From: Bacillota bacterium | GTDB lineage: Bacteria > Bacillota > Clostridia > Tissierellales > Peptoniphilaceae | DNA length: 56,851 bases | Assembly (NCBI GenBank): GCA_023393815.1 | Contig: JAEXBU010000016.1 | Coordinates: 1 to 56,851, forward strand | Reading direction: 5' to 3' | Part shown: positions 1 to 56,851 of the stretch, piece by piece | Layout: each line of letters begins with the position of its first letter | Position numbering within the stretch: the first letter of the stretch is position 1 | Made by a program: the position numbers and the translations under genes | Notes under the pieces: generated by a model | What the model saw: only the letters and a program-made list of their open reading frames with translations | What the model was told of the DNA's origin: nothing | Database searches by the model: none

Positions 1-230
1 AAATCATACTTCTTGTCGTCGGAAACGTAGTAATCGACAAATTCCAGTATTAAATTTCCCGCAAAGTCTTCGATCGGCGAAATATCTCGAAACACTTCCC
101 TAAGCCCTTCGTCGATGAGCCACTGAAACGAATTGGTTTGAACCCCCAATAGATTCGGTATTTCCAACACATCGTCGATTCTGGAATAACTCATTCTCTC
201 CCGTTTGCCGTATTGAACAGGATGTACCAT
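1..230 (-). CDS. rpoB: RNA polymerase beta subunit, 5' part (runs off the window start)
   Basis: Hand translation from ATG at 230: [67 protein letters not shown], the typical Firmicute RpoB N-terminus; RBS GGGGTGAGGA upstream. Confidence 0.97.
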
Positions 231-383
231 CTAAATTCCTCACCCCTTACAGTTCCTTCGAAAAACAAAAAATGTATGTGTAAGAATACCCTCAAACATG
301 AACCGTAAATAACTTACATATACATCCTCTTCCGTAGCTGCGTCCGTCTTTTCCATATTGTTTTTATTATTATGCAATTTATT

Positions 384-412
384 ATATTAACACGAACCGT
401 TTTAATTTACAA
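384..412 (-). promoter_or_regulatory. Putative sigmaA promoter of rpoB
   Basis: Minus strand TTGTAA-17nt-TAATAT with TG extended -10. Confidence 0.5.
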
Positions 413-416
413 GGTT

Positions 417-1772
417 CTATTTCCCTTTCCCGATTAAAACTTTTCCGTCCACAGGGACGTAACGGCTCTTCGCGCAGAGAACACGCTTCACTTCCCGTCC
501 ATTTTGAGAATACACCGCGTAGGTATTGTACACGGATCCGTCAACTTTCTTTTGCAGAACCTTCACTTCTCCCCCCGGCAGTTCCGACGTGTAGGATTCG
601 CTGTCGGATGCCGCAAGGTTTTTGACTTTTTCCGTTACCAGGTCGATGGCATACGGCTTTTCTCCCTTTGCCCCGTAAATGGTACAGCGCAGCTTTCCCT
701 CCTCTCCCACGGTTTCGATGTACACGGGCTTCGTGTAGGGATTGGAAAAAATAAAATCCTTGTACCCGTCGCTGACGGCGCAGTCCAACCCCTCTTGCGC
801 ATAAGGTACAGGCTTCGAATGGTTGAACTTCGTAATCACCTCAAGCCCCGCGCGGGCGACCGCATTGTACATGGTCGTGGACACTTGGCAAACACCCCCG
901 CCCGTACCTTCCGTTTCCACACCGTTGGATACGGTTTTTCCTTCGACAAAACCATGGTCTTCAGTAATGCCGCCAATGGTCGATAGAAAGGACAGCTTTT
1001 CTCCCGGCACCAAGACGATACGGCGAAAATATTTGGCCCCGTTTTCCACATTGACGGCCCGGTTTTTATCCGCCACATCGTATTCCGTGACCGCTTCGGC
1101 CAACTTTCCGTCGATCCCCGCAAGAGCCTGCGCCTCGATGGCAGGCTCGACGATTCTCGTCTCGATTTCCACCGTTTCATCGGACAGGCGGGACAGATCT
1201 TTCTTCGCCCGTTCCACATCGGGCACTTCCCCTTTGCTGCCCGGTCGAATCACCGCACGGTCGCCTTCCATGGCCACGGTCGCCGGCTTTGCCGTGGCGT
1301 AGAGAACACCGTCCAAATTTCGAAGGCGACGATTTAAGATCGCCTGATCTACCTTTAAAGGCGTATCGACCGCATCGCCCTTAAAAAGCTGAGCCACGCG
1401 TCCGAACAGATGACGTTCGCGGCTCTCCTTCAGCGCGTCCTTCGCTGCTTGTTCCACGGGCATACTCAGCCCCAGCTGTGCCGTCGTCAACGTCGCGGAT
1501 TTTTTCTTATGGGTGAGGCGCACGGAACGAGACGCAAAATCCGCACGACGCTTTTCCAATTTTCTCTCGGCACCGCGTACCGTGAGAAAACCCAGTTTAT
1601 AACCGCAATAATCGGTCCCCGGACTAATGATGCCCAAAGTAGGCAATACGCTGATAGCGATAAAACAAACCACGGCGGCGAATCCTGCGATCGTCGCTAC
1701 GCGCTTTCTCTTCTTCCACTTTAAGCGGCGCCGCTTTTTATGGCGAAAATGTAAGTACGTATCTGAGATCAC
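417..1772 (-). CDS. VanW-family membrane-anchored cell-wall protein (PG-binding repeat + VanW + G5-like tail)
   Basis: Basic N-terminus then TM helix; VanW motifs GGGVCQVSTTMYNA, HSKPVPY, GLDCAV. Confidence 0.85.
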   Translation of the reverse strand: MISDTYLHFRHKKRRRLKWKKRKRVATIAGFAAVVCFIAISVLPTLGIISPGTDYCGYKLGFLTVRGAERKLEKRRADFASRSVRLTHKKKSATLTTAQLGLSMPVEQAAKDALKESRERHLFGRVAQLFKGDAVDTPLKVDQAILNRRLRNLDGVLYATAKPATVAMEGDRAVIRPGSKGEVPDVERAKKDLSRLSDETVEIETRIVEPAIEAQALAGIDGKLAEAVTEYDVADKNRAVNVENGAKYFRRIVLVPGEKLSFLSTIGGITEDHGFVEGKTVSNGVETEGTGGGVCQVSTTMYNAVARAGLEVITKFNHSKPVPYAQEGLDCAVSDGYKDFIFSNPYTKPVYIETVGEEGKLRCTIYGAKGEKPYAIDLVTEKVKNLAASDSESYTSELPGGEVKVLQKKVDGSVYNTYAVYSQNGREVKRVLCAKSRYVPVDGKVLIGKGK

Positions 1773-2410
1773 GACTCGACACTCCTATAATAACAACAGA
1801 GATCCTTTAGATTACACGAATCGCAAAGCGGCCGTTGCGCCTTGCATAATCTGCGCCCCAAAAAAATCAACAAGTGATGGCCTTTGCTCCAATGTTCTTT
1901 GGGCCAAATAGCCATTAACTGCTTTTCCGTACCGTCCACATTTTTGCTGTCCGCAAGTCCTAAACGATTGGACACGCGAAAGACGTGGGTATCCACGGCA
2001 ATCGCGGGAATGCCCAGCACATTGGATGCCACCACATTGGCGGTCTTGCGGCCGACGCCTGCAAGCGTCATAAGGCCCTCGATGGTGGGAGGAATCTCGC
2101 CACCCCAAGTGTCCAGAATCTCCTCGGAGGCCGCCAAAATATTCTTCGCCTTGTTTCGGTAAACGCCGCAACTTTTTATATATCCTTCCAACTCCTCTTG
2201 GGAGAGGGTCACCATCTTCTCCGGCGTATTGTATTTTTCAAAAAGCACGTCGGTGACTTTATTGACCCGCACGTCCGTACACTGCGCCGAAAGAATCGTC
2301 GCGATTAAAAGTTCGTAGGGCGTGGAATAGTTCAGCTCCGCCCGAGCATCCGGAAACATTTCCTCCAGTCGTTCATAAACGATCGATGCTTCTTGTTTTG
2401 TTAAAGGCAT
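1769..2410 (-). CDS. nth: Endonuclease III
   Basis: LSAQCTD, HhH GVGRKTANVV, AVDTHVFRV, C-terminal CxxxxxxCxxCxxxxxC Fe-S motif. Confidence 0.97.
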   Translation of the reverse strand: MPLTKQEASIVYERLEEMFPDARAELNYSTPYELLIATILSAQCTDVRVNKVTDVLFEKYNTPEKMVTLSQEELEGYIKSCGVYRNKAKNILAASEEILDTWGGEIPPTIEGLMTLAGVGRKTANVVASNVLGIPAIAVDTHVFRVSNRLGLADSKNVDGTEKQLMAIWPKEHWSKGHHLLIFLGRRLCKAQRPLCDSCNLKDLCCYYRSVES

Positions 2411-2412
2411 AC

Positions 2413-3321
2413 TTACCTCTTTCTTTCATTAAAATAGCGGCGAATGACGCGGGCATTTTTTACCCACTGCCGTTTCCCCCGCCACGATCCGCTCAAACGG
2501 CCGTAGCGTTTTTTAAAGCTGCGATTGCTCTGCTCTTCAATGCCGTCGAGGAAGATGTGCTCCACGGGATCGTCCGAGCGATACACCACGTCGATCTCCC
2601 GGTTCTTTGGACAAACCATCTGGCACACGTCACAACCGTAGAGCCAATCCGCCATCACCGCCCGCTCCCCGTCGGTTAACTCCTCTCGCTTTTGCGTGAT
2701 CCACGAACGGCAGCGATGGGGATGCAAGACGCCATTGCTGTCGATGGCCCTTCCCGGACAGGCATCCACACAAGCAGTACAAGATCCGCAGCTTCCCTTG
2801 GGCTCGCCCGAAATTCCGCCCTCTAAATTGGTGAGCAAAAGGCCGATGGCTACGTAGCTTCCCAAACGATCGTGGATAAAGCTGCCGTTTCGGCCGATGA
2901 ACCCTTTTCCCGTCATGGCGGCAAAGCCCCGCTCGTACAAAGGCCCCGTGTCCACTTGCCGATGCCACTGTACATGGGGGTAGGCACCTTGTAAATACAT
3001 CTCCAGCGCCTCCATTTTTTCGTTGAGCAAAATGTGGTAATCCACATCCCGAGAAAAACTCGCCAGACGACCATAGCCTTCCATTGCCGCCGGCTCCTCT
3101 TCGGAAAAAGGTACTTGTTCGAAGGCGACAAAGACGGATGCGACCGAAGGCAACAGTCGCGCAGGATCCATGCGAGACGCCATGTCCTCCGGCTCGATGG
3201 GGAGCATCTCTCCCGCCGCTTTTCGCGCCGCGAAAATAGAGGCCATGGCGCCGAGCTTTTTTGCCGGCACCCACGCCAAATCGTGAAAATGCAATAACTC
3301 TTTGATGTGCTCTACTTCCAT
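2413..3321 (-). CDS. queG: tRNA epoxyqueuosine reductase
   Basis: DYH, VDTGPLYER, GFIGRN, CGSCTACVDACP and YGCDVCQMVCP; start moved to ATG 3321 after AAAGGA. Confidence 0.88.
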   Translation of the reverse strand: MEVEHIKELLHFHDLAWVPAKKLGAMASIFAARKAAGEMLPIEPEDMASRMDPARLLPSVASVFVAFEQVPFSEEEPAAMEGYGRLASFSRDVDYHILLNEKMEALEMYLQGAYPHVQWHRQVDTGPLYERGFAAMTGKGFIGRNGSFIHDRLGSYVAIGLLLTNLEGGISGEPKGSCGSCTACVDACPGRAIDSNGVLHPHRCRSWITQKREELTDGERAVMADWLYGCDVCQMVCPKNREIDVVYRSDDPVEHIFLDGIEEQSNRSFKKRYGRLSGSWRGKRQWVKNARVIRRYFNERKR

Positions 3322-3379
3322 CCCAAGTCCTTTCCGTTGTTGTATAATAATACTATCACACTCTGACAAAGGAGATGCT

Positions 3380-4621
3380 ATGATTCAGCTGAAGATTTTT
3401 GAAAAAATCAAGCCCTTTTTTACGCGGACGCATCCCGGCAAGCGCGACGTGGACCGCACTTTACTTTTTGTGGTCTTGGCCATTATCCTGATGGGGTTTT
3501 TGGCCTTGTCCTCGGCAACCTTATCCTACGGCAATCGGCCCTTCCTAATGAAACAGGGCATCGCGACTCTATTGGGTGCGGCCATTGCCGCCGTCTTAAT
3601 GTTGGTGGACTACCGTATTTGGAAGACTTATTACCCCCTGCTCTATATCCTTAGTGTCGTTCTCTTGACAGCGACCCTGCTCTTCGGCCACGGAGACACT
3701 ACCTGGGGATCGAAAAGTTGGCTCGCCATCGGCCCGGTGAATTTTCAGCCGGCAGAATTCGTCAAAATTTTTCTCGTCATATGCTTTGCCTTTTACCTGG
3801 ACAAACACGGCGAAAAAATCAACGAACCCAAGGAGCTTTTAAAAGCCTTGGCCTTCGCCGGTTTCCCCGTAGGGCTCATTATGCTCCAGCCGGATTTCGG
3901 AACGGCCATGGTCTTTCTGTTTTTCATCGCCGTTATGCTTTTTTTCTCCGGGCTGGATTGGAAATATATTTTCGGTGCCCTCGGCGCCGGATTCCTCGCT
4001 CTGCCGATCGTTTACGCCCGACTGGACGATTACCAAAAAGACCGGATTCTAAACTTTCTAAAACCCGGAGCCAACACTTCCGGCAGTGGCTATCAGGCCT
4101 ACGAAGGTCGCATCGCCATCGGCGACGGCCGCCTGTTCGGACGCGGCCTGTACAAGGGGCCCCAAACGCAATTTAATTTTATCCCGACGAAAGAAACGGA
4201 CTTTATCTTTCCCGTCCTCGTAGAAGAAATGGGCTTTCTCGGCGGCGCTCTGCTCCTCGGGCTCTACGGCCTTATGTTCTACCGACTCCTGTCTCTCGCA
4301 AAGCTCGCCAAAGACAAAGGCGGCGAACTGATGATCTTCGGATTCTTAAGCATTCTCTTTATTCACATCTGGGAAAACATGGGCATGACCTTGGGGCTTA
4401 TGCCCGTCACCGGAATCCCTCTTCCCTTCATCAGCTACGGAGGCACCTTCCAAATGGTCAACTTGGCCATGATCGGTCTCTGCCTAAGCGTTCGCTACCA
4501 TCGCTCGGAACGTCGCGAGATAGATTTTATGCCCGACTTTCTCTCCTCTATAAGCGATCGCATCAGTGATTTTCAAGAGCGCCAGTGGAACAAAGAACGT
4601 TTGAAACGATGGAAACGCTAA
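3380..4621 (+). CDS. rodA: SEDS peptidoglycan glycosyltransferase RodA
   Basis: FQPAEFVK, LQPDFGT, TDFIF, PVTGIPLPFISYGG; GGAG RBS before ATG 3380. Confidence 0.9.
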   Translation: MIQLKIFEKIKPFFTRTHPGKRDVDRTLLFVVLAIILMGFLALSSATLSYGNRPFLMKQGIATLLGAAIAAVLMLVDYRIWKTYYPLLYILSVVLLTATLLFGHGDTTWGSKSWLAIGPVNFQPAEFVKIFLVICFAFYLDKHGEKINEPKELLKALAFAGFPVGLIMLQPDFGTAMVFLFFIAVMLFFSGLDWKYIFGALGAGFLALPIVYARLDDYQKDRILNFLKPGANTSGSGYQAYEGRIAIGDGRLFGRGLYKGPQTQFNFIPTKETDFIFPVLVEEMGFLGGALLLGLYGLMFYRLLSLAKLAKDKGGELMIFGFLSILFIHIWENMGMTLGLMPVTGIPLPFISYGGTFQMVNLAMIGLCLSVRYHRSERREIDFMPDFLSSISDRISDFQERQWNKERLKRWKR

Positions 4622-4646
4622 GAACCGGCAAGATCGGTTCTTTTTT
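4621..4646 (+). terminator. Intrinsic terminator after rodA
   Basis: AGAACCG...CGGTTCT stem followed by a T-tract. Confidence 0.75.
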
Positions 4647-4731
4647 CATAGAATAGGGAGTCTTTATTGAAATTTTCATTGTGTTATAATAGGCATGCTT
4701 ACTTTACCGTTCGGTAAGAAAGGATAGTTCA

Positions 4732-5601
4732 ATGACTCATTACGAAATTCTAATAGATAGCTCCCTCAACGTCCATACATCCTTTGTCGACGCCTGTTCC
4801 TACGCCATGATCCCCATGACCGTAGCCATAGGTGACAGGGATTTTTCCATTGGACGGAACACCCCTTTGGAAACCGTTCACGATTTTTATCGCCGCATCC
4901 AAACCGAGACGGCGAGCACCTCGCAAATTCCCCAGTCTATGTACGAAGCCTACTTTCAACCGGCGCTGGGATCCGGTGCGGACGTTTTGTATTTAAGTCT
5001 GTCTTCCGGCATCTCCGCCACCTACCATCAAGCCCTCTTAGCGAAAAAAGATCTGGAAAATGCCTTCCCTGGCCGGTCCGTCCACTGCGTGAACACGAGA
5101 AGTTGCGGTCCCGCCGGCTCGTTTCTCGTGAAACGCGCGGTGGAAAATAGGGAAAAAGGTATGACCGCCGAGGAAAATAAAAAGGATCTGGAAAACTTTC
5201 GAAGACGAGTCGTCTTCACGGGACTAATCACGCAACTGGATCACATTAAGCGCAGCGGCCGCCTTTCCGGGGGCATGGCTTTGGTGGGAAATGCCCTGCA
5301 CATTAAACCGATCCTGCTCATGGAAGAAAACGGCGATCTGGTTCTCTGCGACAAAGCCCGAGGCATAAAGCAAGCGACAAAACGCTTAATCCAAACGCTG
5401 GAGGAAAAGATGGACGTGGAGGAAACCACGATTTTTCTCTCCCATGGCGACGACGAGGATTTAGCTCTCTCGGCCAAGGAACAGATTCTTGAAAAAACCG
5501 ACGCCTCCGACGTCTTCATCGACTATTTAACCCCGGTGGTCAGTGCCCACATCGGTCAAGGTGCTCTCGGTATGAGCTTTATTCAGAAAATCGCCGACTA
5601 A
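4732..5601 (+). CDS. DegV/FakB family fatty-acid-binding protein
   Basis: STSQ, LSSGISATY, RSGRLS, IKPIL, SAHIGQGALG motifs. Confidence 0.92.
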   Translation: MTHYEILIDSSLNVHTSFVDACSYAMIPMTVAIGDRDFSIGRNTPLETVHDFYRRIQTETASTSQIPQSMYEAYFQPALGSGADVLYLSLSSGISATYHQALLAKKDLENAFPGRSVHCVNTRSCGPAGSFLVKRAVENREKGMTAEENKKDLENFRRRVVFTGLITQLDHIKRSGRLSGGMALVGNALHIKPILLMEENGDLVLCDKARGIKQATKRLIQTLEEKMDVEETTIFLSHGDDEDLALSAKEQILEKTDASDVFIDYLTPVVSAHIGQGALGMSFIQKIAD

Positions 5602-5673
5602 ATTCATGAAAACGTGGAAATACAGCGGCGTTTCAGGTATAATGTATTGTTGATTAAACAAAGGAGGAAACGA

Positions 5674-6315
5674 ATGAACACCATTAAATTAAATTTAGAA
5701 AAGCGCGACAACCTGGGCACGTCCGGCGCCAAGAAGCTCAGAACCGAAGGTTTGATCCCCGGTATTTTCTACGCGAAAGGCGAAGAACCTGTCGCCGTCT
5801 GTGCAAAGGCGAACGAATTACAAAAAGTCGTCGACGAAGCCGGCACGTCCGCATTGGTCGATGTCTCCATCGACGGGGAAGACCACAAAATCCTGTTTAA
5901 GGAAATTCAACAACACCCCTTCAAAAACCAATTGCTTCACTTCGACGCCTATGGCGTAAACTTGAAGGAAAAAATCAAGTTATCCATCCCCGTCGTCTTG
6001 GAAGGCCGCGACGAAATTCGCGTACAACCGTCCGTCTTGTTGCAATTGTTGGAAGAAGTGGAAGTCGAATGTTTGCCGACCCACCTTCCCTCCGAAGGTG
6101 TGGCTAACGTAGCCGATATGCAAATTGGCGATACCTTAACCGTCGCCGATTTGGACGTCGCATCCATCGCCGACATCGAAGTCTTGACAGACTTGGAAGA
6201 AGCCGTATGCTCCCTACAAGAACCCCGTGAAGAAGAAATCGTCGAAGACGAAGACGGCGCCGATGCCGCCGACGTTCCCACGGTGGGTGAAACAGAAAAA
6301 AACGAAGAAGAATAA
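5674..6315 (+). CDS. rplY: 50S ribosomal protein L25 / general stress protein Ctc (long form)
   Basis: LRTEGLIPGIFY, KEIQQHP, HFD, acidic tail; AGGAGG RBS before ATG 5674. Confidence 0.95.
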   Translation: MNTIKLNLEKRDNLGTSGAKKLRTEGLIPGIFYAKGEEPVAVCAKANELQKVVDEAGTSALVDVSIDGEDHKILFKEIQQHPFKNQLLHFDAYGVNLKEKIKLSIPVVLEGRDEIRVQPSVLLQLLEEVEVECLPTHLPSEGVANVADMQIGDTLTVADLDVASIADIEVLTDLEEAVCSLQEPREEEIVEDEDGADAADVPTVGETEKNEEE

Positions 6316-6330
6316 TCGCCCGATCGGCGG

Positions 6331-6360
6331 AAAAGACCGGACACACACCGGTCTTTTTTT
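6331..6360 (+). terminator. Intrinsic terminator after rplY
   Basis: AAAAGACCGG-loop-CCGGTCTTTTTTT. Confidence 0.85.
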
Positions 6361-6435
6361 ATTGCCGCCATAGGTCACTCCAGCGAATAAAAAAAGATGC
6401 CGACCGAATCCTCTCTCGGGCGACATCTTTTCCCA

Positions 6436-7815
6436 TCAATTGCTCAATTCCTGTTCTATCGGCACGTCTTTTTCAAAATTCCACGTACCCTTCGGCTCAG
6501 CGTAACGAACGAAAATAGAAACCAAAGCAAAGATCGCGAGAAGGGCTTGATACCAGAGGAAGGGAATAATCTCTACCGGCGCGACGGCAGCCGCCCCCAA
6601 TTCCTTCGTCAAACCCGCAGCGATTAAAATCTGTGCGCCGTAGGGAATGATGCCCTGCATCACACAGGAGAAAACATCCAATAGGGACGCCGAACGTCTC
6701 GGATCCACCTGAAAGTCCTTGGAAATTTCCTTTGCCACAGGCCCGTCGATAATAATGGCGACCGTATTGTTGGCTGTTGCCGCATCGGTAACCAAAGTCA
6801 ATAGGGCGATCGACATTTCCGCCGACTTCACGTCTTTGGCAAAACCGCGAATCTTTTTGACCAGCCACTCGATGCCTCCGTTTTGCGACACCATATAAGA
6901 CAGGCCGCCGGTCAACATGGACAAGAGGAAGATCTCGAACATACCGCTGAAACCTTCAAAAATTGTTTGGGCGAAAGTCATCATAGTGAGCCCACCGGTG
7001 GCGATGCCGATAATCCCAGAAAGAAGGATCCCGCTGGTTAACACCAAAAATACATTCATTCCGGCAAGAGCCGAAATCAATACGAACAAATAGGGAATGA
7101 TTAAAACGAAGCGATAATGTAAATCGTCCAAGGCAACATTTCCCTCGGGCTTTCCTGCAAAGAGAAGGATCACAAAAGTAATAATCGCCGCCGGCAAGGC
7201 AATCTTTATATTTGTCCGAAACTTATCCTTCATGCCCACATGTTGTGTCCGTGTAGCGGCAATGGTGGTATCGGAAATAACGGACAGATTGTCTCCGAAC
7301 ATCGCGCCGCCTACCAAGGCGCCGAGTACCAACGCCAGAGGCAAACTTCCCTTTTGTGCCACGCCCACGGCAATGGGGCCGACCGCCGAAATCGTTCCCA
7401 CCGACGTCCCCGTAGAAATGGAAATAAAGCAGCTGATGAGAAATATGCCCGAAGTAACGTATTCCACGGGAATCATGGACAGGGCAAAATTGACGACGGA
7501 ATCCACTCCCCCGGAAGTCTTGGACACCGCGGCGAAGGCGCCGGCTAATATATAAATTAGGCACATAATGATGATGTTCTCGTCGCCGCATCCACGGACG
7601 AAGGCATTAAACTTTTCGTCAATGGATCCTTTAAACATCACAAAGGCTAAAATAATGGCGGGCAGAATGCACACCGGCGCCGCCACTTGATAAAAGGCCA
7701 TTTCCACGCCCATGGCATTTAAAATCATCCCCGTAGCCAAGTACACCAGCACGAAAAGAAGAAAAGGCAACAGCGCCGCGCCGTTGGCTTTCGGTTTCAA
7801 TCTTCCATCTTCCAT
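6436..7815 (-). CDS. NhaC-family Na+/H+ antiporter-like transporter (MetT-like subfamily, probable amino-acid uptake)
   Basis: About 12 TM helices; STGTSVGTI, GAMFGDNLSVISDTTIAATRT, ANNTVAI, PYGAQIL. Confidence 0.85.
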   Translation of the reverse strand: MEDGRLKPKANGAALLPFLLFVLVYLATGMILNAMGVEMAFYQVAAPVCILPAIILAFVMFKGSIDEKFNAFVRGCGDENIIIMCLIYILAGAFAAVSKTSGGVDSVVNFALSMIPVEYVTSGIFLISCFISISTGTSVGTISAVGPIAVGVAQKGSLPLALVLGALVGGAMFGDNLSVISDTTIAATRTQHVGMKDKFRTNIKIALPAAIITFVILLFAGKPEGNVALDDLHYRFVLIIPYLFVLISALAGMNVFLVLTSGILLSGIIGIATGGLTMMTFAQTIFEGFSGMFEIFLLSMLTGGLSYMVSQNGGIEWLVKKIRGFAKDVKSAEMSIALLTLVTDAATANNTVAIIIDGPVAKEISKDFQVDPRRSASLLDVFSCVMQGIIPYGAQILIAAGLTKELGAAAVAPVEIIPFLWYQALLAIFALVSIFVRYAEPKGTWNFEKDVPIEQELSN

Positions 7816-7897
7816 AATTGCCTCCCCGCATATCTACTAAAACGACGACTGCATTCGCCCCGTACCTTCAGAATGAAAACATTTTTTCACTAAGTCA

Positions 7898-7926
7898 TTA
7901 TAGTGTTTCCGCTCACCTTTGTAAAG
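7898..7926 (-). promoter_or_regulatory. Putative sigmaA promoter of the NhaC-family gene
   Basis: Minus strand TTTACA-17nt-TATAAT (coordinates approximate). Confidence 0.6.
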
Positions 7927-7992
7927 ATTCTTTAACTATCCTGCTTCACCCAATAAAAAACCCCCGCACATTTTAAGGGCGCGGGAGATTGA

Positions 7993-8601
7993 TCAGTCGT
8001 GTAAAAGACGGGAGACGCGCTTGTAAAGCGCCAAGGTGGCCGCCGATACGACCATCCCTTTTACCAGATTAAAGGGCACAATACAGTACACCATCAAATC
8101 CCAAAGCGATTGCACCCGCGGCGTCACGGCCCGGCCCATCTGTACGATGGCCTCCATAGGCATTATCTTTCCGTAGAGAGGAAAAACCACAAAATAATTG
8201 CTCACCGTCGCCACGGCCGTCATACCCAAGACGCCGATCAACAAACCAACGACCGCGCCCATATAATTTTTGTGGCGACTGTAAAAGATTGCCGAAAGGC
8301 CTACAAAGAGGGCACCGACGATAAAATTCGACAACTCACCCACGCCGCCGGTGGTGGTTCCCCGAACGAAAAAGGTCAGGATACACTTGACCAATTCGAT
8401 GGTGACTCCCGCCACCGGACCCATGGCAAAGCCGCCGATCAAGGCCGGCGTATCGGACAGATCGATTTTTATGAAAGGCGGCGCGATAAAGGCCAAGGGA
8501 AACTCCACGTACATAAGCAAAAAAGCGATGACGGATAAGAGGGACAGACGCGTTAAATTTCTGGTCGAATACCGCGTCTTCGCCCGTTGGATTTGATTCA
8601 T
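7993..8601 (-). CDS. ribU: ECF transporter S component, riboflavin-specific
   Basis: KIDLSDTPALIGGFAMGP, GVGELSNF, PFNLVKG; lies directly downstream of an FMN riboswitch; AGGAGG RBS before ATG 8601. Confidence 0.92.
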   Translation of the reverse strand: MNQIQRAKTRYSTRNLTRLSLLSVIAFLLMYVEFPLAFIAPPFIKIDLSDTPALIGGFAMGPVAGVTIELVKCILTFFVRGTTTGGVGELSNFIVGALFVGLSAIFYSRHKNYMGAVVGLLIGVLGMTAVATVSNYFVVFPLYGKIMPMEAIVQMGRAVTPRVQSLWDLMVYCIVPFNLVKGMVVSAATLALYKRVSRLLHD

Positions 8602-8622
8602 GATTCCTCCTTCATCGGGCAC

Positions 8623-8645
8623 AAAAAAAGCCCGCGTCTCCGGGC
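8623..8645 (-). terminator. Expression-platform terminator of the FMN riboswitch
   Basis: GCCCGGAGACGCGGGC + T7 between aptamer and RBS. Confidence 0.8.
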
Positions 8646-8663
8646 ATCAAAACATGAAAAAAA

Positions 8664-8774
8664 ATATCTTCTTTCATCCGGACTGTCACCGTCGGTATTG
8701 GAATTGCACCAATTCAGTCTTTCGACGCGTGGACTTTACCACCGATGAGGAATTTCACCTCGCCCTGAAGATTC
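8664..8774 (-). ncRNA. FMN (RFN) riboswitch
   Basis: ATCTTCAGGGCGAGGTGAAATTCCTCATCGGTGGTAAAGTCCACG...TTGGTGCAATTCCAATACCGACGGTGACAGTCCGGATGAAAGAAGAT matches the RFN consensus. Confidence 0.97.
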
Positions 8775-8891
8775 TTATTCTTTAGTACGTGTTTATTATA
8801 CCACGTTCATAGATAAATGAAAGGCTTTTTCAAAAAATAGATGCAACAAAAAAAGCCCCGAAGGGCTCTTTTGTGATTTCGAAAACAGTGG

Positions 8892-9575
8892 CTATTTACC
8901 GACGATCATATCGGAAAGACGTAAGGGTTCGATGTATTCGCCCTCTTTAAAGACGCGCATATTTCCGCCGGAGACTTCGTCGATTAAGACGACTTCGTCG
9001 CTACCTTCCAAGCGGCCGAATTCCAACTTAATGTCGTACATTTCGAGACCGCGCGCTTTTAAGTCGTCGTAGATGACTTGGGCGATGGAGCGGGTCAGTT
9101 CCTTAATGCGGTCGTATTCCCCTTCTTTCAGGATGCCCAAAAGAACCAAGGCGTCTTCATTGATGAGGGGGTCTTGGCGTTCATCGTCTTTTAAGGTAAA
9201 TTCGACGTAGCGGTTTAAATCGTCTCCGTCTTCGACGTATTTACCGTAACGACGGATAAAGCTGCCGGTAGCCTTAAAGCGACAGATGACTTCCAAACCT
9301 TGACCGAACACTTTGGCCGGTTTCACTTCCATCAGACGATTGTCCACGTCGGCGGAAATGTAGTGCGTAGGGATATTTTCCGCTTCAAACTTTTCAAAAA
9401 AGTACTTGCTCATGGCGATGCAAGCGCGGCCGGAACCTTCGATCGAAAGACCTACTTGGTTTTCACCCGGATCAAAGACGCCGTCCTTGCCCGTTACGTC
9501 GTCTTTAAAGAAAAAGTAAGTCTTTCCATCTTCTTGTAGAATCTTCTTCGTCTTTCCTTCGTAAATAGTTTTCAA
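8892..9575 (-). CDS. purC: SAICAR synthase, stand-alone
   Basis: YEGKTK, FKDDVT, LEVICR, GSFIRRYG, LKDDERQDP, DIKLEFG, DEVSGGNMRV; TTG start after AGGAGG. Confidence 0.95.
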   Translation of the reverse strand: MKTIYEGKTKKILQEDGKTYFFFKDDVTGKDGVFDPGENQVGLSIEGSGRACIAMSKYFFEKFEAENIPTHYISADVDNRLMEVKPAKVFGQGLEVICRFKATGSFIRRYGKYVEDGDDLNRYVEFTLKDDERQDPLINEDALVLLGILKEGEYDRIKELTRSIAQVIYDDLKARGLEMYDIKLEFGRLEGSDEVVLIDEVSGGNMRVFKEGEYIEPLRLSDMIVGK

Positions 9576-9715
9576 AATACCCTCCTGTCATACACTCAAA
9601 TCGTACAACTTATTTTACTACAAATGAAAGCAGGAAAACAGAGCTCGTGCAACTTTTTTCCCGACTTTTCACAATAAATTTTGCCCAATGAAAAAGCGCC
9701 CGCAGGCGCTTTGGT

Positions 9716-11098
9716 TTAAATGGCGTGTTTATTGGAATTATAAATGACTACCGGCATACCTTTAAAGGCATTCTTGTAGAACGTCGGCGTCTTCGACGGC
9801 GGCGTATTCACACAGCCGTGGCTTCCGCCTCCACGGTAGATGCCCCCGCCGTAGCTGCCTCGCCAGTTGGAATCGTGAATGCCGCAGCCCGACCAGTTAA
9901 AGGGCATCCAGTACTTGACGAAACTCTTCCATGTATCCCCCGTCAAGTAGCGGTTGCGTTCCATCATCCAAATTTCTTGCGTTCCCGTAGGCGTGCTGTT
10001 TCCGGTGTAGGGATTTCCCGTAACGACGGGGGTGTCGATCACCAAATTCCCGTCTTTATAGAGCCACATATGTTGTCTCGCAATGTCGATTTCGATATAG
10101 CTGTTGCCGAGGTCATTGACATTGCGGCTCATCGCTCTTCGCTTGTAGATCGGCTCCATGGTTTGTACTTTTTTATCTTTCATGGCCGTGATCAGCTGTT
10201 CGCGAGTCTTCGGCTGATCAATTTGCCACCCGTAAATTCCCCCCGTTACGCGCATCATGGCACCGCCGGTGGCTTGAAAGTCCCGACTTCCTTTAAACGT
10301 ATCGTACTTTTTCCCCAACTCCGCCACATAGGTCTTTACCTTTTCTTCGTCCGGTTCCAAACTGCCGTCGACGGACGACTTGTAAAGAGCAATCAAGTTT
10401 TCTCCGGCGAGCACTTCTTCCCGATCGGAAAAATTATAGGTGAGCTTATACTCTTCGATGGCATTTAAGCTGGCCACGTGCTTTTCCATATGATCCCGAT
10501 CTTCCACCGGCACGGGCTTCAAGTATAGATCCGCCTTCTTCGCATCCAAGGTCTTATCCTGTTTATGCAGAGACTTCAACACGACTCCTTTCAGTTTAGG
10601 CCCGTCCAGGCGGGTTCCCTCTTTGGCATCGGCGATCACATAGCCCTTGCCCTCTTCATAAACGATCCTCTCCGGAATGGGATCGACAATGTCTTCGTCC
10701 GTGACCATGCGCATCGTGGCCAGGGCATTCTCCAGCTTTTCGTCGTCGTAAGAAATGGACGTCTGTACCTTATAATCTTTTTTCATAAAGGCGTACACGG
10801 GCCACGCCCAAGGACTGTATTCTTTCATTTGAAAATCGGGCATGGTTTCTTTGTAGCCAATGTCCGATGCCTTAATCGTGTCGATCTTGTCGTCCTTGCC
10901 GACGATCTGTAAGGCATACTCTTTCCAGGATGCCTTAAAATGATCCCTTAAATTGGCCTTGAATTGAAGGGATATATCGGCCCCGTTGACCGACGTATTC
11001 GGCATATACACTTGTGTAAAGGCCACAGCGCCCAGTAAATAGATCGCGAGCAACACACCGATGAGGATGGCCGCGATTTTTCCCATTCGATTACTCAA
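9716..11098 (-). CDS. L,D-transpeptidase (membrane anchor + PG-binding repeats + YkuD domain)
   Basis: YIEIDIARQHMW, VVTG, TPTG, GIHD, SHGCVN catalytic motif. Confidence 0.92.
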   Translation of the reverse strand: MSNRMGKIAAILIGVLLAIYLLGAVAFTQVYMPNTSVNGADISLQFKANLRDHFKASWKEYALQIVGKDDKIDTIKASDIGYKETMPDFQMKEYSPWAWPVYAFMKKDYKVQTSISYDDEKLENALATMRMVTDEDIVDPIPERIVYEEGKGYVIADAKEGTRLDGPKLKGVVLKSLHKQDKTLDAKKADLYLKPVPVEDRDHMEKHVASLNAIEEYKLTYNFSDREEVLAGENLIALYKSSVDGSLEPDEEKVKTYVAELGKKYDTFKGSRDFQATGGAMMRVTGGIYGWQIDQPKTREQLITAMKDKKVQTMEPIYKRRAMSRNVNDLGNSYIEIDIARQHMWLYKDGNLVIDTPVVTGNPYTGNSTPTGTQEIWMMERNRYLTGDTWKSFVKYWMPFNWSGCGIHDSNWRGSYGGGIYRGGGSHGCVNTPPSKTPTFYKNAFKGMPVVIYNSNKHAI

Positions 11099-11237
11099 AT
11101 TATTTCTCCTTTTCTAGTTGCTTGTTCTATTAGTGTATCACAAATTATTCTCGGTTCAAGGTGATTTTTTCCTTTCTCTTCATGGAAATGTAGTGTAATC
11201 TAACTATAGTAATGTTTTAAGAAACGAGGACAAACCT

Positions 11238-12002
11238 ATGGATAAAAACCCCCGAACCATCCAGTCCCTGGCCCGGGCTTTCGCTATTTTAGACTGCTTC
11301 GACGCCGTGCATCCGAAACTGAGTTTATCGGAAATTTCGAAATTAGTGCAATTAAACGTCAACACTACCCGCGGCCTGGTAAACACGTTGGTGCACTTTC
11401 AATATTTAAGCCGCGACGAGGCAAAAAATGACTACCATTTGGGCCTCGCTTTTATTCCAAAAGCCAATTTGGTGGAAGACCAGTATCTATTCCACGTAAA
11501 AAATAAAATTCAACCGATGCTTCGGATTTGGGCCAACGGATTCGAGCTCAGCGCCCGCTTAAATATGGTGGAAGACGGCCAGCTTCTCACGATATTTACC
11601 GAAGTGCCGGACAACACCCGCTACTTAATTATGACCCGCTCCCGTACGCCCTTTCCCTTACACGCTACGGCGTCGGGAAAGGCCTACTTGGCCAGCTTGC
11701 CTCAAACCGTCATGGACCATTACATTGCCGACACGCGCCTGATCGCCTACACCGACAAAACCATTACCGACGCAGCCGTCTTAAAAGAGGAAATGGAGAC
11801 TACCCGCAAGCGCGGCTACGCTCTGGAAATCGGTGAGATTAACGACGGCATCGGCTCCATCGCCATGCCCCTCTTCGACAAGCGAAAAGACTGTATCGGC
11901 ACCATCTCCCTTTCCGGTGCCAACGAACAAATTTTAGAAAAAGAACGCCAGGCCTACGCCACGGTCCACCTGTTTTTAGACGAACTGAATCCCATTTGGT
12001 AA
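11238..12002 (+). CDS. IclR-family transcriptional regulator
   Basis: IQSLARAFAILD N-terminal HTH; PLHATASGKAYLA; RKRGYA; SIAMPLFD. Confidence 0.93.
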   Translation: MDKNPRTIQSLARAFAILDCFDAVHPKLSLSEISKLVQLNVNTTRGLVNTLVHFQYLSRDEAKNDYHLGLAFIPKANLVEDQYLFHVKNKIQPMLRIWANGFELSARLNMVEDGQLLTIFTEVPDNTRYLIMTRSRTPFPLHATASGKAYLASLPQTVMDHYIADTRLIAYTDKTITDAAVLKEEMETTRKRGYALEIGEINDGIGSIAMPLFDKRKDCIGTISLSGANEQILEKERQAYATVHLFLDELNPIW

Positions 12003-12136
12003 AGAAAAGCCCTTGTCCCGGAAAAAGGAGACAGGGGTTTTTTCGTCTCTGCGTCGACGGGCACTTTTTTTCGAATCCCGCACCTTATTCCCTTTTTCCA
12101 CAAAAAAAGAGGCCGAAGCCCCTTCTTTTTCGCAAG

Positions 12137-13561
12137 TTACATGGCCAAGTACGCCATAAGGGCGTAATTGATTAGGAATAAAATCGTGGATCCGATTAAA
12201 ATCGGGTGCAGCTCTTTCGCCTTCCCCTTTAAAATCATAACGACACAGTAAAAGACAAAACCGGCGGCGATGCCATTACTGATGGAGTAACTCAGCCCCA
12301 TAAAGACGGAGGCGAAGAAGGCCGGAACGGCACATTCCAAATCGGTCCATTCGATTTCCGCAAAACTTGCGCACATCATAATCCCGACGATGATTAAAAC
12401 CGGCGCCGTAGCCTGTGCCGGCACGATGCCCGCTACCGGCGCAATGACGATGGCCAGCAAAAATAAAAGAGCCGTTACCGTAGAAGTGAGTCCCGTTCGC
12501 CCGCCGGCACCGATGCCTGCGGCGCTTTCCACAAAGGTAGTGGTGTTGCTAGTGCCGATAAACGCGCCGATGACCGTTCCTATGGAGTCGGCGAAAAGAG
12601 CCTTGTCCAACTTGGACTTAAAGCCGGAGCTGGACTGCATATTGCGAATATCTTCTTCACTAAAGATCCCCGATCGGCGACCCGTACCGATAAAGGTACC
12701 TAACGTATCGAAAGTGTCGCTTAGAGAGAAGGCGAAGATGGTCATGAGGACCAAGGGGATGCGCGCCGGATCGGCGAAGAGCCCCAGAAGCCCTTCTTTT
12801 CCAAGTGCCACGCCGAAGACCGTGGACAAATCCGCGAAGGAACTGGCTACGGAGGAGCTTTCCGAAAGCTTCGACAAATCTACCACGCCCATGGGAATGC
12901 CGATAAGGGTCGTGGCGAGAATGCTGATGAGGATCGCGCCCTTTACATTTTTTACGACGAGAACCACCGTAATAATGAGGCCGATAATGGCGAGAAGCAC
13001 GCCGGCATCGTTAAAATTTACCAAGGCGGGTACGGCCGCGGAAGAACCGACGATGGTTCCGCCATCCAAGGCTTGGTAGGTACCCGGATCCAAAGTGAAA
13101 TTCAACAGGCCGCTATTTTTTATGCCGATGTAGCCGATAAATACGCCGATCCCGCCGCTGATGGCGTGCTGCAAGGACTCGGGAATGGACGAAATAATCA
13201 TTTTACGGATCTTCGTTACCGTAATCAATACGTTGATCACGCCGCATAAAAATACCATGCCCAAAGCTTCTTTCCAGCTGAAACCTAGACCGAAGACGAC
13301 GGTGTAGGTGAAAAAGGCATTTAACCCCATGCCCGGGGCCAAGGCGTAGGGCACGTTGGCGAACAGACCCATGACCAAAGTCGCGACCACCGAAGCGATA
13401 ATCGTCGCCAAAAATACGGCGCCCCAGGGAATGCCCGTCTGAGATAGAATCGCCGGATTGACGAAAATAATGTAGCTCATGGCAAAGAACGTAGTCATGC
13501 CGGCTAAAATTTCCGTGGACACGTCGGTGTGATTCTCTTTCAACTTAAAGAATGACTCCAT
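12137..13561 (-). CDS. NCS2/AzgA-family purine permease (PbuG/PbuO-like)
   Basis: EILAGMTTFFAMSYIIFVNP, APGMGLNAFF, ESAAGIGAGGRTGLT; AGGAGG RBS before ATG 13561. Confidence 0.93.
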   Translation of the reverse strand: MESFFKLKENHTDVSTEILAGMTTFFAMSYIIFVNPAILSQTGIPWGAVFLATIIASVVATLVMGLFANVPYALAPGMGLNAFFTYTVVFGLGFSWKEALGMVFLCGVINVLITVTKIRKMIISSIPESLQHAISGGIGVFIGYIGIKNSGLLNFTLDPGTYQALDGGTIVGSSAAVPALVNFNDAGVLLAIIGLIITVVLVVKNVKGAILISILATTLIGIPMGVVDLSKLSESSSVASSFADLSTVFGVALGKEGLLGLFADPARIPLVLMTIFAFSLSDTFDTLGTFIGTGRRSGIFSEEDIRNMQSSSGFKSKLDKALFADSIGTVIGAFIGTSNTTTFVESAAGIGAGGRTGLTSTVTALLFLLAIVIAPVAGIVPAQATAPVLIIVGIMMCASFAEIEWTDLECAVPAFFASVFMGLSYSISNGIAAGFVFYCVVMILKGKAKELHPILIGSTILFLINYALMAYLAM

Positions 13562-13609
13562 AGATTTCCTCCTTATCAATAATACCTAGATAGTATAACA
13601 CGAAAGTTC

Positions 13610-13939
13610 TTAGGCGAACACTTGCTGAATTAAAAACATATACACCGCCGTACCGGCGATAATGGAGGCGATGGACTTTCTCTTCCAAAGATAAGATAGC
13701 GCCGTTACAAGGCTCGCCGCCACCAAAGGCACGTATCCCGACGGAGCGGAAAATGTCAGCGTTCGAAGGCAATAGACGATCAAAAGGCCCATCATGGAGT
13801 AAGGAAGGAGATTTCCCAAATCCCCCACTACTTTCGGCAGGCGTTTCTTCCCGGAAAAGAAAAACAGGGGGAAGGTGCGTATAGCGAAGGTCACGCATAT
13901 GACAATTGCTATGGCAAAATAAACTTCTCTAGTGGACAT
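13610..13939 (-). CDS. azlD: AzlD-family branched-chain amino-acid exporter, small subunit
   Basis: TFAIRTFPLFFF, LLPYSMMGLLIVYCL, SIIAGTAVYM; overlaps azlC. Confidence 0.88.
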   Translation of the reverse strand: MSTREVYFAIAIVICVTFAIRTFPLFFFSGKKRLPKVVGDLGNLLPYSMMGLLIVYCLRTLTFSAPSGYVPLVAASLVTALSYLWKRKSIASIIAGTAVYMFLIQQVFA

Positions 13940-14606
13940 ATTTCCTCCTGTAATACAAATCGCCGACCAAAATAAGGAGCATGGATGGAAGAATAAATTT
14001 CTCCGGTCCTACGATCAAAAGGGACAGAACCGATGCCGCCACACCGAAAATGGCAGGAAAGTGATGATCCGTCCCCTTCCACTGTTCCAAAAACGCCGTA
14101 ATAAACAGAGCCGTCATCATAAACTCGACGCCCGTAGCGTCGACGGGCAGCATGGCACCGATCCATCCGCCCAAAAGCGTGGCGCCGACCCATGTGACGA
14201 AGTTGATAAGCCCCATGCTGAACATATCCTTGCCCGTAGCCATGTTTCCGTCCTCTCCGCCGGTGACGTAGAGAGAAAAGGTTTCGTCGCTCGCAAAATG
14301 TACCACGAGCAGACGCTTATACATGGGCAGCTTCGACAAAGGACCTAATAAGGACAGGCTGTAAAATAAATAGCGCAGGTTAATGGATACGGTCAGAATC
14401 ACAAGCTCCAACACATTGAGCGGCTCGGAAAACAAGCTGACCATGGCAAATTGCATGGCACCGGCGTAAATTCCGCCGCTCATGAGCCCGCCGATGCGGT
14501 TGGGCTGACCGACGGATTTCACCAAAACCCCGAAGCCGATGGCCAAAAAGAAGTAGCTGATCACGATGGGCAGCGTGCGCGGAAATACTTTTTTTACTCC
14601 ATTCAT
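13929..14606 (-). CDS. azlC: AzlC-family branched-chain amino-acid exporter permease
   Basis: YAGAMQF, INLRYLFYSLS, SDETFS, GVEFMMTALF. Confidence 0.9.
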   Translation of the reverse strand: MNGVKKVFPRTLPIVISYFFLAIGFGVLVKSVGQPNRIGGLMSGGIYAGAMQFAMVSLFSEPLNVLELVILTVSINLRYLFYSLSLLGPLSKLPMYKRLLVVHFASDETFSLYVTGGEDGNMATGKDMFSMGLINFVTWVGATLLGGWIGAMLPVDATGVEFMMTALFITAFLEQWKGTDHHFPAIFGVAASVLSLLIVGPEKFILPSMLLILVGDLYYRRKYVH

Positions 14607-14661
14607 AAGACCTCCTAAACGAAGGAAATAAAAAACGCCCCAATGGGGCGCATTTACTGTT

Positions 14662-15051
14662 TTACTTTACTTCGACAGTAGCTCCAGCTTCTTCCAGCTT
14701 CGCTTTGATGTCGTCGGCTTCGTCTTTGCTTGCGCCTTCTTTCACGGGCTTCGGTGCGCCGTCAACGAGGGCTTTTGCGTCTTTCAAGCCGAGGCCGGTG
14801 ATGTCTTTAACGACCTTGATGACCTTTACTTTTTCTTGGCCGGCCGATGCTAAGATTACGTCAAATTCGGTTTTTTCTTCAGCGGCTGCACCTGCTGCTG
14901 CGCCGGCTGCCGGAGCGGCTGCTGCTACAGCGACGGGAGCTTGTGCGCTAACGCCGAATTCTTCTTCTAAAGCGCTAACTAAGTCAGCGAGTTCGATAAC
15001 GGTTAATTCTTTGATCTCTTCAATAAGAGCGGTTACTTTTTCAGATGCCAT
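14662..15051 (-). CDS. rplL: 50S ribosomal protein L7/L12
   Basis: LEEEFGVSA, Ala hinge, [23 protein letters not shown]. Confidence 0.99.
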
Positions 15052-15083
15052 AATGTGTATACCTCCATAATCGGTTGATGCCC

Positions 15084-15620
15084 TTAGGCAGTTTCTTCTT
15101 CTTTCTTTTCGCGGATCCGGTTAAGCGCAACGGCAAGGCCACGCATATTTCCGGACAGTACCGTAACGAGTCCTTGGAGCGGTGCATTTAAGCCGCCAAG
15201 TAATTGAGCGATAAGGATTTCGCGGCTCGGCAACTTTGCCAATGCCTTGACTTCATCGACGGATACGACGCGGCCGTCTAATACGCCGCCTTTGATTTCC
15301 AGACGATCGTTGCTTTCGGCAAAGTCGTTTAAAATCTTCGCCGGTTGAACGGCATCTTCAATGCCGAATGCGACGACGGTAGGACCGACGAGCAGTTCGT
15401 CCAGACCTTCGTTTCCGGTCGCGTCAAAGGCACGCCGTAACATGGTATTTTTGTACACCTTGTATTCGACGCCGTTTTCGCGCAATTCTTTTCTCAACTT
15501 GGTAACTTCTTCCACCGTTAAGCCGTGGTTATTAACCAAGACGATGGATTGCGATTGTTCGATCTTTTCTTTGATCTCATTGACCAAGTTAATCTTCGAT
15601 TGGAGCAGCTCTTCTTTCAC
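15084..15620 (-). CDS. rplJ: 50S ribosomal protein L10
   Basis: [33 protein letters not shown] start at 15620 after GGAGGTG. Confidence 0.98.
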
Positions 15621-15644
15621 AGATTCACCTCCTCGTTTTCTACA

Positions 15645-15745
15645 TAAAAAAATCACATTGCAGACACAATGCGAGTACCAAATGCAAATTCAGTCACCTC
15701 GGCAGGAAATTAAGGCGAACCACCTGCTGTCTGCGGTTTCAACTC
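15645..15745 (-). ncRNA. L10 leader (ribosomal-protein autoregulatory RNA) with terminator
   Basis: CCGCAGACAGCAGGTGG...TTAATTTCCTGCCGAGG core, then CATTG-TGTCTG-CAATG hairpin + T-tract ahead of rplJ. Confidence 0.85.
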
Positions 15746-15786
15746 GTTCATAATACCAAAAAAAAATCCCTCTGTAAAGGGACTTT

Positions 15787-16998
15787 TTAGAATTTTTCTT
15801 TTTTCTCCATCCCTTGGGCGATGCGAAAAGCCGAAGCCATCGCCCAATGAATGTTGTACCCGCCGCAGTCTCCGTCCACGTCCAGCACTTCCCCGGCGGC
15901 GTAAAGCCCCGGCGCATAGGCAGACTCCAAGTCTTCGCTAAAGCCGTCCAAGGCCATACCGCCGCAGGTAACTTGCGCGTAGTCGAAGCCTCGCACGCCG
16001 GTGACGGGCATCGTAAAGGCAAACAGCAGGTTCAACAAACGGTTCCGATCGGCCCATGGCAGTTGATCCATTCCTTCATCGCCCTTCAGCCCGCATTCCT
16101 TTAAGACTACGTGCACCCATTTGTTCGACAAGATACCGTCGAGAAAATCTTCTACCGCCGCGGGCAAATAACTGCGCCCTTCGAGAAGGTTTCTGTAGTC
16201 GCCGAGTTGATCCAAATGATTGATCATAGGAAAAGACACCCGATAATTGCCTTTTTCCTCCCCCACGGTTCGGGCGAGATCCAACACAGGCGGCCCGCTA
16301 ATCCCGTCTTTCGCCAAGAGGATTTCCCCCGTCTTCGACGCGATTTTTTCTCCGTTTCGAAACAGATTGACCGCGCCCTCCACTTTCGTACCGTTTAAAT
16401 GCTTTAAATAGGGGCTGTCGCAAACCAGGGCGGAAATGCCGGGGAATATCCGCGTCTTTTTGTGGCCAAACGCCTGTAAAAGCGCATAGCCCTTGCCGTC
16501 TGCGCCCGATTGGGGCATGGCCATGCCGCCGGTTGCGACAATTACGCGATCCGCGAAAAATATCTTTTCTCTGCTCGCCAAGCGAAAGCCGTCTTTCGCC
16601 TTTTCAATTTTCTCGATACACGTATCCACTACTTCCACGCCGCCTGCGGAAAAAAAACGCCGCCTTAGAGCGTTTAAGACGGTGCGGGCCTGAAGCGTCG
16701 ACGGATAGAGCTTGCCTCGTTCTTCTTCTACGAGGTCGATCCCCATTTCTTCAAAAAATCTGCGGCGCACGGCGGGGGAAAAATACGTTCCCGGATCGAA
16801 GGGCAGAGGCGATTCGCTATGCCAGTGCGCGCGAGACAAATCTCCGTTGCTTACATTCGCCCGACCGTTTCCCGTAACCAATAATTTTTTTCCCACGCGA
16901 TTTTTTCGCTCGTAAATCGCGACCCTATGACCCCCTTCGGCTAAGAGACACCCGGCGGCGAGGCCGCTGACGCCGCCGCCGACAATGGCGATTTCCAT
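15787..16998 (-). CDS. HI0933/BaiN-like NAD(P)/FAD-dependent flavoprotein
   Basis: GGGVSG, GKKLLVTGNGRANVSN, ATGG...GADGKGY, AQVTCGG, GEVLDVDGDCGGYNIHWA. Confidence 0.92.
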   Translation of the reverse strand: MEIAIVGGGVSGLAAGCLLAEGGHRVAIYERKNRVGKKLLVTGNGRANVSNGDLSRAHWHSESPLPFDPGTYFSPAVRRRFFEEMGIDLVEEERGKLYPSTLQARTVLNALRRRFFSAGGVEVVDTCIEKIEKAKDGFRLASREKIFFADRVIVATGGMAMPQSGADGKGYALLQAFGHKKTRIFPGISALVCDSPYLKHLNGTKVEGAVNLFRNGEKIASKTGEILLAKDGISGPPVLDLARTVGEEKGNYRVSFPMINHLDQLGDYRNLLEGRSYLPAAVEDFLDGILSNKWVHVVLKECGLKGDEGMDQLPWADRNRLLNLLFAFTMPVTGVRGFDYAQVTCGGMALDGFSEDLESAYAPGLYAAGEVLDVDGDCGGYNIHWAMASAFRIAQGMEKKEKF

Positions 16999-17077
16999 AG
17001 AAAAACCCCTTTCTTTTCACCGAGTATAGCACGCAAATATGCTACAATACAAGGTAGAAAAAGTGAAAGGAGCCAAC

Positions 17078-18295
17078 ATGAATATTACCGAACGTTTAAA
17101 AAAATACGTACAAGTTTTCACCACTAGCGACGAAAATTCCGATACCTTCCCGTCTACTGCGCGCCAATTCGACTTGGCCCACATCCTCGTAGACGAACTG
17201 AAGGAATTGGGATTGGAAGATGCCAAAGTCGATAACTACGGCTACGTCACCGCACACCTTGCTTCCAACGTGGACAAAGACCTTCCCACTTTGGGCCTCT
17301 TGGCCCACATGGATACCTCCCCCGCCATGAATGGCGAAGGCGTCAAACCGCAAGTGATCCACTACGAAGGCGGCGACATCGTCTTAAATAAAGAAAAAAA
17401 TATCGTCCTCTCGGACGAAGATTTCCCCGCGTTAAAGGAGGTGCGAGGCCTAGACTTAATGGTCTCCGACGGCACCACGCTTCTGGGCGCCGACGACAAA
17501 GCGGGCATCGCCATTATTATGGATAGCCTGAAAACCTTGATCGAAAAGGATCTTCCCCACGGCCCTCTGGCCATCGGCTTTACGCCCGATGAAGAAATCG
17601 GCTGCGGTGTCGATCACTTCGACGTGGACGCCTTTGGCGCCGACGTAGCTTTTACCTTGGATGGTTCTCGCCTCGGCGAAGTGCAATACGAATGTTTCCA
17701 CGCCGTCAGCGGCAAAGTATCCATTCAAGGGGTCAGTGTCCATCCGGGCAGCGCGAAAAACCAAATGATCAACGCCATTAGTCTGGGCATGGAACTGGAC
17801 GGAATGCTTCCGGAACAAATGCGCCCCCAATATACGGAAGGCTACGAAGGCTTCTACCACCTGGATCAATTCCGCGGCACGGTCGACGAAGCGGAAATGG
17901 TCTACATCCTGCGGGATTTCGACGCGGAGAAAGTAAAGAACATGGGCGAGATCTTCCAGGCTGCCGTGGATTTTTTAAACAGAAAATACGGACAACACAT
18001 CACTCTGACTTTGGAAGAAAGCTACCGAAATATGCGCGAAAAAATCGAGCCGCACATGGACCTCATCGACCTGTGCGTGGACGTCATGAAAGAAGAAGGG
18101 ATCGAGCCCATCGTCGCGCCCATTCGCGGCGGCACCGACGGCAGCAAACTTTCCTGGATGGGCCTTCCCACGCCGAACCTCTTTACCGGCGGCATGAATT
18201 TCCACGGCCCCTACGAATATATCCCCATTCAACATATGGAAAAGGGCCGGGACTTTTTGGTGACGCTCATCCAAACCATGGCGAAGCGGGCGTAA
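17078..18295 (+). CDS. pepT: Peptidase T (tripeptide aminopeptidase)
   Basis: AHMDTS, LLGADDKAG, FTPDEEIG, PIRGGTDG, GGMNFHG. Confidence 0.97.
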   Translation: MNITERLKKYVQVFTTSDENSDTFPSTARQFDLAHILVDELKELGLEDAKVDNYGYVTAHLASNVDKDLPTLGLLAHMDTSPAMNGEGVKPQVIHYEGGDIVLNKEKNIVLSDEDFPALKEVRGLDLMVSDGTTLLGADDKAGIAIIMDSLKTLIEKDLPHGPLAIGFTPDEEIGCGVDHFDVDAFGADVAFTLDGSRLGEVQYECFHAVSGKVSIQGVSVHPGSAKNQMINAISLGMELDGMLPEQMRPQYTEGYEGFYHLDQFRGTVDEAEMVYILRDFDAEKVKNMGEIFQAAVDFLNRKYGQHITLTLEESYRNMREKIEPHMDLIDLCVDVMKEEGIEPIVAPIRGGTDGSKLSWMGLPTPNLFTGGMNFHGPYEYIPIQHMEKGRDFLVTLIQTMAKRA

Positions 18296-18296
18296 C

Positions 18297-18653
18297 TTGC
18301 AGGTACTCTATGCAGCGGGCGGCGGAGCTCTCGGTGCGGCCACGCGCTTTTTGCTTTCCCGCCTGCCCTTCACGGATCACACCTTACCCATTCCCACACT
18401 GCTCGCCAATAGCATCGGCTGCTTTCTTATGGGCTTCTTCGCCGCCAAAGCCGAGGCGCGGGGCTTAAGTCCGAACCTGCAGATTTTCCTAAAAACCGGT
18501 TTTTGCGGCGGGCTCACCACATTTTCTGCCTTTAGTTCGGAAACCATTCAAATGACCCAAAAGGGACAGCTCTCGACCGCGTTTTTCTACGTTGCCGCTT
18601 CCATCGGTTTGGGCTTTTTCGCCCTGTATCTTGGCGGTCAATGGACAAAATAA
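18297..18653 (+). CDS. crcB: Fluoride channel FluC/CrcB
   Basis: GGALGAATRF, TLLANSIGCF, TGFCGGLTTFSAF. Confidence 0.9.
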   Translation: MQVLYAAGGGALGAATRFLLSRLPFTDHTLPIPTLLANSIGCFLMGFFAAKAEARGLSPNLQIFLKTGFCGGLTTFSAFSSETIQMTQKGQLSTAFFYVAASIGLGFFALYLGGQWTK

Positions 18654-18674
18654 AAAATCCGGCTCCCGGCCGAA

Positions 18675-18726
18675 TCCCATAAAAAAATCGAGTAAGCCAT
18701 CGCACTTACTCGATTTTTTTATGGGA
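18675..18726. repeat. Perfect 22-bp inverted repeat, probable bidirectional terminator
   Basis: TCCCATAAAAAAATCGAGTAAG-8nt-CTTACTCGATTTTTTTATGGGA between convergent genes. Confidence 0.85.
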
Positions 18727-18827
18727 GCTCTTTACCCTACCGAACGCCGCGAAAAAACTTTCCCGATTTTTCGTTTTTCTACTCTCTGTCCTTCTTCTTC
18801 TTAAGAATCATGCCCGTAGACATTCTC

Positions 18828-19550
18828 TTATTCCATACGGACGGAGGTTAACAGAGACAGGATTCCGTCGATGGCATAGGCGCGGCGGCTCGGCTCTTGG
18901 CCCCATTGCCTCGCCTCTTTTTCTTTCAGGCTCGCTACCAGATAGTTTCCTTCTCTCGCCCCTAAAAGCAACTGTCCTTTTTTAGGGAAGTCCTTGGGAT
19001 TGACGGCGATCGTTCCCAACACTTCGCCGGTATCTTTAAAGACGAAAGCGATCGTTCCCTTTTCTTTCACCACGTCCACACCTTCGATTCCGCCTTCCGG
19101 CCACTTCCACTTTATGTCCGGATCCCGTAAAGTCTCTTCGTACGTAATATCGCTATAGGCTAGGTCTTTTCGATCGAAGATGCCGATCGTCCATAACTTT
19201 CGTTCTTCGTCGTAAAAGCTCGGATCGTCTTTTCCCTCCGCAATGTTTTCCATGTTTACGTAACGTTTACGGTCTTTTTCGACGACCAAATCGCTTTTGA
19301 CCGGAACCGATAGAATTCTCTCGTCGACGGTTTTAAACGACACGTTGGCCTCGTCTTTTACCGGCAAGTAGCCTGCCTTCTCGCAGATGACGGCTTCGTC
19401 GATAAAGACGTTTCCGTCTTTCACTATGTAATCGGCCGGATCGATCAAAACGCCACAAAAAATAACGTCCTCGACGAGACGAGACGGCTGCGCCCGACAG
19501 CCCGCAAGCAAAAGCAAACACAGCGCCACAATAGATAAGCGTCCTTTCAT
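18828..19550 (-). CDS. Hypothetical lipoprotein
   Basis: MKGRLSIVALCLLLLAGC lipobox; GAGGAAGAG RBS; no recognisable domain. Confidence 0.75.
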   Translation of the reverse strand: MKGRLSIVALCLLLLAGCRAQPSRLVEDVIFCGVLIDPADYIVKDGNVFIDEAVICEKAGYLPVKDEANVSFKTVDERILSVPVKSDLVVEKDRKRYVNMENIAEGKDDPSFYDEERKLWTIGIFDRKDLAYSDITYEETLRDPDIKWKWPEGGIEGVDVVKEKGTIAFVFKDTGEVLGTIAVNPKDFPKKGQLLLGAREGNYLVASLKEKEARQWGQEPSRRAYAIDGILSLLTSVRME

Positions 19551-19772
19551 TCTCTTCCTCCTTTTCCCCATTATATCGATTCAAAGTAGGAAAAGAGATA
19601 CGTGTCTTCTAATTTTTCTATAAGGTTTCATGACAGCACGTTCCATCTTCGCCTTTGCCGAAAGAAAATCGCGAAGTTGCCGTAGAAAGACCGATAGCAT
19701 CCGTTAAAGGACGCACGTGAATTTTAGGCATAAGAAAAGCGCCCGCCGATGCGAGCGCAATCTTTTATTTCG

Positions 19773-20471
19773 TTAATCCATTAATTTGGAGCCGTTTACG
19801 CGGATCCCCGGGCCCATAGTGGATGCCAGGGTAACGGAGCGTAAATAACGTCCTTTGGCTGCTGCCGGTTTCGAACGAATAATGGCAGAGATTAAGGTTT
19901 TGAAGTTTTCCGTGAGCTTTTCCGTACCGAAGGATTTTTTCCCGATAGGTACGTTGATGATGGCCGCTTTGTCCACGCGGTATTCCACTTTCCCGGCCTT
20001 GATTTCTTGGACGGCTTGCGCTACATCGAAGGTAACGGTTCCGGCCTTCGGGTTCGGCATGAGGCCCTTGGGACCCAAGACGCGGCCGATACGACCGACG
20101 ATGCCCATCATATCGGGCGTAGCGACGACGACGTCGAATTCGAACCAGTTTTCATCTTGGATTTTCTTCATCAGCTCTTCGCCACCGACGTAATCGGCAC
20201 CGGCTTCTTCCGCTTCCTTGGCCTTGTCGCCTTTAGCGAAAACCAAGATACGTTCCGTACGGCCGGTTCCGTGAGGAAGGACGACGGTACCGCGTACTTG
20301 TTGGTCGGCGTGACGGGGATCGACACCGAGGCGGACGGCCAGTTCGATGGTTTCATCGAAATTAGCGACGGCGGTCTTTTGTACCAACTCAATGGCTTCG
20401 TTCACATCGTAAAGTTGGGAACGATCGACGAGTTTAATACTGTCTTGATATTTTTTACCTCTCTTAGGCAT
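19773..20471 (-). CDS. rplA: 50S ribosomal protein L1
   Basis: [45 protein letters not shown]. Confidence 0.99.
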
Positions 20472-20484
20472 ATTTAACCTCCTT

Positions 20485-20514
20485 GTGGTTCAAACGAAAT
20501 GGAATTTCTCCCAC
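20485..20514 (-). promoter_or_regulatory. L1-binding operator ahead of rplA
   Basis: GTGGGAG-AAAT..ATTT-CGTTTGAACCAC immediately before the AGGAGG RBS. Confidence 0.65.
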
Positions 20515-20939
20515 TAACCTTCTACTTCGACGCCCATGCTTCGTGCCGTGCCGGCGATCATGCGCATAGCTGCTTCCACGTCGGCTGCGTTTAAGTCGGG
20601 CATTTTTGTTTCGGCGATTTCTCGACATTGATCCTTGGTGATCTTGGCCACTTTTTTCTTGTTCGGTTCGCCGCTCGCTTTGTCGATGCCTGCTGCTTTT
20701 TTAATTAAGACAGCTGCCGGCGGAGTCTTGGTAATAAAGGTAAAGGAACGATCTTGATAAACAGTCATGACTACCGGAATAATCATGCCGGCTTGATCTT
20801 GCGTCTTGGCGTTGAATTGCTTGGTAAATTCCATGATGTTCACGCCGTGGGGACCGAGAGCGGTACCGACCGGCGGTGCCGGCGTTGCCTTGCCTGCGGG
20901 GATTTGTAATTTAACGATTGCTATGACTTTCTTTGCCAT
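20514..20939 (-). CDS. rplK: 50S ribosomal protein L11
   Basis: [27 protein letters not shown]. Confidence 0.99.
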
Positions 20940-20954
20940 AGTACACCTCCTAAT

Positions 20955-20980
20955 GTGGTTTTGCGGGGTTTCCCTCCCAC
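20955..20980 (-). promoter_or_regulatory. L1-binding operator ahead of rplK
   Basis: GTGGGAGGGAAACCCCGCAAAACCAC immediately before the RBS. Confidence 0.7.
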
Positions 20981-20997
20981 TCTTAATGTGCTTACGT

Positions 20998-21555
20998 TTA
21001 GGCCTCGGTTAGTTGGTTTGCATCCAATTCTACCAAGGTGTCGCGGCCGAACATGGAAATGGTGACTTTCACCTTTCGATTTTCCTCGTCCAGCTCTTTG
21101 ACGATGCCGATGAAATCTTCGAAGGGACCGGTCAAGACTTTGACGCGGTCGCCTGCGGAATAAGTCTCCGATAAGGCTTCTTTTTTCGTCACGCCTAAAT
21201 GTTTGACCTCTTCGTCGGATAGGGGAATCGGTTTGGATCCCGGCCCGACAAAGCCGGTAACGCCTCTCGTGTTTCTAACGACATACCAGGATTTATCGTT
21301 CATAATCATCTTTACCAGGACGTAGGAAGGGAACATCTTGCGTTCCTTTAATTTCTTTACGCCGTCTTTTTCTTCGACGTAATCTTCCATGGGGACCTGG
21401 ACATCAAAGATCATATCGCCGAGATCCTGGTTTTTCACCATGGATTCCATATTGTCTTTGACTTTATTTTCGTGGCCGGAATAGGTATGGATCACATACC
21501 AGTGGGCTTCTTCCTGACCGTTTTCGCCATTTGTGCGATTTAAATCATCTGTCAA
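20998..21555 (-). CDS. nusG: Transcription elongation factor NusG
   Basis: [29 protein letters not shown] domain, SMFGRDT. Confidence 0.99.
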
Positions 21556-21574
21556 TCGAAATCCTCCAATACGC

Positions 21575-21796
21575 CTACAGTCCTAAAATCAGGCCCATAA
21601 CATGGCTAAAGACAAAGTCAACAGCGTAAATAAACAAGGCGGTGACGATGCTGACAAAAATTACAATCAGACTGTATTGGAATAATTGCTTTTTCGTCGG
21701 CCATACGACCCGCTTAAATTCCCTTCTAACACCGCGAAAATATTTCGTTAAGGATTGTCTTTCCTCAACCTTCGGCGTGTTGGACTTTTGCGCCAT
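21575..21796 (-). CDS. secE: Preprotein translocase subunit SecE
   Basis: GVRREFKRVVWPT + single TM; position between rpmG and nusG. Confidence 0.95.
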   Translation of the reverse strand: MAQKSNTPKVEERQSLTKYFRGVRREFKRVVWPTKKQLFQYSLIVIFVSIVTALFIYAVDFVFSHVMGLILGL

Positions 21797-21807
21797 CCTA
21801 TCTCTCC

Positions 21808-21957
21808 TTACTTCGTCTCCTTATGAACCGTATGAGTCTTGCAGAATTTGCAATACTTTTTGATTTCCATACGTTCCGGCGTATTTTTTTTGTTCTTGTA
21901 CGTGACATAGTTTCTTTGTTTGCACTCTGTGCATTCTAATGTGACGCGATCTGCCAT
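21808..21957 (-). CDS. rpmG: 50S ribosomal protein L33, Zn-ribbon form (absent from the ORF track)
   Basis: Hand translation [61 protein letters not shown]. Confidence 0.97.
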
Positions 21958-22058
21958 CACACACCTCCTCTAGCTCCTTATTAATGGAAATAAACTCAAT
22001 AAAAAAGGGCTTGTATCAAGCCTCTTTTTCCGGTAATCCGGATTTGGTTTACGGAGTG

Positions 22059-22087
22059 ATCTTATCAAAAATCCGGCCATCTGTCAA
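22059..22087 (-). promoter_or_regulatory. sigmaA promoter of the rpmG-secE-nusG-rplK-rplA unit
   Basis: TTGACA-17nt-TAAGAT with TG extended -10. Confidence 0.75.
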
Positions 22088-22093
22088 TCTTTC

Positions 22094-22651
22094 TTATTGA
22101 TTTTTAAGTATTTCTTCCCACCGATCCAATTCCTTTAGATAACGATCCCGGCGCTCGCCATGTTCTCTTTCGAAAATCGCCGTCTCCTTATCTACCGCCT
22201 CCAGTCGCTCGGCGCTTAAATTTCTCTCTGCAAAAGGATAGACTACGGTATTTTCCCGCTCGGCGTGGGCTTCGAGCAAAAAGGCGTAGTTATACAAAAG
22301 ACCGAAGACATCCAGAAAATTTTCCTTCGTCTCCTCTTTCTCCCACTTTTTCCGCGCCTCGTCTAAATTTCTGACGATATTTCGGGCCTGATCGTGTTCG
22401 ACGAGCATCCCTTGGCGGACGATTTTTTCCACCACCGGGCCTAAATCCTCGAGCATATAGCGAAAGAGAATATCCTCTTCCTTTCCGTGGTGATGGGCAT
22501 CGGAGTAGTGGCGAATAAATTCGATCATCGGCAAGACTTCCCCTTGAAACAAGACGTCGCCTTCCAAGGCCCGGATCAAGAAGCGGCGAATGATTCCCGT
22601 AAAGCGCAGAATTTGTTCGTGTTCTTTTTCGAGTACATCAATTCCGTACAT
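22094..22651 (-). CDS. Hemerythrin (HHE) domain protein
   Basis: EHEQI, HHHGKEEDILF, VEHDQAR, HAERENTVVYP di-iron ligand pattern. Confidence 0.9.
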   Translation of the reverse strand: MYGIDVLEKEHEQILRFTGIIRRFLIRALEGDVLFQGEVLPMIEFIRHYSDAHHHGKEEDILFRYMLEDLGPVVEKIVRQGMLVEHDQARNIVRNLDEARKKWEKEETKENFLDVFGLLYNYAFLLEAHAERENTVVYPFAERNLSAERLEAVDKETAIFEREHGERRDRYLKELDRWEEILKNQ

Positions 22652-24188
22652 GGTCTTTCTCCTTTTCAATAATTTTTTCGGCAACGCGCATACCGTCCAT
22701 GGCCGAGGAGACGATTCCTCCGGCGTAACCCGCCCCTTCTCCTGCGGGATAGAGATTTTCGTGGCTTACCGATTCCAAAGTCTTTACGTCACGAGTAATT
22801 CGCACCGGCGAAGAAGAACGAGTCTCCGGCGCCGTCAACAAGGCCCTATCCAACAAGGCGGAAAAGCGACGACCCATATCTTTCAGCCCCTCCGCCAGGG
22901 CCTCGTCCAAAGCTTTCGGGTAAATTCCGTGCAGATTCGCCGAAAACGTACCGGGCTTATAGGTGGGCTCGACGGCCTCTTTTTCCTCTCCGTAGAGATA
23001 GTGGCTCACGGTTTCGACCGGCGCACGATAGCTTTTCGTCATGGCGTAGACTTTTCTCTCGATTTCTCGTTGAAAATGCACGCCAGCGAGGACGCCCTCG
23101 CCATAGGTAGTCCCGTCTACGGTAACGAGGACGGCGGCATTGGCATTTTCTCCATCCCGTGCCTTGTAGCTCATGCCGTTGGTCACCACGCCGCCTATCT
23201 CCGATGCGGCCGCCACCACGTGACCGCCGGGGCACATACAGAAAGTGTAGACGCCTTTGTCCCCTACCTTGGCGGTGGCGCTGTAATCGGCAGCGGGCAA
23301 GTAGCTGCGCCACTGTCCGTATTGGCTCTCGTCGACGGCTTCTTGGGGCTGCTCGATGCGAAAGCCCACGGCAAAGGGTTTTTGCTCCATGGCTACGCCT
23401 GTTTCGTGCAACATGGCGAAACTGTCGCGAGCCGAGTGGCCCAAGGCGAGGACCACATACTTAGCGCGAAAATTCCCCTTGTTCGTAGAAAGAAGATACT
23501 CATCCCCCTCTCTCTCCAACCCGCGAAGAACCGTTCGAAAATGCATCTCTGCGCCCATCGCGAGAAGTTCTTTTCGCAGCAAAACCAATACGTTTCTAAG
23601 GGCATCGGTTCCCACGTGGGGCTTTTTCTTGTATAAGATACTGTCCTCTTCCGCCAGGCGACTGAACAGCTCCAGCACCGTGCGCCCTCTCGGGTCTTTG
23701 GATCGGCTGGTGAGTTTCCCGTCGGAGAAAGTTCCTGCGCCCCCTTCGCCAAATTGCACATTGCTTTCGGGATCCAATTCGCCGCCGGCCCAGAAGGCCT
23801 CCACCTTTTTCACCCTTTCTTCTACGACGTCTCCCCGCTCCAGTAAAATGGGCGCCATGCCCCGTTTGGCGAGAACCCAAGCGCAAAAAAGCCCGGCCGG
23901 CCCCGCGCCCACGACTACGGGCCTTTCTTTTGTTTCTATAGGCGACAAGTCGTAAGGCTTTTCCTCCACGATTGTTATTTGTTTGTGCTTTCGTACTTTT
24001 CGATCCGTCGTCACATCGACGGCGGCGATAAAACGCATAGTTCGCCCCTTTCTGGCGTCGACGGATTCGCGGTGCCGCCGCCAGGTATATTCTCCCGCCT
24101 GTAAGCCGGTGATCTTTTCGATCTGCGCTTCGTAATCCTCGGGCGTCGAGTCAATCGGGCGATGCAAGTGATTAATTCGATAGTTCAT
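22638..24188 (-). CDS. FAD-dependent oxidoreductase (COG2509-type, uncharacterised)
   Basis: VVGAGPAGLF, SNVQFGEGGAGTFSDGKL, TFCMCPGG, PETRSSSP, GEGAGYAGGIVSSA. Confidence 0.9.
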   Translation of the reverse strand: MNYRINHLHRPIDSTPEDYEAQIEKITGLQAGEYTWRRHRESVDARKGRTMRFIAAVDVTTDRKVRKHKQITIVEEKPYDLSPIETKERPVVVGAGPAGLFCAWVLAKRGMAPILLERGDVVEERVKKVEAFWAGGELDPESNVQFGEGGAGTFSDGKLTSRSKDPRGRTVLELFSRLAEEDSILYKKKPHVGTDALRNVLVLLRKELLAMGAEMHFRTVLRGLEREGDEYLLSTNKGNFRAKYVVLALGHSARDSFAMLHETGVAMEQKPFAVGFRIEQPQEAVDESQYGQWRSYLPAADYSATAKVGDKGVYTFCMCPGGHVVAAASEIGGVVTNGMSYKARDGENANAAVLVTVDGTTYGEGVLAGVHFQREIERKVYAMTKSYRAPVETVSHYLYGEEKEAVEPTYKPGTFSANLHGIYPKALDEALAEGLKDMGRRFSALLDRALLTAPETRSSSPVRITRDVKTLESVSHENLYPAGEGAGYAGGIVSSAMDGMRVAEKIIEKEKDHVRN

Positions 24189-24391
24189 AGGCTCAATTAT
24201 CCTTTGTCTTCCAAAAAAGGTCAAGACTGCTGTCAGGTTTTTTAAAGAAAATCCGCAACAAAAATGCAAAAAGCTCCGCCTCGCGTGTGACGACGAAGGC
24301 TAAACGATCGAGCTATGATTTTGAAACTCTACGGAACGTTGATTGTTTTCCAATGTAGCGCACATTATCATGATAGATAAGGAGGGAAAAA

Positions 24392-25000
24392 ATGGACAAT
24401 CGAAAAATCGGAAGACGGATCTATCCATTGCGAAAAGAAAAAAATTTCACTCAATGGCAAGTGGCGGAGCAAATGCATATTAGCGATAAAACGGTATCCA
24501 AATGGGAACGAGGTTTGGGTTGCCCGGAAGTTTCGTTGCTTCCCGAATTGTCGAAACTGTTTGACGTCGATCTAGAAAAATTTCTTTCCGGCGAATTGGA
24601 GGATAATAACGTAGTAGGAGGCAACATGAACAATCTATGCTTTTTTATCTGTCCAAATTGCAAAAATGTCATTACCGCAATGGGAGAAACCAACGTAACC
24701 TGCTGCGGAAAAAAACTGAAGCCCCTACAGCCGAAAAAAGCGCCTGAAAGTGACCGCCTCCAAGTTGAGACAGTGGAAAATGACTTCTTCATTCACTCCC
24801 GGCATCCGATGACGCGAGAACATTATATTTCCTTTGTCGCCCTCTTAACGGTAGACACTCTTCTGCTCCGCAAACAATATCCCCAATGGGACTTACAGGT
24901 GCGCCTCCCCATCCTTTCCCGCGGCAGATTGCTTTGGTACTGTAGCCGACACGGACTGTTTTATCAAGAGATAGAACCCCCTCGCAGACCTTTGTCGTAA
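24392..25000 (+). CDS. XRE-family HTH regulator fused to desulfoferrodoxin-like domains
   Basis: ISDKTVSKWERG HTH; CPNC..CCG desulforedoxin motif; HPMTREHYI..YCSRHG. Confidence 0.85.
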   Translation: MDNRKIGRRIYPLRKEKNFTQWQVAEQMHISDKTVSKWERGLGCPEVSLLPELSKLFDVDLEKFLSGELEDNNVVGGNMNNLCFFICPNCKNVITAMGETNVTCCGKKLKPLQPKKAPESDRLQVETVENDFFIHSRHPMTREHYISFVALLTVDTLLLRKQYPQWDLQVRLPILSRGRLLWYCSRHGLFYQEIEPPRRPLS

Positions 25001-25051
25001 CGCCCCCAAACGAAGAAAAAGAGAAAAAGTAAAAATTCCCGCGTAAAATAC

Positions 25052-25096
25052 AAAAAAAACGGGAAGGAAGCACTTTGCTTCCCGCCCGCTTTTTTT
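25052..25096. terminator. Bidirectional terminator between the XRE gene and the pur operon
   Basis: A7-CGGG..GGAAGCA/TGCTTCC..CCCG-T7. Confidence 0.65.
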
Positions 25097-25156
25097 GCGC
25101 CATTTTAGTCGCCGCCCTCTTCGGTTTGTTCCATAGGCGGCTGCCCGAGGGCATCT

Positions 25157-28100
25157 TTATTTCCGTTTCTTTCCCAATATATAGTCCACGCCGGCTTGAA
25201 TAAGCGGCATCACGTGTACGTCGGGAATGTTTTTGTAGAGATTGTCTTCTACCCGTTCAATGTGGCCCATTTTTCCTAAAATGTGGCCGTCGGGGCTGAT
25301 GAGCCCTTCTATATTGAACGCACTGCCGTTCGGATTGTCCACGTAGGTAAAGGCCACTTGATGATTTTCCGCCAAGGCCTTTGCCTGTTCCTTCGAAACG
25401 ACCAAACGCCCTTCCCCGTGACTGACGGGTACGCGGTACAGATCCCCCGGCCTCAGGTACATGAGCCAAGGTGCGTCGTTGGTCATGACTTTCGTGGTGA
25501 CCATGCGCGCCACGTGGCGGCCGTTGTCGTTAAAGGTGAGCGTCGGCGAGTCGTCTTGTTGGACGCGGGCTTCGCCGTAAGGCAGGTAGCCGGATTTAAT
25601 CAGGGCTTGGAAGCCGTTACAAATGCCGAGAACCAACCCTTTCTTTTCCTTTACCAAATGGTGCATCGCATCTTTGACTCTGTCGGTACGAAGAATGTTT
25701 GCGATAAATTTCGCCGAACCGTCTGGCTCGTCGCTAAAGCTGAAGCCGCCGGGAATGGCAAAAATGTCCGCCTCTCGAATTTTTTCGGCCAATTGGGAAA
25801 TGCTGTCCACCGTTTCTTGTGCCGTTTGATTTTTAAAGACAAATACTTCTGCCTCGGCTCCCGCCTTGGTGAAGACGTCTTTCGTGTCGTATTCGCTGTT
25901 GGTGCCGGGGAAGCAGGCAATGAGTACGCGACAACGATTTTTTTCGCCCATGTCTTGAATGCGGCTGTCTCCCGCCTGTACATCTCCCGGAGTTTCTTTT
26001 TGATCGTGGATTTCCGGCGGGAAGACTTTATCCAGTCCCGTGGTATAGGCTTTTTTAATGGCCTCGTCGTCTAAGGCTTCGCCATTCACCACATATCCCG
26101 CGCTCGTCAGCTTGCCGATGGCCGTAACGCCGTCAAAGTCTTCTTTGTATTCCACGACGATATCGCCATAGCGCGCGTTGTAAAGATCTTCCAGTTTCAC
26201 GTCGAATCCCAGATCGTTTCCTAAGGCGGAAATAATCAGACCCGGCAAGGTTCCCTTATGGGTCACGGCGGCGGCGGAGAGAATGTTCCCCGCGTCCATT
26301 TCTCTTTTAAGCGTCTTTGCCGACGCTTGGAAATCGTCGAGATCGATTTTCCCGTCTTCCGTCCGTTTCGCCTTTAGAATGCCCAACGGATTTCCCGCAG
26401 CCGTAAAGACATTGGAGACGACTTCTTTTGCCGCCATCGGCGCGACGGCAAAGGAAACCAACGTCGGCGGCACGTCCTTATCTCGGAAAGTTCCGCTCAT
26501 GGAGTCTTTTCCCCCGATGGGCGGAATTTGAAGATCCATACAGGCGTCGAAGGCTCCTAAGAGGGCCTTTAAGGGTTTTTGCCAGCGCGCTTCGTCTTCG
26601 CCGAGTTTTTCGAAATACTCTTGGAAGGTAAAGTACATATCTTCGATTCTCGCGCCGGTGGCCACGAGTTTCGCCACAGATTCCACCACGGCGTAGTAAG
26701 CCCCCAAGTATTGATTCTCCGCGAGAAATTCCGGATTCGAGCCGTAACTCATGACGCTCGCCGTTTGGCTCTTCTTTCCTTCTACGGGGATCAGCCCCGC
26801 CATCGCCTGCGTGGGCGTCCATTGATCCTTTCCTCCCAAGGGCATAAGCACCGTGCCGCGGCCAACGCTGTTGTCGAATTTTTCGATCAAATTCTTTTGG
26901 CTCACCACGTTCAGATCGCCCATGCGTTTTACTATGTCTTCGGCGGTGTAGCCGTCGTAGCGATTCAGGTAGTGGCAGATCGGGTCTTTTTCTACGACTA
27001 CTTTTTGGCTTCGATCCACGCCGGCCGTTTCGATAAAGGCGCGGTCTAAATCCACTATAAGGGTGTCTTCGTAGTACATACGCATGGCCGCTTCTTCGGT
27101 AACTTCCGCTACCACGGTCATTTCCAAATTTTCTTCCCGGCTCATTTTTTCGAACAGGGGCAGATCCTCTTTTTCGATGACCACGGCCATCCGTTCTTGG
27201 GATTCGGAAATGGCGATTTCTTTCGGTTTCAGTCCCGCGTATTTCAAGGGCACCTTGTCCAATTGCACGCGAATGCCCGGAGCCAATTCGCCGATGGCTA
27301 CGGACACGCCGCCTGCGCCGAAGTCGTTGCAGCGCTTAATGCGCGAGGCGATTTCCGGCCGACGGAACAGGCGCAGGAGCTTTCGCTCTTGGGGCGCGTT
27401 TCCCTTTTGCACTTCCGCACCGGCCGTAGCCAAGGAATTCGCCGTGTGTTTTTTGCTGCTTCCCGTAGCGCCGCCGATGCCGTCTCGACCTGTACGGCCG
27501 CCCAATAAGAGGATGCTATCTCCGGGCTTCGGCTCGCCGCGCCATACATTGGCTTCGGCCACGGCGCCGACGACCGCGCCCACTTCCATGCGCTTCGCCA
27601 TGTAGCCATCATGGTAAAGTTCTTCTACAAGGCCTGCGGGAATGCCGATTTGATTGCCGTAAGAGGCGTAGCCGTTGGCAGCTTCGGTGGTAATCTTTTT
27701 TTGAGGCAGCTTGCTTTCCCACGTGTCTTCCATTGGCATGGTAGGATCGCCGCTTCCCGTCAAACGCAGGGCTTGATAGACGTAAGCTCTGCCGGAAAGC
27801 GGGTCGCGAATGCAGCCGCCGAGGCAGGTGGATGCGCCGCCGTAGGGCTCGATCTCCGTGGGGTGATTGTGTGTTTCGTTTTTAAACATCAGAAGGTAGG
27901 GGATGGTTTCTTCTTTCCCCGTTTGCAAATCTTCCGCCACCACGTCCACGCGAATGGAACAGGCGTTGATTTCTTCGGACTCTTCCACATTGGTCTTTAC
28001 GCCCTCGGCCTTTAAAACTTTGGCCACGATGGTGCCTAAGTCCATCAGACTTACGGGCTTCTTGCGGCGGATTTCTTCCCGCGTCTTTACATAGCGTTCG

Positions 28101-30100
28101 TAGGCCGCCGTAATTTTTTCGTCCACGCCCTCGTTGAAGTGTACCTCTAAGGCCGTGTTAAAGGTCGTGTGGCGACAGTGATCGGACCAATAGGTGTCCA
28201 GTATGGCCAGTTCCGTTTCGTTAATATCCCGGCCGATTTCTTTAAAGTGGGATTGAATAAAGGCAAAGTCTTCCAAGCTCATGGCGAGATCCATGGACTC
28301 GAAACGACGTTTCAATTCCTCTTCGTTCCAAGACGTAAAGCCTTCCACTACCTCGTTTTCCGGGTTCTTCTTCAGCTCTTTTCGAATGGTCGTAGGTACG
28401 CCGAAGAGGCTGCCGATTTTTTGATCCACAGGATTGACCAAGTGTTTCACGATCGCTGCGTAGGCGTCTTCGTCCACGTCGCCGATAAAATCATAGACCG
28501 TAGCGCACTTAGCCTCCAGGTGCGTATGACCGAAGAGCGCCGTTGCCGTGTCCAAAACGCCCGCTTGCCGTTGATCGTATTGCCCCGGTTGGTATTCCAC
28601 CACGAGGCCGTGATCCATCGCCCCTTGCAGCAGGAAGGCATCGTCTCCGCTGAAAACCACGTCGCTGGGCGCTTCAAAAAGCACTTCTTCCGTCAGGCGC
28701 TTCCCTTCCGATTCCGTCAAGCCTTCCAAGTCGTAGCGGGCGTAGATTTTCACGTCGTCTAAGTGAATGCCTAGTTCTTCGTTTAGCTGCGCGCAAAGAC
28801 TCTTGCCCCGGTTATCGAAACCGGGCTTTCTTCCCACATAGACCCGATGGATCATAGGGCCGATATCTCTGCGAATTTGTTTGTGTGCAAATTGAATTTT
28901 GTCCGCTCCGTCGTAAGCCGCTTGAATGGCTTCTTCGAAGGTATCTCCTGTCGCGGTGACGGTAAGCACCCGACCGCCGTTGGTAAGGAGCTTTCCCCCT
29001 TCCAATTTCGTTCCCGCATGGAACACGGTCACGCCCTTTAGGTCTTCGGGAATGAAAATTTCTACGCCTTTTTCAGAGGACTCCGGATAGCCTCCGCTGG
29101 CCAAGGTCAGCGAGACGACTTTTTTGTCGTTTTCTTTTACCCGCACTCGATCCAATTCTCCCTTGGACGTGGCGAGCATAATATCCAGAAGATCTCCGTC
29201 CAAACGTTCCAGTACCGATTGGGTTTCCGGATCGCCGAAACGACAATTGTATTCGAGAATTTGCGGGCCCGCATCGGTAATCATAATCCCCATAAAGATC
29301 AGGCCGCGAAAATCCATTCCGTCTTTTTTCAAACCGTCCATAAAGGGGCGTACCAATGTTTCGTCGATGGTATCCAAAAGGGGCAGGGCTTCCACATTGG
29401 GCGCGTAGCTTCCCATGCCTCCGGTGTTCGGCCCTCGCCCTCCTTCGTATATGGACTTGTGGTCCTTGGCCGTGGCCAGAGGAGCGATGGTCTTTCCGTC
29501 GCAGAAGGCGAGAAGACTCATTTCAAAGCCTTCTAAAAATTCTTCCACGACCACCCGGTCCGTGTGAAACCGATCCTTGTCGTAGACATCGGACAAGAAG
29601 GCTTCCACCTCGGCTTCGTGATAGGCGATGACTACGCCTTTTCCCGCAGCCAGGCCGTCGGCCTTTAAGACGGCTACGCCCTTGTCGGCCAATAAGTTCA
29701 CGGCCGCCTGACGTACCGTGGCGGGATCCGTGGACTCTACGTACGCCGCCGTGGGAATGTGGTGGCGAAGGCAAAATTCCTTCGTAAAGCGCTTGGAACC
29801 TTCCAACTGCGCCGCTTCTTTTCTCGGGCCGAAAATCGCAAGACCCGCATCTTCGAAGGCATCGGCAATGCCGGCAACTAAAGGCGCTTCGGGACCGACG
29901 ATGGTAAAGTCGATGCCCTCGTCTTTGGCGAAGGCGAGCAAGCCCGAAATATCGTCCGCTTCCACGGCGATGTTTTCGCCTACATCGCCCGTGCCCCCGT
30001 TGCCCGGCGCAAAGTATATCTTTTCTACGTCTTTATTTTTGGCGACGGCATGGCCGATTGCGTGCTCGCGACCGCCGCTACCGACAATTAGTACCTTCAC
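25157..30100 (-). CDS. purD-purL: Fused phosphoribosylamine-glycine ligase (PurD) + single-chain FGAM synthase (PurL with glutaminase domain)
   Basis: aa 1-415: GSGGREHA, KADGLAAGKGV, GPNTGGMG, RFGDPETQ, TNGGRVL; aa 416-1647: YWSDHCRH, KNETHNHPTE, DFGAGG, SESQERM, GGKDSMSG, GICNGFQ, MGHIER; no stop at the junction. Confidence 0.95.
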   Translation of the reverse strand: MKVLIVGSGGREHAIGHAVAKNKDVEKIYFAPGNGGTGDVGENIAVEADDISGLLAFAKDEGIDFTIVGPEAPLVAGIADAFEDAGLAIFGPRKEAAQLEGSKRFTKEFCLRHHIPTAAYVESTDPATVRQAAVNLLADKGVAVLKADGLAAGKGVVIAYHEAEVEAFLSDVYDKDRFHTDRVVVEEFLEGFEMSLLAFCDGKTIAPLATAKDHKSIYEGGRGPNTGGMGSYAPNVEALPLLDTIDETLVRPFMDGLKKDGMDFRGLIFMGIMITDAGPQILEYNCRFGDPETQSVLERLDGDLLDIMLATSKGELDRVRVKENDKKVVSLTLASGGYPESSEKGVEIFIPEDLKGVTVFHAGTKLEGGKLLTNGGRVLTVTATGDTFEEAIQAAYDGADKIQFAHKQIRRDIGPMIHRVYVGRKPGFDNRGKSLCAQLNEELGIHLDDVKIYARYDLEGLTESEGKRLTEEVLFEAPSDVVFSGDDAFLLQGAMDHGLVVEYQPGQYDQRQAGVLDTATALFGHTHLEAKCATVYDFIGDVDEDAYAAIVKHLVNPVDQKIGSLFGVPTTIRKELKKNPENEVVEGFTSWNEEELKRRFESMDLAMSLEDFAFIQSHFKEIGRDINETELAILDTYWSDHCRHTTFNTALEVHFNEGVDEKITAAYERYVKTREEIRRKKPVSLMDLGTIVAKVLKAEGVKTNVEESEEINACSIRVDVVAEDLQTGKEETIPYLLMFKNETHNHPTEIEPYGGASTCLGGCIRDPLSGRAYVYQALRLTGSGDPTMPMEDTWESKLPQKKITTEAANGYASYGNQIGIPAGLVEELYHDGYMAKRMEVGAVVGAVAEANVWRGEPKPGDSILLLGGRTGRDGIGGATGSSKKHTANSLATAGAEVQKGNAPQERKLLRLFRRPEIASRIKRCNDFGAGGVSVAIGELAPGIRVQLDKVPLKYAGLKPKEIAISESQERMAVVIEKEDLPLFEKMSREENLEMTVVAEVTEEAAMRMYYEDTLIVDLDRAFIETAGVDRSQKVVVEKDPICHYLNRYDGYTAEDIVKRMGDLNVVSQKNLIEKFDNSVGRGTVLMPLGGKDQWTPTQAMAGLIPVEGKKSQTASVMSYGSNPEFLAENQYLGAYYAVVESVAKLVATGARIEDMYFTFQEYFEKLGEDEARWQKPLKALLGAFDACMDLQIPPIGGKDSMSGTFRDKDVPPTLVSFAVAPMAAKEVVSNVFTAAGNPLGILKAKRTEDGKIDLDDFQASAKTLKREMDAGNILSAAAVTHKGTLPGLIISALGNDLGFDVKLEDLYNARYGDIVVEYKEDFDGVTAIGKLTSAGYVVNGEALDDEAIKKAYTTGLDKVFPPEIHDQKETPGDVQAGDSRIQDMGEKNRCRVLIACFPGTNSEYDTKDVFTKAGAEAEVFVFKNQTAQETVDSISQLAEKIREADIFAIPGGFSFSDEPDGSAKFIANILRTDRVKDAMHHLVKEKKGLVLGICNGFQALIKSGYLPYGEARVQQDDSPTLTFNDNGRHVARMVTTKVMTNDAPWLMYLRPGDLYRVPVSHGEGRLVVSKEQAKALAENHQVAFTYVDNPNGSAFNIEGLISPDGHILGKMGHIERVEDNLYKNIPDVHVMPLIQAGVDYILGKKRK

Positions 30101-30109
30101 AATACCTCC

Positions 30110-31636
30110 TTAGTGTTTAAAGTGACGGGTGCCCGTAAATACCATTGACAGGCCCTTTTCGTTACATGCTTTGATGGAATCGTCATCGCGGATGGATCCG
30201 CCCGGTTGAATAATGGCGCTTACGCCCTTTTCCGCCGCCGCCTTGACACAGTCGTCGAAGGGGAAGAAGGCGTCGCTCGCCATCACTGTGCCGGTGAAAT
30301 CCCGATCCGGATTGTGATTGAATATATTTTCAAGAGCCCAAATGCGGCTGGTTTCTCCGCCGCCAACCCCCAAAGTCATGCCGTCTTTAATGAGAACGAC
30401 GGCGTTGGAACGCACGTACTTCACAACCTTCATGCCGAAGAGAAGATCTCGCTTTTCTTCTTCCGTAGGTGCCTTGTCCGTAACGACCTTGTAGCCTTCT
30501 TCGGCGTCCAGATCCGTGTCTTGTACCAAGACCTTGCCGCTGGCGAAGCGCATTTCTTTTTTCATGGCCCCGGCTTCGTAGTCCACTTGAATTACCCGCA
30601 GGTTTTGCTTTTGTTTAAAGACTTCCAACGCGTCGTCGGTAAAATCTTTTGCCGCAACCACTTCCAGGAAGATTTTTACCATTTCTTCGGCGCAGGCCTT
30701 GTCCACCGTCGTGTTTAATGCCACGATGCCGCCGAAAATAGACAAACTGTCCGCTTCAAACATTTTCTTGTAGGCCTCTAAAGCCGAATTACCCAAGGCG
30801 ACGCCGCAGGGCGTGGCGTGCTTTAAGCCCACGCAGATAATTCCGTCTTCGGCTTCGTCGAATTCTCCGGCAAGACTTACCGCCGTGTTGAAGTCGTTGT
30901 AGTTGTTGTAAGACAATTCCTTTCCTTGGAACTGTTTCAGGTGGCTGAAATAGCTGTTTACCATGGGATCGGAATAGACCGCGGCCTTTTGGTGGGGATT
31001 TTCCCCGTAGCGAAGATCTGCATCTTTCTTAAATCCCAAGGTTAAGAGGTCGTCCTCTTCTTTGGTGATTTCCTTAAAGTAACGGGCAATCATGGAATCG
31101 TAGTACGCGGTTTTACTGAATGCCTTCATGGCGAGCTTGCGCCGAAAAGCCAAGTCGTCTTCGCCTTTTTTCAAGACCTCCAAGACGTCGTCGTAATCCG
31201 ACGGATCGGTAACCACCAACACGTCCTTGTGGTTCTTTGCCGCCGAGCGCACCATCGAGGGGCCGCCGATGTCGATGTTTTCGATCATATCTTCTACGGA
31301 TTTCTTTTGTTTGTAGCTTTCTTCAAAAGCGTAGAGATTGACGCACACCAAGTCGATGGCACCGATGCCGTGTTCTTTTACCGTATCCACGTGGCTCTTT
31401 TTGTCCCGCTTGTATAAAATGCCGCCGTGTACTTTCGGGTGCAGCGTCTTCACGCGGCCATCGAGCATTTCGGGAAAACCCGTGTAGGCGTCAATAGGCG
31501 TAACTTCCACGCCGCCGTCGGCGATGGTCTTCAATGTACCGCCGGTAGACAACAGGGTAAAGCCCAAGTCTGCCAAGCCTTTGGCAAAAGGTACGATGTT
31601 CGTTTTGTCCGTGACGGACAACAGTGCGTATTTCAT
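30110..31636 (-). CDS. purH: Bifunctional AICAR transformylase/IMP cyclohydrolase
   Basis: GRVKTLHP, IDIGGPSMVRSAAKN, LRYGENPHQ, ASDAFFPF, RHFKH. Confidence 0.98.
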   Translation of the reverse strand: MKYALLSVTDKTNIVPFAKGLADLGFTLLSTGGTLKTIADGGVEVTPIDAYTGFPEMLDGRVKTLHPKVHGGILYKRDKKSHVDTVKEHGIGAIDLVCVNLYAFEESYKQKKSVEDMIENIDIGGPSMVRSAAKNHKDVLVVTDPSDYDDVLEVLKKGEDDLAFRRKLAMKAFSKTAYYDSMIARYFKEITKEEDDLLTLGFKKDADLRYGENPHQKAAVYSDPMVNSYFSHLKQFQGKELSYNNYNDFNTAVSLAGEFDEAEDGIICVGLKHATPCGVALGNSALEAYKKMFEADSLSIFGGIVALNTTVDKACAEEMVKIFLEVVAAKDFTDDALEVFKQKQNLRVIQVDYEAGAMKKEMRFASGKVLVQDTDLDAEEGYKVVTDKAPTEEEKRDLLFGMKVVKYVRSNAVVLIKDGMTLGVGGGETSRIWALENIFNHNPDRDFTGTVMASDAFFPFDDCVKAAAEKGVSAIIQPGGSIRDDDSIKACNEKGLSMVFTGTRHFKH

Positions 31637-32187
31637 AGTATGCCCTCCTCACAAAATCGAATGGCTGTTTTAAGTAATTGATGCTCCAAAACGAGCACCG
31701 TTTGTTGAATGGCTTCGGGAGATGTCAGTCGCCGTATATCCACAGAAGACTGGAGCAACGTGGCGCCGCCGTCTACGGTTTCCGTAACGTAGTGCACCGT
31801 GGCACCGCTTCTCTCCTCCCCGTGGGCAAAGACCGCTTCGTGGACGCGGATGCCGTACATTCCCTTGCCGCCGTACTTCGGCAGAAGGGCCGGATGGATG
31901 TTAATAATCCGCCCGGCGTAGCGACTGAGAAGGTCGCTGCCTAAAATTTTCAAATAGCCGGCGAGGACGATAAAATCGATTCCCTCCTCTTCCAAGCGAT
32001 TCAGCAAATCCCCTTCTCCTTCGACAAACGTCTCCTTGCCCGCTTCCTTCGCCCTGACCAAACCGTAAGCGTCACGACGGTTGGAGACGACCAGAGCGAT
32101 CGTTGACTTGAAAAATCCCTCGGCTTCGGCATCTAACAAAGACTGCAAATTGGTCCCGGAGCCGGAAATAAAGACGGCAATGTTCAT
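31633..32187 (-). CDS. purN: GAR transformylase
   Basis: SGSGTNLQ, LAGYLKIL, INIHPALLP, GATVHYV. Confidence 0.97.
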   Translation of the reverse strand: MNIAVFISGSGTNLQSLLDAEAEGFFKSTIALVVSNRRDAYGLVRAKEAGKETFVEGEGDLLNRLEEEGIDFIVLAGYLKILGSDLLSRYAGRIINIHPALLPKYGGKGMYGIRVHEAVFAHGEERSGATVHYVTETVDGGATLLQSSVDIRRLTSPEAIQQTVLVLEHQLLKTAIRFCEEGIL

Positions 32188-33218
32188 TTCAGTACGGTCT
32201 TGCCTTCGCCCTTAGTAATCTCACCGATGACAAACGCCACTTCATCGGTCTTTTCGCGAAAATAGACGAGGGCTTTTTCGGCCTCTTCTTTGGCGACAAT
32301 CATCACCATGCCGATGCCCATATTAAAGGAACGATACAACTCTTCTTCTTCGATGGCGCCGGTATTTTCGATAAAGGTAAACAAATCGCCCTTATCCCAG
32401 CTGCCTTTTTCGATGGTGCAGTCTAGATCGTCAGAAAGGATGCGGGGAATGTTTTCTATAAAACCGCCCCCGGTGATGTTGGAGATACCCTTTACCTCCA
32501 CGACGTCCATCAAGCCCAAGACCGGCTTTACATACAGGCGCGTCGGGCGAAGGAGCGCCTCGCCTACGGTGCCCTCAATTCCTTCGACGGTGCTCGTAAT
32601 ATCGAGCTTCAAATGGTCGAAGAACAGCTTCCTCGCCAAGCTGTAGCCGTTGGAGTGCAGACCGTCGGATGCGAGGCCGATGACCGCGTCGCCTTCTTTT
32701 ACCTTGCTCCCGTCGATGATTTTCTCTTTGTCGCAAAGTCCGACGGCAAAGCCCGCCAAGTCGTACTCGTCTTCTCCGTACATTCCCGGCATTTCCGCCG
32801 TTTCCCCGCCGATCAAAGCGCAGCCCGACCGACGGCATCCTTCGGCCACCCCTTCTACGATCTTTTGCATTTTTTCCGCGGACACGTGCCCCGTGGCCAC
32901 GTAATCTAAAAAGAACAGAGGCCTCGCGCCTTGGCAAATCAAATCGTTCACGCTCATGGCCACGAGATCGATCCCCACCGTGTCGTGCACATCCATCATC
33001 TGTGCCACCATAAGCTTCGTGCCCACGCCGTCCGTGGCACCCAAAAGCACCGGATGGCTCATGTCCTTCGCGTCGGCAAGATCGTAGCCGCCGCTAAAAA
33101 GACCGATGTCTCCCAAAACCTTCTCGTCGTAGGTGGACGCGACGGCTTTTTTCATTAACTCGACGGCGCGATTGCCTTCGGCAATGTCGACGCCGGCATC
33201 CTTGTAAGATAATGCCAT
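32184..33218 (-). CDS. purM: AIR synthase
   Basis: YKDAGVD, TDGVGTKL, GGETAEMPG, HSNGYSL, FNMGIGM. Confidence 0.98.
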   Translation of the reverse strand: MALSYKDAGVDIAEGNRAVELMKKAVASTYDEKVLGDIGLFSGGYDLADAKDMSHPVLLGATDGVGTKLMVAQMMDVHDTVGIDLVAMSVNDLICQGARPLFFLDYVATGHVSAEKMQKIVEGVAEGCRRSGCALIGGETAEMPGMYGEDEYDLAGFAVGLCDKEKIIDGSKVKEGDAVIGLASDGLHSNGYSLARKLFFDHLKLDITSTVEGIEGTVGEALLRPTRLYVKPVLGLMDVVEVKGISNITGGGFIENIPRILSDDLDCTIEKGSWDKGDLFTFIENTGAIEEEELYRSFNMGIGMVMIVAKEEAEKALVYFREKTDEVAFVIGEITKGEGKTVLK

Positions 33219-33226
33219 AATGCCTC

Positions 33227-34573
33227 CTAAATCACTGTCGGATCTACGGGATACTCCCCGTTAAAGCAAGCGATACAATAGTTGTCTATGTCTTTCTTTC
33301 CGGCTCGCGCCAAACCTTCCAAAGAAATAAAGGCCAAAGAGTCGGCACCGATGTTTTCCTCGATTTCCTTAATGCTTTGATTGGCGGCAATTAAGTGCTT
33401 GCGGTTCGGCGTGTCGATCCCGTAGTAGCAGGAATACTTTACCGGCGGCGAAGTAATGCGCATATGCACTTCTTTGGCTCCGGCATCTCTTAATCGATGG
33501 ATTAAGTTGCGGCTCGTGGTGCCCCGCACGATGGAGTCGTCCAAGAGGACGATGGATTTTCCCTTCACCACGTCCACCAAGGGGTTTAACTTCAGTTTTA
33601 CCGCCATATCCCGTTCCTTTTGGGTGGGCTTAATAAAGGTACGCCCCATGTAGCGGTTCTTTACCAAACCTTCACCGTAGGGGATGTGAGCCGCTTGCGA
33701 ATAGCCGATAGCCGATGGGATCCCGCTGTCCGGAACGGGCACAACCAAGTCTACATTGCACGGCGCTTCCTCCCAAAGAATTTCCCCACAGCGGCGGCGG
33801 AAATTGTAGGCGTTCACATTGTCCAGTGTCGCGTCGTTCCGCGCAAAATAGACGTATTCAAAAATACAGTTTTTCGGCGTATCTTCCGATTCGTAGCGAT
33901 CGGAATGAATACCCGTCTCGTCGATCACGAGAATTTCGCCGGCTTCGATGTCCCGCGTCATGTTTCCGCCGATAATTTCTACAGCCGCGTTTTCACTGGC
34001 GACGATCACGTCGTCCCCGTCTCTTCCCAACACCAAGGGGCGGAACCCATGGGGATCGCGGAAGGCCACGACTTTGCCCTTCACCAGCGCCGTCACCGAG
34101 TAAGCCCCCTTGATTACGCCCATGGTCTTTTTAATCGCCTCGACGATGTCCCCGTCGTAGTAGCGCGTGATTAAGTACAGGATTACTTCCGTGTCGTTGG
34201 TCGTTTGGAACATCATCCCCTCTTCTTCCAGACGTTCCCGAAGCACTTGGTAATTTACCAAGTTGCCGTCGTTGGCGATGGCGATGGTTTCCCCGCCGAT
34301 AAAACCCATAATCGGCTGAATATTATAGTCGTGGGATCCTTCCGCCGTGGAATAGCGCACGTGACCGATGCCGATGTTTCCGGAAAGTTCCCGTAAGCTT
34401 TCTTCCGTGTAGGCGTCAATCACCAAGCCCATGGACCGCTTTCTTAGAATTTCTTCCCCGTTGTAAATGGCCATCCCCGTAGCTTCCTGTCCCCGGTGCT
34501 GCAGCGAATTCATGCCGTAAAACAGGCTGGTTGCGACTTTCGACTTGCTATAAATTCCAATAACTCCACACAT
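33227..34573 (-). CDS. purF: Amidophosphoribosyltransferase
   Basis: N-terminal MCG, LQHRGQE, GHVRYST, CIFEYVYFAR, DDSIVRGTT, CIACF. Confidence 0.98.
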   Translation of the reverse strand: MCGVIGIYSKSKVATSLFYGMNSLQHRGQEATGMAIYNGEEILRKRSMGLVIDAYTEESLRELSGNIGIGHVRYSTAEGSHDYNIQPIMGFIGGETIAIANDGNLVNYQVLRERLEEEGMMFQTTNDTEVILYLITRYYDGDIVEAIKKTMGVIKGAYSVTALVKGKVVAFRDPHGFRPLVLGRDGDDVIVASENAAVEIIGGNMTRDIEAGEILVIDETGIHSDRYESEDTPKNCIFEYVYFARNDATLDNVNAYNFRRRCGEILWEEAPCNVDLVVPVPDSGIPSAIGYSQAAHIPYGEGLVKNRYMGRTFIKPTQKERDMAVKLKLNPLVDVVKGKSIVLLDDSIVRGTTSRNLIHRLRDAGAKEVHMRITSPPVKYSCYYGIDTPNRKHLIAANQSIKEIEENIGADSLAFISLEGLARAGKKDIDNYCIACFNGEYPVDPTVI

Positions 34574-34699
34574 TGTTTGTGTTTAATCCTTTCTTTTCCT
34601 CACGTCAATTCGTTCTCGGTGCCCATACTGTCAATCTGTAAAAGGATACTTTTTCTTGGCTTCGACCGGCAAAGCCTTGCGCAAAACCTCCTAAACACT

Positions 34700-34730
34700 A
34701 AAAAAGGAGATACGGATTCCGTATCTCCTT
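34700..34730 (-). terminator. Strong intrinsic terminator upstream of purF
   Basis: AAGGAGATACGG-AAT-CCGTATCTCCTT-TTTT on the minus strand. Confidence 0.85.
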
Positions 34731-34839
34731 ATATGCCTACACTGAGGGCGCGGCTTGGCCACTTTTTAACGCAAGAGAAAACAAGCGTATCAAAAGCCAT
34801 GTGATGAAATTGCCCTTGAATAAGATAAAATCGCGTCAA
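34729..34839 (-). CDS. Candidate 36-aa leader peptide upstream of the pur operon
   Basis: TTG start 7 nt after a G7 SD-like run; MTRFYLIQGQFHHMAFDTLVFSCVKKWPSRALSVGI*; TAA overlaps the terminator 5' arm. Confidence 0.4.
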   Translation of the reverse strand: MTRFYLIQGQFHHMAFDTLVFSCVKKWPSRALSVGI

Positions 34840-34979
34840 TCCAACGCCCCCCCTTTGTCGTGCTTATTGTACCATATTTTTTTAGACGGAACAATCCACC
34901 GAAAAAATCCGACTTGTCATCGACACCTTCCCGTGAAATAATAAGAATACTTCGTTACGTTTTTTTAAAAGGAGGCACT

Positions 34980-35810
34980 ATGCTTGGCATCATCGACGTA
35001 GGCGGCGGTATGCGCGACGTATTCGGCGCCGGGGTCATGGACTACTGCTTAGATCACAACATTCAATTCGACTACTGTTTGGGCGTCTCCGCCGGCGCGA
35101 GCAACCTGATCGGCTATGCGGCCAACCAACGCGGACGATCTAAAACCTTCTACACCGACTACGCCTTTCGCAAAGAATACATGGGCGTGGAACACTACAG
35201 ACAAACCGGCGACTTCGTCAACTTAGACTACATCTACCATACCTTGTCCAAAGACGATGGCGAATACCCCCTGGACTACGACGCCTTCTGCCGATCGGCT
35301 ATTCGCTACACCGTCGTCGCCACAGACGCCGCCACGGGAAAACCCGTCTACTTTACCGAGGCGGATCTATCCCGGAACCACTACGAACCCCTGGCGGCCA
35401 GCGCTTCTTTGCCCGTGGTAAATCGCCCCTTTCCCTTTCGGGGAAAGGCCTATGCGGACGGCGGCATTTCCGATCCCATCCCCGTGCAAAAAGCCGTATC
35501 CGACGGCGTCACCCGATGCGTCGTCATCCTTACACGGCCCAAAGACTTTTTCAGAAAACCGCGCAAAGACTTTTACTTCGCCTTTCGCCTTCGCCGCCAC
35601 TACCCGAAACTGGCTCGCGCCATGATGCACCGCGCCAAAGTCTACAATCGACAACTGGAACAAATTTTGCACGCCGACAAAAAAAGCTGCCTCGTCATCG
35701 CCCCGGAATCCATCCTGCATATGAAAACTCTAAAGTTGGACAGAGAAAAAATGAACACCCTCTACGACAAAGGCTACGAACAAGGCGCGGAAATCGCCCG
35801 CTGGCTCTAG
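34980..35810 (+). CDS. Patatin-like phospholipase (YjjU/DUF6363 type)
   Basis: GGGMR, GVSAG nucleophile motif, DGG; AGGAGG RBS before ATG 34980. Confidence 0.92.
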   Translation: MLGIIDVGGGMRDVFGAGVMDYCLDHNIQFDYCLGVSAGASNLIGYAANQRGRSKTFYTDYAFRKEYMGVEHYRQTGDFVNLDYIYHTLSKDDGEYPLDYDAFCRSAIRYTVVATDAATGKPVYFTEADLSRNHYEPLAASASLPVVNRPFPFRGKAYADGGISDPIPVQKAVSDGVTRCVVILTRPKDFFRKPRKDFYFAFRLRRHYPKLARAMMHRAKVYNRQLEQILHADKKSCLVIAPESILHMKTLKLDREKMNTLYDKGYEQGAEIARWL

Positions 35811-35869
35811 AAGCGTGCTTTTTTAGGAAAGTATATTCCGCAAAATACGAAAAAACCCTTCCCACATAG

Positions 35870-36561
35870 TGCACTGACCCCCAAAAAGTTGGACCGAGAA
35901 ATCCAACCTTTGGGGGTCTTTTAATGGCAAAATACAGTTATGAACTGAAGAGGAAAATTGTCGAGGAATATTTATCCGGGAAGTCAAGTTCCCGTGACTT
36001 GGCAATGAAATACCAGATTGAAAAATCTGTTCTTAGACTATGGGTGAATAATTACAGACATTTTGGCGATGAAGGGTTCATGCACTCTAGAAATAATCGC
36101 GAGTACAGTCTAGAGTTTAAGTTAGAAGCCATTACACGTTACGAAACGAGCGAATGCAGCTATAGGCAACTTGCCCTTGCACTCGGTCTAACGAATCATT
36201 CCATGATCGCCAATTGGCGGAGACAGTACCGAGAGAAGGATCTTGAAGGGCTGCTCCCACATAAGCGAGGAAGACCTGTGACGAAGAAAGACGACCGCAA
36301 TCAAGCATCGAAGTCTCTAACAAAGAAGGTGCCCCTTGATGTACCCACACGGGAGGCATCGGAAAACCGCATCAAAGAATTCGAAGCGGAAAACCGGAAA
36401 CTCACCATTCTAAAGATGTTCTGGGAACAGTTGAGGAGTTTGAAGAGGGAAGAAGCAATACCGTGAACAGATGCAATCCGCGTAGAACGAACGTTATATA
36501 AAACAAAATCGAGCAAGCGAAATGCTTACTCGATTAAGTCCAACTTTATGGGGTCACTCTA
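35870..36561 (+). mobile_element. Internally deleted IS3-family (IS150-like) element, 692 bp
   Basis: Imperfect terminal IRs TGCACTGACCCCCAAAAAGTTGGAC / rc TAGAGTGACCCCATAAAGTTGGAC; 3-bp TAG direct repeat at 35867-69 and 36562-64; orfA present, DDE orfB absent. Confidence 0.88.
35924..36466 (+). CDS. IS3-family transposase OrfA (HTH repeats)
   Basis: MAKYSYELKRKIVEEYLSG, YSLEFKLEAI, NWRRQY, KRGRP, coiled-coil tail. Confidence 0.88.
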   Translation: MAKYSYELKRKIVEEYLSGKSSSRDLAMKYQIEKSVLRLWVNNYRHFGDEGFMHSRNNREYSLEFKLEAITRYETSECSYRQLALALGLTNHSMIANWRRQYREKDLEGLLPHKRGRPVTKKDDRNQASKSLTKKVPLDVPTREASENRIKEFEAENRKLTILKMFWEQLRSLKREEAIP

Positions 36562-36601
36562 TAGCGGAAGGATTTTTTGTTTGTAGCAATAGGCCGTCGG
36601 C

Positions 36602-37963
36602 TTAGTTCTTTGTGTATTTTTTCATAAATAACAAGTACGCAACCGTGTTTGCGCCCATAATCAGTACCCAAGAAATCGGATACGCCGATACTAGCAATCG
36701 ACACGCGCGGAGTGTCTCCATGTTCGGTGCGAAGCGATTAAATACGGCGATCACCCAGAAGATACGAAACACGCAATTGCCGAATAGGGCGGTGATCGTA
36801 GGAAAGGCGGATTGATTCATCCCCCGAAGGACGAACCCGGACGCGTCTTGCAGTCCCATTAAGGGGGCAAATGCCATGGTGGCGATCAACCCGATCTTTC
36901 CCGCCATTACGGACGCTTCGGAGTTGGGAGTGTATATGCGCAAAAGCGATTCTCCGAAAACGATCACCGCCGTCCCCAAAACCAGCCCGAGGAGTCCGTT
37001 GATGAGCAGGGTACAGCGGTAGGTTCTCTTTACCCTATCCATTTGTTTGGAACCGAAATTTTGCCCCGTAAAGGTCATGCAGCCCTGACTGAATGCGTTC
37101 AAAGAGAGGGCGACAAAGGCCATAATATTTCCGGATGCGGATTGCCCCGCGACAACCGCCGTTCCCAGAGAATTGAAAGAGCTTTGTGTCAATAACCCGG
37201 ATACGGAAATGAGGGTACTCTGCAAGCCTGTGGGCAGCCCCAATCGCACGATTTTTTTGAGTTCTCCTCGATCCATAGAAAACTCCGTCGGTTTCAGGTG
37301 AAATACTCCGTGGGTCTTCGTCAGTTTTCTCACCGTCAGTATCGCCGAAAGGTATTGGGAAACGATGGTAGCTATGGCGACGCCGGCGACGCCTAAGTGG
37401 ACGACGGTAACCAAAAAGACGTTGAGCGCTACATTGACGATGCCGGAAAAAAGCAGGTAACGGAAGGGAGATTTCGTGTCGCCTTTGGCGACCAAAATGG
37501 CTCTTGCGAAGGTGTAGATCATAAATCCGGGCTGACCGAGAAAAAAGATTTTCAAATAGGTGTTCGCCTGTCCGATAATGTCTTCCGGCGTACCCAGCAA
37601 TTCCAACAGAAAGGGGGAGATGAAAAGCCCAACGATGGCCGTAAATATGCCGAGAATCACGCCAAGAGTGTAGGTTGTATGGATCACCTTATGCAATTTG
37701 GTATTTCCACTTCCCAATTCCGTGGACATGACGACGGTGGCTCCAATGGACAGTCCCGTAAACAAGCTAACCAAAATATTGATAATAAAGCCCGTCGAAC
37801 CTACAGCGGCAACGGCCGTTTCGTCGACAAACTGTCCGATTACGACAATATCTGCGGCATTAAATAGTAACTGCAAAATATTGGCAAGCATGATGGGAAC
37901 GGAAAAGGCAATTAGAGGTTTCAGAATAGGTCCGTTCGTCGCATCCAATATATTATTTTTCAT
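36602..37963 (-). CDS. MATE-family efflux transporter
   Basis: PIMLANILQLLFNAADIVVIGQF, GDTKSP, GVAGVAIATIVSQ, GQNFG; 12 TM helices. Confidence 0.93.
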   Translation of the reverse strand: MKNNILDATNGPILKPLIAFSVPIMLANILQLLFNAADIVVIGQFVDETAVAAVGSTGFIINILVSLFTGLSIGATVVMSTELGSGNTKLHKVIHTTYTLGVILGIFTAIVGLFISPFLLELLGTPEDIIGQANTYLKIFFLGQPGFMIYTFARAILVAKGDTKSPFRYLLFSGIVNVALNVFLVTVVHLGVAGVAIATIVSQYLSAILTVRKLTKTHGVFHLKPTEFSMDRGELKKIVRLGLPTGLQSTLISVSGLLTQSSFNSLGTAVVAGQSASGNIMAFVALSLNAFSQGCMTFTGQNFGSKQMDRVKRTYRCTLLINGLLGLVLGTAVIVFGESLLRIYTPNSEASVMAGKIGLIATMAFAPLMGLQDASGFVLRGMNQSAFPTITALFGNCVFRIFWVIAVFNRFAPNMETLRACRLLVSAYPISWVLIMGANTVAYLLFMKKYTKN

Positions 37964-38099
37964 TTCACGCTTCTCCTCGCTGTTAATATACACATGTGGC
38001 ATATTATAGTAAAATGGAAGAAAGTCACGCAATGGTCAGTTTCCCGATTCTGAGGAGTAAGCCTCACATCCGACGTTATGAGTATTAAAAGAGGTCCCC

Positions 38100-38678
38100 A
38101 TGAAAGAATATAAAAAGGATTTGCGGTACAAAAAGACCCACGAAGCAATTCAACTGCATTTTCGCGAGTTGTTAAAGACGACGCCTTACGAAAAAATATC
38201 GGTCACTTCTCTGGCGAAAAACGCCGGCATCAACAGAAAAACTTTCTATCTCCACTACGGTACCCTCGACGATCTTTTGCAGGAATTGGGCCGCGAGATT
38301 GTATCGAAGGGAACTTCGCGCGTCGAGAATTTCACGCTCCCGCAGGATTTAAGAAAGCTTATTTTTACGATTTACGCCTACTGGGAATCTCTGAGCCAAG
38401 AAGACACGAAAATCTTCCGCCTCAATCTCTCATCCGCCAATGTTTCCGGATTTACACAACATATGCGAGACACTTTCACGAATTTTGATGCGAATTTTCA
38501 GGGCGGAGATCCCAAGATGCAAAAAGTTGCGCTGGCTTTTATCGTCTATTCTATGGGGGTCTTTTACCGGGAATGGACGCTTTACCATACTGTTTCCACC
38601 CTCGAAGAGGCGGTGGATTTGGCCTATACCTTTATCACGAACGGCATAGGCGCAAGTAACAAGGCCTCCGATCTCTAA
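38100..38678 (+). CDS. TetR/AcrR-family regulator, divergent from the MATE gene
   Basis: DLRYKKT, ISVTSLAKNAGINRKTFYLHY. Confidence 0.93.
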   Translation: MKEYKKDLRYKKTHEAIQLHFRELLKTTPYEKISVTSLAKNAGINRKTFYLHYGTLDDLLQELGREIVSKGTSRVENFTLPQDLRKLIFTIYAYWESLSQEDTKIFRLNLSSANVSGFTQHMRDTFTNFDANFQGGDPKMQKVALAFIVYSMGVFYREWTLYHTVSTLEEAVDLAYTFITNGIGASNKASDL

Positions 38679-38695
38679 TACACCTTCCGTCGAAA

Positions 38696-38738
38696 GAAAA
38701 AAGCCCCTCTCCGTTCACCGCGGAGAGAGGCTTTTTTG
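38696..38738. terminator. Bidirectional terminator between TetR and tRNA-Pro
   Basis: AAAAAAGCC.CTCTCCG-loop-CGGAGAG.GGCTTTTTT. Confidence 0.75.
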
Positions 38739-38922
38739 TGCAAAGGCATATACTCCCCTATCGAAAGAAATCGGCCGAAGCCGTTAAGGAAAAGACGCGC
38801 ACCGGAAAAGAAAAATCGGGATGACGTGTCAAAACCAACAACAACCACACGCAACCAGAAGGAAATAAAAAAATAAAAACGGCTGAATTGCAACGCTAGA
38901 AGCAATCAGCCGCAATCACAAA

Positions 38923-38999
38923 TGGTCGAGATGACAGGATTTGAACCTGCGACCCCATGTCCCCCAGACATGTACGCTACCAAACTGCGCCACATCTCG
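38923..38999 (-). tRNA. tRNA-Pro (anticodon GGG), CCA encoded
   Basis: CGAGATGTGGCGCAGTTTGGTAGCGTACATGTCTGGGGGACATGGGGTCGCAGGTTCAAATCCTGTCATCTCGACCA folds as a cloverleaf. Confidence 0.97.
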
Positions 39000-39012
39000 T
39001 TGTGATAGTAGT

Positions 39013-39041
39013 ATTATAACAACTTTACGAGTCCTTTGCAA
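39013..39041 (-). promoter_or_regulatory. sigmaA promoter of tRNA-Pro
   Basis: TTGCAA-17nt-TATAAT with TG extended -10. Confidence 0.8.
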
Positions 39042-39326
39042 GTAGTCGGCACATATTTTTATTTTAGAGGATCTCTAAAGATCGGGCTGTCCATGGTCGC
39101 GGATATACAACCACAGGCCGAAAAAATGCCGAACCCTTTAAAATGCTTTACCGAGGATAAAAAGCGCGACGCGTCTTTCCGCCTTTCTCAAATTTTTCGT
39201 ACATAAAAAGGAGCCTGCCCCACATGGGAAGCCTGTATAGGCTCCCACGCAGGATAGACCCAAAAAAGCGCATTCCGGAAATTTTCTTAAACTCCCTTAT
39301 TTCATACACCTTTCGTTTCTTTTTCT

Positions 39327-40934
39327 TTAATACATTAAATCGTAAACATCCCAAAGGGTAAGCTCTTGGTTTATACCATCTTCCAGACCTTTGTGTCTTT
39401 CTTTTACTCCGTCCAGATGTGCTTCGTTGAAAAGGATGTATTCTCTTCCATCTCCCATGGCTGTAAACAACTTCTTTGCCGTATTTTCGTCGGCCTCGTC
39501 CGCATCCGGGCAGAAGATGCCCAGCTTGATGTGGTCGATGTGTGCCATTTTCAGTTGATCCTGTACGCATTCTAAGCCCGCAACCAAGCCATGTTTCGAC
39601 GCTTGATAAGACGGATTGTGCCCGGTTCCGAACAGTAGCCCTTCAATGGAAGCTGTAGCGACGACATTCGCCTTCGTCTTTTGCTTCATCATAACGGGAA
39701 GAACTTCTTTCAGATAATAGATCGGCTCCATCAGATTCACGCCGATTACCCGATCCCAATCTTCTTTATTCGTAGTCGCTATATCGTCGCTTACGGTAGC
39801 TTCCGCTCCTAAGAATAATACGTCGATTGCGCCATATTCGTCCATGCACGTTTTGACCGATTCCTTTACGTCTTCATAGCCCGACGGGTCTTTTTGGATT
39901 CCTATAACGGGCGCATCCAGGTCTTTTATTTCGGAAACCAGCGCATCCAGTGCGTCGCGGTCCGCATCTACCAAGGCAAGTTTCATTCCCTTATCTGCCG
40001 CTTCTTTCGCAAAGGCCTTTCCGTAGCCTTTGCCTGCACCTGTGATGAGGGCAACTTTTCCCTTATAATCTTCCGCAGACGCTCCATCGACCGGTACATG
40101 GAAGGCTTTTTCTATGGCTCTGTGGCGCAGATCCAATTTTTCCATAAACTTCGGATGGGTTTGTACGTACAGTTGATTTTCTTCTATGGCTTTGAACAGG
40201 CGGAAGCCTACGTCGTCGATCGGCATCCCCGTTTGGATGGATACGCTTAAGAACTTCATCAGGCCTTTATACATATCGGACTTGTAGAATGGATTGTCGT
40301 CATCGTGAAACCGTTCCGGACGATGGCGTTCCGTGTGGTGGAAGTCGGTTTGGATAAATCCGGGGCAGAATACGGAAACGCCGATATAGTCGATCCCATT
40401 GTTTTTCAGATACGTTTTTACATTTTCCGCCAGAACCAAGGTGGCGTGTTTCGTCGCGGAATAGGTAAGGCCTGTGGCAGATCCGTGAAGAATGCCCGCA
40501 ATCGAAGATACTTCCATAATATGCGCAGGCGTTTTTTGCTTGATCATAATCGGCAAAACTTCCATTAACATATACGCATGGCCACTCGTGTTGACAGCAA
40601 CGCCCCAATCGAAGTCGACCACCGGCATATGGACCACGTCGCCCAGAGGGCAAACGCCGGCGTTGTCGTAGAGGACGTCGATTCTTCCGAATTTGTCCAT
40701 TACTTCTTTTACAGTTCTTTTGACTTCTTCGTACACGGAAAGATCCGCCGTTACCGTCATTACGTCGCTTACTCCGAGTTGACGAAGCAATACTTTTACG
40801 CCGAAGACGTCACTTTCGTCGATATCTACCAGGGCAACTTTCATTCCGCGTCTTGCCGCTTCTATGGCAAAAGTTTTGCCGAATCCATTTCCCGCTCCCG
40901 ATACAAGAGCTACTTTTTCGCTAAATCCTTTCAT
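39327..40934 (-). CDS. Tandem two-domain short-chain dehydrogenase/reductase
   Basis: Two Rossmann folds (SGAGNGFG; TGAGKGYG), each with a catalytic YxxxK (YSATK; YQASK). Confidence 0.9.
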   Translation of the reverse strand: MKGFSEKVALVSGAGNGFGKTFAIEAARRGMKVALVDIDESDVFGVKVLLRQLGVSDVMTVTADLSVYEEVKRTVKEVMDKFGRIDVLYDNAGVCPLGDVVHMPVVDFDWGVAVNTSGHAYMLMEVLPIMIKQKTPAHIMEVSSIAGILHGSATGLTYSATKHATLVLAENVKTYLKNNGIDYIGVSVFCPGFIQTDFHHTERHRPERFHDDDNPFYKSDMYKGLMKFLSVSIQTGMPIDDVGFRLFKAIEENQLYVQTHPKFMEKLDLRHRAIEKAFHVPVDGASAEDYKGKVALITGAGKGYGKAFAKEAADKGMKLALVDADRDALDALVSEIKDLDAPVIGIQKDPSGYEDVKESVKTCMDEYGAIDVLFLGAEATVSDDIATTNKEDWDRVIGVNLMEPIYYLKEVLPVMMKQKTKANVVATASIEGLLFGTGHNPSYQASKHGLVAGLECVQDQLKMAHIDHIKLGIFCPDADEADENTAKKLFTAMGDGREYILFNEAHLDGVKERHKGLEDGINQELTLWDVYDLMY

Positions 40935-40947
40935 CGTTTTTCCCCCA

Positions 40948-42912
40948 TTAATAATTCCAAGCGACGTTGTAAGCGTCTCTTAATGCTTCTAGTACGGTTC
41001 CTATTTTTTGGCTGTCGCCGTAGCTTCGAACGGTATCGCAAATGCCTTCAAACTCCTTGACGCAATCCGGTTGCGGTCTGCTTCCCAAGGCAAGTATGAC
41101 CGTATCGAAAGCAAGCTCTTTGATGCTTCCCATGTCATCGCCTTGTGCCAATACTTTCACCTTAATTCCCGTGTCCGTAACTTCCACCAATTGATGGAGG
41201 GGCAAGAAGTTTACATTTTCTTCTTCCAGCTTTTTCAGTACGATGTTGCGAACTCTCGCGATTTCACTGGCGCCTATCGTGCCCGTCATTTCCACGATCG
41301 ATACGTCTCTGTCCTCATCTTCCGTCTTTAAGGTGTCCGCTATTTCAAGGCCGGTGGCGCCAGATCCGATGACGGCCACTCTCTTGCCCGCTTTCTTTCT
41401 TCCTTCCAGGTAATCTTCTGCGACGATGACTTTGTCGGAATCGACGCCTTCAATCGGAGGTCTCATGGGGTTACCGCCGACACAGACGAAAATAGCTTCG
41501 GGGTGTAGTCCGGATACATTTTCTCTGTTCGCTTCCGTGTTCATTCGAACGTCCACGCCGGCTTCTTCCAATTCCGTCTTTTCCGTATCTAAAAACCATG
41601 CCAGTTTTTCTTTGTCATTTCCAAGAGAGCCGACGTGCAATGCTCCGCCCAGATGATCGTTCTTTTCGAATAAGGTCACATCGAAGCCTCTCTTTGCCAG
41701 AAGAATGGCCGTTTGCATTCCGGCAGGGCCGCCGCCGACTACGACCGTCTTTCTTCCGTCGCCGTCTTTTCTTAATTTGTTTTCGTCAAAATGCGCTTCG
41801 TTGCCCAAGATGGGGTTGACGGAACATTCTACATGACGCCCTTTCGATTCCGCTTCGATGCAGCGGTTGCAACCGATACATTTTCGGATCAAATCGCTTC
41901 TGCCTTCTTGCGCTTTCTTCGCCCAGTGCGAATCGGCCAATTGGCCTCTTCCTACCGATACAAAGTCACATACGCCTTCTTCCAAAAGCCCTTCCGCAAA
42001 CTCCGGCTCTTTAATGACGTTGATGGCAAATACAGGAATATTTACAGCGTCTTTTACAGCCTTGGCGATGTATTTACGGGATCCTTGTTTGTAAGAATAC
42101 ATAGGAATAATTTCTTGTGCGGTTTCATAGATCCCACAAGATACGTGGATATAATCTACGCCTGTTTCTTCCAGGTGTTTGGCGATCTTTACAGCCAAAT
42201 CTTTCGTAATTCCTTCTTCTCCCATAAATTCATCGGCAGAAATACGAATTCCTAAGGGAAATTTCGGTCCGCAAATTTTTCGAATTCCTAGAATGATTTC
42301 ATCGACGAACCGCATTCTATTTTCAAACGATCCGCCGTAGGCGTCCGTACGTCGATTGGAAAACGGCGACATCCATTGATTGAGTAAATACCCGTGCGCT
42401 GCGTGAAGTTCCACGCCGTCCATTCCCGCAAGCTTCGCAAAAACGGCCGCTTTAATGTATTTGCCTTGAATATCTTTCGCTTCTTCTATCGTCAGTTCGT
42501 GCGGCATTTCCTTGCATCGTTCCGTCGTAAAGGCGGACGGTGCGACAACTCCCGCGCCGTCGGGGTTCATTGCGGAAGAACCTTCGCGTCCCGGGTGGTG
42601 CACTTGTAAAAATATTTTTGTTCCGTAGGCGTGTACCCGATCTGCCAATCGTTGAAGACCGGCGATATGTCCCAGCCGCGTCGCCGCAATTTGCGTTGCC
42701 AATCCCCAGCCGTGTACATCGTCAACTCGGCAGATTTCCGTAATAATAAGGCCGCAGCCTCCTTTGGCTCTCTCTTCATAATAGCGAATCATATCTTCCG
42801 TTACTTCGCCGTTAAGATTTGCAAGGCCCGTGCCCATCGGCGGCATAACGACCCTGTTTTTTAATGTGAGACTGCCAATTTGTCCTTGTTCAAACAGTTT
42901 CTTCAATTCCAT
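40948..42912 (-). CDS. BaiCD/BaiH-like Fe-S flavoenzyme (old-yellow-enzyme barrel + FAD/NAD domain; ene-reductase)
   Basis: LKNRVVMPPM, ELHAAHGYLLNQ, NRRTDAYGGS, CIGCNRC-x11-C 4Fe-4S motif, VVGGGPAG, VIGSGATGLE. Confidence 0.92.
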   Translation of the reverse strand: MELKKLFEQGQIGSLTLKNRVVMPPMGTGLANLNGEVTEDMIRYYEERAKGGCGLIITEICRVDDVHGWGLATQIAATRLGHIAGLQRLADRVHAYGTKIFLQVHHPGREGSSAMNPDGAGVVAPSAFTTERCKEMPHELTIEEAKDIQGKYIKAAVFAKLAGMDGVELHAAHGYLLNQWMSPFSNRRTDAYGGSFENRMRFVDEIILGIRKICGPKFPLGIRISADEFMGEEGITKDLAVKIAKHLEETGVDYIHVSCGIYETAQEIIPMYSYKQGSRKYIAKAVKDAVNIPVFAINVIKEPEFAEGLLEEGVCDFVSVGRGQLADSHWAKKAQEGRSDLIRKCIGCNRCIEAESKGRHVECSVNPILGNEAHFDENKLRKDGDGRKTVVVGGGPAGMQTAILLAKRGFDVTLFEKNDHLGGALHVGSLGNDKEKLAWFLDTEKTELEEAGVDVRMNTEANRENVSGLHPEAIFVCVGGNPMRPPIEGVDSDKVIVAEDYLEGRKKAGKRVAVIGSGATGLEIADTLKTEDEDRDVSIVEMTGTIGASEIARVRNIVLKKLEEENVNFLPLHQLVEVTDTGIKVKVLAQGDDMGSIKELAFDTVILALGSRPQPDCVKEFEGICDTVRSYGDSQKIGTVLEALRDAYNVAWNY

Positions 42913-43186
42913 ACGATCACCTTTCTACATTCCTATAACTCTGGTTACCAAACGTTTTCCTCAATCATAGACTAAAACAAAAAAAAATTTATGTCAAGTA
43001 TCAAGTTTTGGAATTGCGGCATGACATCTATTTATACTTTTCCTGTCATTCGAAGAAATCGGCTCGATCGGGTTTTCTAAGGAAAAAATAACCCTTCGGG
43101 GCATGAAACTTTCCGAAGGGCGACTTCCGTTTGATCCGCTCCGCGGCGGCAAACATTCCTTATAAAATTTTCCCGGAACGCTTTTT

Positions 43187-43879
43187 TCAGCTTTGATCGC
43201 GGAATTTGCGATACCGCATAAATTCGTCAAAATCGTCGATGATAAGAAACGGGTTCACTTGCTTTTCTTTTCCTATCGTCGTCGGAAGGGTGGGCAACCC
43301 TTCTTCGCGCAGGCGGCGCACTCGCTCCAGTTCTTTTTTCGCGATGTCGTTTTTTACATACGTTACGCTCTGTTGTAAATTGGACAAGGAATATTCGTGG
43401 GCGGGATAGACTTTCACCCCATCGTCCAAGGTTTTTAACCCTTGCAAGGTCTTGAACATGGCTTTGTAGTCGCCGCTGAAGACGCGGCCGCAGCCGGAGA
43501 GAAAGAGGGTGTCTCCGATGAACAGATGCTCGCCCATGGCATAGGCGACGTGGCCTTCCGTGTGTCCGGGCGTGGCGATCACTTCAAAGGTCTCGCCCAA
43601 CAGGTCGATGGACTCGCCCCCTTTCACCACGTCGGTGGCCCGCTTCGTTTCTTCCGGCCCGTAGACCGGCACGGGATACGCCTTTCGCAGGGCATTCACG
43701 CCGCCAATGTGATCCGGATGCTTATGGGTTAAGAGTACGGCTTCCAACGTGTAGCCTTTTTGCCCTATCACGCGCAACAGAAGATCCGCTTCGGAGGGAT
43801 CGACGACGACGATTCTTTTTTCTTTTTCGATGATCCAAATATAATTGTCCGACAGTGCCGGCAAGGGCATAATCTTCAT
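43187..43879 (-). CDS. gloB: Hydroxyacylglutathione hydrolase (glyoxalase II)-like MBL-fold hydrolase
   Basis: DNYIW, THKHPDHIGG, TPGHT, GDTLFLSGCGR, AHEY, NPFL. Confidence 0.9.
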   Translation of the reverse strand: MKIMPLPALSDNYIWIIEKEKRIVVVDPSEADLLLRVIGQKGYTLEAVLLTHKHPDHIGGVNALRKAYPVPVYGPEETKRATDVVKGGESIDLLGETFEVIATPGHTEGHVAYAMGEHLFIGDTLFLSGCGRVFSGDYKAMFKTLQGLKTLDDGVKVYPAHEYSLSNLQQSVTYVKNDIAKKELERVRRLREEGLPTLPTTIGKEKQVNPFLIIDDFDEFMRYRKFRDQS

Positions 43880-43963
43880 TTCCTTCACCTCACGACATTC
43901 ATACCCAAGAAAGGGCGACGCCACCGATTTCTCTCGTGAAAAACGGTGGCGCATCCTTTTTAT

Positions 43964-45124
43964 TTACAGCATTTCTACAAACGCGGTTAAGCGGGTATTT
44001 AATTGACCTACGTCGGCTTGAGAATAGTCGGTTTCTACGGCGATGTAGGGGATGTTTTTCTTTTCGTTGGCAAATTTTTGAATGGTCGAGGATTCAATAT
44101 TGTAAGTGTGGCAAGCGGTCAGGACGATTTCCACGACGCCGTCCACCTTGTACTTGTCGATGAGGTAGTCTAACAGTTCGATGCGATTCGGATTCGGCGT
44201 CATGACGGAACAACCGATTTGAATGTAGCGATCGGCCAAGGCGTCGATCAGTTCGTCTAAGGTTTCGCCGCTGTCGTCGACAAAGTATTGGGATTGTTTT
44301 TCTCCGATGCAGTTTTCGAAGCTTACGACTACCGCACCGTTATCTTCTAGGGCTTTAATGACTTTTTGGGGCGCACCGCCAGAGGGGCAGCCGGTAATCA
44401 AAATTCTCGGCTTCTTTTCCCTTTTGGCGGGATCGTATTCTGCCAGGATCTTTTCTTTCACTTCGTCCAATTCTTTGGGAACGGATTCTTTGTCGAAATT
44501 GTAAAAATTGGAATTTAAGACGGAATGAATGTCGAAACCGTCTACGGGTGTCGGATCGTTTACCATGACTTCGCACAGTTCTTGCCGCGCCCGACGAATG
44601 TCGTTGGTGACTTCTATGGCTTTCTTCAGATTTTCATAGGTAAGTTCGGTGTCGAAGCGTTCTTCCAAAAACGCGGCGACTTTGCGCACTTCTTTTTTCC
44701 AAAGTTCGCGGGCATCGGCGGATTGGGAATTGGGAAGCTCCATAATGTAGACGTCTTTAAATTCGCTCATCATTTCGTACATTTTCTTCTTTCCGTCACA
44801 GGTGGTTTCCCCGATGACCACGTCGGAGAAGTGGAAGAAGGGACACTTGTCCGTTTTGCCGAAACCGTAGCTGGATTTAATCAAAGGGCACAGGTTCTTC
44901 GGCAGGTCTTTTTCCGCTTCGGCCACGGTTTCGTCGCTGGTGGAGCAAAGGCCCACAGTGGCGAGACCCATGGCGTGGGCGATTTCTTGAGGAAAATACG
45001 TACAGTAGATGCCTACGACGGGAATATTTTGATCTTTCACCTTTTTTACGTTCATAAAACCGGTTTTTCTGGCGTCTGCAAATTCATCGAAAATTTCCGG
45101 CAAGTCCTTAATGATTTTTTCCAT
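43964..45124 (-). CDS. Double-cubane-cluster anaerobic reductase (YjiM/DCCP, HgdB-like fold)
   Basis: GIYCTYFPQE, LPKNLCPLIKSSYG, DKCPFF, GETTCDGKKKMYE, TGCP, ENC, IGCS, CHTYNIE, ETDYS. Confidence 0.88.
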   Translation of the reverse strand: MEKIIKDLPEIFDEFADARKTGFMNVKKVKDQNIPVVGIYCTYFPQEIAHAMGLATVGLCSTSDETVAEAEKDLPKNLCPLIKSSYGFGKTDKCPFFHFSDVVIGETTCDGKKKMYEMMSEFKDVYIMELPNSQSADARELWKKEVRKVAAFLEERFDTELTYENLKKAIEVTNDIRRARQELCEVMVNDPTPVDGFDIHSVLNSNFYNFDKESVPKELDEVKEKILAEYDPAKREKKPRILITGCPSGGAPQKVIKALEDNGAVVVSFENCIGEKQSQYFVDDSGETLDELIDALADRYIQIGCSVMTPNPNRIELLDYLIDKYKVDGVVEIVLTACHTYNIESSTIQKFANEKKNIPYIAVETDYSQADVGQLNTRLTAFVEML

Positions 45125-45132
45125 GTTTCCTC

Positions 45133-45915
45133 CTATATTCCTTTCTGTCCGTTTCTTTTTTTCTTTTCCTTGGCGAGCAGAGCCGCGCCGATGGCTCCTG
45201 CAAATTGACCCTTGTCACTGTTCCACACACGGCGATCCAATTTTTCCGAAAGTACCTCTGCGAAATAAGGTACTTGGCTCAATCCTCCAGTCAAAATAAC
45301 TTTTTCGGGAAAACTCATGCGGCCCGTGAGCCCCGCGACTTTGTTGGCCACCGAGTCCACGACGCCGGCGGCGATGTCTTCCCTCGGCCGCCCCTCGCCG
45401 ATGTAGCTGATAATTTCCGATTCGGCAAAGACCGTGCACAGGGAGCTGATAGAAATTTTTTCGCCGATCTTTGCCATTTCAAAGAGCTCGGTCATGTCCA
45501 CGGCCAAGCGGTTGGCCATGACTTCTAAAAATTTTCCCGTGCCGGCGGAGCACTTGTCGTTCATTAAAAAGTCTTTCACCATGCCGCCTTCCACGAGGAT
45601 GACCTTCGTGTCCTGACCGCCCACATCGATAACACCCACATCGTCGCCGGCGAGTTCTCTGGCGCCGCGGCCGTGGCAGGTAATCTCGGTAACGACAAAA
45701 TCGGCGAAGTCCACGGAAACGCGACCGTATCCCGTGGCCACCACGCGCACATCGTCGCTTCTGACGTCGATTGACCGGCGCAGCAGGCGCTTTTCAATTC
45801 CCCGAGCCGTTTCCACGGAGCTCCAACCGGTGGGTTCAACAAACCGAACCGCTTTGTCGCCGAAACCCCACACCTTTGCCGCCGTCGAGCCGATGTCGAT
45901 TCCAATAAATTGCAA
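45133..45915 (-). CDS. ATP-dependent activase/reductase partner (YjiL/DCCP-R, HgdC-like ASKHA ATPase)
   Basis: GIDIGST, TGYGR, EITCH, IDVGGQDTK, MNDKCSAGTG, CTVFAESE; TTG start after AAGGAG. Confidence 0.9.
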   Translation of the reverse strand: MQFIGIDIGSTAAKVWGFGDKAVRFVEPTGWSSVETARGIEKRLLRRSIDVRSDDVRVVATGYGRVSVDFADFVVTEITCHGRGARELAGDDVGVIDVGGQDTKVILVEGGMVKDFLMNDKCSAGTGKFLEVMANRLAVDMTELFEMAKIGEKISISSLCTVFAESEIISYIGEGRPREDIAAGVVDSVANKVAGLTGRMSFPEKVILTGGLSQVPYFAEVLSEKLDRRVWNSDKGQFAGAIGAALLAKEKKKRNGQKGI

Positions 45916-45919
45916 TGCA

Positions 45920-46147
45920 TTACTCCTTCCGGTGCAAAATCTCGACAAAATCCAATTGCTTTTCCTTCATCAGCCGCCTAAGATCCGTCTCTTCCCGTAA
46001 ATCGTGTTTCCACGCGTAGCCGCAACCGGCACTAAGATCGTCGGGCAGGGGCATGAGTTTGCCGTGAAGTCCTTTCGCCTCCACGGCCTCTTCCATGGCG
46101 ATGGCGTCGGTAACATTTTCAAAGGTGACGATCAGTACATCCTCCAT
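45920..46147 (-). CDS. Small DUF3343-like putative S/Se carrier
   Basis: 75 aa; TFENVTDAIAME, PLPDDLSAGCG motif. Confidence 0.8.
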   Translation of the reverse strand: MEDVLIVTFENVTDAIAMEEAVEAKGLHGKLMPLPDDLSAGCGYAWKHDLREETDLRRLMKEKQLDFVEILHRKE

Positions 46148-47285
46148 CGTTCACCAGCTCCTTTCTCAATTCATCCAGTGCCTCTAAGGCCGCGTCGATT
46201 TCTTTTTCCGTCGTAAAGTAGGAGAAAGAAAAGCGAACGGCGCCGACCTTTCGCGTGCCCATGGCCTCGTGAATTAAGGGGGCACAGTGAGCGCCGGTGC
46301 GAACCATGATTCCGTAGCGAGATTCCAAAAGTTCCCCCACTTTCGACGAGGGCACGCCCTTTACATTCACGCTGACGACGGCGGTTTTTCTCTTCGGATC
46401 CTTGGAGCCGTAGACGATCACACCGTCCATCGTCGAAAGACCTTTTAAAAACCGCTCCACCAAAGCCTCTTCGTGGGCGCGAACGGCCTCGATGCCCACC
46501 TTATTTAGAAAGGTGAGGGCGCCGTGAAGCCCGGCGATGCCATGTCCGTTTTGCGTTCCCGCCTCGAGCCGCGTGGGCATGGCGTCGGGCTGGCGCTTAT
46601 TGTAGGAGTCGACGCCACTTCCTCCCACTTTCAAGGGTTTCACGTCTACACCTTCGCGAACGTAAAGTCCCCCGGTGCCCTGAGGACCCATTAAAGCTTT
46701 GTGCCCCGTAAAGGCCAACAGATCGATCCCGCACTTCTCCACGTCGATGGGGATCGCCCCCACCGTTTGGCTGCCGTCGACGATAAAAAGCAGTCCATGG
46801 GCGCGGCAAAAAGCGCCGACTTTTTCGATATCCAACACATTGCCCGTCACATTGGACGCATGATTGACGACGACAGCCTTGGTATTGGGCCTCAATAACG
46901 CCTCCAGCCCGGACAAATCCACTTCTTCGTCGCCAAAAATGGGCAAAAAATCCAAAGCACAGCCGCTTCGGTACAGAGGCCGCAGGACGGAATTGTGTTC
47001 GGTCACCGTGGTGATCACGTGATCCTCCGCTTCGATAACGCCATGGATAGCGACGTTTAACGCCTCTGTGGCATTCAGCGCAAAGGCGATCCGCTTAGCA
47101 CTGCCGCCTGCATGAAACAGATCCGAAAGCAACGTACGCGTCCTGTACTCCAGTCGCGCCGCCTCGAGAGCACCGTGCCCTGTGCCTCGACCCGCGTTTC
47201 CGATGGAATTCAGCGCGCCTACAATCCCCATTTCCACTTCCTTCGGCTTTTTCATAGATGTCGCCGCATTATCTAAGTAAATCAT
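46119..47285 (-). CDS. Class V PLP enzyme, cysteine desulfurase/selenocysteine lyase family
   Basis: MIYLDNAATS, EHNSV, HASNVTG, TGHKALMGPQG (PLP Lys), RTGAHCAP (catalytic Cys). Confidence 0.92.
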   Translation of the reverse strand: MIYLDNAATSMKKPKEVEMGIVGALNSIGNAGRGTGHGALEAARLEYRTRTLLSDLFHAGGSAKRIAFALNATEALNVAIHGVIEAEDHVITTVTEHNSVLRPLYRSGCALDFLPIFGDEEVDLSGLEALLRPNTKAVVVNHASNVTGNVLDIEKVGAFCRAHGLLFIVDGSQTVGAIPIDVEKCGIDLLAFTGHKALMGPQGTGGLYVREGVDVKPLKVGGSGVDSYNKRQPDAMPTRLEAGTQNGHGIAGLHGALTFLNKVGIEAVRAHEEALVERFLKGLSTMDGVIVYGSKDPKRKTAVVSVNVKGVPSSKVGELLESRYGIMVRTGAHCAPLIHEAMGTRKVGAVRFSFSYFTTEKEIDAALEALDELRKELVNDGGCTDRHL

Positions 47286-47410
47286 CGATACCTCCTTTCG
47301 AACCTCTACATACAATATAACATGAAACAAATTTCGCGTATTGTTTTCCCCCATTCATCGAAAAATAATATGTTGGAGTTTGTCCATTCAGATTTTCTAT
47401 CGCAGGCCCA

Positions 47411-47435
47411 CAAAAAAAAGAGCCCACAGGCTCTT
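47411..47435 (-). terminator. Intrinsic terminator after the vWA gene
   Basis: AAGAGCC-TGT-GGGCTC-T9. Confidence 0.8.
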
Positions 47436-49158
47436 ATTGTAATCGCTCCACTACGCTCTTTAAATACTTGCCGACCACTACGGAAAAGCGTTCCAAATCT
47501 TTGATACGCACGAAATCCGTCCCGAAGATAAGTTTCTCCTGGTCCAATTCCTCGTCCTCTCCCGTGAAAACGCCGAGAATCGCCCGCTGCTTCAGCTTGC
47601 CTTGCAAAACTTCCGCCGCCGTGTCGTACACCGCCTCTTCCCCTTCGTAATCGCACACGCCGCCTTTGTTGGCGTCCAGGCCGATGGAAAGAAGGTCATT
47701 GGGCATACCGTCGGAAAGGACGATCAACACCTTCGTATCCGCCTCGATTTCGTCCATCGTTTCAAAGACGTAGCGCAGGGCAAAGCCGTCGCGATTGGAT
47801 CCGCTGGCCTTGTAGGAAAAAATCTCGCGATTTTCCTTCGCTTCGTCTTTGTAGTCGCGAAAGATGCGAATAATTTGGTAATGAAAGAGGTTGCAAAAAC
47901 CCATGACCCGCGTGGGAATCCTTAACTCCGTTAAGGCCTCGGCGATGAGAAAGCCTTGAATCGCCACTTCCGCCTGGCGATCTTGCTGGGATCCGCTCAT
48001 GTCCAGGAGAATATCCACGGCAAAGGAATTTTCCTGTTCAAAAGAATTTTTCTTAAAAATGCGCTCATCTCCCAAGACCTCGTGGCGCCACAGTCGGCTC
48101 GTGTCGATGGCTCCGTTAGCGGCGTGCACCGCCTCTTGGGAGGAGTCGTCCAAAAGATTTTTGCGAATGATTTCTCGCAACTCGAAAATGGATCGTTCGT
48201 AAATATGGCGGTCTTTGTCGTAAATAGCCTCGGTTTCTCTTCTTTGGGCGAGGATTTGCTCTTCGAAAAATCGCGCGCCCATATCATTTTCAAACTGTCC
48301 CCGGGTCACGTGCAGGCGCATCCCCTGGTGTATTCCCGTAGCGATGATCGTCTCGATTTTTTTCGCCTTTGCCGGAGGCAGGGCCTCTACGCCGTAGTGC
48401 TTTCTTACGCGACTCAACGTGCGCGCCTCGCTGTCTGCACGCCCCTTGGAAATGGATGCGTCCGATTCCACCACCTTGGACGTATCGCGAATGACGCCGG
48501 AAAACTCCGCAGACTCGATAATCTCCGTATCCCTGTTTTCCATAGGCTCGGACTTCTGTTCCACGATCTTCCGCTTTTTTTTCTTCTCCGGCTGTTCAGG
48601 TTGCGTCGGAACGTGCTTATCTTCGATCTTTTTTTCCACTTCAAAGGTGAGGGTCGGATTTACGTGGAAGTGTTCCCGCCACAAGCGGGACAGATAGTCG
48701 TAAAATTCACCTTCCGTCTTTAATCGATCCCCGGCGATCAATTTGCGCATTAAGGGTTCTAAAAACGTGCCCGCACTCATGGGCTTGCCCATGCGATACG
48801 CCGCATACTGCATATCGATCTCCTGAGCCATGTCCCTTTTATTCAAAAAATTCAGATCCCGAAAGCGGCGTTTGTACGCATCCTTCGCCATAGACTTGAT
48901 TCCCGGCCGTTCGCGATACAAAGCGGCCTTCGTATATTGTAAGGCCAAAATGCGGGCTACGGTGCGCATATCCTTTCCGTTGGAAACCGCCTCCGTATTT
49001 TTCGCCACGAAATTTGCCAGGCGATTTTTCGGGAAGGCCCGATCGATCATGCCCGCTTCAGCGGCATCGAACCCGTCGCCTTCGCCAGCGTAGCGTCGCT
49101 GATAATTGCCGCCGACGGTCCAATAGACGTTTTGCCTACGCTTGTCCGTCCAACTCAT
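47434..49158 (-). CDS. vWA/MIDAS-domain protein (NorD/CobT-like)
   Basis: C-terminal ILLDMSGSQ, NRDG, VLSDGMPND; ATGA overlap with the AAA gene. Confidence 0.85.
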   Translation of the reverse strand: MSWTDKRRQNVYWTVGGNYQRRYAGEGDGFDAAEAGMIDRAFPKNRLANFVAKNTEAVSNGKDMRTVARILALQYTKAALYRERPGIKSMAKDAYKRRFRDLNFLNKRDMAQEIDMQYAAYRMGKPMSAGTFLEPLMRKLIAGDRLKTEGEFYDYLSRLWREHFHVNPTLTFEVEKKIEDKHVPTQPEQPEKKKKRKIVEQKSEPMENRDTEIIESAEFSGVIRDTSKVVESDASISKGRADSEARTLSRVRKHYGVEALPPAKAKKIETIIATGIHQGMRLHVTRGQFENDMGARFFEEQILAQRRETEAIYDKDRHIYERSIFELREIIRKNLLDDSSQEAVHAANGAIDTSRLWRHEVLGDERIFKKNSFEQENSFAVDILLDMSGSQQDRQAEVAIQGFLIAEALTELRIPTRVMGFCNLFHYQIIRIFRDYKDEAKENREIFSYKASGSNRDGFALRYVFETMDEIEADTKVLIVLSDGMPNDLLSIGLDANKGGVCDYEGEEAVYDTAAEVLQGKLKQRAILGVFTGEDEELDQEKLIFGTDFVRIKDLERFSVVVGKYLKSVVERLQ

Positions 49159-50078
49159 CGAAAGAGTTCCCCTCGCGTCACATCTTTAGCGAATAAGGTG
49201 TCGATCACATCCTCCACCACTTCTTTTTCGAAACGGTCGAAGGATTTGTTTACGATCCCCATATTCAAGGCGTCCTTCACGGAAAGCCCTCGTTCGATCA
49301 TTCTTAGAGCGCCGAAGAGTCCACGCATATCTACCGCCTTGGAAGAAATTTCTCCTTCTAAACTTTTGTTTTGAAGATCCGTAAAGAGCCGGGCAAAAAG
49401 AAGCATTCCGTCTTCGTTCAGATGGGTCTCTTCCCGTAAAATCTGTTTCAACCCTTCTCCTTCTAAAATCGGCATATCGATGACCATAAAGCGGCTGATC
49501 AAGGCCTCGTTCAATTCCCGCGTGCCCATGTAACCGTAGTTCATCGTACCAATAAATCGAGTGGCGTCGTCTAAGGGAATACGGTCGTAGCCCGGCACGT
49601 CGATCATGCGGCGAAAGTCCAAAGCCGAGTGAACTACGGAGAGGGATTCATTTTTCGCCATATTAATTTCGTCGAAAATCGCAAAGCCGCCCAATTCCGC
49701 CGCCAAGGTAACCGGCCCCTTCTTAAGAACCACTTCCCCGTTTCGGAAGGTATCCACGCCGATCAACGAGGCGCTGTCCACGTTCACATTTAAAGACATA
49801 TTCCACATGGGGCGGTTGAACAATTGGGCCAAGTTTTCAGAAAAGACGTTTTTCCCCGTCGCCTTGGGTCCGGACAACAGAATATGATACCCTGACAACA
49901 TGGCGTAGATCGCTTTTTCCCAAATTTCCTTCCCGTAGTAACGGTAAATAGAGACGGGAATCCGATCTTTTACGGAAGGATCCACCGGGTGTTCCTTCAC
50001 AAAATCCTCTACGTCTTTTAACAGGGCTTTGTCGATGGCTTGCTTGTTTAAAAATTCTACCAGTTGTTCTCTCTTCAT
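49155..50078 (-). CDS. MoxR-class AAA+ ATPase (CbbQ/NirQ/NorQ-like)
   Basis: Walker A GPKATGKN, Walker B IFDEIN, GTMNYGYMGTRELNEALISRF. Confidence 0.9.
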   Translation of the reverse strand: MKREQLVEFLNKQAIDKALLKDVEDFVKEHPVDPSVKDRIPVSIYRYYGKEIWEKAIYAMLSGYHILLSGPKATGKNVFSENLAQLFNRPMWNMSLNVNVDSASLIGVDTFRNGEVVLKKGPVTLAAELGGFAIFDEINMAKNESLSVVHSALDFRRMIDVPGYDRIPLDDATRFIGTMNYGYMGTRELNEALISRFMVIDMPILEGEGLKQILREETHLNEDGMLLFARLFTDLQNKSLEGEISSKAVDMRGLFGALRMIERGLSVKDALNMGIVNKSFDRFEKEVVEDVIDTLFAKDVTRGELFR

Positions 50079-50130
50079 GTTCTTCCCTTCTCTATAGCAA
50101 TGCGCCCTCGGCGCGCTCCTTCAATCGGAT

Positions 50131-51648
50131 TTATGCCCTCTCTTTTTTGGAGAAAAGCAATTTTTTTATCTGTTCGATTTCGTCAAACTTCATGACGTAG
50201 GCCAAAATAAAGTAACTCACTCCCGCTACTGCAATCGCGACCATCAGCGCCTTATTCGGCGAGACTCTTCCGGACAAAAATCCTTCGACTCCCTTTGCGA
50301 TCACCCCCATCGCCGCCGATGCGAAAACAATTTTTCCCATGTTTTTCATTCCGGAAGAAAGGTTCAATCCCTCTCCTCCGCCCTTTAAGTGAATCAACAT
50401 TCCTACAGCGCCCACCCAAAGAGACAAAGAGGTGCCCATGGCGAGTCCGCGAAGGCCGTAGATCTTTCCGAGGAGAATACTCAACAAGACGTTTACCGCT
50501 ACCATGTAGGCGGCATTGATCATGGGAAAGGAGGCATCTTTTCGGCTGTAGGAAATGCGTATGCCGATTTCCCGAATGCCGATGGCAAACAGTCCCGCGG
50601 CGTAAAATAAGAGCACTTCCCCGGTGACGCGCACGTCGTCGGCGGAAAAGGCGCCGCTTAAAAACAATAGCCGCACGATTTCTTTATGAAAGCACATAAC
50701 GCCCACCGTCGCCGGCAAGACGAAAGCCGCCATAAGAGAAAGACCTTCCCGAAAGACCCTCCCGAGTTCGGCCTCGTCGCCCTTTTCTACAAGGTTCGCC
50801 ATGGAGGGATAGGTTACCGTCACGATGCTTGTTACCACGATCCCGGTGACGAAGCCTTGAATCTTCGTGGCGTAATTGATGACCGCTACGCCGGCGGGGT
50901 CGATCATTGAGGCCAGGGCCTTACTTATGATAGTATTGAGTTCCAAAACCGATGTGGACAATAAAATCGGCAGAATCAGCAGCCACAATTTTTTCATGGC
51001 CGCCCCGGTGACGGGATAGCCACGACGCAGCTGGAAGCCGCTCTTTTTCAAATAGGGTAAAAAAATGACGTACTGAATACAAAAGGCAAACAAAATACCG
51101 AAGGCCAAGACGCGTAAATCGCCGGCGCGTCCCAAAATCATGGCGACGATTAACGCCGAATTCATGACTACGGAATGGAACATGGATACGATAAAGTGGG
51201 CGTGAATCTGTAAATAGGCTTTAAAAATAGAAAAAACGGCAGTTACCGCGATGCTTAAAGCGCTTACACGGCTCATGGCCACGGTTTTTTCAAAAACGTC
51301 GCCGTCAAATCCCGGCGCCATCAACCCCACCAACTGTGGCGCGAAGAGTACGGCCAAAAGACTGATCCCCAAGGCCACAAGAGCCACACTCCACGTTAAA
51401 GACGTGGTAAATCGATCCGCCTCCTCCTTTCCGTCTCGATGGGCGAGAGCCGTGTAGACGGGAATAAAGCCGCCGGAAATAGAGCCTGCGAATAAATTAG
51501 ACAACACCATAGGCAAAGTAAAGGCGATAAGAAAAATATTTGCCACCGCCGAGGTTCCAAAAAAATGGGCTAGGGCTTTTTCCCTAGCCAATCCAAAACA
51601 CTTGGTCCCTATGGTAATAAGCATTAACAAGAGGGATGTATGTTGCAT
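50131..51648 (-). CDS. murJ: Lipid II flippase MurJ/MviN family
   Basis: KCFGLARE, FIPVY, APGF, RLLFLSGAF, GLAMGTSLS; about 14 TM helices. Confidence 0.85.
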   Translation of the reverse strand: MQHTSLLLMLITIGTKCFGLAREKALAHFFGTSAVANIFLIAFTLPMVLSNLFAGSISGGFIPVYTALAHRDGKEEADRFTTSLTWSVALVALGISLLAVLFAPQLVGLMAPGFDGDVFEKTVAMSRVSALSIAVTAVFSIFKAYLQIHAHFIVSMFHSVVMNSALIVAMILGRAGDLRVLAFGILFAFCIQYVIFLPYLKKSGFQLRRGYPVTGAAMKKLWLLILPILLSTSVLELNTIISKALASMIDPAGVAVINYATKIQGFVTGIVVTSIVTVTYPSMANLVEKGDEAELGRVFREGLSLMAAFVLPATVGVMCFHKEIVRLLFLSGAFSADDVRVTGEVLLFYAAGLFAIGIREIGIRISYSRKDASFPMINAAYMVAVNVLLSILLGKIYGLRGLAMGTSLSLWVGAVGMLIHLKGGGEGLNLSSGMKNMGKIVFASAAMGVIAKGVEGFLSGRVSPNKALMVAIAVAGVSYFILAYVMKFDEIEQIKKLLFSKKERA

Positions 51649-51654
51649 AAGGCC

Positions 51655-52671
51655 CTACTTTAAAATGCCAAAGCTGTAACCATCGCTTCTAAGAGCGTCG
51701 ATTACACCGGGCAAGGCATCGGCGGAAAGCTGTTTCGTTTCCGCGTCGTGCATTAAAATGACGATCACCGATCCGTCCTCGTTTTTCGGCATGGATTTTT
51801 TCAAAAATTCCACCAAACCCGACGCCGTCGTAGGTCGTCGGCTGGCCGGTTCCGCATCGCCTGTAAGAGCGTTCCAGTCGATCCAGGAAACGCCCATATC
51901 CTTCAATTTTTCATCGGCGCTCTCCAAGCTCTTCCAGCTCATGTGGCCGCCGGGGTAGCGCCAAACGCCGGAGTGGAAGTTCTTGCCTAAAAGCTTCTGC
52001 AAGGCACTTTGTGCCTGTTTCGCTTCCTCTTCAATGGCGGCAGCATTGCCTACGCGCCCGGGGTACAATTTTTGATAGTCGTGACTATAAGAGTGCAGGG
52101 CGATGGCATTGCCTTCGGTAAGTTCGCGTAGTAAAATGTCGCGATTTTTTTCCTGCACGCTTTTCCCTATAACGAAAAAGGTGGCGTGGGCATCTTTTTC
52201 TTTTAAAGTATCCAATACCTGCGGTGAAATCTTATGGTTCGGACCATCGTCAAAGGTTAAAAAAGCAATTTTCTTTTTTCCGGTGTATTCCTTTTTCCCT
52301 TCAATAATATCGGAAATTTCGCCGGCATCGTAGGCGTAGCTCGAAGCACGGGTAATGTGATTTTCCCCTTTCGCCAAGCGGATTTCGATGCGGTCGTTAA
52401 TAATATTATTCGTTAAGTTTCCGATTTCCTGCGGCGTATACGCCCGCTTCGGATCCAGCGCATCCATATTTTTAAGGACGAACCATTCGATTTGATTGCC
52501 CCCTTCGCCGGAGGATTGGCCGACCATGCCCTTCAACTTGTGAAAAGCCGCGCCAAACAGGACGACGATGGCGACTAAAAGCACCACCCCTCTTAAGCGA
52601 GCCCGGCGCTTTCTCTTTTGAATGCGAATTTTTCTGCGCCTTCTCTCTCTTTCCATTTCTTCTCTGTGCAT
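51655..52671 (-). CDS. Membrane-anchored polysaccharide (peptidoglycan) deacetylase
   Basis: LTFDDGP, ATFFVIG, HSYSH, RYPGG, DWN, LMHD. Confidence 0.93.
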   Translation of the reverse strand: MHREEMERERRRRKIRIQKRKRRARLRGVVLLVAIVVLFGAAFHKLKGMVGQSSGEGGNQIEWFVLKNMDALDPKRAYTPQEIGNLTNNIINDRIEIRLAKGENHITRASSYAYDAGEISDIIEGKKEYTGKKKIAFLTFDDGPNHKISPQVLDTLKEKDAHATFFVIGKSVQEKNRDILLRELTEGNAIALHSYSHDYQKLYPGRVGNAAAIEEEAKQAQSALQKLLGKNFHSGVWRYPGGHMSWKSLESADEKLKDMGVSWIDWNALTGDAEPASRRPTTASGLVEFLKKSMPKNEDGSVIVILMHDAETKQLSADALPGVIDALRSDGYSFGILK

Positions 52672-52680
52672 AACTCCTCC

Positions 52681-54075
52681 TTAAGGATGTACGGTAATAC
52701 TTTGGGCGATCTTCGCCCCGTCGCCATAGACGTAGCCTTTTAGCACGTGACCGTTCCACAACCACGAGACCTGGCGTCCAAGCAAGGTATCCTCGATATT
52801 GGTCATGTCCAAATCGTACGCCGTATCGGACATAACATCGCGTAACTTAACCGTCGTTCCCTGACCCAGAGCCAGGTAGCGACCGCTTAACAATTTTATA
52901 CTATGGCCGCGGCCCGTGTCGTAAGCGTACGTCGCCACACATCGGCGATGTTCTATACTCCACACGCGCACGAGCCCCGTTTCCCTGTCGTCCGTCACAA
53001 TATAAGACGACGCCAACTGAAAATCCGCCACGCCCTCCTCGGGCATACGCCAGCCGCCATCGCTCCCTTCATGGAGGTACAGGCGTCCGTCGGCTCGAAA
53101 GAGCACGCGACCCTCTTGCACGTCGAAAGTTTCTACCGGACGCGAAACGACGCGCGTGAGCACCTTCGTTTCCGGATGAAAAGCGTAGATGCCGTCGTCC
53201 GTTTGAAAGTACACTGTGTCTCCGTCCAAGCGAACTCGATCGGCTCCCTTCATGGCGTAGGGCACGGAGTAAATCTTCCGCTCACCCTTTTCCACGGGAT
53301 AAAAAAACATACGCCGCCCGTCTCGCGCCAACGCCGTCTTCGTTTTTTCGTCGTAATCTTCCGGAGCCTGAAGAGCCAGGTCGCCGCGATAGCTTAGGGC
53401 CTCTTTGTCGTTCAACTGAAACAGACTTCCCATGCCGCCGGGCACTTTTTCGCCCCAGCCCCACAGGTGGGTGCCATTTATGTCAAAAATCATCGTGGCC
53501 ATGGACCCGTCTCGGTAGGGATGAATGCTTCCCACCTCCACGGCGCGGGCGGGCACGACCTTTGCCTCTTCTTCCGGCGGAAGGATGACCATGCGGCTTT
53601 CATCGTCGGACACGTTCACCGTATAGCCCATTTGTTCGAGAAAAAAGACCAGCGGTACGTAAAGGACGTCGCCTTCTACCGTCGGATAGGCCTCCACGTG
53701 GATGCGCCCGCTTTGCTGAATGACCACAGGCTTATCCACAGCCATGACGACGCGATTCATTTGATTGATGGCGACGATCTTTTCATCGGAAAAATAGCTG
53801 ATGCGCTTTTTCCCCACCATACGTTCCATATCTTTGAAGGCCACGGCCCAACGGCCGTTGATTTTCTTCAAAGGATAGGTATAATACACTGGCTCCGTCT
53901 TGCTTTTCAACGGATTGTAGCGCACCATCTCCGGCGCGACGACCGGCGTCTCAACGGAAGGCGGCGACGCCTTGACGTCGCGAAAAAAACGCTCCTCCGG
54001 AGAATAGGACTTTGCCGCCATGAGGATCACGGCGAGCAAGATGCTTGCAATAAAAGCCGTTACTCTTTTGGTCAT
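52681..54075 (-). CDS. Secreted hypothetical protein (copper-amine-oxidase N-terminal-like stalk + probable beta-propeller)
   Basis: Signal peptide; PTVEGDVLYVPLVFFLEQMGYTV stalk motif; beta-rich repeats in the C-terminal half. Confidence 0.6.
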   Translation of the reverse strand: MTKRVTAFIASILLAVILMAAKSYSPEERFFRDVKASPPSVETPVVAPEMVRYNPLKSKTEPVYYTYPLKKINGRWAVAFKDMERMVGKKRISYFSDEKIVAINQMNRVVMAVDKPVVIQQSGRIHVEAYPTVEGDVLYVPLVFFLEQMGYTVNVSDDESRMVILPPEEEAKVVPARAVEVGSIHPYRDGSMATMIFDINGTHLWGWGEKVPGGMGSLFQLNDKEALSYRGDLALQAPEDYDEKTKTALARDGRRMFFYPVEKGERKIYSVPYAMKGADRVRLDGDTVYFQTDDGIYAFHPETKVLTRVVSRPVETFDVQEGRVLFRADGRLYLHEGSDGGWRMPEEGVADFQLASSYIVTDDRETGLVRVWSIEHRRCVATYAYDTGRGHSIKLLSGRYLALGQGTTVKLRDVMSDTAYDLDMTNIEDTLLGRQVSWLWNGHVLKGYVYGDGAKIAQSITVHP

Positions 54076-54143
54076 CTCGTCGCCTCCGTCCTTTATTTTA
54101 CCACAGCTTTTCCCCGGAAACTTCTAAATTTAGACAGTCGTTA

Positions 54144-55811
54144 TCATTCAAAGAGGGGAATGACATTGTTCTTTTTTACAAGACCCATGTAACCAAAGGC
54201 CGCCTCGCCGAAAGTCGTAAGAAAAAATTCATAATCTTCAGGCGGATGCAAGGCGATTTGATACAGATCCAAATCCCGTCCCAGTTCCCGGATTCGCCAG
54301 CGAATTTGTTCCTCCCGACCGTCGCCCGTGCCGCCGACGATGTGTTTATTGGCCGCGCCGGGCGCCAACGCCGTGGCAAAGATTTCCCGAAAAGGCCACG
54401 ACTGAAAATACGGATCGGCTTTGTTCAAATTCTCATTCAAAAGGGTGCTCACCCAAAGAACCGCCTTTTTCTCGTCGTCCAATGGAAGGTACTTTTCCAA
54501 ATTCACAGTCGGCGTTAAAATTCCCTCCTCTTCGACGAGCATTCCCTTTAGATGGGCGAACTTTCTGAAAAACACCAGTTCCGGGTAACTGCTCTCCCGA
54601 TGGGCCTTGCTCGTCTGAATAAAAACAGGCACTCGCTTTAACATGTAGGCGAGGCTCCACTGATTAATGGCTCCCGTTTTGGTAAGGACCAAGTCTTCTT
54701 CTTCAACGGCTTCCAAGTAGCGGTCGAATTGTTCCAGCCACCGAGATGGCGAGGTCATTTCCCCGCGGGCATCTTCCAAGCTTCCGAGACGATACATTCC
54801 GTGAACCGATCGAGTCAAAAGTCGCTTATACGCCGGGATTTTCTCCCGCGCCGGCTCCAATTTTTCCCGCGCCGCGTCGTTTTTTTGTCGTACACACCAA
54901 TAGTGAAGAAGTTCGTAAATGCGCGCCATTTGCGCGTCGTCGGCGAAATCTCCGTTCTCGGACGCCGCGTCCATGAGCTTATCATAATTCGTAAAGCGAT
55001 TATCTTCCAAGGTCAATCCGTCCGCCATCATGACCTTGGATTCCATTTGCTCGAGCAGGTACATATCGCTGATGATGGTCTCCTCATCTTCGGCAAATTG
55101 CGGTACCAGGGCGAGAATGCCGTCCGCCGACTCCGTGTCGAAAAAGTCGTCTTCTTCCAATTCCACTGACAGGTTCTCCCTCACCGCCTCACGCGCTTGC
55201 CCCAAGGCGATGGCATAGAGAAAGAGTACTTCCGGATTCCCTTTTTTTAAGGTGGCCTTATAGGCCTCGCTCTTTTCTTCTATCATGGGCTGGCGCTTTT
55301 TGAGCTCATCTACGACGGTGCAAAAGCTCTCACGCAGATCCTCCTCCACTACTTGAGGCGCGTGAAAAAGAAATTCGCCCACGGACGTATGAATGATGCG
55401 GCCGAGAAAAACGTCCCCTTCCTTCAATGTCTCGGTGCTTTCCGACGTCCGGAGCACCACAGCCGGCTCGGGAAATAGAATGCTCTGCACGTAAGGGCCT
55501 TCCTCGGACTTATAGTTCACCCGGTAAATGCCAATGTACGATTCATAGATGCGCTCTAAATAGGGCTCCACACTCCGCATTTTATGTATATGACGCCAAA
55601 ACTCGCCGATCAATTGGGTGGTCGTGGCGCGATTTTCCTCCGTATCGAACATCAGCCACGCGGCCAGGTCGAAGTGGGAAATACTCCTCCGCATGGGCTC
55701 GTACATTTCTTCATCCTGAAACAAGTCATCCATGGGAATGCTGTGGCGGGCAGAATCCACAATCGCCGCCACGTCGTCCAAAGTTTTTAGCCAAAGCTGT
55801 ATATTAGACAT
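54144..55811 (-). CDS. Hypothetical acidic cytoplasmic protein, 555 aa
   Basis: Long ORF co-oriented with neighbours, overlapping the upstream stop; AAGGAG RBS. Confidence 0.8.
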   Translation of the reverse strand: MSNIQLWLKTLDDVAAIVDSARHSIPMDDLFQDEEMYEPMRRSISHFDLAAWLMFDTEENRATTTQLIGEFWRHIHKMRSVEPYLERIYESYIGIYRVNYKSEEGPYVQSILFPEPAVVLRTSESTETLKEGDVFLGRIIHTSVGEFLFHAPQVVEEDLRESFCTVVDELKKRQPMIEEKSEAYKATLKKGNPEVLFLYAIALGQAREAVRENLSVELEEDDFFDTESADGILALVPQFAEDEETIISDMYLLEQMESKVMMADGLTLEDNRFTNYDKLMDAASENGDFADDAQMARIYELLHYWCVRQKNDAAREKLEPAREKIPAYKRLLTRSVHGMYRLGSLEDARGEMTSPSRWLEQFDRYLEAVEEEDLVLTKTGAINQWSLAYMLKRVPVFIQTSKAHRESSYPELVFFRKFAHLKGMLVEEEGILTPTVNLEKYLPLDDEKKAVLWVSTLLNENLNKADPYFQSWPFREIFATALAPGAANKHIVGGTGDGREEQIRWRIRELGRDLDLYQIALHPPEDYEFFLTTFGEAAFGYMGLVKKNNVIPLFE

Positions 55812-56724
55812 GGGTTACTCCTTCTTCGTAGAGAGCTTGAATGACTCGAAGCTTTTCCAGTACCGCGTGTACGTGGTAGTTTACGATGACATCGGGAACC
55901 GCTTCGTCCGTTCCTTCAAATAATTCCGTGTAGTGAAATAATTCCTGAATGATTAATTTATTCTCCATCGTAAAGCGCGCAGAAGTAATATCCAACTGTA
56001 ACAGCACGCGCAGGGAAATGAAGCTTTCACTGAATAGATTTAAAAGCCGTTCCACACCGCTAATATCCACGTCGCGAGAAAAGGGCTCGGAAATTTCTTT
56101 TTTTATAAACTCAAAAGAGTCTTGGGTTTGAATCAATTCCTTTTGCAGTGCGTCCAACTTCGGTTTTTCATCGGCGAGAATAATGGCCTCGGACAGGCGA
56201 AAAATATCTTCGTACGTCTTTTCCAAAAGCATCTCGAAGTTGTGCTTCGGCGTGGGCCGGGCGATGAGATAGTTGATCGCCAAGGAAACAAAAATCCCCA
56301 AAAACGTCCCGGTAAGGCGGTTTAAACCATAAATCAGCTGGGATTGATAGGAAGAAAAACTCGCCACGAAAATAATGTTGGTAAGATTAATGAAACGGGT
56401 CATATTAAACTTCAGCAAGGTGATGATAATAATAATGATGCCGATGCCCGCAATAAAGGGTCGAATATAAATATTGTCCGTAATAAGGGCCAAGACATAA
56501 CCTAAGACCACGCCCATGACGCAGGTAAACATTCGGAGCCGTACGGCCTTGTGTGTTTCGTAGACGGAGGGCTGCATGGTGGTCATGGCGGCAATCACTA
56601 CGAACAGGGGCGTGTGGATCCCCAACACATTGGACAGCAACAGACCGACTACCACGGCCAACGCCGTCTTAAAGGTGCGCATCCCCACGTGGGGCAAAAA
56701 ATTTTTTATTGGCGCTAAACTCAA
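55804..56724 (-). CDS. FUSC/aromatic-acid-exporter family (YgaE-like) membrane protein
   Basis: GMRTFKTALAV, MQPSVYET, LNRLTGTFLGIFVSLAINYLI; TTG start after AAAGGAG. Confidence 0.85.
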   Translation of the reverse strand: MSLAPIKNFLPHVGMRTFKTALAVVVGLLLSNVLGIHTPLFVVIAAMTTMQPSVYETHKAVRLRMFTCVMGVVLGYVLALITDNIYIRPFIAGIGIIIIIITLLKFNMTRFINLTNIIFVASFSSYQSQLIYGLNRLTGTFLGIFVSLAINYLIARPTPKHNFEMLLEKTYEDIFRLSEAIILADEKPKLDALQKELIQTQDSFEFIKKEISEPFSRDVDISGVERLLNLFSESFISLRVLLQLDITSARFTMENKLIIQELFHYTELFEGTDEAVPDVIVNYHVHAVLEKLRVIQALYEEGVTHV

Positions 56725-56851
56725 ACTCTCTTCTCCTTTTCGCTCTTCTAGCAAAAGTATAACAAACTGGAAAAAATCTGCAAGGCCGCTTGCCGTTTCA
56801 ACTGCAACAATCGGGGTATTATATTAAAAAGTAGTGAGAGGAGACATGACT

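What the first reader, a model, noticed from the sequence alone, without database searches (positions are those of the whole stretch)
34574..34894. Structured leader with a 36-codon uORF ending on a terminator: candidate new attenuator of the pur operon
Seen on the minus strand: TTGTTC-17-TACAAT with TG extension (about 34894-34866); then AAAGGGGGGG, a TTG-initiated 36-codon ORF (34839-34729) whose TAA overlaps the start of a perfect 12-bp terminator stem with U-tract (34730-34700); purF starts about 125 nt later. The RNA also has nested pairings (ACGC/GCGT extended by CTTTT/AAAAG and TGGC/GCCA; GGCGTTGG with CCAAGCC and GGGCG with CGCCC, which would mask the SD). It does not resemble purine, ZTP or PRPP riboswitches by eye. 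Known: in pyrL-type attenuators a coupled ribosome blocks the terminator. Inference: a GTP/ATP-sensing, translation-coupled attenuator or an unknown riboswitch/sRNA. Caveat: a weaker TTGCCG-18-TATCCT at 34672-34643 could drive purF independently.
Basis: partly seen in the sequence, partly recalled or inferred. Interest (0 to 1): 0.72.

Follow-up and report, generated by a model that had tools for sequence, protein, structure and literature searches.

The report
Leader-peptide terminator gate before purine genes
In front of the purine-synthesis genes of this gut bacterium sits a tiny translated reading frame that ends exactly on a transcription stop signal; the same design is kept across its bacterial family, so it most likely switches the operon on only when a ribosome follows the RNA polymerase closely.

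Summary

The organism is an Aedoeadaptatus (Peptoniphilaceae). All 11 genus genomes keep this layout, although the ORF sequence drifts fast and one lineage has a frameshift. A Tissierellia MAG keeps it before purF. So do 19 of 40 sampled purC upstream regions from 8 other genera. There the U-tract is followed within 19-28 nt by the purC start codon.

- No Rfam family matches.
- There is no covariation outside the terminator.
- No antiterminator partner for either terminator arm was found.
- No promoter-like site lies between the terminator and the first pur gene.

The best reading is therefore a ribosome-dependent transcription attenuator of the pyrBI/pyrE type: a ribosome reaching the stop codon occludes the 5' arm of the terminator. 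The riboswitch reading is not supported. SD masking is predicted but is no better than in shuffles.

The signal is not shown. It could be purine-NTP-limited polymerase speed or a peptide-mediated ribosome arrest. Four literature searches found no pur-operon leader peptide. I rate this a new variant of a known kind.

The parts
34866..34894 (-). Promoter of the leader: -35 TTGTTC (34894-34889), 17-nt spacer, TG (34874-34873), -10 TACAAT (34871-34866).
   Evidence: Sequence. The block is invariant in the alignment of 6 genus members. A promoter-like site with extended -10 was found at this place in 12 of 12 leaders. The built-in scan does not list it, because the -35 has only 3 of 6 matches.
34847..34859 (-). 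Start of the transcript (inferred, at the conserved GA 7-8 nt after the -10) and the poly-G Shine-Dalgarno (G7, 34853-34847).
   Evidence: A G run of 4-7 lies 6-11 nt before the ORF start in all 12 leaders. The transcription start site is inferred, not mapped.
34729..34839 (-). Leader ORF: TTG start, 36 codons, TAA stop at 34731-34729.
   Evidence: The frame is open in 12 of 12 related leaders, with 0 stops in frame against 31 and 21 in the other frames. dN/dS is 0.25-2.3, so the peptide is only weakly constrained.
34698..34730 (-). Intrinsic terminator: 12-bp stem with a loop of 3 (34730-34704), then a U6 tract (34703-34698). The stop codon overlaps the stem by 2 nt.
   Evidence: It is the only helix conserved across the genus. 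The stem core GAGATACG...CGTATCTC was found in 9 of 11 genus genomes and in 0 of 227 other family genomes. The two remaining genus genomes carry variant stems.
34687..34692 (-). AGGAGG 6 nt after the U-tract: most likely the retained Shine-Dalgarno of a purC gene that stood here ancestrally.
   Evidence: Present at this place in all 11 genus leaders, as GGGAGG in L013. In the purC-type leaders of other genera the same position is the SD of purC, followed by its ATG.
34643..34692 (-). Hairpin after the terminator that pairs AGGA..UUUU with AAAA..UCCU around a variable GGCUUC/GAAGCC stem. Seen only in the window's sub-clade.
   Evidence: RNAalifold on 6 sequences gives 15 pairs for this hairpin; 2 of its pairs show compensatory changes. 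Its function is unknown.
33227..34593 (-). purF (ATG at 34573, 448 aa) with its SD GAAAGGA (34593-34587). It is the first gene of purF-purM-purN-purH-purD/L.
   Evidence: Pfam hits. purF is 94% identical to that of named Aedoeadaptatus species.

Best explanation
The element is a ribosome-dependent (leader-peptide) transcription attenuator of the purine-biosynthesis operon.

Proposed mechanism:
- Transcription starts at the extended -10 promoter.
- The only route to purF passes a strong intrinsic terminator.
- A ribosome that loads on the poly-G SD and translates the 36-codon leader ORF ends with its A site on the TAA that overlaps the base of the terminator stem. There it covers the 5' arm, the hairpin cannot close, and RNA polymerase reads on into purF-purM-purN-purH-purD/L.
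- If the ribosome lags or never loads, the hairpin forms and transcription stops.
- No antiterminator RNA is involved. The regulated quantity is how closely the first ribosome follows the polymerase.

Shown:
- The anatomy and its conservation.
- The maintained reading frame.
- The lack of an alternative RNA structure.
- The lack of a promoter-like site downstream of the terminator at the thresholds used.

Inferred:
- That translation causes read-through. This rests on analogy with pyrBI/pyrE and with the E. coli tR2 experiments.
- That the physiological signal is purine supply. The most likely route is low ATP/GTP slowing the polymerase so that the ribosome catches up. I put about 0.35-0.4 on this specific signal.
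For: 1. Anatomy in the window is confirmed.

2. The layout is present in 11 of 11 genus genomes and one Tissierellia MAG.
- Extended -10 promoter.
- G-run SD 6-11 nt before the start codon.
- ORF of 33-49 codons.
- Stop codon end -2 to +13 nt from the start of the terminator stem.
- Two species (L014, L016) have a 1-nt deletion that changes the C-terminal third of the peptide. The frame still stays open and ends 6 nt before the stem.

3. The frame is maintained.
- 0 in-frame stops against 31 and 21 in the other frames.
- In the AT-rich purC-type leaders, 0 against 111 and 113.
- The chance of an open frame is 0.003-0.1 per sequence.

4. The same architecture stands before purC in 19 of 40 sampled regions from 8 other genera.
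- The stop lies -4 to +4 nt from the stem in 18 of 19.
- Only 19-28 nt separate the hairpin end from the purC ATG.

5. No promoter-like site lies between the ORF stop and the first pur gene: 0 of 12 and 0 of 18. Upstream of the ORF there is one in 12 of 12 and 14 of 18.

6. There is no antiterminator. The best duplex of either terminator arm with the upstream leader is no better than in shuffles. Mean z is +0.37 and -0.16, and 1 of 30 leaders has z < -2 for each arm.

7. In three genera a 13-residue peptide motif (Y/H)DLxLI(N/D)KL(R/I)GK(L/I) is kept while synonymous sites are saturated.
- dN is 0.03-0.29.
- dS could not be computed in 13 of 15 pairs.
- These ORFs are therefore translated.

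8. Experimental precedent in E. coli (PMC4824070, section 10 read).
- Moving a stop codon from 28 to 5 bp upstream of terminator tR2 lowered termination from about 90% to under 10%.
- Deleting the RBS abolished the effect.

9. Further precedent, from passages read:
- pyrL/pyrBI needs tight coupling to prevent the terminator (PMC5021804).
- The distance of the rph stop to the pyrE attenuator matters (PMC2784333).

10. No Bacillus-type PurR N-domain (PF09182) and no purine riboswitch (RF00167) were found in this 97%-complete genome.
Against: - There are no expression data: no RNA run holds this stretch, so neither the TSS nor the terminated transcript has been seen.
- A stop codon close to a terminator is also normal for ordinary gene ends. 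In 5 sampled genomes purE ends -2 to +5 nt before a terminator.
- In the window's genus 93-160 nt lie between terminator and purF. A weak promoter there cannot be excluded by a consensus scan.
- In L018 and L022 the stop ends 13 and 9 nt before the stem, at the edge of what a ribosome covers.
- One related leader (L237) has the G run and terminator but no canonical start codon.
- Purine shortage would slow GTP-dependent translation as well as transcription, so the direction of the response is not self-evident.
- Bacillus subtilis is reported to run polymerase ahead of ribosomes (abstracts seen in the listing). If that holds here, a pause is needed that I did not identify.
Confidence: 0.66

Rival explanations
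1. The architecture is the same, but the sensor is the nascent peptide. A purine-pathway metabolite together with the leader peptide in the exit tunnel arrests the ribosome, as in TnaC or SpeFL. Arrest at the stop codon would give read-through. Arrest earlier in the ORF would uncouple the ribosome and give termination.
For: - Peptide-level purifying selection acts on a 13-residue internal motif in the purC-type leaders of three genera, with saturated synonymous sites.
- The stop is placed very tightly, -4 to +4 nt from the stem in 18 of 19. That fits a ribosome waiting at the stop codon.
- C-terminal residues are kept within genera.
Against: - No peptide motif is shared across the family. Mean column identity is 17% with no invariant column.
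- hhalign between the window's genus and the motif-bearing group gives a probability of 0.4%.
- In the window's genus dN/dS is 0.25-2.3, and a frameshift replaced the C-terminal third in two species.
- The C-terminal conservation within genera is also nucleotide-level, so it does not prove peptide function.
Confidence: 0.17
2. An independent small gene (small protein or small RNA) with its own terminator lies upstream of purF. purF is driven by its own promoter in the 125-nt spacer, and the linkage is only synteny.
For: - The spacer in this genus is 93-160 nt.
- TATCCT is invariant in the 6 closest relatives.
- Genes commonly end next to terminators (the purE cases).
- The upstream patatin gene is also syntenic in 8 of 10 other genus genomes.
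Against: - No promoter-like site lies in the spacer in 0 of 12 leaders.
- The proposed -35 lies in a variable loop.
- In the homologous purC-type leaders only 19-28 nt separate the terminator from the purC ATG, leaving no room for a promoter.
- The element stays with the pur genes where the upstream neighbour differs (L015, L031 and the purC-type loci).
- The peptide is not conserved as a protein family.
Confidence: 0.1
3. A riboswitch or protein-binding RNA. The multi-branch fold enclosed by the G-run helix binds a purine-related ligand or a regulator and controls the terminator. The ORF is incidental.
For: - The fold is more stable than shuffles, z = -3.58.
- MFE structures pair the G run with a downstream C-rich segment in 11 of 12 leaders.
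- The terminator base RGAGA...UCUCY is unusually invariant across genera.
- L237 keeps the G run and terminator without a canonical start codon.
Against: - There is no Rfam match at gathering or at E up to 10.
- The covariation term is +1.09, with only one compensatory pair, and that pair is in the terminator.
- Only the terminator is conserved genus-wide.
- The region that would be the aptamer is the least conserved part.
- SD pairing is not above shuffles: 8 of 30 leaders at 0.1 or below, and not in the window's clade.
- No terminator/antiterminator alternative exists.
- Terminator loops vary freely.
Confidence: 0.05

Closest known systems
E. coli pyrBI attenuator (pyrL leader peptide) and the rph-pyrE attenuator
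   Same: - A promoter-proximal translated ORF runs up to or into an intrinsic terminator that precedes nucleotide-biosynthesis genes.
- No antiterminator RNA is involved. The ribosome itself prevents the hairpin, so read-through depends on transcription-translation coupling (PMC5021804 passages; PMC2784333 passages).
- As with rph-pyrE, the distance of the stop codon to the hairpin is the critical geometry.
   Different: - The pathway is purine, not pyrimidine.
- The host is a Gram-positive anaerobe of the Tissierellia, not an enterobacterium.
- The stop codon abuts or overlaps the stem. By my recollection, not checked here, the pyrL frame runs through the terminator.
- No U-rich pause tract was identified.
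- The NTP dependence is untested here.
Ribosome repression of terminator tR2 placed just after a stop codon (Li et al. 2016, PMC4824070)
   Same: The geometry is the same: a stop codon a few bases upstream of an intrinsic terminator makes termination depend on whether a ribosome is there (section 10 read).
   Different: That is a synthetic reporter in E. coli, not a natural regulatory leader.
TnaC / SpeFL metabolite-sensing arrest peptides
   Same: - A short leader ORF controls transcription termination downstream.
- A conserved peptide motif is present in one subfamily of the purC-type leaders.
   Different: - By my recollection, those systems act on Rho-dependent termination and have strongly conserved peptides.
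- Here the terminator is intrinsic.
- The peptide of the window's genus is poorly conserved.
trp/his-type leader-peptide attenuators
   Same: A leader peptide and an intrinsic terminator stand upstream of a biosynthetic operon.
   Different: - There is no run of regulatory codons.
- There is no alternative 2:3 antiterminator helix.

Membership tests
Coupling-type ribosome-dependent attenuator (pyrBI / pyrE kind) | A translated leader ORF with SD and start codon lies between the promoter and the structural genes. | tested here: met
   - An SD is present 6-11 nt before the start in 12 of 12 leaders.
- The frame has 0 stops against 31 and 21 in the other frames.
- In the purC-type relatives it is 0 against 111 and 113.
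- Translation itself is inferred, not measured.
Coupling-type ribosome-dependent attenuator (pyrBI / pyrE kind) | An intrinsic terminator lies between the only promoter and the first structural gene. | tested here: met
   - Terminator found.
- It is conserved in 11 of 11 genus genomes.
- No promoter-like site lies downstream of it, in 0 of 12 and 0 of 18 leaders.
- This rests on a consensus scan only.
Coupling-type ribosome-dependent attenuator (pyrBI / pyrE kind) | The ORF ends close enough to the hairpin for a ribosome to cover the 5' arm. | tested here: met
   - The stop ends at -2 nt in the window.
- The range in the genus is -2 to +13.
- It is -4 to +4 in 18 of 19 purC-type leaders.
- Benchmark: 10-15 nt of free RNA are needed for the hairpin to fold (PMC4824070).
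Coupling-type ribosome-dependent attenuator (pyrBI / pyrE kind) | No alternative antiterminator RNA structure exists. | tested here: met
   Duplex energies of both terminator arms with the upstream leader are no better than in shuffles.
Coupling-type ribosome-dependent attenuator (pyrBI / pyrE kind) | Read-through depends on translation and on NTP-sensitive polymerase speed. | not testable with these tools
   This needs reporters or a coupled in-vitro system. No RNA run holds the stretch.
Riboswitch (purine, ZTP, PRPP or a new class) | Match to a curated family model. | tested here: not met
   - No hit at gathering threshold in the window.
- The best hit in the leader is 16.7 bits at E = 0.6.
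- There is none in 20 related loci.
Riboswitch (purine, ZTP, PRPP or a new class) | A conserved aptamer core with covarying helices and a terminator/antiterminator alternative. | tested here: not met
   The covariation term is +1.09, only the terminator is conserved, and no competing helix exists.
trp/his-type leader-peptide attenuator | Tandem regulatory codons and mutually exclusive 1:2, 2:3 and 3:4 helices. | tested here: not met
   The peptides show no codon runs. No antiterminator was found.
Regulatory arrest peptide (TnaC / SpeFL kind) | A peptide sequence conserved under purifying selection. | tested here: inconclusive
   - Met for the 13-residue motif in three other genera.
- Not met in the window's genus, where dN/dS is 0.25-2.3 and a frameshift is tolerated.
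- There is no family-wide motif.
pyrG-type reiterative-transcription attenuator | A G run at the transcription start, whose extension pairs with a pyrimidine-rich 5' arm of the terminator (features recalled from memory). | tested here: not met
   - The G run begins 12-13 nt after the -10 in the genus leaders.
- That is downstream of the expected start site.
- The 5' arm of the terminator is purine-rich.
- The start site is not mapped.

The most novel reading that the evidence does not exclude
The leader ORFs of this family are metabolite-sensing nascent peptides. A purine-pathway compound acts inside the ribosome, together with lineage-specific peptide motifs such as (Y/H)DLxLI(N/D)KL(R/I)GK(L/I), to hold or release the ribosome. 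Ribosome position on the stop codon then sets an intrinsic terminator. That would be the first arrest-peptide sensor for nucleotide metabolism, and it would work in Gram-positive anaerobes.
Probability: 0.17. Interest if true: 0.85.

Novelty: new variant of a known kind. Interest (0 to 1): 0.64.

Why it matters
As far as I recall, the purine operons studied so far are controlled by PurR proteins or by guanine, ZTP or PRPP riboswitches. Four full-text searches found no report of a leader-peptide attenuator for a pur operon.

This genome has neither a Bacillus-type PurR N-domain nor a purine riboswitch. The leader may therefore be the main control of de novo purine synthesis in a whole family of gut and skin anaerobes, including Finegoldia and Aedoeadaptatus.

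Mechanistically, it would extend the pyrBI/pyrE principle to purines and to Firmicutes-like bacteria. That principle is sensing nucleotides through the race between polymerase and ribosome. In Firmicutes-like bacteria coupling is thought to be weak, so the leader would also be a natural probe of coupling in these organisms.

The conserved peptide motif in some genera offers a testable candidate for a new regulatory nascent peptide.

Tried and rejected
- **Metagenome scan** with the terminator core pattern.
- **Sequencing runs**. No RNA holder is listed.
- **SD sequestration as a specific feature**. Predicted pairing of the SD averages 0.82, against 0.67 when the downstream part is shuffled. 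Only 8 of 30 leaders reach 0.1 or below, and the window's clade is not above shuffles. I rejected it as evidence.
- **Antiterminator search**: nothing found.
- **Structure covariation**: nothing outside the terminator.
- **Peptide families.** NCBIfam gave no meaningful hit for 29 peptides. Pfam gave none for the window's peptide. The profile search with the motif-bearing group found only 10 'hypothetical protein' clusters from Peptoniphilus, Peptoniphilaceae and Anaerosphaera. Profile-profile comparison of the genus peptides with that group gave a probability of 0.4%.
- **pyrG-like reiterative transcription**: considered and rejected (see the membership test).
- **Purine-richness before the terminator as a pause signal**. 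Purine fraction rises to 0.65-0.73 only at the stop codon and in the 5' arm, which the stem and U-tract already explain. It is not informative.
- **Upstream synteny as an argument for linkage to purF**. The patatin gene is also syntenic in 8 of 10 genus genomes, so this gives only weak support.
- **Earlier notes of this scan** by place, sequence and words returned nothing. One search returned analogous, unchecked notes from other phyla.

Full report
**What is there**

All features below are read on the minus strand.
- The 397-nt gap lies between a divergent patatin-like gene (ATG at 34971, plus strand; Pfam Patatin) and purF (ATG at 34573).
- A promoter: TTGTTC (34894-34889), 17 nt, TG (34874-34873), TACAAT (34871-34866).
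- A run of seven G (34853-34847).
- A TTG-initiated ORF of 36 codons (34839-34729).
- A 12-bp, loop-3 hairpin followed by six T (34730-34698).
- The TAA overlaps the base of the stem by 2 nt, and purF starts 126 nt after the terminator.
- Downstream follow purM, purN, purH and a 1647-residue fusion of PurD with the large FGAM synthase.

**Organism and spread in the genus**

purF is 94% identical to that of named Aedoeadaptatus species of the Peptoniphilaceae. BLAST-type searches found the whole leader at 73-79% identity in 5 of the 10 other genus genomes. Reading the purF upstream regions of all ten showed the same layout in every one:
- the invariant extended -10 promoter;
- a G-run SD 6-11 nt before a TTG or ATG;
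- an ORF of 33-41 codons;
- a stop whose end lies -2 to +13 nt from the start of the terminator stem;
- the same terminator core.

A Tissierellia MAG (L031, purF 65% identical) has the layout too, with a 49-codon ORF. The inner part of the leader differs so much between sub-clades that it cannot be aligned, yet the frame is always open. Over 12 leaders there are 0 in-frame stops, against 31 and 21 in the other two frames. Two species carry a 1-nt deletion that replaces the last third of the peptide. The new frame is open as well and stops 6 nt before the stem. Pairwise dN/dS is 0.25-2.3. What is kept is therefore a translatable frame of the right length ending at the terminator, not a particular peptide.

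**Spread in the family**

In other Peptoniphilaceae purF follows purC. Looking upstream of purC, and then in 40 sampled purC upstream regions, I found the same unit in 19 of 40.
- They come from 8 genera, including Finegoldia.
- The unit is an extended -10 promoter, an SD, and an ATG-started ORF of 40-63 codons.
- The stop ends -4 to +4 nt from the terminator stem in 18 of 19, and inside the hairpin in one.
- After the U-tract comes the SD and ATG of purC, only 19-28 nt after the hairpin.

The other 21 regions divide as follows:
- 14 have no terminator in the 90 nt scanned upstream of purC: a gene such as purE runs up to purC, or purC has its own promoter and no leader.
- 5 have purE ending on a terminator.
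- 1 is a degenerate leader without a canonical start codon (L237).
- 1 is an atypical 87-codon ORF (L238).

These leaders are 18-44% G+C. A frame of that length would be open by chance with probability 0.003-0.1. They show 0 in-frame stops against 111 and 113 in the other frames.

Aligned on the stop codon, all leaders share this order of elements: stop, purine-rich RGAGA arm, pyrimidine-rich arm ending UCUCY, U-tract, then GGAGG. The invariant AGGAGG 6 nt after the U-tract in the window (34692-34687) therefore sits where the purC SD sits elsewhere. Aedoeadaptatus has most likely lost purC from this position. The window's purC is of a different type (no match to the Finegoldia-type query at E 1e-30 or better) and lies at 8892-9575 without such a leader.

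**What it is not**

*Not a known RNA family.*
- No Rfam family matches the leader in the window or in 20 related loci.

*No conserved structure outside the terminator.*
- RNAalifold on the six closest leaders gives a positive covariation term (+1.09). Its single compensatory pair is inside the terminator.
- Over the genus only the terminator remains as a consensus helix.

*SD masking is not supported.*
- MFE folds do pair the G run with a C-rich stretch late in the ORF in 11 of 12 leaders.
- A G run pairs with almost anything, though. Predicted SD pairing is 0.82, against 0.67 when the downstream sequence is shuffled.
- It is not above shuffles in the window's clade. I do not count SD masking as evidence.

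*No antiterminator.*
- Neither arm of the terminator has a better-than-chance partner in the upstream leader. Mean z is +0.37 and -0.16, with 1 of 30 below -2 for each arm.
- So there is no antiterminator of the riboswitch, T-box or trp kind.

*No known peptide family.*
- The peptides match no NCBIfam model.
- They are not alignable across genera: mean column identity 17%, hhalign probability 0.4%.

**How it most likely works**

A strong terminator stands between the only recognisable promoter and genes the cell needs, so it must be bypassed conditionally. A consensus scan finds no promoter-like site between the ORF stop and the first pur gene in 0 of 12 and 0 of 18 leaders. It finds one upstream of the ORF in 12 of 12 and 14 of 18.

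With no competing RNA helix, the remaining agent is the ribosome on the leader ORF. In E. coli, moving a stop codon from 28 to 5 bp upstream of terminator tR2 lowered termination from about 90% to under 10%. Deleting the RBS abolished that repression. The authors estimate that 10-15 nt of free RNA between the A site and the hairpin are needed for folding (PMC4824070, section 10 read). The pyrL/pyrBI and rph-pyrE attenuators use the same principle (passages read in PMC5021804, and PMC2784333).

The window's stop codon overlaps the stem, so a terminating ribosome would hold the whole 5' arm. I therefore read the element as a coupling-type attenuator. A ribosome close behind the polymerase gives read-through, and a lagging or absent ribosome gives termination.

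**The signal**

This step is inference. Three options follow.
Low ATP/GTP slows the polymerase more than the ribosome, coupling tightens, and the pur operon is switched on. This is the logic of UTP at pyrBI. It would suit an organism whose polymerase normally outruns ribosomes, as reported for Bacillus subtilis (abstracts in the listing).
- *Peptide-mediated arrest.* In three genera (those of Finegoldia, Peptoniphilus stercorisuis and one unnamed) a 13-residue motif, (Y/H)DLxLI(N/D)KL(R/I)GK(L/I), is kept. Synonymous sites are saturated (dN 0.03-0.29, dS not computable in 13 of 15 pairs), and the rest of the peptide evolves with dN about equal to dS. This shows translation and selection on the peptide in those lineages. 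The window's genus shows no comparable constraint.
- *Coupling purine synthesis to translation capacity.* A slow ribosome would switch the operon off. My data do not exclude this.

**Caveats**
- No transcript data exist for this stretch.
- Stop codons next to terminators are common at ordinary gene ends (5 purE cases).
- In this genus the spacer before purF is long enough to hide a weak promoter. TATCCT is invariant in the six closest relatives, but its -35 partner lies in a variable loop.
- The invariance of the RGAGA...UCUCY base of the terminator across at least 9 genera is not explained by any model here.

**Novelty**

I made four full-text searches:
- leader peptide, purine biosynthesis, attenuation and terminator;
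- purC, leader peptide and Finegoldia;
- ribosome-mediated attenuation and purine;
- upstream open reading frame, purine biosynthesis, transcription termination and Firmicutes.

I also read passages in two motif-discovery papers (PMC8632094; PMC11109978). None of these showed a described leader-peptide attenuator of a pur operon.

The motif-bearing peptides occur in the protein collection only as 'hypothetical protein'. Earlier unchecked notes of this scan describe mini-ORF-plus-terminator leaders before purF in two CPR bacteria and before guaB in Binatia. If real, the design is recurrent. The kind of mechanism is known. Its use for purine genes, its host group and the lineage-specific peptide motif are new.

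Noticed in passing
window 25157-30100 (-): One ORF of 1647 residues fuses PurD (GARS_N, GARS_A, GARS_C) to a large FGAM synthase (FGAR-AT linker, AIRS, AIRS_C, GATase_5). It is the last gene of the purF-purM-purN-purH operon.
   Followed up: no
window 8892-9575 (-), with 9576-9720: purC of this genome (SAICAR_synt, TTG start) lies 25 kb away, behind its own short promoter region, without a leader ORF or terminator. It gave no match to the Finegoldia-type purC query at E 1e-30 or better.
   Followed up: partly
window 34643-34692 (-): In the window's sub-clade a hairpin after the terminator pairs the retained AGGAGG with AUCCU. AUCCUUU is also complementary to the purF SD AAAGGAU, so it might act on purF translation. 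Two of its pairs show compensatory changes.
   Followed up: partly
L240, L242, L249, L250, L256 (purE-purC junctions of one genus, g64): purE ends -2 to +5 nt before a strong terminator (-17 to -29 kcal/mol), and purC starts 59-88 nt later. This looks like an rph-pyrE-like intercistronic attenuator inside the pur operon.
   Followed up: no
L237 (= upstream of purC in L023): A short leader with the same G run and an Aedoeadaptatus-like terminator but no ATG, GTG or TTG start. The frame that ends on the terminator would have to start at CTG.
   Followed up: no
all leaders, aligned: The base of the terminator stem (RGAGA on the 5' side, UCUCY on the 3' side) is invariant across at least 9 genera, while the loop and upper stem vary. 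The 3' arm resembles an anti-SD and could pair with the SD that follows it.
   Followed up: partly
window 8662-8776 (-), 15638-15754 (-), 38926-38999 (-): An FMN riboswitch (105 bits), a ribosomal protein L10 leader (64 bits) and a tRNA, all above the Rfam gathering scores.
   Followed up: no
window 35924-36466 (+); G000 contig C96 4126-4545: A 180-residue ORF with transposase-type HTH domains lies next to the patatin gene. Elsewhere in the genome there is a second AIRC-domain match with an in-frame TAA.
   Followed up: no
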